Positions 1 to 64,000 of a stretch of 64,000 nucleotides of DNA are shown one piece after another. The position numbers and the translations under genes were made by a program. The notes beneath the pieces are model-generated. The model did no database searches. It was not told where the DNA came from and saw only the letters and a list, made by a program, of their open reading frames with translations. Position 1 is the first letter of the stretch. Each line of letters starts with the position of its first letter. This stretch comes from Octopus vulgaris (Eukaryota), in contig OX597815.1 of NCBI GenBank assembly GCA_951406725.2, positions 19,716,001 to 19,780,000 of the forward strand. Direction: 5' to 3'.

Positions 1-59
1 CTGATAAGGGTAATAATATCAGTTAGTTGATATAAGTATTCTATAGAGATCCAATATCA

Positions 60-460
60 CATTATTTTATGATTTCCAAATAAAGCTTAAAGTAGTATAG
101 GGTATAGCAATGTTTTTTCAATAGTTTTTGTTATAACATTCGAGGGAGAAAGGATTATTTTAAATGGTTTGTTCGAGCCCTAAGAATAGGCATAATATGG
201 AGGATGGATGAAGCAAAGTAGTGATAAGAAGGAAAGGAGTAATCAGAAAGTGTCTTTGAAGACGTGAACCGTTACTAGTCAATTTGCAGAGCAGGCTATA
301 CATAATAGCAGAAAGACCGAGTGTGGAGGTAGCAAATTGCTGCGCAACTCATTCTTGTGGCCTTTTTAGTAATATAGGATATTGTATGTGTAGCACCAGT
401 ACCGTCTCAGTTGGAGTAGCATTCCTTTGCTTCTCTCACTTGTAGTAGAAGAGTAGTAGT
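60..460 (-). mobile_element. Highly decayed 3' end of a CR1/L2-group LINE ORF2
   Basis: Minus-strand translation across stops gives LQLRR...YY*KGHKNELRSNLLPP and RARTNHLK*SFLPRM, resembling the C-terminal RR..YY.G..EL..L.PP / RT...SF.PR motifs of these LINEs. Confidence 0.3.
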
Positions 461-689
461 TGTGGGAGGAAGTAATTTTTCTTCTCGAAGTGAAAGGTAA
501 TTTTTTGGGTACAACTTTTTTTCCTGTTAGCGATAAGCTTTCACCAGGAGAGATCACCAGTGATAGTAAAGCGTAGTATCTATAATGGTGGATGACCGGA
601 AGAAGAGTGGTTAAACATTGCTGAAGGGAAAACAATAGAAAAGCAAGCCGGGTAGAATCCAAAGAGAGACATTCAACTTAGTCATTGAG

Positions 690-885
690 AGAAATAACTG
701 CCACATCTCTTGCACCCTATTGAATTACAAAATAAAGAACACAATGAATAATGTGTTCCAGCCTAACTTATGTCTAAATAAAAGGCGGCATGGTCGCGGG
801 TAAAACCTTTTGATTATAGCTTGCACAACTATGGATCACTGATCCGAATATAAACAAAATAATATTACGAACAACAACAACAATG
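690..885 (+). mobile_element. Old SINE-like repeat with (CAA)n tail (family D)
   Basis: Loosely similar to 22345-22562 (ATGGTC..GG..., TTTGAT.ATAG, (CAA)n end); related inverted copies near 24130-24340 and 57170-57330. Confidence 0.3.
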
Positions 886-1029
886 ACAGTACGCAATCAG
901 GTTATTAATAAGATCTAAATACTAAATTTGAAACTACCTTAAATATATGTCATCAATTGACGGAAAATTTTCGAATATAATGCTGTTGAATCTTGTTTTT
1001 TAAAAACACGTATTCCTATGCATGTGAAC

Positions 1030-1170
1030 ATATGTGGTCAATGGCTGGGCTGTAGAAAACACACCGTGCGATCGTGGATCCGATTTCCCGAGTGGTCGTA
1101 CGATGTTTCCTTGGGGAAAGTACATTATTTTATGTTGCTTCGTCCTCTGAACTGAACATAAATTGTGTTT
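1030..1170 (+). mobile_element. Degenerate tRNA-derived SINE
   Basis: Decayed box B-like GGATCCGATTTCC followed by TGTTTCCTTGGGGAAAG-type core. Confidence 0.3.
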
Positions 1171-2260
1171 GCTTCAAAGTGGGATCTCACAGCCCTACGC
1201 TTTGCAAATAAAACATCTCAATGACCATGAAGTGTTTAATTTGGAAAATATAGAAAAATGTTTAATTTTAAACATATATTTTATACAAAATGTTGTATGT
1301 TATTTATTAAAAGTTTTCATTAGTAATAAAAGTAAGCTGATGCATTATTACATTTTCATTTCTCACTATATCTCTATATCTCACTATATCTTATTGGGTA
1401 TATTCTCTTTACCCAATAATTCTATATTTTTTAAAATATATTTATTATTTGTCCACAGCCAAGTTAATCTTATAATCAATGTTTTACTCACTTTATAAAT
1501 CTTAATATATAAAGTGAATGTTTGTTTGTCCCAAGTTGTAAGTCACAGGGTTTTCACCCAGATAGCTAGAAATTTATATAGGGCTACGTCCTTTCGAGGA
1601 GATAGTCATAAGCTTGTGACATTTTCTGATATTTTCTATAAACTCAGGAAATGTAAAGTATTATTGCTCGTATCTACAACAACAGTTTTTATACGTTACA
1701 TTTGGAGAATGAACAATATAGTTCCTCACAATCTCCGCAAACATATAACTTCTTTTAACTTGTAATTACTTGAAATAACTTATATAACTACTCGTTCTAT
1801 TACTTGGTATCGCTTATGATTACGTGTTTGTGGGGTTGGAAATGAAAGAAATAATTCAGTAACTAGCATCGCCATTGGAGATAAAAAAAACAAAAGAATT
1901 ACTTGCTTGTATGTTTGATTTTTGAAGCGAATTAACTCACCAGAAAATTATTCAGTAAGCTAATATAATTGTTTATCTTTTCATACATTTTCTGTCACAC
2001 AACGTCATTCTAATTTATATGTGAAAAAAATACTATTCTACAATTGTTTCGTAAGTTTAATGAGACAGATGATAGCTATAAATGTTTGACTATACGATTG
2101 AAAAACATTCAGGTTTCATCATTTCAACGATGGCTGTTTCGGTCCTAAGTGATAACTGTACATTTCTGTCTCTTTCTCTTACCCTTTCTCTCCCTTTCTA
2201 TCTCATTGTACATCAACAGAATCTCGTTGAATGCTTACCGTATAAATAATAAATACTCTG

Positions 2261-2575
2261 CTAGGAAGTACGCATTCTCAACAAGATAGCGTGTTTGGCC
2301 AATTTACTAGACGGGAGAAGATGAACAAGAGTCTGTACCTCACGGCTATTCATGGTCGATTGTTTGCAACAGTGAGCCAAACGGTTAGATTCAGAAGCTA
2401 TTCTGTCGAACAGATCGTTGACAAAACTGTTTGCGATAGACATAGCTATGGTGAAAATACCTGAGGGGCACCATGTCCATCCGCCATTGGTATTTCCAAC
2501 AGAAAAGAACCTTTATAGTTGCTTGACATGCAAGAAATAACAACCAATGTTTCTTTTTTTTTCTTTTGGAGAGGT
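2261..2575 (-). pseudogene. H2B: Decayed histone H2B pseudogene
   Basis: [49 protein letters not shown]...LAKHA aligns to H2B [56 protein letters not shown]; the basic KRKKKK...KVL part is in another frame and the C-terminus is lost. Confidence 0.75.
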
Positions 2576-2702
2576 ACAAACAGTTTTAAAATCTACAACA
2601 TAGCGTCAGAATAATGGCCTCAACGCTGAGGCTAAAAGAAGCAACACCCACACATGTACGTTTCTGTGTCTGTGTTACATGTATTTATGTATGCATATAT
2701 AT

Positions 2703-2744
<42 letters not shown>

Positions 2745-3614
2745 GTATATGTATATCTATATGTATGTATATAAAGAGAGAGAGAGAGAGACATACATAC
2801 GTATAAACATATGTATGCGTGTACGAGTGTTTATACACAAGAACGTATGTATATGTACATATATACATATATGTAAATAATTATATTTATATATTTAAAT
2901 AGATACATATATACATCTATAGGTATATGTACACATACACACGTTCATATATATATAACTACATAAATACATGCACACATGTGTTCATGCACACGTTCGT
3001 ACGTACATACCTCCGAAAATAAAATATACATACAAATAGACACGCAAATATATCTACATACTTTTCTGTATACAAATATACACGCATTTAATACAAAACA
3101 CATCTATTGAAGTTTTCAATAAGATACTCAATATCCTTTCTCTATAATTTTATTTCAATGTTCTTTATCTTTACACAATTTAGGATAAAACACTCTTCAT
3201 CGCATTCTAACATGAATTACACTTGATTATGCTTTTCAGTACATTGTGCTTTTCAGTACGTTATGTCTTTCAGTTTATAATGGATATACAAGTGCATCTT
3301 TATGTTTACGCTTATTCATTGAAAATTTATTTGACATAGTAAAAACACACAACAATAAGCGAATGAACGATTGCGTTCGTTAACCACAGGTGCACTGATA
3401 TATATATATATATATATGTATAGACACACATATAAAATTGACTGCTTTTATATGTTTTAAAGCTATTTGTTTTTGCTATAATTACGGCGATGAAAGTAAT
3501 GTCACAAATATATTTGATGTAGAGAATTGGATTCCAAGACGATGTCTTCAAGAATGATTGCTTTCAGTGTATTCGATGCTATCCTTAGAGGTTTGATTGC
3601 GTTACAAATGATGT

Positions 3615-3657
<43 letters not shown>

Positions 3658-4185
3658 CATTATTATAGTTGTTGTTGTTGTTGTTGATGTTATTGTTGGT
3701 TTTGTTGTTGTTACCGTTATTGTTGCTGTAGTCAATGTCACATTGTTCTTGTTCGTGTTCTTCTTACTAATCTTCATTTCAGTAATTTTATTGATTTTTC
3801 GAGGAATAATATTCGTATTTGAAAAATTAGAAATGAAATTTTGGTTTTAAAAAAATTACACAGAAATAAAACAACAGTTGAAAACGACCATAAATAGCTG
3901 TAAATTTATTGGATTTTTAATATATAAAGTTAAGTAGTAATTTGTAAACGTGAAATAAAGGAAGGAGGAGCTATATAGACGGTGTATATAACATGTAAGG
4001 TAAATATCTGTAAATATCTGTGAATAAAGATATCTTCTTAGTATGTGTTCGTGAGTACGTGTGTGTCTGTGAGTGCGTGTGTGTATGTTAGTGTGTTATA
4101 TGTATATGCACGTATGTATACACAAGTGTATGTATATATCATTTAGATATATGTCATTTAATGTGCATACTTTACAAAAGAACTA

Positions 4186-4315
4186 ATGATAATTTCATAC
4201 TTTATAGATAAAATAATTTAGCGGATTTATATAATATACCTTGTATCTCTATGATAATTTCATACTTTATAGATAAAATAATTTAGCGGACTTATATAAT
4301 ATACCTTTTATCTCT
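4186..4315. repeat. 65-bp tandem duplication (2 copies)
   Basis: ATGATAATTTCATACTTTATAGATAAAATAATTTAGCGGA... starts at 4186 and 4251 with few mismatches. Confidence 0.9.
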
Positions 4316-4952
4316 AAGCAATCTTTCAACATCAGTGCATATTTTTAGAACGTATCTAAAACCATGACGCTGGTCTATGTAAACGGATGAGAAAAAATGA
4401 GAAAAAATACGCGATGAGGGTTGATGCAAAAAGCGGAACAAGTAGAAAGAAAAGAAAAGTAAAAAAAAAACGAAGACTTTCGTCCTGTTTGTCTGTTGAA
4501 GTTATAATTAATCTAGCTGCTGTATAATAATTTAACGGGGAGGAAGCCAGAATCTGTGAGATAGCTACTCAATCCGGAGCGAGTGGTGTTCTCCAGTTCG
4601 ACGAAAGAAACTTGACCTTGTGCTTACATTTTCTAAAACATTCGGATCTGGAATTAAGAAGTGTTTTGGAAATCTGCCAAATTACTGTATCTCTAAAACA
4701 TGAAACTATAAGTAGTTTTTTTGTAAATTGTGTATATTAAGATGGCATTTATCTATCAATGGATAGAGTACTATATACATGCATATGTATACATATATAT
4801 ATATATATATATGGTTTATTATATTGAAATATATATAATATACATGTATACATATATATGAATAGAGTTCTATATTTAAAAGATGAGGAATTATGTACAT
4901 TATTTACATTATGTACATTTGATTGATATTTGTCCTCATCTTGTTTGTTGTT

Positions 4953-4998
4953 AACACAACGTTTTGGCTGATATACCCTCCAGCCTTCATCATGTGTC
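4953..4998 (-). ncRNA. Minimal type I hammerhead ribozyme, mutated (C3A, G12A)
   Basis: GACAC AUGAUGA A GGCUG-10nt-CAGCC AAAA CG UU GUGUU. Confidence 0.6.
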
Positions 4999-5045
4999 TT
5001 GGGGAAATTTCGAACCTGGGTTCTCATTTCTAAGGTATTTTTCGA

Positions 5046-5108
<63 letters not shown>

Positions 5109-5230
5109 CATCATCATCATTATTATTCAGGTCACTCTTGGAATCGAACTCGGAATCTTGGGCATATGTCGTAGTGGTTAAATGCGCGGGCTACTAACCT
5201 CAAGATTCCGAGTTCGATTTCAAGCAGTAA

Positions 5231-5325
<95 letters not shown>

Positions 5326-5372
5326 TCGAAAAATACATTAGCAATGAGAAGCCAGGTTCGAAATTTCTCCAA

Positions 5373-5418
5373 GACACCCGATGAAGGTTGGAGGGTATGT
5401 CAGCCGAAGCGTTGTGTT
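5373..5418 (+). ncRNA. Minimal type I hammerhead ribozyme, mutated (U4C, A15.1G)
   Basis: GACAC CCGAUGA A GGUUG-10nt-CAGCC GAAG CG UU GUGUU. Confidence 0.6.
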
Positions 5419-6019
5419 AACAACAAACAAGATGAGGACAAATATCCGTCGAATGTAAATAATGTAAATAATGTATATATATGAATATCATTGTGAGTTT
5501 CGGATACCATGTGTATATATAGAAGGCGGTGAATTGATCGAATCGTTAGGATATTAGATACAATGAGTTCAAATCCCACCGAGATATATTTTGCATCTTA
5601 GCCTTCCTTCCTTGATGCAAACATGGAAAACCTATATACTACTCTCTGACTCCCACTCACACCATCTCTCTCTCATTCTCTCTTTCTCTCTCTCTCTCTT
5701 TCTCTCTCCATCTCTCTTCATTTCCGCTCTCTTCTCTATAATATATATATATATATATATATTTCCCTACGTGTGTACCTCTCCCTTCCTTTTCCTATGT
5801 GTGTGCCTCTGCTTCTCTCACTACCTTTCTCTCGGAATCTGTTAAGTTACCCTTTAAAACGGTTGTCTCCCTTTCTCCAGAAACGAAGACGAATTTACCG
5901 AGCAGTTTTCTTAGCCACTTCTTAGAGATTAACGATATTTTACTGAAACTGTCTAAGGATCGAATGGCTGCACAGTACGGAAATAATATGTGTCGTGTAT
6001 GTGTGCATGCATGCGTTTG

Positions 6020-6084
<65 letters not shown>

Positions 6085-6257
6085 CAAACATCTACATGTA
6101 TGTGAACAAAAAGAGACAGACACATGTATAGACAAGCAGGCAGATCGACAGACAGGCACATGGAGTGTGTGCGTATGTGTGTGTGTGTGTGTGTGTGTGT
6201 ACTGCGTATGTGTGTGTGTGTGTGTGTGTGCCAATGTGTGTGTGTGTGTGTGACTGC

Positions 6258-6295
<38 letters not shown>

Positions 6296-6922
6296 ATGCG
6301 TATGTGTTTGTGAGAATCGTCGCATGGCATCTATTAGCGTTAGCTCGTGTATGGGTAATTTGAGTGAAGTTTCAGGTATACTCTAAAGTATGTGTCAAAA
6401 TGTAGAAGACAAAATGTTGCTGATTGCAGGCTTGTTAACGATCGTATGTACTTCCGTTTCAAATGTACACCTCACTACACCGTCGCCATCTTCTGCACCA
6501 TTTCTGGTCTGCTGTTAACTTCACCTTGTAACATCCTAAGCGACTTTTCTTTCACCGTACTTCGATTGTTTTCTTTAATCTTTTTTTTTTACCTTTTTCC
6601 GTTTTTATTTTTATTTATTTTATATTTTTTTGTGATTTTGGTGTCAGCTGATATTATATCTCTCGACTGCCACCTTCATGTTGATTTTTTTTTCTCCTAC
6701 CTTACCTTTACCCTCTCCCTATCCCCCCTTCTATCTCTCTTTCTTTCTCTCTCACTCAATCTGCCCCCCTCTCTCGCTCTCTATCTCTCTCTCTATTTCT
6801 CTTGCTATTGAAACCTTTCTCTCTTTCTCACTAGCATATTATGTTTCTTTTTTATTTTTCGTTCTTTATACATGCATGTATGTCTATGTATAAGCATGTC
6901 TGTATGTGTGTATATATATATA

Positions 6923-6973
<51 letters not shown>

Positions 6974-6999
6974 TAGAGAACCAAAAAGCAACCTAAGTT

Positions 7000-7042
<43 letters not shown>

Positions 7043-7420
7043 GCTGCTTTCTGTTTCACTCTATCACCGGCTCTCTTCCCCCTCTCTCTTTCTATATATC
7101 TGTCTCTCTCGCTTCTCCCACTCCTCTTTCTCATATTCCATCTCACTTATCTTCGTCAGTTTGTCTCTTTCTCTCCCTTCTCTCTCTTTCTCACTCTCTT
7201 TCGCACCTCTTTCTATCTTTCCATAACTTTATCTCTCCTTCGACATTCACCTCCCATTCATTCCCAAATTTTGTTATATTAATTTAAGATTCTTTTGTTT
7301 TTTTTCTTTCTTATATATATATCGACTCTTCTCTTTTCTCCCTCAACTCCATATCCAGTTGCAGTCTTTCACCTCTCTCATATTACAAATTTAACCCGGC
7401 TTCCCCTCATTCCCTTTCTA

Positions 7421-7517
7421 TCTCACCTCCTCTTTAACTCTCTCACCTTTTCTTTAACTCTCTCACCTTTACTTTAACTCTCTCACCTTCTCTATCTCCC
7501 CCACTCTTTAACTCTCT
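7421..7517. repeat. Pyrimidine-rich minisatellite, ~20-bp unit
   Basis: CTTTAACTCTCTCACCT repeated about 4 times. Confidence 0.7.
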
Positions 7518-7555
7518 CCTGATCACCTCACCCATCTCTCTGTCTTCCTCTGCAC

Positions 7556-7588
<33 letters not shown>

Positions 7589-7650
7589 GCCATGTATTTG
7601 ACTATCATTCTGTTTCTCCTGGTTCCTCAGTCTCTTTCTCCACCCTCTGT

Positions 7651-7695
<45 letters not shown>

Positions 7696-8240
7696 CTCTC
7701 TGTCTCTCTGTTATACCGGAAGTCTTAGTATTGCCTCGTTTTGAATTTCTTATACGTTTTCTTCATTTATTTTTCATTTATTTTATTTGGAGAAGTTCAT
7801 ACCTTTTCATCAATATTTCTCTTTTCCTTCTCCTTTTTCTCACTTTCTCCTTTTCTCCTTTCTCCCTTCTTATAGCCTTCCATTTCTTCCAGTTATTATA
7901 CTACACCCACTCTCCTACTTTTACTACTTTTCCTTCTCCTCCACTTCATATCGCTTTCCTTTTTCTCCTTATCCTTCTTCTGCAGTCATTTCTTCTACTC
8001 TTTCTTCGTTTGTTTTTTTTTTTTATCAAGGTGGTCTCCCCTTTCCTCTTCTTCTTTACTGAAGTTTTGCCACATCCCACTTTCTAAACATCTCATTCGT
8101 TTTTGTTTGTTTCTTTCAGCTTCAGTAAATTTTAATTTACGTTTGTCTGAAACAAGTAAAAGATTAAAGAGTAAAAGAGAGTAACTTTTAAATCTCACAA
8201 TCTCGATTTCTCAATATATTTGTTTGACTCTCTCTCCGCC

Positions 8241-8271
<31 letters not shown>

Positions 8272-8331
8272 ATCTATCAATCTATCTATCTATCTATCTC
8301 TTCTTACTTTCTCCACCTCGATAGATTTATT

Positions 8332-8381
<50 letters not shown>

Positions 8382-8483
8382 TATACACACATACACATAC
8401 ACATATATGTACATATACGTGTATATATATATATGCACATATATGTGTTTGTATATGTATATATACGTATATATATATGTATA

Positions 8484-8516
<33 letters not shown>

Positions 8517-8536
8517 CACATATACAAACACATATA

Positions 8537-8577
<41 letters not shown>

Positions 8578-8687
8578 CAGACAAACAGAGAAGGAGAGGG
8601 AGAGAGTATAGTATACAGTTCCACGAAAGTATGGTCAACAAAAAAGGTACTCCGTCTGGTGAAATATATGGTTTCATGTACTCGAGC

Positions 8688-8735
<48 letters not shown>

Positions 8736-9242
8736 ATATATATACGTTTGGCGTTCTCTCTGCCCCTATCTCTATATCTCCTTTCTAACTTCATTTTTTT
8801 CTCATTTTGTCATTATGGAACGTCGCAGCTGCTACTATGCCGCACTGTAGAACATAAGAACATCAACCGGACTTAAGTTTAAGGTTACAATATATCAAAT
8901 TGAAACGATAGAATTTTTTACATGTATATATATATATATATACACACGAACACACCAGTATATGCATATATATGTGTGTGTGTATATATGTATGTATATA
9001 TGCATACATGGGTGTGTGTGTGTGTATGCATGTTCATGAGTGAGTGGATTAGAGAGGTAACCAAAAGGGGTGGGTACTAATAAGTTTGTCGTCTTAAGAA
9101 ACACACGCCCACCGTTAACGCTTACAAAATTTGCTGTATCAATCTGTGTGTCTGTGTGTCTGTGTGCCTGCGTATGCACGCGCGTGCTCTTATGCGTATA
9201 TATACTGAAATGCATGAACACACAGAAGCACATGCATACATA

Positions 9243-9308
<66 letters not shown>

Positions 9309-9375
9309 TTACTGGAGAAAAGAAACGAAACGACGCGATGGTGCTCAGTCATATATACATACATACATACATACA

Positions 9376-9411
<36 letters not shown>

Positions 9412-9413
9412 TG

Positions 9414-9475
<62 letters not shown>

Positions 9476-10062
9476 TAACATACATACATGCATGTATTTA
9501 TACATCTGCACGAGCAAAAGTAATATTATGCCAAGCATGACTGAATGCCACTGAGAACACATATTCTAAAATTCAAGCACAGTAAAATAATTTACAAACT
9601 ATATACGGGTGGAATAAGAGACTACAGGAAGATCCATGTTTTAGTGAAACGGTTAGATGTACTATAACTTTGGGATTTCCTGCGAAAGACACATATTGTC
9701 ACAGACTACATACACACACATACACAGATTCACACACACACATACATACACACACACATACACACTCACACAGATACATATGTAACAGGATGGGCTAATC
9801 TGTGTTCCACCTTCATGTTCAGATTGACAAGTAACACTATATTTTGTTTTATTTTCTCAGGTATTACTTCATGCCTTAAATACTAATAGCATGAGAGTGA
9901 CTTCCCTTCTTTCAGAAATCTTTTAACATTTCCTTACATAAATGAAAATAAATTGATTCAACAAGCTGGGGTTTTTTTGTTCACCCTAATGTAGTACGAT
10001 TTCACAAACCCACAAGAGACATTTTACCTTCCTACTTTTTATTTTTTAATAATTCTACATAT

Positions 10063-10480
10063 AGGCGCAGGAGTGGCTGTGTGGTAAGTAACTTGCTAAC
10101 CAACTACATGGTTCCGGGTTCAGTCCCACTGCGTGGCACCTTGGGTATGTGTCTTCTACTATAGCCCCGGGCCGACCAATGCCTTGTGAGTGGATTTGGT
10201 AGACGGAAACTGAAAGAAGCCTGTCGTATATATGTATATATATATATATAAGTGTGTGTGTATATGTTTGTGTGTCTGTGTTTGTCCCCCTAGCATTGCT
10301 TGACAACCGATGCTGGTGTGTTTACGTCCCCGTCACTTAGCGGTTCGGCAAAAGAGACCGATAGAATAAGTACTGGGCTTACAAAGAATAAGTCCCGGGG
10401 TTGATTTGCTCGACTAAAGGCGGTGCTCCAGCATGGCCGCAGTCAAATGACTGAAACAAGTAAAAGAGTAAAAGAGTAAA
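10063..10480 (+). mobile_element. tRNA-derived SINE family A (internal TA/TG microsatellite, AAAAGAGT tail), full length
   Basis: Box A TGGCTGTGTGG, box B GGTTCAGTCCC; near-identical copies at 43602-44007 and 56737-57153. Confidence 0.9.
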
Positions 10481-10769
10481 TAGATCTAAAACAAAGGATT
10501 TCTTAATTGTTTTTCTTTAAGCACATTGTATGAAGGCTGGCTAAACAATGAACGGTTTTGAATGTGAAGTTTTACCTCACATTATCGTAACGGATATATT
10601 ATGCCAAAACTAATTGTAATATAAAGACGGAATATCAAGCTACAAATAGAAATATATCTTCAAAATCTGCACTGAGATTTCTTTAACTTTATATCTCTTT
10701 AATTCCAGTATTTAATTGGGTGTGTGTGTGTGTGTGCAACAAAAATTTGCGTATTCATTCTTAAAACGG

Positions 10770-11020
10770 TTCAGACAGGTTCAGTTACAAAATGTGCTGG
10801 TCGCTGTAGGTCAAAAGAGAAAAACTTTTCCCTTTTACGACAACAATGTGTTTCACAGACTCGGCTCATTCGCTAAGGGCATACTGAGAAACTGATGTTT
10901 CGACCTACATTGTCTCGTCAGCCAGAACGTCCGGCTACACACTGTCGTCGTACAAAGAAGTTATTCTCATAATGCGTGTACTACAACGACCAGCATATTT
11001 TGCATCTGAACCTGCCTAGG
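10770..11020. mobile_element. Decayed palindromic element with a central hammerhead motif (family H2)
   Basis: 10770-10860 and 10929-11020 are imperfect inverted repeats (CTACAGCGACCAGCACATTTTG vs CTACAACGACCAGCATATTTTG). Confidence 0.6.
10884..10925 (-). ncRNA. Hammerhead-like motif
   Basis: CUGG CUGACGA GAC-AAUGUAG-GUC GAAA CAUCAGUU UC UCAG; core and stem II intact, stem III imperfect. Confidence 0.5.
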
Positions 11021-11631
11021 CTTACCTCATATGCGAACCTGTTAGCACCATAAACGGTGTGACATTTATGTGCACATATTTGAACGATGTATAATAGCAA
11101 AACATGTATAATAGTTAAACATCGACAACGAACCTGCCATTTGTACCGAGTTGATAGAGCCTTATTAGTCCCGATGTCATAAATATGTGTGTGGTGTTTT
11201 TGTCTATGTACATGTATATGATGGACTCTCCAGTCGCTTTCGATTAATGACACTTTATTTGTCGGTCAAAAGGCCTATGTCGAATGTGCCATCTGAGTCA
11301 CACCAACGATTTGCAAAGAGGCCCGTAGATATTGAAAAAAATGAGAATTATAGGTCACTGCAAGCGGTAAATATGCTGCCACTTTTTTCCTTGACCCCTA
11401 AACTTGTTAATGGTGGTTGAAACAAAGTCTCTTAAACCCTTATACCATTTTGATACGATTTTCTCCATGTAGTTCACTCCTCGGCTGTTTACTCAAAACT
11501 ATTGTGGGGTATATTGGCTGGTGGGAGGTTTATATATGTGTATGTGTGTGTGTGTATAAGAAATTAAAGAAGGAAAATGCACACACTTTATATGGTTTTA
11601 ATATAATTTTCAATATATTTTATATTGTGTT

Positions 11632-11664
11632 TGTCGACCGGTTTCGCTTTCGCTAACCATGACA
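11632..11664 (-). ncRNA. Minimal hammerhead-like motif with an A3-U8 core variant
   Basis: UGUC AUGGUUA GC-GAAA-GC GAAA CCGG UC GACA: stem I UGUC/GACA, palindromic stem III ACCGGU, GUC site; A6 is G in this copy. Confidence 0.5.
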
Positions 11665-11892
11665 TTAAAATTTATTTGAATACGTATTTTCTTGAAAAAA
11701 CTGTTTATCCATGTAGTGCGTGGAATTTATGAATGAATGATTCAACAAGTAGAAAAATCCAAGGGGAGGTAATTGGTTGTCGTTATTATTGGGGACAGGG
11801 GAAATAATTATTCATCTTTCGGTGGGGAGCATATATATATATACAAAAATTCAAAAACTAGAATAGTAGGGAGAAATATGTACAGTGATGGG

Positions 11893-11928
<36 letters not shown>

Positions 11929-12380
11929 CGTATGTATATGTATGTATGTATGTATATGTATGTATGTAGGTATGTATGTATGTATGTATATATACATATA
12001 TACAGAGAGAGAGAGAGATTATTTCATCTAAAACATGAAGTGTAACGAAAGGGACTTGAATTCTAAATTAAATCTCATATTTAACTATATCATTAGTGTC
12101 ACTAATAATACTTGAAGAGCAAAATACTAAATCTAAAATGACACCGCTTCTCGCTTCCTTGCCTGAAAAATTAAGACAGTTAAAGTATTTATAAATAGTG
12201 TTTGTCCTCTTTTGACTTCTATTAATCATGCTTTGATGTCAATGGAACTTTTCTATAACTCATTTTGCTCATATGTGTATGTATTTATGTATACACAGGC
12301 ACCCATATGCTCTCACATATATATGCAGTGTGTGTGTGCATATATTTTATTCTCATACTCACTCTTTATTTTCTCGTTTT

Positions 12381-12418
12381 CCTTTCTGTTCAAGAGCGTA
12401 GGCTCGAAACGTAAAAGG
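12381..12418 (+). ncRNA. Minimal hammerhead-like motif, core mutated
   Basis: CCUUU CUGUUCA A GAGC-GUAG-GCUC GAAA CG UA AAAGG: perfect stems I and II, GUA site; A6U and G8C. Confidence 0.55.
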
Positions 12419-12564
12419 CTTTCTCACCTTCCCGAGCGTTAAACTAATACACATGTTTGTTGTTTATACACGTCTTCGTTTTTTATAAATTCCAACTATA
12501 TATATATGTGTGTGTGTGGGTGTGTGCGCGCGCGTGTGTGTGGGTGTGTGCGCGCGCGTGTATA

Positions 12565-12633
<69 letters not shown>

Positions 12634-12714
12634 ATGTGTGTGTATATTTATATATATCTTATATAGATTTTATCCTTGATTGTAAGTGTATATATATATA
12701 TATATATATATAGT

Positions 12715-12754
<40 letters not shown>

Positions 12755-13428
12755 AGACTTCAAGGAATTGAATCACTTCATGCTAACATTGTATGATTTT
12801 GAAGGTACTAGTAACATTAAGTACCTCATCAAAACTTGTACATAGAAGACCTTACTTCATAAATTAAAGATTTTAGCCCGAAATGTTGTTTTCCGGCGAT
12901 CTGTCAAATTAGACATGGCCTAGTCGAACAATCTAAGATGCTTTAGTTATCTTCTGAATGAACATCAATGCCCGCTGTATCTTTGTATGTATAATCAGAT
13001 ACGCGTGAGAATATGGGGAGGGGTGTAAATATGAAGGGTGTCCTCTACATTTATCGAAGATCTAGCCTTTATCGAACAATTCCTCCGAAGCTACGTACAC
13101 GAAGTCCGGAATAACTCTCAAACCTTTCCTTGCGGAACTAAAAGATATTTAGTGATTATTTCGTTAACGTTTCATTCTTTTACTTGTCTCAGTCGTTTGA
13201 CTCCATGCTAGGGCACCGCATTTATTCGAACAAATCGATTCCAGGACTTATTCTTGGTAAGCTTAGTACTTAATCTATCAGTTTCTTTTGCCGAACCGCT
13301 AAGTTACGGGGACATAAGCTCACAAGCATCGGTTGTCAAGCGATGGTGGGGGACAAGCACAGACACACAAATATATATATATATATATACATACAAACAT
13401 ACATACATACATACAAACACACACACAT

Positions 13429-13506
<78 letters not shown>

Positions 13507-13517
13507 ATATATACATA

Positions 13518-13800
13518 GACAATTGCAGCCTGGAAGGTGTTTATAAGCCATTTACAGACACAAAAAAAACGATCGATTCACTTCAACATTTAAATTTAAT
13601 TTTTGTCAAAATATTTCGTCGTTTTGAAACTGCGACCTATTCACTGACAAAACCCCGAAATGCTGCACGAAGTTTTGTCAGCGAACAGTGAATCTAACGG
13701 GTATTTGCGTGTGTTTTAAATGGCTTTTAAACACCTTCCACTGCAATTGTTTTTGTTTCAGCACACGATCTCAGATCAAGTCACTTGCTATGCAAGTGTA
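13518..13800. mobile_element. Palindromic hammerhead-bearing element (family H3) nested in SINE A
   Basis: ACAATTGCAG..GGAAGGTGTTTATAAGCCATTTA (13519) is inverted at 13688-13750; inner arms TTCACTGACAAAAC / GTTTTGTCAGCGAA. Confidence 0.75.
13601..13652 (-). ncRNA. Hammerhead-like motif with G3 core (G3.U8 here; C8 in the truncated sister arm)
   Basis: UUUUGUCA GUGAAUA G GUCG-11nt-CGAC GAAA UAU UU UGACAAAA: 8-bp stem I, 4-bp stem II. Confidence 0.55.
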
Positions 13801-13810
13801 TATCTCTCTG

Positions 13811-13876
<66 letters not shown>

Positions 13877-14254
13877 GACTGGCTTCTTTCAGTTTCTGTC
13901 TACCAAATCCACTCGCTCATGGCTATAGCAGAAGACACTTGCCCAAGGTGGCATGCAGTGGGAGCGAACCTGGAACCATGTGGTTGGGAAGCAAGCTTCT
14001 TACCACACGTGGTTTTATAAACAACTTTCCATACAATACAAGCATTTATATATATATATACCGTCAGGGCGTCGGATGAAATTCACTGCGGTAGTTGGTC
14101 CGTTTCTTTCTGGTTTGAGTTCGGATTTCAACAGAATCAGCTTTGCCTTTTATATTTTCCAGTTCGATACCAGGCAACTACTGGGTCGATAGTATCGAGT
14201 AGCACTGTCTCCTGAAAGTCGCTAGCCTTGTGCTTAAATCAGAAACCATATGCG

Positions 14255-14286
<32 letters not shown>

Positions 14287-17200
14287 AATGCATGAACTTT
14301 TTTCCATATATATATTCACATACGCTAATAAAAGTTATATTTGTAAGAAACAACGACCAAGATGCCGTGGCGTGCATACTGGTTCAAGTGTGGTCAACGA
14401 ACTGCATTTAAAGAAATCATTTTGATATTTTCCTTAGTTGAAATTTGTTTAGTAAATGTAATTTTCCTCTCTGGCTCTTTCCTAATGTTTGACAGCAATT
14501 CAAATAATATTTTATAATCGAATAACTCGAAGGGTGAGGATGAAGAACCATGGGCATGGATGTTTTACTCGATCCATTTGTGCAGATCAAGAAACAGTTG
14601 GATAAAAATCAATGAACGGTAGAGCTATGTAGCAGGAGTTAGGGTGACTGAGGGGCATTGAAGACTAGAGTAAGACAATGGTGATGATGATAGAAAAAAG
14701 TTTGACTACGACGGCCATAGTAGCCGTACTGATGATGATGACGATGACGATGGTTATGGGGTGTTTGGATGTGGTGTTCATGATGATGTTCGTCGTGATG
14801 ATGAGAATGTACGAATAACATATAAAGATTCTTGATTTAAATATTGTTAACAGTTCTATATATTCACTCTTTGTATTTGGGACGGTAATCGATAAAAGAG
14901 AAATCAGAAAAGATGAAAAAAGAACAAAACAGTTTATTTTTGTGATGTCATATTTTAAGAGCTGTCAAGAAAAATACTTAGTAAATTAAATCGCTTCGCT
15001 CTAGAACTTGTCTAAGTGAATCAGTAGCACTCATTGACAAGTTCGACTTATTCGCAAGACAGAGTATGAAAAATCATATGTAAAAAATATATATATAATA
15101 ATAACTGCTTTTAAAAATTTCAGCCATTAAACACCGACATAAGTTGCCCCTTAGTCTTAATAAAATATGAATGCAATTGAACATTGCAAACATAACTTAT
15201 TTATTTGCATAACATATTCAATTATTTGTAATTATTTATTTATATTATTTAAGTTTTAAAATTCTCAAATCTGTCGAATTTGTATGCATGAAATCAGTCA
15301 TTGGAAGTTATTTTAGGGAAAATAAGTAGATAGTAAGTTGATACATAGTAATTTCGTCGGAGTTCAGTAGAAGACTAGCAGCGGAAGTATTATTAGGTGG
15401 AATAGACAGCTTTAGAACCCTGCTGTGTGAAGAAGCAGTTTTTCTTTAATAATGTTTCGAAAAATAAACAGCCAAGGAAAGGTTTCCTCACAGCGTCGCG
15501 AACAATCTGTTGGAAATCTTAAATGTTGGAAAATGTTAAAATGTAAGTTATCAATAAAAATTAGGTCTGTTTAAAATACAGGTTTCTTAAAACAAAATAG
15601 TAGAAGTAAAAGTGGTTTTAAAGGTAAGACGTATTACGCCATTTCCATATGTATCCATCTCAGCTATTTTCACAAAGTTTTCAAGTAATCCATTTTTTCT
15701 TTCATTTTCTCGTTTCAAAACCTTTTTCTTGTATCATTTCTTTTTGTTGCAGCATTTAAATTTTGTTGTTTATATTTCTTTTTATCATTTCTATTTCAAA
15801 TCAAAAAATTTCATTTATTTATCGATGTTGGTTTTCTCACTTCCCTAGCTCTGTCGATCAATGCAATAATTATTTCTTAATTTTACACCCTCCCACTGCA
15901 CATCCTCATGTAACCGCCATCTTACTAGGCAGGTGAGCGACTGCGATCGATTGAATATAGCTATTTTTTGAAAGAATGGGATTGGAAAAGGAAGATCATA
16001 TATGTGCCAACGTGACTTAAGGATATTCGGCACCTATTGCAGCTTTTGTTTTAATTTGATCAATCTTTTACTAGCTTTTTGTCTCTTTACAATTGATTAA
16101 CAAATTAAATTATCAATAATTCATCATTATCTCTTATTTCCCCACCACCACGACAACCTTCGTCTGTCTTACCCCTACCTCACTCCACGAGCTGCATAAA
16201 AATATAACATCCTACAGAAATTATTATTTTCGTTCTTGTTTGCGTGTATTTTGTTTGATGCATTTGTTGATTATACCTCTTTCTTTTGGTGTTCACAAAG
16301 ATTTAGAAAGTTTTAAATGAACAAATAAATAAATAAATTTCTTCTTTGTAAAAAAACATTTCGATTTTATTCCACCGAAAATACTTCTAAAAGTTAATAG
16401 AATCCTCGAAATGATTAATAGAATTTATAATAATATGTTTAATGCTTCAAATGATAACTACCATAATTCCACAGTTACTAAGGTCGCCGGATTAAATACC
16501 TTGTTATGTTTAATTACACCCTCTTTTATATTCTAACTTCAAGTATAACTAGGGACGACTTTAGCTTCGATATCTCAACTCCTTGTAATATATCCGCCTT
16601 TTTAACCGGGTTAGCAATCAATATTAGTAATATGCAACAGACGGTTATGATTTCTATAGAATAAACTTGGAATGTTAGGCATGTGTATGCTATGCAGACA
16701 ATTTTATTTTCCTTTTTTTTTTTTAATGATTCCATACACTTTCTCAGAGGAAAATGGTTACAGGTGATACCCATTTTGTGCGGGAAAAATTGACACATCC
16801 TCAAACCGAAAACTTGACCTGTATGTCTGCGACTGAGTGAAATACACTAAATGCCTCCAAGGACTAGTGGGGGGGGGCTGAAGGTTAAACAATGGACACC
16901 GTATAAAGTATATCTCTTAAAATAAGAACAATATAGAATATAGTGAAGTATTTTATAAAATGGGAGAAGTCACTGCAAGTACACAAAACAGAAGAAGAAG
17001 AAGAAAGGGACAAGTATACGAATTTCGTGGCGACGAACAAGCAAATATATCGAATCCAAGAACCTGACTAATACTTTTTTCCTCCCTGGAAAGTTGGCAG
17101 CGTTAGATTCGAACTCAGAACGTAAAATTTGCTTAGCTAAATTCCGATACTTTACCGATTCTGTCAATTCTGTTAATTACCAGTATCTTCAAAGCCGCAG

Positions 17201-17554
17201 CTCTAGAGTAGTAGAGAATAAGATATAGTAGTCAATAAAGTGCGATGTAAGTAAATATAACAATGAAAGATGTTGCGAGTTGATAGAGGCAAAGTTTGGG
17301 GAAGACACTGTTTTTTTGTATGGATGTTTGTTAATGCTTATTATATCACATATAGCTTCTCATACATAACTACACACAAACACATAAACATATACACATG
17401 TACATATACACATACGAAACCTATATATATATACTTATACAACTTTCATATACACATATATGCACATACACTTATACACATACACGCACAGAGACGCATA
17501 TATACATGGACATACACAAATATATTCATATATACACCTATATATATCTATATA

Positions 17555-17596
<42 letters not shown>

Positions 17597-17766
17597 AATA
17601 CACGCACACATGCAAATATACTACCACCTACACACACATACACATACTACGTGTATGCATAGTTTATGCTTGTTTTGGATTCTTCTATAATCATCACTTA
17701 CTCTTCCCCCCTCTCTCTATCTATTTATCTATCTCTTTCTATCATTCTATCTATATCTTCCTCTAG

Positions 17767-17832
<66 letters not shown>

Positions 17833-18519
17833 TTCCAGCATCAATTACTCTCTCTCTCTCTCTCTCTCTCATTCTTTCACTCTCTTTTTTTCTTCTTCCT
17901 GCTCCCTTCTCTCTTTCTATCTCTATATCTCTTTCAATATAAGTTTACACGAGAAATATATATATAATAGCATCCATCCTTTTCTCATTTCTCTTCTTTT
18001 TTTCTCTCTCTCCCTCTCTCCATCTCTTCCCCCCACTTTCTCCATCTTTCGACCCCCCTCTCTCTCTCTCTGTATCTTTCTTATTCTCTCTTTTGTTAAA
18101 ACTTCGTTTTCTTCACTTTCCTTCTCTCTTTCCGCCTCTTTCCGCTTCTGTATTCCATTTCATTTATTCCATGTTATCTCCTTGCTCTCCTTCCACCATC
18201 TCCACCTCCCTCTCCCGCTCCACAAATCTCCTTCTTTCTTTCCTTCTTTCTTTTTACGATGCTCCACTTAGCTCCTCCCTTCCCTTCTCTCTCTCTTTCT
18301 CTTCTATTTCCAACATCTTACTACTAGAACGTTTCTCTCGTTTCGTTTTTCCTCTGCTCCCCTCTTAATTCCTATGATTTTTCACTTTTTTTTAACAAGT
18401 CAGTGTGTCACGTACAATACAGGTGATATTTTGGCGCTTCCTTTTATATTTACACGCGCACATACACATTTACACATTTACACACAAACGTACACACTCA
18501 AATACACACACACACATAC

Positions 18520-18557
<38 letters not shown>

Positions 18558-18894
18558 GAATACATGAAAACAAACTCTTCCAAACTTCTTTATGTATATT
18601 TTCATTTATCCATAAAATGGATGCCGAAGACGGGATAGCAACAAACACTCAGGTAGTATCGGATTGTTGTGTCGGATAAGTTGACACTCGCATTCCTTTC
18701 CAAGCTAAAAAAAAAAAAATCAGGAATAACTTTGAAATAATGTTGCATTCCATGTAAATTTAATTTTATACGACATGATCGGAGGCGGGAGTACTGAAAA
18801 TTGTTTGAAACTTATTATAAAGAACATCATTTTTTGCGCAGAAAATATCCCGTAACTGACATAAAAACTGACACATAGATACATACATACACAC

Positions 18895-18952
<58 letters not shown>

Positions 18953-19269
18953 TCACAGCACACACATGCATACATAGATATATCAGTATCTATCTCCTTA
19001 TCACTCTATATCTCTTTCCCCTCTCTCTCCATATATATTATACACACACATACATGTGCACATGTTGTTAAATCTATCTACTTGAGGAATGTCTATTCAC
19101 ACTTAACTTAGGAGTCCAGTTCTTATTTTGTATTGTTACTCTGGTGGAATACAGAGAGAAAAAGAGAGGGGGAGAGGGGAATAGTAAGTGTTGTGTGTAT
19201 AATGTAATATATTGAATATGCAAAACATGGATTCTATAATATTAAGAAAAGAGAAATTAGAATAACAAC

Positions 19270-19334
<65 letters not shown>

Positions 19335-19772
19335 ATAAGGAAAGTTTGCTGTATTTTCATTGGTTAAAAGTGAAAATAGCAAAACTAGTGGTGAGAAAGA
19401 AACCATTGGGATGATAAGAATTTTTTTTTTTTCTTTTTCTTTCTTTTACAAACAAAAGAAAAGAAACAAAAAAGAAAGATAGAAACAAAATTGTACGAGA
19501 GAGGGGGGGAAAATGAAAATGTGTGTGAGAGGATGGAAATGTAAAGAAAGAAAGAAGACGGGACTCAACATGTGGTCGAGTATTGAAAACGTAGTAGTGG
19601 GGGTTGGAAACAGGAGACAGGAAGAGGCACTTTGGAAAAGAATCTATAGAAAGGAAAAAAATGGTAATAAATAACTATTGGAACAACATGGACATACCTC
19701 TCTCCTGAACTTATAGACTTTTTTTTTTCCCACCAGTTCATGTCTGGCTAATTTCGTGTACGCAATTCAGAT

Positions 19773-19827
<55 letters not shown>

Positions 19828-21113
19828 GCTTATAAGAAACAGTCCAATACTGTTGCAAGTCATACATACATAAATACATGCGTACATACATACATGTTTG
19901 CACATACATACATATATACATACATACATGCATGCATACGAGCATAAATGATATTAACAAATTTAGTGACACGTGCATATACTCTCATTTTTATAAAGTG
20001 AAACGAAATATATTTCTTCACTTGGCACACACATATACACCACTTTTACCAAGAATTTTTGTTTCCGCTGCTGAAAGAACGCCAGGACCCGGAACGGTAT
20101 GTTTATTTTTACCAAGTTTTTTTTGTTCAAAGAAACAAAATCATATAAGCAATAACTGGAATACATGTCAGCACTTTACACGTTGACGATGTTACAACTT
20201 TGTTACGGGATGAAAAAAGTGCACGCATTGAAGCGAAAACGGATATCAACAAGTGACTGTGATAATAATTTTAAACAAAGTTCTTAAAAAGGAAAACAAT
20301 TGCTGAGTGGAATTAAAGAGCTTTGTAGCTTGAAAGAAGAGCTGGTTAGATGAAGAGGAGAGCATGGAATGGAAGAAAACAGCTGGAATCAAGACGTGTT
20401 TTGATAAACAAATGGGAGACATGTAAAAGGAGAGAAAAGAAGAAAAACAAGAAAAAATGTAATGAAATTAATATTTGTTGTAATAATTATTCTTAATATC
20501 TTAATCAAAGTTACTGCCACTACAAATATTCATTATAATTATAATTATAATAGTAATAGTAATAATAATATTTTTAACGATTTTAATTATTTTCGAATAT
20601 ATTATTCAATAGATCCTTAGTAATTTTCTGTTTCTTTGAGGGGTTTTTTTTCAAATAGTAGGACATTTTTTTACGTATCTTCCTTGAGTATTTATATATA
20701 TATATATATTTTATCACTTTGTTTATTATATTTATTTGACTATTAAAAAAAAACTTGGTAGGTTTTATTATTGAAAAATATATTAAAATGCTTAGATAAA
20801 AATCCACAGTAAAAAAATAAGAGTTCTAAGTTCACATAAAAATTATAGGGTTTGCTGAAAAAAAAATGTTTAAACACGCGATGAAGAAAACTAAGAAAAA
20901 ATATTTTCTGGTACCCATTCCCTTAACTTAGAGGGGGAAAAACACGATGAAGAAATTTTTTACAACCAAAGACATTTCTGGAAATTGAGGTAAAAAGAAA
21001 AAAAAACAAACACAGTGAGAAAGAATGATAAAAGTAAGTGAAGTACGGGAGAAAACTATGAAGTTTGTGTTTCACTTGAATAGTGTTAATGACAACTTTG
21101 ATAAGAGGTTGTG

Positions 21114-21253
21114 ATGGAGAAAAAGAGAAGCGCTAGTGGCAACTCGCTGGCAGAATTGGACTGTGAATTTTCGGCCCACGCTGAAAGCGAGATTCTCAAT
21201 GAAAAAGGCAAACCAAAACCAAAGTCTGCATTGAAACAGCACCCCTACAACAG
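21114..21253 (+). CDS. Candidate first coding exon of an unidentified host gene
   Basis: ATG preceded by an in-frame stop; MEKKRSASGNSLAELDCEFSAHAESEILNEKGKPKPKSALKQHPYN then AG|GTAGTA donor-like site; complex, GC-richer island among repeats; no homology recognised. Confidence 0.35.
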
Positions 21254-21380
21254 GTAGTACTTTACTTGGGACCTTTCTCCCTCCGTTCTCTCTCTCTGTG
21301 TCTCTCTCTCTTTTTCTCTCTCTCTGTCTATCTCTCTGTCTATCTCTCTCTCTCCCTATTTCCATCTCTTTATGCATGTA

Positions 21381-21418
<38 letters not shown>

Positions 21419-21552
21419 TATATACACGTGTGTGTATATATATATATACATGTGCATACACACACATATGCGCACATATTTATGCATACATTTATATACA
21501 TATATCTATATATATATACATATGCAAATATAAATGCATATAGATATGTATA

Positions 21553-21589
<37 letters not shown>

Positions 21590-22010
21590 GTGTGTATGTG
21601 TGTGTGTGTGTGTGTGTGGATGTGTGTATATGTATGTATATATCCCTCTGTTGCCCCTTGCTCACATTATCTCCCAACTATTGACTTTGTTTATTGAGTT
21701 CGTTTATTTGTTTGCTTTTCGTTGTTAGTTTTCAATTTTGTTTTTTCTCTCATTTCTCTATTACTTCTGTTTTTATTTTATTTAAATGCTGATTTTCTTA
21801 AAAAAAATTTTAACATAATATACAATGACACAACCATTACCATCATCATCAACAACAACAACAATAATAATAATAATAATAATAATATCTATATATACAC
21901 ACATACATATATATATATATATTGTATATGTATATATGTATATGTCTATATATATGTATATATGTATATGTCTATATATATGTATATATATATATGTATA
22001 TATATATATA

Positions 22011-22061
<51 letters not shown>

Positions 22062-22344
22062 CTGCACACACTTGGGATAGGTAGTATTTAGTCAAAGCAT
22101 GTTAGGGTTTTATTTGATTGCTTGCATAAAAGAAAATAGTTGTTGTTCTCTTTTGTTTTATTTTGTTCCTGCTATATTTTGGGTCATTTATTTTTGTTGA
22201 TGTTGTTGCTTTCGTTATCGGTTTTTTTTTATTCTTGTTCTTAACTCCCTTCACGCATAAGTATTCAAGACCTAGATTTCAAACCTTCCTCGTCCAAGAA
22301 ATAAGATAAAGGGAGCGATTGGAGCGCTTTTGTTCCAATTTATG

Positions 22345-22562
22345 TCAGACTCAAGGAGGCAGCTTCTATGTGGTCGCTCAAAATGGTAGAAATACAGTCA
22401 AATCTCCCTCAAGTCACACTGTAACTCTTAGAAAAGCACATCTTAAATAAAAAGAACCCTGCGTCTCCTGTAGTTAGGAAAAAGACGGAATGGTCACGGC
22501 TGGTGTGCTTTGATCATAGGTCTGCTGATCGGGGCAAACTTGTTGCTTACAACAACAACAAC
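22345..22562 (+). mobile_element. SINE-like family D copy with (CAA)n tail
   Basis: Similar to 690-885; ends in ACAACAACAACAAC. Confidence 0.4.
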
Positions 22563-22804
22563 GGCAGCAAGAACTATTGCATATTCTATGAGGTAGAGTT
22601 TAAATATAACTGTTCACAAACTTTCAGCGCATAGAAAGTCACACATCAAAATAAAGTGGAACTTGTATCACCTTTGACCTTTCATTCAAGATGACTTTCC
22701 TTGAACGGTCAAAGACTATACATATATATATATATACATACATATATTTATTTATTTATTTATTCATTTATTTAAAAGCATGTAAGCAAAAGCTCCTATT
22801 GCTC

Positions 22805-22965
22805 GTGATGAGCTGATTAGCAGAAACTGTTTGCATTTCATCCTTTCGGGGTCGATAAATTAAGTACCAGTTACGCACTGGGGTCGATGTAATCGGCTTA
22901 ATCCCTCTGTCTATCCTTGTTTGTTCCCTCTATGTCTAGCCCCTTGTGGGTAATAAAGAAATAAG
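22805..22965 (+). mobile_element. Meta/MESC-domain SINE (family B), internally deleted
   Basis: TTTCATCCTTTCGGGGTCGATAAATTAAGTACCAG core plus CCCCTTGTGGGTAATAAAGAAATA tail. Confidence 0.8.
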
Positions 22966-23691
22966 AAACTGCAAGGCCCCCACCTCACCTCCTCTCCTCT
23001 CTCCTTTTCTCTACACAGTAGATTTTTATGAACTAAAATTCAAAATTCATAAGTACAAAATATCATATTTATACACGCACATAGAGGAGCATATACATGC
23101 ATACATACACACGCACGCATATGTGTATGTGTGTGTGTATACGTATGTATATGAATGTATGTATGTGAATAAATGCGTGTGTCAGTATGTGTATGCGTGT
23201 GTTTATATGTACATACTTAATATGCATGTCTGTATATGTTCGTTTGTTGGTTTTACTAAGTATGTCTATTTTTGCACTTGTGTGTGCGTGTGTGTGTGTG
23301 TGTGTGTGCGCGCGTACCATTTAATGAATAACCTTCATAAATTAAATTATGCAATGTTTAGAACCAGTCTTTGCAAGATTGCCGAAAATATTGAAGAACT
23401 ATCGATTTAATGTTAGCTAAACGTGAAGTGTTTAGGAAATATAAATATATTAGATAAAGTGGAAGTAACTCGTTTCACCTTTTTTTTCTTCTTCTTAACT
23501 TCCATCAGCCAAAAAAGATACTTTTTTATATGTATCGATTTGTGATTTAAGCAGATCGACAGTACAAGAAGCAGTGGGAGGATCTGATGGTTAATTCGAC
23601 CTTAGTACATTACTGGTACTAATTTTATTAATCTTGACAGTGTGTGAATATTTAGTTAAGATAAAACACTGTAAGATATATATTTCTGCTA

Positions 23692-23891
23692 TCGGCGAGC
23701 TGGCAGAAACGTTAGCATGCCGGGCGAAATGCGGCTACGTTGTGAGTTCAAATTCCGCCGAGGTCGACTTTGCCTTTCATCCTTTCGAGGTCGATAAATT
23801 AAGTACCAGTTACGCACTGGGGTCTATGTAATTGACTTAATCCCTTTGTCTGTCCCCTTTATGTTTAGCCCCTTGTTGGCAATAAAGAAAT
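23692..23891 (+). mobile_element. Meta/MESC-domain SINE (family B)
   Basis: GGCGAGCTGGCAGAAACG head, box B AGTTCAAATTCC, Meta-like core GCCTTTCATCCTTTCGAGGTCGATAAA. Confidence 0.85.
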
Positions 23892-26769
23892 ATATCTGCC
23901 GGCTAACCGGCATTCAATATGCGAATATACGATTCCTTTCAAGAGGTTGAAACAATTCTTCGCATTTTGGTGGTATGTACTTAAAAGATTTTGCAGTGGC
24001 CATTCACTGTTTTTCCAATATTTGATGAGTTAATATAACAGATATGTATCAACTAAGAATCGGAATTGGTTGCTGCATCGATTTAACAATCATTTACTCA
24101 TTTCTCCACGCTGCTGGCCAAAATATATGCTGTTTTTATTGTTATTGCTGCTCTTTAACCCCAGGTTGTCCCCGATCAAATAGATTTATGAATAAAAGCT
24201 TTCCAACTATGACCATTTCATATTCTGAGAGTAGCTATAACTTCCAGGGTTTGTCCTTCATTCTAAGATGGTGTAGTGGGATAAGAGAACGATTTGACTA
24301 CTATTTTTTCCGGATCGTAAGGCCGTATAAAGTTTCCCTAATTGGCCCCTGAGAAAACAGGGAAGCGTTAAAAGAAATTGGGTCTTATATATAAATATGT
24401 ATTCATGTGCAAGGAACATGGAGGTAGTATATTTGCTCTTGGTTGGTAAAATCTAGATACAAATCAATTTTTTTTAATTATGAATAATTAATTGCACATA
24501 AGCCGAATGCCCTCTACAGGGAGCAATAAGTTATACTTAAGAACTAATTTTAAATTTCACATGCACACTCATACATACGCACATACATACATACATACAT
24601 ACACATACACACACACACATAAATATATGTGTGTGTATGTGTACAAATATGTGTCCGTGTGTGTGTAAATTTATATGTATCTATATATCCAGTTTTACTT
24701 ACCACATAAGTCGAGCTTTTGGCAAGTCCAGTTTGTAATGTAATCTGGCATGGACTGATTGTAACAATTCTTTCAATTTATAGTACTCGTGTCCTTAATA
24801 ATAGCATGAAAATCACTAGCTATTCATGCAAATTCTCAAAATCTTGAATTTCATGCCTCTATAGAAAGACAACGAAAAAGCTCTCCATTGAATGTGTCAT
24901 AAGATACTATGATACCATCATAATAATCTACTTAATGGTAGCTTTTCTAATTAATTCTTAATATTATGGCAATGAGCCATCCCAGATAATTCATGGTGTA
25001 TTGTGTCTTGTTTTGTTTTGTTTTTTGCCTTTTGAACGTTCGATACTTGATAACTTTGACTTGGTCCTGGGTAAGGAATATAAGTACTAATGGTACGCAT
25101 ATGCTGCCGTTATTGGTTTATTCCTTACTTCTTTAAAATAAAAATTCACAACAGATTGCTTTAATTAAAGATTATTATATTCTTAAATGTCAAATATAAA
25201 TGTTTGAATTAATGTTGAAATCTATAAATAAGCAACGCAAATTATCCTATCAATAATAGCTATGGTAAGATTTTAAATACCGAATAGATTCAGAATGGAA
25301 AGAAAGAAAACAAAAAACAACCCGAGACATGTGATTCAGCTTAGAGTGTCGTTATCATAGACCTCTGATCAAGCTTTCTTTTCCACATTATTTTCCTTTG
25401 CATTGTGATCACAACTTGAGAGACAGACTCTGCTTTCTAAAATAGTTAAATGTTCGTATCGTCACAATATGGAAAGTAATATTAAATAATATAATCCTAA
25501 TTATATTGTTTACAAAATTAATTGGTCGCACACGGCTGAAAGGCCTTTCAATATAGGACTGATCAATAAGAATTGACCTGAGGTTAAACACCAGTAATAA
25601 TGTACAGTTGCCTGCTTATAGCAAAGCTTCAGCCCAGCAAACAAAAGCTCAAGAGAAACTAGAAGCAAAAATTATGATGCTCTATTTTGGCAAAAGATAT
25701 ATAGATAGATATATCTTCGTAAACAAAGGCATGTGAAGGGAATCTTAAAATATAAAGTTTGCCCTGTACTTTAACAAACATTAGATTTCACGCATTTTAT
25801 AACGGTTTAGTCAGGAGACGAAGGCCAACATCATAAACCTCTTTGGAGCCTTCAGTGGTTAAAGAGATGAGCGAAGGAAATTAACCTTAGAGCGAAGACT
25901 TGGCCCGATTGTTGGTAACAGGATGGACTCTGCTAAAGGCACACAAACATGTTAAACCGAGCAACGAATTAACTGCATGCAACGATGGTAAATTTTAACA
26001 GCATTAAAACAAGTTAGTTAACATAAACAGTAGATACTAAACAATTAATGTATCTATTTACCCACACCTCGCCCGTGGTGAAATATTATGACCTTGAAAA
26101 AGTTTAGCCTTGCAGTCTGGGGAGAGGAATCATCTCTCTTATACATAAATATAGGAAACTTTGTCCAAGCGGTCGATAAACAAATGTATGAATGCGTTGC
26201 TTGTATGGGCAGGGTTTATTTTTTTTATTAGAATCTCGAATTCATTGACGCTCGTTTCTGATCATAACGATTGGTACAGCTCTGAAGGAATATGAAATCT
26301 GTTCTCCAGGGCACTGGGTAAAGTAAAATTCAAATTCCTGCATGTATTTACGCATATATTTATGACTGTATATTTATATCTGTATATGACTTCGTGTGCG
26401 TATGTACGTGTGTGCGTATGTACGTGTGTGCGTGTACACGCCTGTTTACATGCCTCTTTGTCTCTATGTCTCTCACTCCTACTTTTCCAAACAATATCTC
26501 TTCATCAATCAGTCTGTCTATCTATTTATATATGTATGTATGTATGTATTTATCTATCTTTCTATTTATCTAGTTATCTATCGGTCTGTCTATCTTTCTA
26601 TTTTTCTATCTCATTTCTCTTTATATATTAATTGAAATAACAGGAGACCACCCCTGACAAATGGCGCATTGTTGACGTTTATAGATATTGATAACTCAGG
26701 CGATATATTAAACTTTTTGAAAGTTTCTTTCAGGTGTTAATTTACTGAATACCTCTGTTTATTCGCAAT

Positions 26770-26938
26770 GTGTGTGTGTGTGTCTGTGTCTTTGTGTGTA
26801 TATGTATATATCTAATTATATATGCACGTGTGTATATGCATATATACATATGCATATATGTGAAGATATATATAGAGAAATTCATATATGCTTATATATA
26901 TATGTATGTATGTATATATGTATATATATATATATATG

Positions 26939-26981
<43 letters not shown>

Positions 26982-27226
26982 CATATATATATATATGTAT
27001 ATAGGTATTTATATATATGTATGCATATATATATGTATATTTCTATATATGTATATATATATATATATATGTATGCTTATATATGTATATAAATATATAT
27101 ATATGCATATATATATGTATATATGTATATATATATATGCATATATATATATGTTTATGTGTATATATATATATGTGCATATATATGTATGCATATATAT
27201 GTATGTGTATATATATGCATATGAAT

Positions 27227-27265
<39 letters not shown>

Positions 27266-27480
27266 TATATGTGTATATGTATAGATATATATGTATGTGA
27301 ATATGTATGTATGTATGTATATATATATATGTATGTATGTATATATGTATGTATATATATATGTATGTCTATATGTATGTATATATATATGCATGTATAT
27401 ATATATGAATGTATATATATATGTATGTTTGTATGTATGTATGTATATATATATCCATAAATACATGTATATATATGTGT
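26770..27480. repeat. Compound TA/TG/TATG microsatellite tract
   Basis: About 700 bp of degenerate (TA)n; source of spurious YI-rich ORFs. Confidence 0.95.
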
Positions 27481-28020
27481 GTTTGTGTGTGTTTGGTAGG
27501 AGTGACGATATGTGTGGAGGTGTTGTTATGTGTGTGGGTGTGAGCTTCCGTACAGGGGTGTGGAAACTGTATATCTTAGTGAAAGGAAGAGGGCGATTGG
27601 TAGATATGAAGATATATATAGCTACATAATTGTATGTATGGGTATGTACATAAATATGCATACAGTCGATTGCCTATTAATATGTGGATCGATGAATATT
27701 ATATCTCTGAGCGTGTTTATATGTATGTCTGTGTGCGTTTTGTGGGTGTGAGTATGTGTAGAGAGTATGTGTACAGAGTGTGCATGTGTGCGCTTGTAGG
27801 AATAGGATTTTGTATGTATATGTTGCACAATTTCAATAGAAATAATGTAGGAATTCACTATTATAATCTTATGCACTCGTGTGTTAGTGGTTAGGTTTTT
27901 TTTTTCTTTTTATAATTCTGCAGTCCCTTCCACCTCAACCCTTAGTCTTCTTAGCTGTTTTCCAATAAATGTAACTACTACTAGTACAACTACTACTAAT
28001 GCAAATACTATATATCATCA

Positions 28021-28066
<46 letters not shown>

Positions 28067-29666
28067 TATTATTATTAGTCCTTTCTATATTTAACCCTAA
28101 GGCCAGCAATTTTGGGGGAGGGGTTTAGTCGACTGCGTTGCCCCAATGATCCACTAGTACTCACTTTATCGAACTCAGAACATAACACCGGAAGAAATGA
28201 CCCCCAAGTATTTTGTCAGGCACGCTAACAATTCTGCCGCCTTAATAATATTATTAAGACCGCTATGCCCTGATGCAGTACCAGGCAGTGCTCCTATGGC
28301 TTCTGATCTTAAATGATTGGAAGTGTTATCATATACATTGTTTTGTTTTGATATAAAAGATGGGTTACAGCAAATATTCTGCTCAAAGCAGTTATTTGAC
28401 ATTAACCAGTCGAGCATGTCCTTTGGTATCTGATGATATATCGCCTACTTGTGAAGATTTTCAAAATTTTCACACCTTACCTAACCATATAGAAATGTAG
28501 GTAGCTTCCACGTGCATCGACTAACTGAAATCTGCGCCAAAATTGTGATATGTCAAGGACCAACGTTAACACAAGTATTTTTAGCTGCGACCCTTGTTTG
28601 TCTTTTTCCATGTAATGCCACACTAGCTTGGTTTCTCTAGTTTCGCTCGTCCTCACTCTTAAAGACCTGACACATGCTTCGCATGCCCTGCTCCAGAACA
28701 CTCATCCTGTCACACACCGTTCTCCAACTTCTATGCTGAAAAACCTATAGGAACATATCACCTTCTCCCTCGACTTTTCCCTGAAGAATTCCACATGTCA
28801 AAAAACTCTTGTTTGTAACAACACTATATCTGGAGCTAATCGATATTCAGTAGTTCCTCTTGGCTTGCAACACTAGCATAGCAAATTAGTTGTAGTTGCT
28901 GTTATTGTTGATAATGGTGCTTTTGTTGATGTCATTTATGTTTTATTTATCAAATCATGACGCTCTGAGCCATGTGCTGTGCCTCTTTGATTTTGTCATT
29001 TTCCCCTCTTTTATTTTACGAAATTTCAATCAGTTTTTATATTTAAAAAACAAATTGGTAGGGTTCGTGTTCGTCGTTATACTTTCGCTGTTAGTATCTC
29101 CTCTCTCTACCCCACTAGAGACCATATTAAACAACAACTAAACAAAGCAAAACATATTTGCAAAACATGAAAAGTTTAATGTCACATTTTAACACTATTT
29201 TTACTTTTATTTTTATTATTGTTGAGTTGTTTTTGTTCTTATTATTAAATTGTTGTTTTGGGTACATTTTAAATTTCATTTTAATTTAACACTTTTAAAA
29301 ATCTTCTGCATTAAATACTACTATGAAATAGAAATAGTACAAACTCACATGTACAGAGGATGGCTACATATTAACACAAGCTAATAAAAGCATTGCATGA
29401 TATTCATTACGATATTACATTATTATATTCTAGTAATATTGATTTATTCCATCCCCCAAAAGGCCACGAATTTATCGTGTCGAAGTGCAGCGCAGTATAT
29501 CATTGGTGCATTTTGATCCAGCCTTCAAGGTAAAATACAAAAATGATACCGTCGAGATCTGAACTCAGAATTTTAGTTCAAGAGGATAAGTTATGTAAAG
29601 TTTTGTAGTCTTTCGATTCTACCATGTTTTACCCTTCATATCCCTTGTTAGTTAGAAGACATTAAC

Positions 29667-29858
29667 TTTCATCATACAGGGTCAATAAAATGAGTACCAG
29701 TCAAGCACTGGGGTCGATTCAATCGACTTACCACCTCCACAGAAACTTTTGACATTGCGCCAAAATTTTAAACCAATATACTACAGACTTCCTTGTTATT
29801 TATACTATCATCAAATAGGACACTAGACCTTTGAATCTGGGTGTTCCACATTCACTGC
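29667..29858 (+). repeat. Old SINE B 3' part plus ~80 bp flank, duplicated at 31486-31678
   Basis: Colinear match to 31486-31678 ending at GGGTGTTCCACATTCACTGCA. Confidence 0.85.
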
Positions 29859-30540
29859 AAAATAAAAAGACACTGCTATCTACTTATATCTCTTTACAAA
29901 ATCGTACTAAGGCTAGCTGTGCTTGTCACCTTACCGGGTGTGATAAAGCAAGTACTAGTCAGGTACTGGATCGATCGTATACAGTATAACCCTTCACTAC
30001 ATATCTTTATAAAAATCAATAACTATTACTTAAGGTAAGTGCTACCGACCTACATATTTTGATGAAGGACCGAATATATGCTATGGCACGTTATATTAGA
30101 AGAATTGTGCATGGATGAATCAACAGTATGCTGAACTGGTTGCCAAGTTCGTATATTGATGCTGCCAATATATAATGTTCACAAGAATTATGATTATGCC
30201 ACAACTGAATTCAGCTCACCTAATGTTTGTTTCACACGTTTATACAATTTTTCTGCAGTAGAAATCTTGCAAAATTAACGATTGTTTCGTTAAAAGAAAG
30301 TACATATTTGTAGATGTAAAGATGTTAATAGGTACTCATTCGTTCACATTACTTCGTTGAATATCTTCATTAAGGCCTAAAATTAAGCCTAAGCCCATCA
30401 CCAAAACTGCTACTTATAACTCCACCAAAAAATACATACACTCAGAGGAGCATGGACATCACAGTAACTTCTGTATTTTGAGCAAACTTTGTATTACGCA
30501 GCCAGGCAGATGGACAGTTAGAAACGTAGACAGACAGACC

Positions 30541-30634
<94 letters not shown>

Positions 30635-31033
30635 CAGAACTGCATTATTAAATCTATTCTGGTGTTTCAAGTCCATGCAAAAATTGTACGAACTTTTTCA
30701 TTTTGATAATTTTGAAACATATTTCAATCTCTAGATCAGTCATGGTAAAGTGTAGTATCAACTCAGGTCGAACCCTCGTGTGGTACTCATAACGAATGGT
30801 TTTATGATGACCATCACCGCAAGCATAGTGTTGACGTAGAAAATCTAGGCCAGTTATCCTGAACCTTTCCGTTATAATCTTAAGAACAATTTAACTCATT
30901 TCTGTATGGTAGAGAAATATTGGTGCTGCTTCTACTAATTTGAGTAAGATTTGTCCCTAACAGTCAGTATTAAGTTACAGCCAGGTTACGTGGACAATTG
31001 GTATTTATGTGACTTGTCCAACAGCAGTAACAG

Positions 31034-31356
31034 GAGGTGCAATGGCCCAGTGGTTTGGGCAGTAGACTCGTTAGGGCGTTGTGTGTGTTTATTGAGCGAA
31101 AACACCTAAAGCTCCACGAGGCTCCGGCAGGGGGTGGTGGCGACCCCCGTTGTACTCTTTCGCCCCAACTTTCTCTCACTCTTTCTTCCTGTTTCTTGTC
31201 CCCGGCTTTCTACACAACCTCTTAGCCTGGATGTGCATTCATCCATCCGTCGATGCTCTCGGTGTCGGGGGTTGACCTGCTTTCTCTTCTGTGGGTCTTA
31301 CGAATGGCAAAGGACCACGTTTCGGACATCTCCCATCTTACGAGTTCGCTCAACAG
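31034..31356 (+). mobile_element. tRNA-headed SINE family C with 15-bp TSD
   Basis: Box A TGGCCCAGTGG; flanked by CAACAGCAGTAACAG at 31019-31033 and 31357-31371. Confidence 0.75.
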
Positions 31357-32055
31357 CAACAGCAGTAACAGCCAACGAACTACAAACGCTGTGGCTGTCA
31401 ATTCAACATTATTGATACACTAACGTGTCGGGCAAAATGCTTAGCAGCTTTTCTGAGTTCAAATGCCATCTGGATCAATATTACCTTTCATCATTCAGGG
31501 TCAATAAAATAAGTACCAATCGAGCACTGGGGTCGATATAATCGACTTACCACCTCCTCAGAAACTGCTGACCTTGCGCCAAAATTTTAAACCAATATAC
31601 TATAGACTTCCTTGTTATTTATACTATCATCTCATAGAACACTGGACCTTTGAATCTGGGTGTTCCACATTCACTGCAGTTGCATCTATAAATTTCTCAC
31701 AAGCCTTTCTTTTACTCAGTTTTCTCTTTTCAGCGTAAAAATAGTCTTTCCTTAAAGTCCTCATTAGAGAATCAGTTGGTTTGTTACATAATTAAATTCT
31801 CCATAACTTCTCTATTACATTATATACTAATATCAATGGCAAGTATGAACAAAAAATGTGGGACTAGTTTTTAAGTAAAATTATGTTGACAACAAAATAT
31901 ATCAGAAAATTAGTATGGACTGACTAACGTAGATTGTTCTTTATATATAAACCATAGTTAAAGTGATCACAAATGGGTATTTTGACTTTGTAATTAATAT
32001 TTAGTTTTAAATATTTACATTTGACGGATATTTGTCCTCATCTTGTTTGTTGTTT

Positions 32056-32101
32056 AACACAACGTTTCGGCTGATATACCCTCCAGCCTTCATCAGGCGT
32101 C
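32056..32101 (-). ncRNA. Minimal type I hammerhead ribozyme with intact core
   Basis: GACGC CUGAUGA A GGCUG-GAGGGUAUAU-CAGCC GAAA CG UU GUGUU; palindromic AACGUU at stem III. Confidence 0.75.
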
Positions 32102-32241
32102 TTGGGAAAATTTCGAAACTTGGGTTCTCATTCCTAAGGTATTTTTCGATGTTATTATTATTATACCCGTGGGCATATGACGTAGTGGTTAAGCACATGG
32201 GCTACTAACTCCAATATTCCGAGTTCGATTCCAGGAAGTGA

Positions 32242-32309
<68 letters not shown>

Positions 32310-32375
32310 GTAATAATAATAATAACATCGAAAAATATCTTAGGAATGAGAACCCAGGTTCGAAATTTCCCCCAA

Positions 32376-32421
32376 GACACTTGATGAGGGCTGGAAGGTA
32401 TATCAGCCGAAACGCTGTGTT
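32376..32421 (+). ncRNA. Minimal hammerhead, mutated (C3U, U16.1C)
   Basis: GACAC UUGAUGA G GGCUG-10nt-CAGCC GAAA CG CU GUGUU. Confidence 0.6.
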
Positions 32422-33117
32422 AACAACAAACAAGATGAGGACAAATATCCATCAAATGTAAATAATGTAAATAATTCTTCATATCCTAAATATAGAATTG
32501 TATTGATATTTAGTGTTTATAAAAAGAAACTTTCACTCATTATTATGCATGTGCAATACGTTTATTCTTCAAGTTCTTAAGTTGCTTCTTTCAGGCCATA
32601 CTTTTATAAAGGCTTATGGCGTCAACATTTTGGATAGGAGAAAAGAGAACGTGTGACAGTCATGTTTTTTTTCTCAAGCAGGTCCGATTTCACAGTGAAA
32701 GAAACAAGTTTCAAAAATGGTCGAAGTGGATTATCGGACATATCTCGTCAAGAATTTACCACCAAGTTTCTACTATCTTAAACCAGGCAGTCAACTGAAA
32801 TAATTATGTCAAAACAGAGTTTAAAAATGAGAAAAGTAAATTACTAGAATGTACTTATATTTCTATGCTCCTAACTATTTATGTTCATGATTTTTTTTAC
32901 TGCTGTTTATTCCTTTTATATGTCTAATTAATATTATTTCTTGTTCATGTATGTTTAACTTCTATCAACTATATTCATCGCTTTCAGTTTGTTGCGGATA
33001 ATATGGCAATGATCATTATATATCATTATGAAACCATTATCCATAAATCACTTTATTCCAAAGTTTATTTATTCATTCAATTTATACAATTTTCAATTCA
33101 ATTGTCCCTATTTCACG

Positions 33118-33183
<66 letters not shown>

Positions 33184-33236
33184 CATAAATACTTACATAC
33201 ATAATACACACACACAAATATATATGTGTATATATA

Positions 33237-33277
<41 letters not shown>

Positions 33278-34899
33278 GCATATATATATATGTGTGTGTG
33301 TGTGTGTGTAATTTCATAACATTAACTCAAGAATTGTTGTTTGAACCTCCTCCTTTCTGAATCTTGCTCTCCTTCGATTATGGTAAACCTTCACCGCTTC
33401 ATATACTAAGGATTTGATAGGGTTTGTTCGATCAGGGCTTGTTTGTGGGACGGGATGGGGCTAACCAACTGCAACATGAGGATCAAAAGACGAGGAAAAC
33501 ACACCAGGTGATTGTCTTCACTTACTGAGAAAACACTCTGCTTGTCATCGGCTCAACAGAAGATACAATCCACGCTTACATGGTTCCAATTCTTAATATT
33601 CCCAGCCAACTACTGTTTTTATTGAAATGACTGCTTCATTTTTTTTTATTCTTCTCACATTTTCCCATGATTCGCGTGTCTAATAGTATCATGTTTTACA
33701 TAGCAAAAGAAGCCCTTATCCCTTAATGTCAATATTGTCAATTCTATGTAAGAAAAGAAATTTCAAACAAATCGTGACGCGGGACACTCTCAAAAACTTA
33801 CAGACTTCTAATGACCCACAAATACATTAAGTATTAAAATATCTTTAGAAGTTTGTGGCCTATTTATGGACCACTGCTCATATGTTGTTGACTTTTGATC
33901 AAATCTTTAATAAAGTTATACAGGAATCTCTTCCAAGCTAAGATATATTTCATTTCTGAGCTGATGTTGATTCGCTATAAGACATGAACACATTATTTAA
34001 AGAAAGTTGTCTTATTGCATTCTCTTTCGGGTAAATAAGCTTTCAAAAGGTCTTACATATATAGCCTATGTGGTCAAAAAAATCTACTTCCAACCTGTCT
34101 AGACTTCTTCTACCCTTGCCATACTAGGCTTCTTTCAAGTCCAACCTCTCATTGCGATCTTTTTTTTTATTATTTTCTATACTCCTCTAATGATTATATT
34201 CTTCAATATTGCACTAAGTCGTCGTCTTACAATAAATTGACATATAATTATTCTCGAGTCATGTTAGACATAATAATTTCGTTTATAATCACCATTTTCC
34301 TAATCGATAGAGTATTTCAAGCAATCGACACGACCATTTCCCTGTGCGCAATAAAACAGAAATAGGTAAAGCTTTCATACTCACACATTTACACACACAC
34401 ACGAATATATATATATATATTATGTACATGTTTATATATATATATACATATATATCTATGTGCGTATCTCTTCATGTATATATATATATATATATATATA
34501 TGCGTATGTATGTGTGTGTAAACATGCATGTATGTGTGTGCATGTGTGTGAGAGAGAGAGTGTGTGTGTTATTCGTAATATGAAAGCGAAAGCTCTTGCA
34601 ATTTTAATGACCTCAGAAACTTATCCGGAACTGAACCAGAAATTCATAAGGAAAAGTCTTTAATAGGAAATATTACAATCGGGTCCAATTGTGACTTGAA
34701 TAAAACCACATACAAACACACACACACGAACAACCACACACGTGCAGGCACACACAAGCATACACACTCACATACACACATACACTCAAATACACACATT
34801 CTTATATATCCACACACACACTCACACATGAAGAAATAATTGAGATTCGGTTGGGTTAGGTACTTAATTTGAAGCACCAAGTCAGTCCGGTATTAACCA

Positions 34900-35237
34900 C
34901 ACATTTTGAAGTAAGGTGAATAAAATCAAAACAAGCAACAGGATATCAATTAGTGATGCAGTACGACCGTTTCAAGCGGCGCCATTTAATTGAACAATCC
35001 AATCATTACATCGATTTCAATGCAGTGACATCATCAGCTGAACTATTAAATAAAGTTTTAACCAGTTGGACACATTGAAATAATTTTTCTCAAATGCTTT
35101 AACAGAGGAATAAGATTGAAGAAATTCATGTTATCGCTATGGTAGCTAAGAATACACAACACTTCGAACAATGGCATGAAACCCACTGGGATCATGGTTT
35201 TTAAAGGATAGTGCTTATAAACATATATATAAACGTA

Positions 35238-35292
<55 letters not shown>

Positions 35293-35910
35293 CTATCTAT
35301 CTATCTATTTGTCTATGCCTGTCGATCTATCCATGTTATATATTGAAATATATATGCATATATAAATATACATATGTATGTTTACATATGTATACATCAT
35401 ATATGTATGTATATATTCCTATCCCTAAATGTAGAGTAATGATTGGAAATTCTTTTAGATAACTAAGAAGAGTTATCTATATATAAAAAAGACATGGGTA
35501 CCTGAAGTAATTTTACACTGATATATATAATTTTAGAGTTACTTGACATAAACTTAATTCTATTTGAATTGACTTCAGAGACAATAACCTTGTTATAATA
35601 TTTCTAGCGGGGATGGATGGTATTAGCTAAATTAATGTTAGTATTAGTAAATGTATTCTTATTTAACAGGCTAATACTATGTGAGGAGATCATTTGTAAG
35701 AGCTTTTTTGTGTTGGAAAAACCAATCCTAACCGTGTGCAAGTTGATAATAGAATAATACCTAAAATTCTTTGGAAAATTCCTAATAATAGCTTCTCGAA
35801 ACTGCAAAAGAAGATTAGATTTAATTTGCTTCCCATAAGGAACAAGTAACCAAAATGTTTTACTATTAGTTACCTTATTTTTAGTGTAACTATCTTTAAA
35901 TGACATCGAT
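34900..35910 (-). mobile_element. Penelope-like element remnant (RT-EN linker, GIY-YIG endonuclease, 3' end)
   Basis: FWLLVPYGKQIKSNLLLQFREAIIRNFPKNFRYYSIINLHTVRIGFSNTKKLLQMISSH matches the PLE linker (W.NPPY...KHFP..IFN..T.K.SYS...I.SH); then, with frameshifts, IYQCKITS...YID...SKRISNHYSTFR (GIY-YIG); interrupted by microsatellite 35210-35415. Confidence 0.75.
34956..35043 (-). ncRNA. Hammerhead-like motif at the PLE 3' end, with long stem II region
   Basis: GUUCAG CUGAUGA ...~57 nt... GAAA CGGUCG UA CUGCAU; core intact, stem I partial, base of stem II unclear. Confidence 0.45.
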
Positions 35911-36032
35911 TTACCTTTAGAATGAAAAAAGGGGTTAAATAAGGGTTTGCTACTCTGGTAACTATTTATCTATTTTTTCCGTGTTAATTGTAAACAAAGG
36001 AAAAATACATACATCTATTTATATATATAAAC

Positions 36033-36070
<38 letters not shown>

Positions 36071-36072
<2 letters not shown>

Positions 36073-36143
36073 GTTTATATATTTGTTGTGCAAGATTCAT
36101 TGGCTAAACTGGCAAAATGACCATTCCGAAATATAACAATATA
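36071..36143. repeat. Deleted copy of the foldback element at 43421-43550
   Basis: ACGTTTA.ATATTTGTTGTGCAAGATT joined to ATTGGCTAAACTGGCAAAATGACCATTCCGAAATATAACAATAT, inside (TA)n. Confidence 0.75.
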
Positions 36144-36146
36144 TAC

Positions 36147-36203
<57 letters not shown>

Positions 36204-36288
36204 GTATACATATGTAAACATACATATGTATATATATGCATATATATTTCTATATATAACATGGATAGATTGAAAGGAAAACAGACAA

Positions 36289-36364
<76 letters not shown>

Positions 36365-38027
36365 TGTGACAGGTAGACAGGCCGACAAATAGACAGAGAG
36401 AGATAGACAAACTGCTTTATAAACATGGAAGCGTATACATCTACGTTTGTGTACTTGTATTCAGTTGCATATATCGACAATATTTACAATATTATTCTCA
36501 TATTTGTATTTTTTACTTGTGTCATTCCAAACTACATCGATCAAATCCACAATTTCTAGGCTATTTTGCTCCCTCTCCCTCTCCTTCCCTCTCTCTCTCT
36601 CTCTCTCTGTTCTTTCTCATATACTCTCACTCCATCTCTCTTTCTCTCTCTCTTTCTATATATATATATATATATATACAATAGCTATACGTATTGATAT
36701 TTTAATGTATGCTAAGGTCGCTAACCCTAATAACGAACACTACTAATATAGTGTTAAAGAACTACTATTGGTATATCCCTTAGTGGCGCTTGAATGCTCA
36801 CGTAAGTTATACCTGATCTCTACAAACTGACATTTCACTGATAGTATATTGCAGTAGATTAAACAGTAGTGTGACATATATGTGTTCCTCTCAACTGCTC
36901 AAAGTCATATGTATGTTGTTAATAGACCAAGTGAAATTACTGTGAAGATAATGTTGAGAAAAATATTGATTGACAACGTAAACTGTGGTGAGGTTTATGT
37001 GCATAGCTTTGTGAACAACCTGTATGCCAACGAACTGACGAGCCAACAAACCAATATAGAATCTATGTTGTTTGCTCGCCAGATTTGAAATAGCAAAACT
37101 GTAAGCCTGATATTGGTGTTACTATTGTTAATAATAATTCCACTGAGGAAGAGATTTGTGTCGTTGTTTATTTCTAACCTGTCTAATATCCAATGCAGTT
37201 TGTACCAAAGTGGGTCTTTTTCGCATTCACACTTTTAAGGACAATTCCGTTATTTTAATAAAGACCTGAAAATTCTTTGAGGAAGACTAAGAATAATGAA
37301 TAATGTAAAACTGTTGTATTACAAGGATCAAAGAAGATGATAAACTTTTATGTTAATTGTGGTGCCAATGCTTCAGCAATACTAGCCATAGATTCTCTTT
37401 AAAACTTACCAACGATATAATCTGCTGAAATAAAAAAGAAAAAGTTTCGTGGTTTAGATAAGTTTTATCAGACATGATTTCGTTATTATACAAATTGGTA
37501 ATTTATATTTTGAAGTGATATATCTCAACTCAGATCCGTATATGATATATTCAAGCTATGCATAAAGAAATTTGCTACAAAGTACAGGTTAAAATGTCGA
37601 TAAAATATCAATTCTTCAAACAATTTATTACAGTAGATAAATATTGAAGCTAAGTCTGAGATCTTACGTAAGTGTAATAGAGAAACAAAATTAAAGAAAA
37701 ATTTTTACGAAACATTTTCATAAATTATGAAACATGATTAAATGATTATTTTGAAAAATAGACTAATATTTCTCTTGGAATTTGGGTTGGAATCCATATT
37801 AAATCAATACAAAAACATTGCAGCTTCAATCCTCAATTTACAGAGAACAAGTTGAGATTCTAGCTCAAACCATGACAAAATCCTTGATCATAACTTGTTT
37901 TATGAGAGTACTATTTTAAGAAGAAATGTTTTCCTTCTCTGTGTTGCTATATATTCATTTAATCCGAAAGATTCTTTCCAAAGATTCTTAGACGAAAGAG
38001 AGAAGCTTTGCATTTATTACTATAGAT

Positions 38028-38246
38028 CAGTGGTTTTCAACCAGGTTTCGGCGGAACCTTAGGGTTCCGCCAATACAGTCCAGGGGTTCCGCAAGCAGTT
38101 ACAAAACTGCTAAAATCGGCAGTAATTTTTAATTCTCCTGTGCAGATATGTGTGCATAAGACTATTAAATTATTGCACAGGGGTTCCTCGAGCCAGTGAA
38201 ATGTTTCCTTGGGGTTCCGCTCAAGCAAAAATGTTGAAAAGCACTG
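38028..38246. mobile_element. hAT (Charlie-like) MITE, 219 bp
   Basis: TIRs CAGTGGTTTTCAAC / GTTGAAAAGCACTG; perfect 8-bp TSD CTATAGAT (38020-38027, 38247-38254); internal GGGTTCC repeats. Confidence 0.9.
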
Positions 38247-39715
38247 CTATAGATGAACGTGTGTTTCTGCTCTTTCTTGTATCGAATTATGTATACGCTT
38301 TTACAGATTTGTCTTGATACTTGTGATAAATTTCTTCAGCCCAATATCTTCATATTTGGCTTATAGTGTCAGTAATGTAAGGGTCATTTACTCTAGTCTT
38401 TACAGTAAGAAACAAATTCCTTAGGAGACAAGACTGCGAGGCAAATTATATTCTTATTAAGAAACTATTACAGTTGAAAAATACATGAAGGCCACAGACA
38501 TCACACGTGCAATCGATATTTTCAATATAGACTATGTTTTCAGTTTCTCGCTTTCTACCTTCAACAGTTGGTCGTCTTTAAAATCTGCTACTGTCCTACA
38601 ATTGCTCTCACTCTACTCTTCAATTACTCTTACTCGCCAACGTTCTTTTCTCTTTAATTTCCTTTTTATTTCTCTCTTTTTATCTTTCTTATCTCTTTCT
38701 TCGCACTTCGTTTTTCTCCTTTTCTTCATCTACTTTAGACCAACCCTCATCTTTCTGTCTATGTATCACCTCTCAACTGTGTCACTTTTGTTACGTTATG
38801 TCATATTTTTATTGAAAATTCGATGACATTACGATTAGAACGATTGTCAGCATTTTATATCTTCTAAAAATAAAAATGTTGTCTCGTCAGCTTTTACGAA
38901 ATTTTTTCCTCTGCTACTGTTTCATTATAGAAATCAAGGACAGATATTTGTCATAACACTCCATCTTTATGTAACTGCAGCTGAACATTTGATCAGTTTT
39001 CAGTTTTCTATTTCGACATTTTCTTTTTTGGCAAGATTTCAAAAAGAACTTTAAGTTTTGCCTGATGCAGTAAGTAATGCATCATTGAGATTTCGATGAT
39101 AATCTATCAAATGTTGTGTAATTTAGTCAAACCTGTTTGTGACTGCGTCTAGATTTTAACGCTCTTTATTTGAACTTCTTAAAGATTAGTATAAAAGTAT
39201 AAGAGATGTAGACTTATTATTGTTTCCGCGCATTCAAATAAAATCACAAACCTTACGTTATGGGCTGAGGTGAGTGAATCGTCCCTTGTAGAAGCCTGCT
39301 TCTTTTTATATATTATTTCCCCTAAATACATGAAATTGAAGAATTACTCAGTGAAATGTGGACCGCAGAAATTTTTGCGACTAAACAAAATACTGTGAAG
39401 TGTTTAACTCAGCAGCGTCCCATACGTGCCGTTCCAATCTATTTTGTTTCGCCTTAATGTAAACAGAAGCTTTCAAGAAAGTCACAAGCTAAAACGGTTA
39501 AGACCCAAACTGTTTTGTAGTATTTAGTTATACATTTTTTATTTCTGTTCTCGGTTCAGTTGCCTCTGGGGGCGGTTTTGCTCTTCATTATTCCGAGTTT
39601 GGCCCTATGCCAAAATTATTCCGGGGTCATGCATTACCGTAAATTAACTTAACTATGTTTTTCCCGATTAATGAGTTCATTTTGTAGTATAGTTGTAGAT
39701 ATTTAGTATCGTCAA

Positions 39716-39927
39716 GGCGGCGAGCTGTCAGTATCGTCAGCACGCTGGGCGAAATGCTTAGCGGTATTTCGTCTGCTGTAACGTTCTGGGTTCGATTTCC
39801 GCCGAGGTCGACTTTGACTTTCATCCTTTCACTGTCGAAAAAGTAAGTACCAGTTACGCACTGGGATCGATGTAATCGACTTAATTCCTGCCCTCAAAAT
39901 TTGAGGCCTTGTACTTCCAGTAGAAAG
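39716..39927 (+). mobile_element. Meta/MESC-domain SINE (family B, tail type 2)
   Basis: Full head and core; ~18-bp TSD GATATTTAgtATCGTCAA / GATATTTAacATCGTCAA. Confidence 0.85.
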
Positions 39928-41201
39928 GATATTTAACATCGTCAAAGTATGAGAGAGTAGGTGAATGTCGTTAAAGGTTGACTACTGAACTAAATGCCTA
40001 CATTTAGGTACATCTCTTTAAGTCCTGGTTTCAAACCCCGTCAAATTTAATCATGACACACATCTATTCTGATACGCATTCTAAAATAAGTACCATTCGA
40101 GTAGTGGACCTGGGGCTGGGCATATAACTACCTTTCTCCGTTAAAGTCTGGAGTTATGTGACAACATCGATCAGAAATCAACACCAGGCATAGGGGCATC
40201 TAAAATTCATCAGTATTGTGTCTTCAGCTCAAAGTAAATACCGACATAATTTGTTCTCTCCACCCTTGGTTTGTCGGTGTCATAAGTACCAGTCATGTAT
40301 TAGGGTTGATTCAATTATTAATAATGTGTAACCTTGTACCAATCTTTATTGAATATTTTATGTCACTTTATTTCATGCACTATACTGGCAGCCAAATACG
40401 AGCTGAATACCTTCACGAACATGTGACATACTTTATGTTTTAACAGATTGTAGGAAATTAAGAAGAAAAAAAACACAAGTAGTGCGGGAGTGGGCGAATA
40501 AATTAGAATGATAGTATAAAAAAAGAGAAAAGGGTCAACTTCATTTCAGATAAAATTCATTTAAAGAAAATAGATTAAATAGAAGACCAAAATAGCAGAT
40601 TAATTAAATTTGGAAACATCAAAACAGATGCGAGTAAGATTGAAGAAGATTCAAATTATAAAATAGAATAAAGAAAATAGTTCACTCATTCATGAACCTC
40701 CAACTAGTATTTTAATCGTTGCTGCTCTATCGTTCTCTTTAGCATTTGCCCGCTTCTTTTCTTCTTTATTTGTGTATTATATACAATTGTATATGGTTTT
40801 CGATCGAGGGGAAGCATAGAAGACAAGAGTTAAAGACGACGGTTTAAGAGAAGCAAAATGGAGATTGTTATTGATGATAATGTCGTCAATGTAAAAAAAA
40901 AAAAAAAATTCTAAAAGGTGTGGACACAATCAAAAGAGTATCTCTGAGAATTTTGGTATTTCTAGAGGTCCAAGATTATAAAAGTAGAGGGAAGGACTAC
41001 TATAAAAAGAAATGTGCAAAATAATCGAATGAACTTGGAAAGAAATAAAAATAGATAACTAGCTACTGAATGTTTTTTATTGATGTTTATTGTTTGTTTT
41101 TTGGTAAAGATTCTTTTCTGAAGTCATATATACATACGAACGTGTGTGTGTATACACACACGCATATATATGTACATATATATATATACATATATATCAT
41201 G

Positions 41202-41240
<39 letters not shown>

Positions 41241-41619
41241 GTATGTATTCATATACAAACATATGTGTGTCTGTGTGTATTTGAACAAATAAGAAATTCA
41301 GTTCATCGTAGCAGTCTTAGAAGAGACGTAAAAACAGCAACATTCGGACAGATGTTTCCCAATGCTCCCCCAAACAATTATTCTTTAAGAAATTTTCATG
41401 TCTTTTTTTTTTTCATTTTCTCTCTTTTTCAATTTTGTTTTTCCTTTAAATACATATTTGTTCACATCACTTCATTTCTACAATAATTACCGACATTCAT
41501 CGAAACACACACACACTCACACACACATTCACGAACACGTACACAAACACAGTCATACGTTCTTTTGTCATGAGAAAGAGAACATTTCTTTTCAACAATT
41601 TTTATTAATATCATCATCA

Positions 41620-41678
<59 letters not shown>

Positions 41679-42429
41679 TCTGCTTTAGTAATCAAGCATT
41701 TCGTTCTTAAAGAAATAATATATTCTAGCTAAATTTGAAATCTATTTACTTATAATCTTTAAATTGATTGTGAGTGATTGTAAAAGTAACTATAGATAGA
41801 TGGAGCGTAATCTGATATACTGAGCATCAATTATGTACACATAATAACAGACTCGAAACATATGCATTTTACAAACGAAATTCAATACATGAAAAACAAT
41901 TTATAGCAACCGCAAATGTCTGCTATTGTAAAACAAACGTTTACGACATTATAGTTTGCTGTCGAAAATGTCGAACAGAATAAACCTCACGCTAGTACAC
42001 TTTATCTCTATTTTAGCCTGAGCCTTCCGTTCATCTTTTGGCCTAGATCAGCATTGTGATACAAAGTGAAGCTCATATCTCAGGTGTTATATGTAATTTG
42101 TAGTTTTGCATCTAGTAACTGCTACATTAGCAGTCCCTATATATTAAACAATGTCCGTCGTTGTTAATAGTTTGTTATAACACTTTACCGCTGTCCGTAA
42201 TACCTGAGATGGGATTAGTAAGTGGTGCAGTTTCCATTAAGCAACGATGAGAATATTTTAGCACGAAAACCGACGTTCTTGTGTGTGATAGCGATATGTA
42301 TAAAAACGTAGACAGACTGACAGAAAAGGAAGCGTATTGGAGTAACTATTTTGTGGAATGTAACAGTTTCCTTTAAAATCCAGAGTTTAAATTCCAATAC
42401 GGCTAGTCTCGCCTCTCATCAATCCTAAT

Positions 42430-42965
42430 ATATTAACGTCAGTTCAATGGAGAGTAAGCTGCCCCTACAACTGGTGATCTTACACTAGGCACAAAGACAC
42501 CAGCTCGGCCTTGCTGTTGCAGGCAAAGCGTTTGGTGTCTTTCAGAACCGCACCCCATATATGGTATTGCAATCAAGGGTACTAGGAGGCCAGAAGCGGG
42601 GCTAGTGGAGTCGTAGAAATTTCCGACAGCCACTTCTGTCTCGTTTCGGATGTATGCCAGAGAACCGAATCCTACTGCCATAAATATGCCAGCAACCCTT
42701 TCCAGCAGCAACCCGTTACAGTCTCCATTATCTTCACATTGTAGTCTGAATTGAGCTTATGCATTGTTTAAAGGTTTGGGGATGAACACCAGCGTACGAA
42801 CGCAATCAGAATGACTATCGTATCCTTTCTTGCCGGTCATGGCTTCGAAGTGCCCATGTCATGTTAGTCCCTACGGTGTTCACAGAGCATTGTGGGTTAA
42901 TCATTATGTCGGCGTTTTTTATACTCAGCGCCAATCATAATGTTAATCTTTCATGTCAGCTAACT
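42430..42965 (+). mobile_element. Decayed RTE-clade LINE ORF 3' fragment
   Basis: Across frameshifts: DLTLGTKTPAR-AVAGKAFGVFQNR, YGIAIKGT, MPENRI, LCRRF; these match RTE C-terminal motifs (RI.KA..AFG.L..R, RMP..RIPK, terminal C..R.F). Confidence 0.55.
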
Positions 42966-43367
42966 TTCTCTCAACCACAACCTTAATTTTTATGTTCTCC
43001 AATGTCATTGACTGTTCACCAGGGTGTTTCCGAAAACAAGAGGTATAAAACGTCGCCTAATTTAGCCCGAACACCTTACACACATATGCACACACACACA
43101 CACACACATACACACACATACACACACACATACACACAAGCACGCACACACCCATATACATACACATATATATAAATATAAGATACAAGGATCGAGGTGT
43201 AGGAAGAAAGTTAGTTTCAAGCAATCCGTTGTAAATATGAAAAACAACTTTTAGGGACAATTGTGGTTTATTGAGACGCGAGCACACATACATATGATAT
43301 ATGTGTGTTGTTTATGCGAGTTCGATTTTTTACATACCTCGAGCTGGTTGCTTCTAATTCATATATG

Positions 43368-43420
<53 letters not shown>

Positions 43421-43424
<4 letters not shown>

Positions 43425-43543
43425 GTTTACATATTTGTTGTGCAAGATTTTTTATGTGAAGTTGTGTGTTGAAACAGATATTGTTATATTTCGGAATGGT
43501 CATTTATTGGTTAAACTGGCAAAATGACCATTCCGAAATATAT

Positions 43544-43550
<7 letters not shown>
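43421..43550. repeat. Short foldback element in (TA)n
   Basis: 28-bp arms 43478-43505 / 43522-43549 (ATATTGTTATATTTCGGAATGGTCATTT), 1 mismatch. Confidence 0.8.
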
Positions 43551-43588
<38 letters not shown>

Positions 43589-43601
43589 AGTGGCTGTGTA
43601 T

Positions 43602-44007
43602 AGGCACAGGAGGGGCTGTGTGGTAAGTAGCTTGCTTACCAACCACATGGTTGCGGGTTCAGTCCCACTGCGTGGCAAATTGGGCAAGTGTCTTCTACTA
43701 TAGCCTCGGGCCGACCAAAGCCTTGTGAGTGGATTTGGTAGACGGAAACCGAAAGAAGCCTGTCGTATATATGTATATATGTGTGTATGTGTGTGTGTGT
43801 GTCTGTGTTTGTCCCCCTAGCATTACTTGACAACCGATGCTGGTGTGTTTATGTCCCCGTCACTTAGCGGTTCGGCAAAAGAGACCGATAGAATAAGTAC
43901 TGGACTTACAAAGAATAAGTTCCGGGGTCGAGTTGCTCGATTAAAGGCGGCGCTCCAGCATGACCGCAGTCAAAATGACTGAAACAAGTAAAAGAGTAAA
44001 GAGAGTA
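43602..44007 (+). mobile_element. SINE family A, full length
   Basis: Near-identical to 10063-10480; short duplicated head at 43586-43600. Confidence 0.9.
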
Positions 44008-44633
44008 TACCATATACATATACGTCATACGCATATAGGCTATATTGTGCTAAGAGTCTGCCCACGTCTGTGTCCATGTCACAATTATTCCAACGCGCCG
44101 TACGCCGTCTTCCATTACTCGAGCTTCTATAAGTTACAGGAAAAGAGTATACCAGCGTATTATGCATATTTGGATAAACTGAATTTCAGGAAGGTTTTTT
44201 TTCTTAATATCCCAGAATATGAACTCAATCCAATTCTAGATATCTGCTTTGAGGAAAAAGGTATGGTTGAGGAAGAAATAATTGCACTGTAAAATTACAT
44301 TGAGCTGAGACCAATGGTTTTTTTTTAATCATATAACGATTTTTTGTTATGACAAACCATTTTTGCCGCTGCTGTGCACTCTGGAATGAAGTCAAGATGT
44401 ATTTCATTGCTTTTCCAACCATCATAGTTAGTACGCAGAAGCCTGAGCGCAGTAGCCTGTTTATTTTCTATTCAAGGACATGAACAATATTACTGGACGT
44501 AGTTATCTAGATGTTTGTGTTTGTACCTTCCTGCGTGATGTTGAGAAGCTGGTATCCATGCACTAAGAACATCCATCTCCATTAACACCATGACGACACT
44601 ATAGTTATTGATAAGATATATATTTACCCTTTT

Positions 44634-44917
44634 CCGTATTTCGTCTGCCGTTACGTTCTAAGTTCAAATTCCACCGAGGTCGACTAAGGCGGCGAGCTGG
44701 CAGAAACGTCAGCACGCCGGGCGAAATGCGTGGCCGTATTTCGTCTGCCGTTACGTTCTGAGTTCAAATTCCGCCGAGGTCGACTTTGCCTTTCAACCTT
44801 TCGGGGTCGATAAATTAAGTACCAGTTGCGCACTGGGGTCGATGTAATCGACTTAATCCCTTTGTCTGTCCTTGTTTGTCCTCTCTGTGTTTAGCCCCTT
44901 GTGGGTAGTAAAGAAAT
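44634..44917 (+). mobile_element. SINE family B with an extra 5' internal fragment, 18-bp TSD
   Basis: TSD ATATATATTTACCCTTTT at 44616-44633 and 44918-44935; fragment 44634-44685 followed by a full copy. Confidence 0.9.
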
Positions 44918-45660
44918 ATATATATTTACCCTTTTTATATTAGTAAATAGGTTTATTTTACCAAAGTTGTAGTTGTGGCATACAAGTCTTGTTTATAGGG
45001 TTATATTAGCTGTTGCTTTAAATTGACGGTGGACCTAAAACCAAGAAAAAGTTATCTGCTCATTCTATGTGTATGAGGAGACGCTAGGTGTGATCTAAAA
45101 ATCAATGGTGGCATCTTGAAAACGTTTAAGAACAAGTTTTAAATCGATGCCGTTAAATGGTTGTGCCTTTGCCAAAACAATTAATGGCAGTGCCATCATG
45201 CTCAACGAATCTCTACGTTTCTTCCCAATCTTCATACCTTTAACCCAGACCTTTTGAACTTCTCAGCCGGTTTTATTATTTAGGGTATTTTTCTCTTAAT
45301 TTTACTCTAGAATGTTTGGAATTTCAAATGATTCTGTCTTTTGTTTCTAGTTGCTGTGTTTTTTTTCTCTCTTTTCGGTTTTTGTTTTCGTCCATATCTA
45401 AACTTCTGTGGTACTTCAGTATAATTTTAGTTTATATCGATTTTTGTCCTTTTTTTGTGTGTGTGTGTTTCTTCCTTATATTATGTACTGACACAAAAAA
45501 TATTTTAACGAATTAAAATTACACCTCTGCTGAAGAGTAAAGTTATGAGCTTTAATGAGAATTCTCATCTATAAAGGCAAGGGAGGTAACTCAAAAACCT
45601 AAAAACGATTACATAGATAGGAACAAGCAATAAGTTTTATATTTGAGAAGTACGGTGGTA

Positions 45661-45700
45661 TCTCCTTACATGTTTCAGTCTTATTAAGCATCGTCAGCGA
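45661..45700 (-). ncRNA. Degenerate hammerhead-like motif
   Basis: CUGACGA UGCUU-AAU-AAGACU GAAA CAUG UA; palindromic ACAUGU stem III; stem I poor. Confidence 0.35.
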
Positions 45701-47147
45701 ATCATTGATTTAGCTGTGCTTAAGGATGCTTTACAGAATATCTTTGAGGGTAAATTATTTACTAATAATATCATTTAAAATAATGAGCTGGGAAAATGTG
45801 TTTAGTCTACCTTTGTTACTTCTTAAGTATTTTTTCTGAAATCAATGTGTTTATTTTATAAAAGCTCGCTATTTTAATTAAAAACTTTTCCTTTGTATAT
45901 ATGATACGTATGTATGGTATATATATATATACATACACACATCAGATTTGGGTCAGTAGTTTCAGATTGTAGTGAATAGTTGCCTAGTTTTTCTATTTTG
46001 AGACATGAGTCCATTCAAATTCTAACCTACGTTGAGGCTATAGTTCATAATTGGCATAGTTGTTGTAGTTATACATGCAATCTATTTCTGTCATTCTGTC
46101 CTGTTCTGTTATAAAACGATTCAGTCAAACGAAATAGCGTATTACTAATTTTTTCTTTCCTTTCTTATGCAACGCCTTATATATTCCATCAAATCCTTAT
46201 ATGCACACTATGTTTGCTCTTCTGATATAAGTGTCTGGAACAAACTTGATTTTTTCAAATTGATTTACCTCCCTTTTAGAATAATTTTGAGACGTTTATC
46301 TAATCCTCACTGATTTTGATATCACTGACGAATCCTGTACGTTTTTTAATAGGTTCTCTATATTTGTGAATTTCATATCACCATAGTTGTAAACACTAGT
46401 GGTATTATCCAATAGATTTTGTTAGCGGACTCAAAGCTAGACAGGAGAGGAGAGATAAGAAATGGGTTATGTTCTTTTCTTATTATCTTCTGTTTGATTT
46501 TAATCTTATTAATGATTTCTATTGTCCCATGTCTACATTGGCATATATTATCTTAATATTGAGATTGCTCTATTTGAGTGGTGTACACACTGCGATGCCT
46601 TATCACATCTATATTAAGTTTTGCATTTGTGGAAATAATTCCTGAAAATAATCCCTGGGGTGCCTTATTGCATTTGGACTTACCGTTTCTTCTACGATGT
46701 TATAATTAACATTGTTCTAGTTTCATTATTCTTTGTTATTATTCTATTGTTATGCGTACACACACACACATACACTCACATACCTTTGTCTTAGCTCCGA
46801 ATTCGAATGGTTTCTGAGGTGAGGCGCTCACATCGTCCTCATTCTCATTCAGATATTCTTACTATATTCTTAATCTATCTACAACGACTCGTCCCCTTTC
46901 GTATGTGATCGGTTCGGTTCTGCTATTTTCATTGTGTTGCAAAATTTCTTCTTTATGCATAGTCATACACGTTGAGTTGTTTTTATGTCTTCGAGGGCTC
47001 ATCATTCATGTGTGCGACTGGTTATTATTTCATTTCCAGTGTGTATTTTCTGTAGGAGTTGTTCTATTTCTCATTCTCGGATCGTTTTTATTGTTTATGA
47101 ATCTCCGTCCGTTCGTTAACGTATTGATTTTATTTTTGTCCTCCATT

Positions 47148-47216
<69 letters not shown>

Positions 47217-47958
47217 ACACCTCAAACGTCATTTTTATGGTGTTAATGTGTGTTTGGTGTAATATGGCTCTGTAGTTTCCGTGTAAAACTTCTAAGCACT
47301 GTTCTTTAATTCACCGCTCCTTTGTAGTATCTGTTTATTTCGATGGACGAAGGCAGTAAAAAAAAAAGGCCTTTTTCATGGAGACTAACCTTTTCAGAGG
47401 ACAATGCTTCTATCTTTTGTATTACATGAGCTTCATAATTTCATCGCATTTGATTCACATAACGACACTCCTCACACAACCTGGTCTAGCATAGCAGCTA
47501 CTATTTGCATTGCTGTTTTTTATTATTGGTCATGGTTGAAATAAATTGTGTAGCGTTGGTTTTGTTTTAGGTTGGTTGTTTTGATTTGTTTGTTTAAATT
47601 CTTGTTGAGGCTAACATTAATCTATGCAGAAATTTATCATGAAAAAAAAAAGTGAGAGATTATTGTCATTCAATTAATAATGCTGAGCAATTAATTTCTA
47701 ATCAACTGATTATTTATACAGAATATATGGCAATTATAAACATAAGCATAACACACCAGAAATATGACAAGGTAACCACTTCGAAAAAGTTTTCGTTCTA
47801 TTTTGTTGCAAACGACGTCAGAGTGGCAGACACCAGAGACAGACAAACAGATTAATTGATTGTTGCCTTACTTTAGCTACAGAATTTCTTCAGTAAAACT
47901 CGGCATGAATTCAAATACCACCAGCTTCAACGTTATCATGTGAGGGTGCGTGTATATT

Positions 47959-48012
<54 letters not shown>

Positions 48013-48107
48013 GTGATGAAGGTGAAATAAGAAGTGATGTTATCAAACAAACCAGATAACGTGCTTCAGTTGCGTGGTTCGTGAATCGGAATTCACAAAT
48101 CTATGTT

Positions 48108-48236
<129 letters not shown>

Positions 48237-48392
48237 ATATGTGTGAGTGCGCGTGTGAAAGTGTATACATATATAGTCATACACACATACAAACACACAC
48301 ACTCACACACACACATATATATATGTATATGTATCTATGTATCTATGTATTTATGACTGTATGTATCTGCACTCATTCACATGCACACAGAT

Positions 48393-48429
<37 letters not shown>

Positions 48430-48514
48430 TAGATGTGTGTATGTATATCTATATGTATGTTTATATGTTTACTCGGGTGCACATATGTACGTCTATGCAT
48501 GTGAATATGCATAA

Positions 48515-48860
48515 GCATGGCTCCGTGGTTAAAAAGTAGCTTCGGTTTCATTCCCACTGCTCACCAGTTTATGCAAGTGACTTATATTTTCCTGGGTTCG
48601 CCACAGCCCCATGATTAAATTTCGTGACAAAGTTCGTCGTATTCGTTTTTATCTCTGGGTTAAGTGCATATTTTTGTTTATCCAACTAAAACCACTTGCC
48701 AGCGGGTGCTATTTTGTTTCTGTCACTGTAACTTAGCTGTTCGTCAAAAAGAGCCGATAGTACCAGAGGCTAAATATATGATCTGTGATCCTTTTCCCTA
48801 CTAAGATGGTTCTCCATCGTGGTCATAGTTCATTGAATGAGTGAAGAGGTAAAATGGTAA
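48515..48860 (+). mobile_element. Old, diverged SINE family A relative
   Basis: Colinear decayed matches (TCCCACTGC, GCAAGTG, AACTTAGCTGTTCG.CAAAA.GAGCCGATAG). Confidence 0.55.
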
Positions 48861-48899
48861 ACAACACACACACACACATACATACACACACACATACAA

Positions 48900-48964
<65 letters not shown>

Positions 48965-49069
48965 GCTGGGTATATGTCGCTGGGTAAAAGGGCTTGGTAA
49001 AAGCTCAACCACAACCGAGAAGGGAACCTTTTCTCCACCTGATCATTTTTTTAATTTTGTGTGTGTGTG

Positions 49070-50077
<1,008 letters not shown>

Positions 50078-50079
50078 CC

Positions 50080-50612
50080 TAGTGGGATTGCAAAGGAGTA
50101 ATTCACTTTGAATTGTTACCACCTAATGCAACAATCAATGCTCAAGCCTACTCTCAGCAATTAGAGCGTTTGAACCAAGCTTTGAAGAAGAAAAAATGAT
50201 CCGCTTTAGTGAATCGAAAAGGAGTGCTGTTTCATCAGGACAATGCGCGATCCCACTCTGCAAAGATCACATCACAGAAGATCGAAGAGCTTGGTTGGGA
50301 AAATAATTCCTCATCCACCTTATTCTCCTGACTTTGCGCCTTCAGACTACCATTTGTTTCGTAGTTCACAGAATCATTTGGGGGGACATAAATTTCGCAA
50401 GCCATGAGGAGGTCGAAACTGACATTTCAGGGTTCTTCGCTTTGAAACCAAAAGAGTTTCACATTGATGGGATTAAAAAGCTTGTAAATAGATGGAAGGA
50501 AGTCATAGATAATTAGGGAAAGTACATTGATGATTAACTTTCAATCAAATATAGCATTTGATCACTTGTTTTCTTTATTCAAAATTAGGACAAAACTTAT
50601 GAGTTGACCTGA
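50080..50612 (+). mobile_element. mariner transposon 3' remnant (transposase pseudogene plus right TIR)
   Basis: WDCKGVIHFELLPPNATINA...KGVLFHQDNARSH...HPPYSPDFAPSDYHLFRS (DD34D-type motifs) with frameshifts and stops; ends ...GAGTTGACCTGA|TA. Confidence 0.9.
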
Positions 50613-50972
50613 TATATATATATATATATATATATTGTGTGTTTGTGTGTGTGTGTATTTATATGTGTGTATATATATGGCTATTATATATATATATATA
50701 TATATACATATATACATGTATATGTATATGTATATATGTATATATATATATATGTATATGCATATATATGTGTATATATATGTATATGCATATATATGTG
50801 TATATATATGTATATATGTATATATATATGTATATATATATATATATATATGTGTGTGTATATATATGTATATATATATATACTTTGATACTTTGATACT
50901 TTGATAGGTTTCGGCCATTATTGGCCCAGGCCATGTCTAACTTAATAGCACCACCTGGTGAAGTCTTTCAAG

Positions 50973-53266
50973 TCAGAATTTGGGCACTATGGCCCACTCA
51001 AGTAGAGAGTTATTGTTTACAGAGACATATCCGGGTGTAGGGGGTTTATCCGGGATTTCTTGAAGGAATCTGTCCAAAGACTTCTTGAACCCTATAGGGT
51101 CAGTTTCTGTTTTAATGTGTTTTGGTGTAATGTTAAAGAGAGCGGGGCCAATTGAGGTGAAATAATTGTGCCGTATTGTTGTTATGAGATGAGAGTGCGA
51201 TTTTTGTTTTGGGCGGATGGCACGGGGCCCAAGCCTTGGATGTACCTTAAAGGTGATGCCAACATCATTTGGGCAATGCTGATGGAATATTTTCCACATC
51301 ATGCAGATGATGTAGCGCTCACGACGACGTTGGAGAGAATAGAGTTTTAGCTTTTCTAGTCGACCCCAATAGTCGAGGCCTGTCATGCCATCTATCTTTT
51401 TTGTGATTGCCCTTTGAGGTGCTTCGACTTTTTTGATACCTTGTATTGTGTGGGGAGACCACAGTGGACAACAGTATTCAAGGTGGGGTCGGGCAAAAGT
51501 GGAGAAGAGAAGGATAATGGTGTGGATATCTCTCGACTGGAAAGTTCTGAGAATCCAGGAACACATTCTGCGGGCCATGTCAACTTTGGTGTTTATATGA
51601 GTGGCCCAGCTTACGTTGTTGTCCACAATTACTCCCAAGTCTCTGATGTTGTTGGACGCCGCGAGAGTTTCACCTGAAGGAAGGGAGTATGGGAGTTTCA
51701 GGGCATCCTCTTTTCCAAAGTGGATTAGCTCAAATTTATCCTCGTTCAGCAGCATATTGTTTTTTTCTGCCCATTGGATAACAGCCAGTAGATCTGACTG
51801 AAGGCATGTCCGGTCACTCGCCTCATTTATGACCTTCTGTAGCTTGGAGTCATCTGCAAAGATTTTTATGTTGCTGTGCTTGATGATGTCATTAATGTCA
51901 TTAATGTAAATGATGAAAAGAAGTGGGCCCAGCACAGTGCCTTGCGGAACGCCACTACTGACTTTGGCTGGGCTTGATTTTACCCCTTCAACTACAACAT
52001 GTTGAGATCTGTCTGTCAGGAAACACTTAATCCATTTCAGTAACTTTCCAGAGACACCAATGTTGGATAGTTTTTTCAATAGGATCTTGTGATCGACCCT
52101 GTCGAAGGCCTTACTGAAATCAAGGTAGATGACATCGGTGTTGGAGCCCTCTCCCAAAGCTCTCAAAATGTCCTCAAAGTGATGCAGGAGCTGCGTTAGG
52201 CAGTCCCTTCCATTACGGAACCCATGTTGGTTGGAGATCAGCCGTCTGTTGCTTTCCAGAAATTGGGTTATTTGAGATCTCACCACCCTCTCAAATACCT
52301 TGATGATATGAGAGGTGAGTGAGATCGGACGGTAATTCACTGCAAGGGACTTGTTTCCCTTTTTGAAAACTGGGACAACAGACTGGGACAGAAGGTTTTT
52401 TGGAATATAGCCAGCATCCAGTGAGTTTCTCCACAGATTAGCAAGGGGAGATGCAAGTTGGTGTCGACACACCTTCAGGACACAAGCAGGGAACCTATCG
52501 GGGCCTACTGCTGAATTGTGTTTTATTTCGTTTATCGCCGCTAAGACATCAGGGGCACTAAACGTTATGTCCGATATAGTGTGTTGGGGGTTGACATCAC
52601 TGATACAGCCCAGATCGGCCATATCAGGATTGCTGAAAACAGAGCAGTATTGTTTCTGCAGTATCTCGGCCATGGATTTGGCATTATCTTGGAGAGTGCC
52701 AGTTTCGTCAATTAGAGGGCCTACAGTGGAGACAGTGACCCTGCGTTTCCTCGCAAATGAAAAGAACACTTTGGGGTTGAGTTTGATTTTTTCAATGGCC
52801 CACTTCTCCTCAGCTGATCTTTGGTTATTGATGAGGGACTTCATGCATTGTTGGAGGTTATATTTTTTGGATTCAAGCAGTGCGATAGCCGTCGAATGTG
52901 TGTGTTGCTGTTGGCAGTACTTTAGTTTGTTAATTTTTTTGTTTGTTCTTTTTATTTTTCTGATAATGGTTTTTCTGTTTTGGGGGATTCTGCACTTTTT
53001 GTTCACAGGTCTTGGTGGGGAGTGTTTTGCACATATGTCTGTGACGGTGTCTACAAAGATCTGCCAAGATGTTTTATGGTTGGTGGAGATGTGTGTATGT
53101 GTAAAGGACCAGTCAACATTTGATAGCTCGTTCCTGATTGCATCCCAGTTGGCTTTATGGAGATCCATGTTGTCAAATGGGTGGGCTGGAGGAAGGTCAC
53201 TAGGATTAGCTTTCGGCTGGTGGAATTTCATGTTACAGAGAACCATGTCATGGTCTGAAAGAAGGG
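50973..53266 (-). CDS. LINE ORF2, reverse transcriptase part
   Basis: GPD, YRPISLTS, QHGFR, YLDFSKAFD, GVPQGTVLGPLLF, FADD, RDLGV motifs; open for more than 757 aa. Confidence 0.95.
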
Positions 53267-54091
53267 TTTTTCCACTGTAACGTTATGTATAGTGTTAGTG
53301 TGGTTACTAAACACTAGGTCCAAAATGTTCTGATGTCTTGTTGGTGCAAGGACAAGTTGGGACAAGAAAAACTCATTCGTAAAGTCGAAAAGTGACTCTG
53401 CTGCTTCTTTGTCAGCGGTTGAGGCGGGAGTGCTTGGTTTCAAACAGTTTGTAGTCCAGTCAACACAGGGTAGATTGAAGTCTCCCATCATGAGTATGTT
53501 GCTAGAATGGCACTGTTGAATAAAGCACTTAATGCTGTTGAGGCATTCTTTAAAGCACAGTATGGGTGTTTGGGGCGGCCTATAGAGCCCAATTACTGTC
53601 AGATCATTGGCTTTGTTGTGCACGGTGACTGATTCACAGTAGCCGTTGGAGAATATACTATTTCCATCTGCCGTAAATGAATCATGCAGGAAAATGGCAG
53701 TTCCACCCTTCCTCCTGCCGATACGATCCGCGCGGATGGTTGTGAAATTCTTCACTCTCACTTCGGCTTCCAAGTGGGAGTTGTCAAGGTGGGTCTCAGT
53801 GAGAATGAAGAAAGGGATGTGGTGTGAATGGTTACCAACCCAGTCTTCAATGAATTGGACCTTCCATTTTTGTGCATTGATGGAAGGGCTGACACCTTGT
53901 GCATTGAGTAGGAATGTGGAGGTTAGTGTAGTGGCTGGTTTTGACTGTTGCAGGGGGCTTGGATTTTTTGTGTGTGTTAGTGGCAGCAATGTGGGGAATT
54001 GGTGCACTGGGGTAATAGCATAGGATGGTGTTGAGTGATGGCTAGAATGTTTTTGTGTATCTCTTTTGCCATGTTCAACATGGCTAAAAAA
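53228..54091 (-). CDS. LINE ORF2, apurinic-like endonuclease part
   Basis: LLNAQG, LTETHL, GLYRPP, MGDFNLP, LDLVF; the SDH motif is reached only by restoring one A at 53267-53271. Confidence 0.9.
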
Positions 54092-54180
54092 TTTTCCTGC
54101 TTAGGGAGCAGTTTTTGGCTGGAGGTGTGGTTGCACTGTTGGATAGGGTTGTAGTTTCCACTTTTTTGTTGTTGTTGTTG
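53977..54180 (-). CDS. Probable C-terminal remnant of LINE ORF1
   Basis: Open frame [10 protein letters not shown]...[19 protein letters not shown]...CCH* directly upstream of and overlapping ORF2; assignment is by position only. Confidence 0.5.
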
Positions 54181-54470
54181 TATATATATGTGTATGTATA
54201 TATATATGTGTACATATATATGTATATATATATAGATATGTACATATGTATATATATATGTGTACATATATATGTATATATATATAGATATGTACATATG
54301 TATATGTATATATATTTGTATATGTATATAAATATGTGTATATGTATATGTATATATATGCATATATATGTATATGTTTATATGCATATATATGTATGTA
54401 TATATATGTATATTTATGTATACATATATGTATATATATGTATTTATATATATATATATACATATATATA

Positions 54471-54556
<86 letters not shown>

Positions 54557-54589
54557 GAAGTATATATATATGTATATATATACATTCGT

Positions 54590-54980
54590 AATATTACAGC
54601 AGCTGTGTCAGACAGCTTCTACCTGGTCGAAATACATGCTGGGTGTCAGTCAGCAAGTCATTTTCTTCCAGGAACGGGATTAGTTTCTTGCGGACTATTC
54701 GTTCCATGACTTTACTGACGCGTGAGGTCAGAGAGATAGGCCTAAAATTGTTAGCATCTGCTCTGCTTTCTTCCTTATGGATAGGGCATATTATCCCTTC
54801 CTTCAGTTTGTCTGGGAGCTTATCACTTGCAAGGAAGCTCTGGAAGAGAAGCTGCAGTGGTTTTGTAAGAGCTCTGATTTCCATGATTTGAGCAGGACCG
54901 TTGGGAACACATCGGGGCCAGCTGCTGAGTTTGTGTCAATCTCATATATGGCCAGCATTACATCTTCTTCAATGTTTCTT
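54590..54980 (-). pseudogene. Older CR1-like LINE RT fragment
   Basis: AAGPDVFP...ICPIHK...NFRPISLTS...MERIV...[15 protein letters not shown], frameshifted and diverged from the adjacent LINE. Confidence 0.85.
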
Positions 54981-55189
54981 TGGTGAGACTCAGTTTGAGA
55001 TATTGTTTAACACAACGAATCAACCGCTCCGTATTTTCATCCTGAACAACAGCTAGTTTTTCTTCATTAGGCAGCTCCAATTAATACTTGTTAATCTTCT
55101 GAAATTAATAACCGTCTAGTTTTCCTATAGCGATGCTGCCATTGATAAACCTCTTTCACTGCACTTCATCTATGTGGGTGCACCAGCCG

Positions 55190-55247
<58 letters not shown>

Positions 55248-55546
55248 AGACACACACACACACACACACACATCTTTATACATTGTTCACATCAGTTATA
55301 CAGTTGATCACATACCTAAACATGTGTGGCATCCTAAGAGAATCCTCTACTCACACGCATACAGGAAATGGACTCGCTTCTGTATCTGTAACACAGAGAA
55401 AGGTACGTACTGTCGTACGTTATCTCCCTTGGTTGAAAAGCTCTATTTTTATGTAAAGCATCTTTCCACTCGACCCATTTCTGTTATTCTATAATAAATT
55501 TCATTGTAAACACTATTACTTCCATGTAACTTTCTTCCCTTCTTCA

Positions 55547-56320
<774 letters not shown>

Positions 56321-56736
56321 AAATAAACATACTCACAAGTAAGCACACACTATTGAAGTTCCTTGCGAGATTGGGTCCTTTAATTGCAGCGATGAAACGT
56401 GATAATCCGATCAGTCCTTGGCTGTCGTTAAAAAAATATTCTCGAATCAAATTGATGAAAGTGGTATAAGAAACGATGTTGTCAAAAAAGCCAGATAACG
56501 TGGTTCTTCAGTTCAGGTCTGTGGTTCGTGAATCTCAGTTCACAAATCACCATACCAACTTAATTGGAATTTCAAAATTCTTTTTCCATCGAAAGACCAC
56601 TACAAAAGACTTCGTATTATTGATTTAATTAGTGAGGAGATAATCGCTGTTTTTGAAAGTACAATGCTAACGAATGAAAAATTGATCATTCCACCAAACA
56701 GTTCCAACATTATTGTCTATTTCTATTTTTTTTCTA

Positions 56737-56934
56737 TTTTACTTGTTTCAGTCATTTGACTGCGGCCATGCTGGAGCACCGCCTTTAGTCGAGCAAATCG
56801 ACCCCGGAACTTATTCTTTGTAAGCCCAGTACTTATTCTATCGGTGTCTTTTGCCGAACCGCTAAGTGACGGGGACGTAAACACACCAGCATCGGTTGTC
56901 AAGCAATGCTAGGGGGACAAACACAGACACACAA

Positions 56935-56995
<61 letters not shown>

Positions 56996-57153
56996 TACGA
57001 TAGGCTTCTTTCAGTTTCCGTCTACCAAATCCACTCACAAGGCATTGGTCGTCCCGGGGCTATAGCAGAAGACACTTGCCCAAGATGCCACGCAGTGGGA
57101 CTGAACCCGGAACCATGTGGTTGGTTAGCAAGCTACTTACCACACAGCCACTC
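56737..57153 (-). mobile_element. SINE family A
   Basis: Reverse complement of 10063-10480. Confidence 0.9.
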
Positions 57154-58971
57154 TTAATTTTGTTCTTTTTCTTTAAACCTAGATCAGCTATGATCGAGTG
57201 AACGGGTGATAAAATACCGTCGCAACTGTTACATTACCATTTCTTACCTAGACAGTATACAACGTTCACCTTGTCCAGTGAGATCTCGTCTAAGAATTTA
57301 GGGTATAATTTGAGAGAAATTTGGGGAGGCCTCATGTATCACCCTTACTGCCTCTTCAACCTTATTTTCCTTAAGTCTTCTCTATGTGTTAACCATCACA
57401 TCATGGAGATGTTGCAGTACCGGTTACGCATGTTAACTTTTACTTTACTTTAACGCGTTCACATATTTAGATGGATTAGACTTCTTAATTATTAAATCGA
57501 AATTTACGAATGAAGCTCTCCTTCTTATTTTGAGCGATCAGGACTACATTTCTGCTATACAGAATTCAGAGCATCTATGCGGTTACTTCGAATCTTATAA
57601 TCTTTTATAGTGAATTTGCCTATCACACTCAGATACGTTTAACGTCTGTCACTTTTTGTTCCACTAATATGAATTTATAACCAATCTATGACGGAGCTAA
57701 ATTAATATTCCTTGACCTTTGCTATATGCACAACTACAAAAGTTATATGTTTTCCAATAATACACCCAAATACATAAACTCCCGTAAACTTAAACATATA
57801 TATCAATTTCAATATCAATACACGTATGTGTATATATATATATATATATACATACATACATACATACATACATACATACATACATACATACATACATACA
57901 TACGTATACAACATAATCACACACACACATGTAATTATGTATGTATGCATGTATGTATGTACGTACGTATGTATTTATGTACGTACGTATGTATGTATGT
58001 ATGTATGTATGTATGTATGTATGTATATGCACACGTTTATACATGCATGTATATATGTTTGTTTCTGTGCGTGTATCTATATGTATTTACACTGCAGCTT
58101 TATGTATATGATTGTGTATAGAGTTACGCATGCCAAATGGTTCCCGTCTGTACTAAATTCTCCTTGATGTTCACATCTTTGATATCTATGAGGTATTTTA
58201 CTTTATTTCTAGCAACAAATTAAAGAAATGCGATGAAAAATAAGATTCTAGGTACATTATCTAAGTGCATATCCCTTTGTTTAATATCCAGATCATATTT
58301 CAGAGAATATATATACTCCCCAGACGATCATTCATGGACTGATACACTATATCACTGTCAAGTCCATGCTAACACATTTAAGTCTGAATGACCTTCTGTG
58401 ATATCTATCCACATTTTTGTCGATCAGAAAGGTTTGCTCTCCCAAACGTATCAATAAGTCATTCCTTGTTTGAATTTTCCTTATTAGAACGTATGGATCA
58501 AATTTTCTCAAAATCGTTATATATTTCTCCTACAAAATGCTCGAGTGTTTCCTTATTATTTAAGCAATGCAGTGGAAAAGAACTGGTAACGTTTAGCGTC
58601 GGCAAATAATAAATACAAACAATTCAGAGGGCGAAGAAATGTTTTAAACGTCTCGAGTAGAAAACTTCGATAACGTTATTAGATTCATTATTGATTCGTT
58701 TCTCAGCCCGTAGTTTTAGACGTCTATTTCTGTTTTCACATTAATATAAAATATTAATATTAATTTTGTATAATCACTTCTGAAGAATTACTATTGTTTG
58801 TTCCGTCCGTTATGCAGTGACCATAATTCCTATTGTTCAGAAGTTCTTGCAGTCTTCAATGGAGTTATGGTTTATAATGATATTTTTTTTTGCAATACAT
58901 TTTATAGTTACAAGTTATATTTTGTATTGGTTCACATCCTCTGTTACAAGCTATGCTCTAATCATTTATAT

Positions 58972-59170
58972 TTTACTTGTTTCAGGCATTGGCCTGCTGG
59001 AATCCCCAATTCCTCGGCCACTGCTGGGAAGTGCTTAATCGATTACATAGAGCCTACTACTTAGTTTTAAACCTAGTTGTTATTCAATAGGTCTCTTTTG
59101 CTGAACTCCTAAGTTACAGAGACGTAAACAAAGCAACAACGTTTCTCAAGTCATGAGGAAAACAAGCAGA
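58972..59170 (-). mobile_element. Diverged SINE family A 3' half
   Basis: TTTTACTTGTTTCAG...GCTGGA...GGTCTCTTTTGCTGAAC..CTAAGTTAC. Confidence 0.6.
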
Positions 59171-59925
59171 AAGGCACACACACACACACACACATTCAGA
59201 CCCTAAAACAAACGGGTCTTAGGATCTGAAAAAACGCTGTAAAGCTAAGCGCTTTATGGGCATGAAACCCAGGGTAACCCCACAGAGGTATCTTTTCTTT
59301 GAGATTTACTTCGCAGATTTCAATATGGTCACAAAGAAAATAACAAGACATCTTTCAGCCAAAACAGTTCCAAGTAGTTATGAACACGCGAATGTGAGTT
59401 AATGTGTGTGCACTTGTGGTTCTATGTGTTGATATATTATAATTGAATGAGATACAGTCAACAAGAAGGAGAACGGTTGTACAGTTATTTTTTAAAATCA
59501 TTATTTTATTCAATTTTATTTTCACACACGACGAATGCCCAAATCTAGACTTGAGAAGTATATCGTAAAGCCACCAGCTATTTGGTAATTAATAAGGGTG
59601 GACGAACTCTGTTTTGTACTCTGCTACATTCCTGACGGAATATACCTTAAACTGTATATGTAAGTAGTTTAAAGATCCAATAGAAGTAGAATCAACAAAT
59701 AAAAGGATTCCATCCAGTGAAAGATAAATACACAACCGAAACAACTATTAATATCTTCATGTTTTTATGATACTTAAACATATTTATAAAATGTGTCATG
59801 TACCTTAAAGCAATCTTTCAGGATCTGTTTCTGCGTTAGATATATTTTAACAACAAGGACGCTGGACAGTAAGAAAATAAGACAAAAAAATAGAAAAAGA
59901 ATGTCCAGCATCCTTGTAGTTAAAA

Positions 59926-60299
59926 CTAGCAGTATCGCCCGGCGTTGCTCAGGTTTGTAAGGGAAATAACTATAAAGCATTTTTAGAGAGTTATAGCCAA
60001 AAAATAGAAAAAAAATGATGGTAAATTTTTTTTGAGAGTTAAAACAGGTGGAGTTGCGTCCCCTAGACGGTCTGTGGTTTGGGTTTCTCATTCTCGACCC
60101 CATGTCGAATTTATCGATTTTTTTCAGAACTGGGGGAACTTTTCAAATTTTTCGCTGCGTTAGTTTTGAATTATGACATTGGGCTATGTGTGTGTTAAGT
60201 TTCATCAGAATCGGTTGAAAGCCGTGGTCAGGGTGAGGGTACGAGAAAACAGACACACAGAAACACGCACAGACAAACTGCCGTTTATATAGAGAGAGA
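59926..60299 (-). mobile_element. Non-autonomous Helitron
   Basis: Minus strand starts A|TC and ends CTAG|T, with subterminal hairpin CCTGAGC-AAC-GCCGGG about 8 nt before CTAG; no TSD. Confidence 0.75.
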
Positions 60300-60314
60300 T
60301 ATACATATAACCAT

Positions 60315-60530
60315 AAGGCGGCTAGCTGACAGAAACGTTAGCACGCCGGATGAAAGGATTAGCAATATTTCGTCTGTCTTAACTTTCTGAATTCAAATTC
60401 CGCCGAGGTCGACTTTGCCTTTCACTCTTTCGGGGTCGATAAATTAAGTACCAGTTGCATACTGGCGTCGATCTAATCGACTGGCCCCCTCCCCCAAAAT
60501 TTCGGGCCTTGTGCCTAGAGTAGAAAAGAA
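60315..60530 (+). mobile_element. SINE family B (tail type 2)
   Basis: Head and Meta-like core as above; tail CCCCTCCCCCAAAATTTCGGGCCTTGTGCC. Confidence 0.85.
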
Positions 60531-60627
60531 TATATATAAGGCATAAACAGAGCTGGAATGATTGCTTTAATATACACGACGTATTTTATAAATATGCCTG
60601 TTCAAGTGTAATAAAAGCATGAAATTA

Positions 60628-60827
60628 CAGGGTGCGTTAGAAATACCTCCCACATTTGAAAGGGGAAAAAGAAACAACATTTATGAAAAATTAATTTTAC
60701 TGTTGCTTAAACAAAGGGTAACTTTTTGTTCATTAGCTAAATGAAAACATCATTGGAACTTGCATAAGTTCATTAGCAGCACACAGGTGAAAGTTTAAAA
60801 TGTGGGAGGTATTTCTGCCGCACCCTG
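60628..60827. mobile_element. Tc1/mariner MITE, 200 bp
   Basis: ~30-bp TIRs CAGGGTGCG..AGAAATACCTCCCACATTT; TA on both sides. Confidence 0.9.
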
Positions 60828-60862
60828 TATTAGTAACTCTTTTGGTTGTGTGTGTGTGTATG

Positions 60863-60908
<46 letters not shown>

Positions 60909-60914
60909 TATATA

Positions 60915-61131
60915 TATTTCTTTACTACCCACAAGGGACTAAACACAGAGGGGACAAACAAGGACAGACAAAGGGAGTAAGTCGATTACATCGACCCCAG
61001 TGTGTAACTGGTGCTCAATTTATCGACCCCGAAAGGATGAAAGGCAAAGTCGACCTCGATGGAATTTGAACTCGGAACGTATCGACAGACGAAATACGGC
61101 TACGCATTTCGCTCGGCGTGCTAACGTTTCT
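60915..61131 (-). mobile_element. SINE family B (tail type 1)
   Basis: Reverse complement of 44700-44917. Confidence 0.85.
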
Positions 61132-61136
61132 ATATA

Positions 61137-61264
61137 CAGGCTTCTTCAATTTCCGCTCTCAAGGATTTGGTTAGTCCAGGGTTATAGTGAAGACACTCAC
61201 CCGAGGTGCCATATAGTGGGACAGAATTCAAAACAGTGTGGCTGGGAAGCAAGTTTCTTACCAC
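61137..61264 (-). mobile_element. SINE family A 5' fragment
   Basis: CAGGCTTCTT...GAAGACAC...GGTGCCA..AGTGGGAC...TTCTTACCAC. Confidence 0.65.
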
Positions 61265-62059
61265 TTAGCGATATTGCAAATATCCTTACAAGAACTTGAC
61301 AGCTGATTCCACCATTTTTGGCACACTTGCATATTACTGTTGATTTTTTTCGATTTTTTGGCTTTCTTTTTTCCCAGTGACCCAAGTAAGGCAATTCCAG
61401 TTCTTCTTTTTTTCTTCTTTTAGATATAATAATAATATGTGGTTATAAATGTTATTCGATATTACTTCATTTTCGCTCTTTAACGGGATTTTTATTATTC
61501 CACAGCACTGAACTATTCTACTTTACAATTATTCTTTCATCGAATTTTCTAAAGTACAGTTTGAATACTTCTCGTATCTGAGCATCCTTTCCTTGGCCTA
61601 TTTAACTTTCTATATAGAATAACTATATACCAGTTAGGTCTTTCCATCTTCCTATGTAGCATAAAAATTCAGCATCCCATATTTCCTTAGGAATATTACA
61701 TCTAATAGATAGGAACTATCTATCGATCTATACATCTATTTTTCTTTCTATATATCAGCCTTGCTTATTAAACTCACTCGCTGTGTGTGTGTGTATGTGT
61801 GTGTGTGTGTGTATGCGTGTGAGTGTGCGCACTCTGCTTGAGAATGCGAACTGGTAGCATCTCTTTCATCCGGTGCTCACTAGAGATCAGAAAGATTTCG
61901 GTAACTCCCTGCCACTATTAGTGTCTCCAACAGTGCCACGTCGATTTCGTTCTACCCTTGGCTGACGTTAAATTTTTAATTTCTTTATTTGTTTGATCTC
62001 CTCTTAAGCATCATGACAAATTATATATGCGTGTGCATATAAGTATGTCATGTACGTGT

Positions 62060-62700
<641 letters not shown>

Positions 62701-63064
62701 GTATTGGTTAGATCAAAAGTTGCAGTAAATATAAATACATTCTGCTGTGTTATTTTTCCATAATTAATACTATATAGACCACTGTTGCTATATTGATTAA
62801 CCGGTTTATAATTAGTTTGCATTTACCTCGAGCTACTTTTATTACTAATTTCTAACTCTTTCAGTGTTTTTTTACTTGTGATTTTGTTTTTGTTTTTTTT
62901 TGTTTTTTTGCTTTTGTTTTGTTTTTGTTTTTTTCATTTGTCCAATCAGCTTTGACTCTGAATACTCTCTCACGCCATCTTTTATCGTCTTTAACGATTT
63001 CTCTCTATATCTGTCCCGCGTTTTCTACCTATGTTCCTGTTTTGCTATTCCAGCCCTCTCTCTT

Positions 63065-63104
<40 letters not shown>

Positions 63105-64000
63105 ATTCGTTCCGTCTCAATTATTTTTATTTTGCTCCTTTTTCTTTTCTTTTCGTTTCTATATCCTCACTCTACAGTAGTATTTTTCTCTGACACTCCG
63201 ATTCTTTCATTGTTCCTGTGTCCCTTCTTTCTTATACTCCCACCACTCATACCTATACAATCTCTCGTGATTTTGCTCCTTTTCTTTTTACTTACACATT
63301 CGCCAAAAATCTCCCTCTTTTCTTCTCGCCCATTCTCTCTATATCTTTCACATACCTCATTGGTTCCCACTCTTGTTGCTACACTCATTCCCTCCTCTCT
63401 TACTCTTCTCTCTCTCTCTCTCGCTTTATCAAAATCTCGCCCCTCTGTCACTTCGTCACAGCTAAGGGCTTGAGTTAATTATGTAGATATTTTTGTTCTC
63501 TACACAATAGTATTTACTCAACAAAATATAAGATTTATTAACAGTCGGTAACTAAAGATAATATTTGATGCCTTTACTATTACTTTCTTGTTAACAAAAC
63601 TATTTCTTATATACAGAATCATTCTTTGTCATCTTACAATGTCTACGAGAGCGAATTTTTCCAAATTTTACTTATTTTGTTTAGACGCACTCAGATTTTT
63701 TTGAATATTAGACTGTTACCATATTTTTTGGTCCGCTTAAAAGCTTATATATTTATTAGTTAATTGATTACCTTGTCTTTTGCGATGATTTTTGTGATAT
63801 CTCCACCATCTTTGGAACTCTTACACTTTAATATCTGCGTAAAGAAGAATTCGACAAACATTTCGTTTCGATTTTCGTCCTGATTCTAATCGGTTGATTA
63901 ACGATATTTTTTAATTTTTGCAGAACTACAGGAATACTGGTCGTCTCAATATAAGCATAAATCTGGGAAATCATAACCCTTAAGATGTTATCTACTGACC

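Follow-up and report, generated by a model that had tools for sequence, protein, structure and literature searches.

A retrovirus-type slippery heptamer at the ORF1–ORF2 junction of octopus LINEs points to probable ORF2 synthesis by −1 frameshifting

How does a LINE make its ORF2 protein when the ORF2 frame holds no start codon ahead of the endonuclease? The question is raised by a LINE copy in a 64,000-nt stretch of the Octopus vulgaris genome (contig OX597815.1, positions 19,716,001 to 19,780,000; the window), in which ORF2 overlaps the end of ORF1 in the −1 frame and a slippery heptamer, U_UUU_UUA, lies at the start of the overlap. The translation of LINE ORF2 is called an open question in the consulted sections of two reviews (PMC5009743, PMC3894237), with reinitiation as the standard answer; the first lists the initiation of L1 ORF2 as unknown. 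Reinitiation and internal entry are discussed in PMC3894237 and PMC2881922, and a frameshift model is absent from the portions of both that were available. Comparison of the window copy with its family, with two further families of the same genome and with distant lineages suggests that ORF2 would be made as an ORF1–ORF2 fusion by programmed −1 frameshifting at U_UUU_UUA, a reading to which we give a probability of roughly 0.77.

The window copy belongs to a young family, here family 1, and its parts are collected in Table 1. Its 5′ end is cut at ∼54181, with microsatellite sequence upstream, and no more than the final ∼70 codons remain of ORF1; its 3′ tail consists of tandem 8-nt repeats. A domain search of ORF2 finds an APE endonuclease (PF14529, E 1.7e-11; PF03372) and a reverse transcriptase (RT; PF00078), and gives no match to an RNase H domain. 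The family thus has the features of an APE-type LINE: APE and RT in ORF2, and dispersed 5′-truncated copies with a common 3′ tail. The closest named protein match is from Argonauta hians (56%). The element is putatively of CR1/L2 (Jockey) type, judged from the short tandem 3′ repeat and the lack of an RNase H match. The window copy cannot make a full ORF2 itself because of the second frameshift at 53271–53267. Other loci of the family (L271–L288) likewise have (TA)n microsatellite flanks and an 8-nt tandem tail at the end, and an insertion preference for TA repeats is possible. Another LINE family (family 2), with more copies and the same junction type, is represented by a piece of its RT at 54594–54990 of the window (minus strand).

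Table 1. Features of the family 1 copy and its ORF1–ORF2 junction, in window coordinates.
Feature	Position	Strand	Remarks
5′-truncated young LINE copy (family 1) set in a (TA)n microsatellite	50881..54181	−	shares 99.8% identity with a natural full-length family 1 copy across 3214 nt
ORF1 3′ end	53977..54181	−	stop TAA at 53979-53977
U_UUU_UUA slippery heptamer, in phase with ORF1	54085..54091	−	minus-strand T TTT TTA, read N-F-L
TAA that bounds the −1 frame on its 5′ side, with the opening of the ORF2 frame directly after, at 54100	54101..54103	−	
7-bp hairpin GCCAUGU-UGA-ACAUGGC, directly 3′ of the heptamer	54068..54084	−	predicted fold
Alternative predicted stem-loop starting 4 nt past the heptamer, candidate stimulator	54029..54080	−	
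ORF2-frame CUG that precedes the ORF1 stop by 7 nt, candidate reinitiation codon	53984..53986	−	
ORF2 first piece: ∼60-aa linker, then APE endonuclease	53228..54100	−	
Second frameshift of the window copy	53267..53271	−	in an A-run with one base less than most copies have there
ORF2 second piece: reverse transcriptase	50973..53282	−	PF00078 E 3.5e-30

A preliminary description of this stretch had placed the heptamer in the upstream frame, with an ORF2 frame shifted by −1 that opens a few codons before it and stays open into the endonuclease, and each of these points is borne out. The lack of an early AUG also stands, at a corrected distance: the first AUG of the ORF2 frame (53491, codon index 203) lies ∼198 codons past the heptamer rather than the ∼170 aa given before, and the first endonuclease motif, LLNAQG, begins at 53911. 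That the upstream frame is ORF1 was right, but it is the other family copies that show this and not the short remnant in the window.

A pattern search with a free gap at the junction recovers 350 genomic copies of family 1 that reach it. The main form has a 9-nt junction with U_UUU_UUA in the ORF1 frame (189/350 copies), and 46% of copies depart from it; a hand count of the first 100 gives gaps of 9 nt in 60, 8 nt in 20, 7 nt in 10, 6 nt in 9 and 10 nt in 1. The window junction (T6, 6-nt form) is a minority form, and the main form is 3 nt longer with the same phase and heptamer. The main contig has the 9-nt form in all eight short-read runs, from eight studies; such contigs drop rare variants and so do not show the shorter forms to be errors. 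A different history, in which the −1 phase results from a 2-nt deletion and ORF2 has an upstream AUG, was suggested by the 30 best BLAST-type matches to the window, 18 of which have an 8-nt junction, a different phase and an upstream AUG. It was rejected because that sample is biased by alignment score, and the unbiased count and the short-read contigs give the −1 form. The junction variants do not form one subfamily, since they share several SNP backgrounds with the main form, nor do they come from copies of low quality overall, since the rate of gap openings elsewhere does not differ (0.56 vs 0.48 per copy).

In all 30 main-form copies examined, ORF1 has the same tail and the −1 frame opens four codons before the heptamer, and a complete ORF1 of 408–409 aa is present in ten. 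The first AUG of the ORF2 frame is at codon 204 in 26 copies, past both the first endonuclease motif (codon 64) and the TETH motif (near codon 100); it is earlier in three (codons 84, 114 and 197), and one copy stops early. Either of two findings in other copies had been named as evidence against the −1 arrangement: an AUG ahead of the first endonuclease motif occurs in none of the 30, and one continuous reading frame is confined to a minority, with fused frames in 11 of the first 100 copies. Seven full-length copies were pre-selected for an intact ORF1 and intact first 511 codons, and in six of them a 1,036-aa ORF2 stays open in the −1 arrangement. Family 1 therefore shows the layout of a programmed −1 site, namely an X_XXY_YYZ heptamer in the ORF1 frame and a −1 ORF2 that is open from the heptamer without a usable AUG. 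The initial observation is confirmed, with a stronger case in the family as a whole than in the window copy.

An in-phase heptamer, a −1 ORF2 without a start codon before the endonuclease, and relatives that keep or swap heptamers together make ribosome slippage likely. Most ribosomes would finish the 409-aa ORF1, and a fraction would slip back by one base (tandem −1 slippage) at a low rate to give a fusion of about 374 + 1,037 residues (∼1,410). As in Gag-Pol, the endonuclease-RT would thereby stay scarce and linked to its own RNA. The ORF1 part of the fusion, taken from a full copy (L037:406-1635), has a Myb/SANT-like N-terminus, a poly-Q stretch and two CCCH-like fingers; the matches are to PF13837 (E 2.4e-5, below the curated cut-off) and zf-CCCH_2 (E 0.089). 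Its C-terminal half (residues 215–409) has no homologue among 123 candidates at E 0.01.

The 7-bp hairpin that the preliminary description had seen is present (−8.3 kcal/mol, z −3.2), but a role as stimulator does not fit its spacer of zero: it begins at the last base of the heptamer and would presumably be open with a ribosome on the site, the usual heptamer–stimulator spacer being 5–9 nt (PMC5009743, consulted section). It forms the upper part of a 15-bp hairpin predicted for the main form, in which the U-run is paired as well, with an A-rich stretch at ∼54067–54060 (−16.0 kcal/mol, z −5.2; none of 200 shuffles as stable). A ribosome might have to open a long hairpin that hides the U-run, and the freed 3′ arm could perhaps form a new stem, 4 nt downstream, with a stimulating role. 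Folding of family 1 without the heptamer gives a best stem at that position (−10.3 to −10.8 kcal/mol, z −1.9 to −2.3); this stem is not recovered in a third family of the same genome (family 3), the equivalent reaching just −3.5 kcal/mol. Across 34 lineages, in minimum-energy folds without pseudoknots, downstream folding does not exceed controls (mean z −0.36 vs 0.15 and −0.19; p 0.13 and 0.43), and no conserved 3′ stimulator was found by folding in families 1 and 3 or across these lineages. Some 30 nt past the heptamer, GCCA/UGGC/GCCA of family 1 (L037) corresponds to GCUA/UAGC/GCUA of family 3 (L102), and the middle segment can pair with both neighbours; as possible covariation between two families only, this is suggestive at best.

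The T-run of the heptamer is a hot spot of length change: it differs in 40 of the first 100 family 1 copies (39 shorter), against 0–14% of copies at the 32 other runs of 5–7 nt. The variation may be due to RT slippage or to long-read error. At the corresponding site the run changes length in 17/100 copies of family 2 and phase in 8/100 of family 3, and the families rank in the same order by instability as by the predicted stability of the hairpin in which the run is paired (−16.0, −10.6 and −4.7 kcal/mol in families 1, 2 and 3).

Families 2 and 3 have the same kind of junction. Family 3 is 66% identical to family 1 in endonuclease/ORF2. It has 107 copies, and U_UUU_UUA is kept in ORF1 phase in 89 of the first 100 (87 exact, two with an in-phase upstream duplication; the others comprise three substitutions and eight length changes). 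The ORF2 of family 2 is 38–39% identical to that of family 1; its heptamer is U_UUU_UUG, and among the first 100 of its 219 copies the six Ts are in phase in 82, all of them exact, the others having one substitution and 17 length changes. Both families have an AUG between the heptamer and the endonuclease. In family 2 this AUG is kept in subfamilies, and the ORF1 stop falls inside the first endonuclease motif; in family 3 an AUG stands at the site of the family 1 CUG, 7 nt before the ORF1 stop.

The comparison was extended by scans for distant relatives, which supplied 160 loci, 80 of them the best of 454 and 80 the best of 165. Together with four representatives from the octopus genome itself they gave 78 rows that have an ORF2 with the endonuclease start and a closed 5′ end, those that were too short or cut having been dropped; 19 lacked a readable ORF1, and merging at 60% identity leaves 52 lineages. 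ORF2 is in the −1 frame relative to ORF1 in 38 of these, in frame in nine, in +1 in four and separated by a gap in one. A strict heptamer (XXX or GGA, then AAA or UUU, last base not G) occurs in ORF1 phase in 31 of the 38 −1 lineages, against two and five in the other phases. It falls within the first 90 nt of the overlap in 30 of the 38, where the rate in upstream ORF1 predicts 2.9 and a redrawing of codons under an unchanged peptide predicts 8.4; none of 100,000 such simulations reaches 30/38, although the lineages share ancestry, so that p-values overstate independence and the counts are not counts of independent events. Overlaps of at least 100 nt contain a heptamer in 24 of 27 cases, 23 of them within the first third. 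The heptamer and its phase are conserved beyond the constraint of the protein. One weaker control tells against a clean frameshift story: a strict in-phase heptamer is present in the last 270 nt of ORF1 in 8/14 lineages outside the −1 class, compared with 32/38 within it.

In a quick tree of 53 rows without named reference elements, the family 1 clade (seven rows, SH-aLRT 100) is −1 with a heptamer throughout, placed 3–24 nt past the opening of the −1 frame: five U_UUU_UUA, one U_UUU_UUG and one A_AAA_AAC. Sister lineages elsewhere in this tree exchange U_UUU_UUA with U_UUA_AAC, and A_AAA_AAC with C_CCU_UUA or G_GAA_AAC; the types found include those ranked most shifty in the relevant section of PMC5009743. 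Given its peptide, each of the closest outside relatives would hold a heptamer by chance with a probability of 0.07–0.08, and an open −1 overlap with one of 0.004–0.11. The preliminary description had looked to related LINEs for conservation of the heptamer and its phase and for lack of an AUG. The former recur in two other families and in distant lineages; the latter is seen in 18 of the 38 −1 lineages, the remaining 20 having, like families 2 and 3, an in-frame AUG before the first endonuclease motif. On balance these lineages favour, less firmly than the reading for family 1, the view that retrovirus-style −1 frameshifting would be the usual ORF2 route in a large group of animal LINEs (CR1/L2-type), with at least six heptamers swapped, readthrough in sister lineages and, in family 1, a hairpin over the slippery run as a switch.

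The chief competitor is termination–reinitiation as in SART1 or L1: a restart at the CUG of family 1 or the AUG of family 3, each 7 nt before the ORF1 UAA, with a heptamer that just encodes a conserved S-F-L helix. The shared position of these codons and the retention of the family 2 AUG speak for it, as do the findings, in the available parts of the papers, that L1 accepts any sense codon in place of its ORF2 AUG (PMC1965478) and that ORF2 of both SART1 and L1 depends on ORF1 translation (PMC2881922). The peptide at the heptamer fits it too: an x-F-L-x-x-M pattern is conserved in the ORF1 frame, and it is on this frame that selection across the overlap acts (8 synonymous and 9 non-synonymous of 26 codons). 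Reinitiation does not explain, however, why −1 lineages outnumber +1 lineages by 38 to 4, why heptamers are specific to one phase and sit at the start of the overlap, or why they are swapped for others of slippery type. Just 4/38 −1 lineages have an AUG no more than 30 nt from the ORF1 stop, 18 have none at all before the endonuclease, the family 2 stop lies inside that domain's first motif, and the chances in the closest outside relatives are low. As the sole route reinitiation is thus unlikely, and the two routes may both operate.

The unstable U-run would also suit an RNA polymerase that slips there and yields in-frame transcripts, so that fusion occurs at the RNA level, and fused-frame genomic copies do exist. 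Cis preference is established for L1. Were such transcripts the only source of ORF2 protein, cis preference would fill the genome with fused copies, and the fused class amounts to just 11/100; the length changes are moreover mostly deletions, and phase is seldom altered in family 3. Polymerase slippage is accordingly very improbable. Only slightly better placed is an incidental arrangement, arising from a decayed copy, an assembly error, or internal entry or a non-AUG start unrelated to the heptamer. The truncated, broken window copy with its minority junction and the 8-nt form of its best matches invite this reading, but the score bias of those matches, the unbiased count, the eight short-read runs and the spread of variants over several SNP backgrounds weigh against it; decay in particular is largely refuted.

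Programmed −1 frameshifting in family 1 has partial precedents, cited here from the consulted portions of each source. HIV-1 gag-pol (PMC5009743) has the same heptamer, as the preliminary description had stated, in the same phase, and likewise an RNA-binding first ORF overlapped by a polymerase ORF that lies in the −1 frame and has no start of its own. In contrast with HIV-1, family 1 is a non-LTR element (APE and RT, tandem-repeat 3′ tail), and its predicted hairpin includes the U-run, with a stem candidate at 4 nt in place of the usual spacer. That studied LINEs use reinitiation alone is too strong a statement: ORF2 of the APE-type non-LTR elements TRE5-A and TRE3-A of Dictyostelium is said to need a −1 frameshift (PMC5911963), in another host and element group and in a passage that gives neither heptamer nor experiment. 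The gag of Drosophila HeT-A, also non-LTR, is said to need frameshifting, but the shift lies within gag and the element has no RT (PMC5009743). SART1 and human L1 resemble family 1 in a bicistronic RNA and a low ORF2 output dependent on ORF1 translation, and differ in a separate ORF2p made by reinitiation at UAAUG or across an inter-ORF gap (PMC3894237, PMC2881922, PMC1965478); family 1 has instead a 124-nt −1 overlap that starts at the heptamer. Slippage would depart from the restart route described for well-studied LINEs. For Paramecium non-LTR groups 1–3, recoding of ORF2 was also proposed from consensus sequence, but as a +1 shift, reinitiation or readthrough and not as −1 on X_XXY_YYZ (PMC5405496).

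No description of a slippery −1 site in CR1/L2-type LINEs was found in a search that lay outside older CR1 papers, Repbase, supplements and most subscription papers, so an earlier mention is possible. The words frameshift, slippery and overlap are absent from PMC13343379, on CR1-group elements, as are frameshift and overlap from PMC4120745; PMC10294476, in the part consulted, lists mollusc LINE types and nothing more. If the frameshift reading is true, these LINEs make a fusion of an RNA-binding protein with an endonuclease-RT, and models of particle assembly and cis preference change. Many ORF2 proteins in databases would then be truncated within the endonuclease: among 58 homologues in which a TETH-like motif can be recognised, 36 begin so near it that the first motif does not fit. 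A Gag-Pol-like junction in a young 350-copy family is also a short and directly testable cassette.

Several related LINEs (L148, L149, L164, L201, L221, L223 and L248) have ORF1 and ORF2 in frame with one stop codon between them, and several of these stops stand in what we take to be readthrough-like contexts (TGA CAA, TAG CAA). A scan of the collection with an endonuclease-led alignment gave no confirmed relatives, and viral contigs gave none with either alignment. Among loci L191–L270, many records with prokaryote titles carry whole eukaryote-type LINEs, which are most likely contamination.
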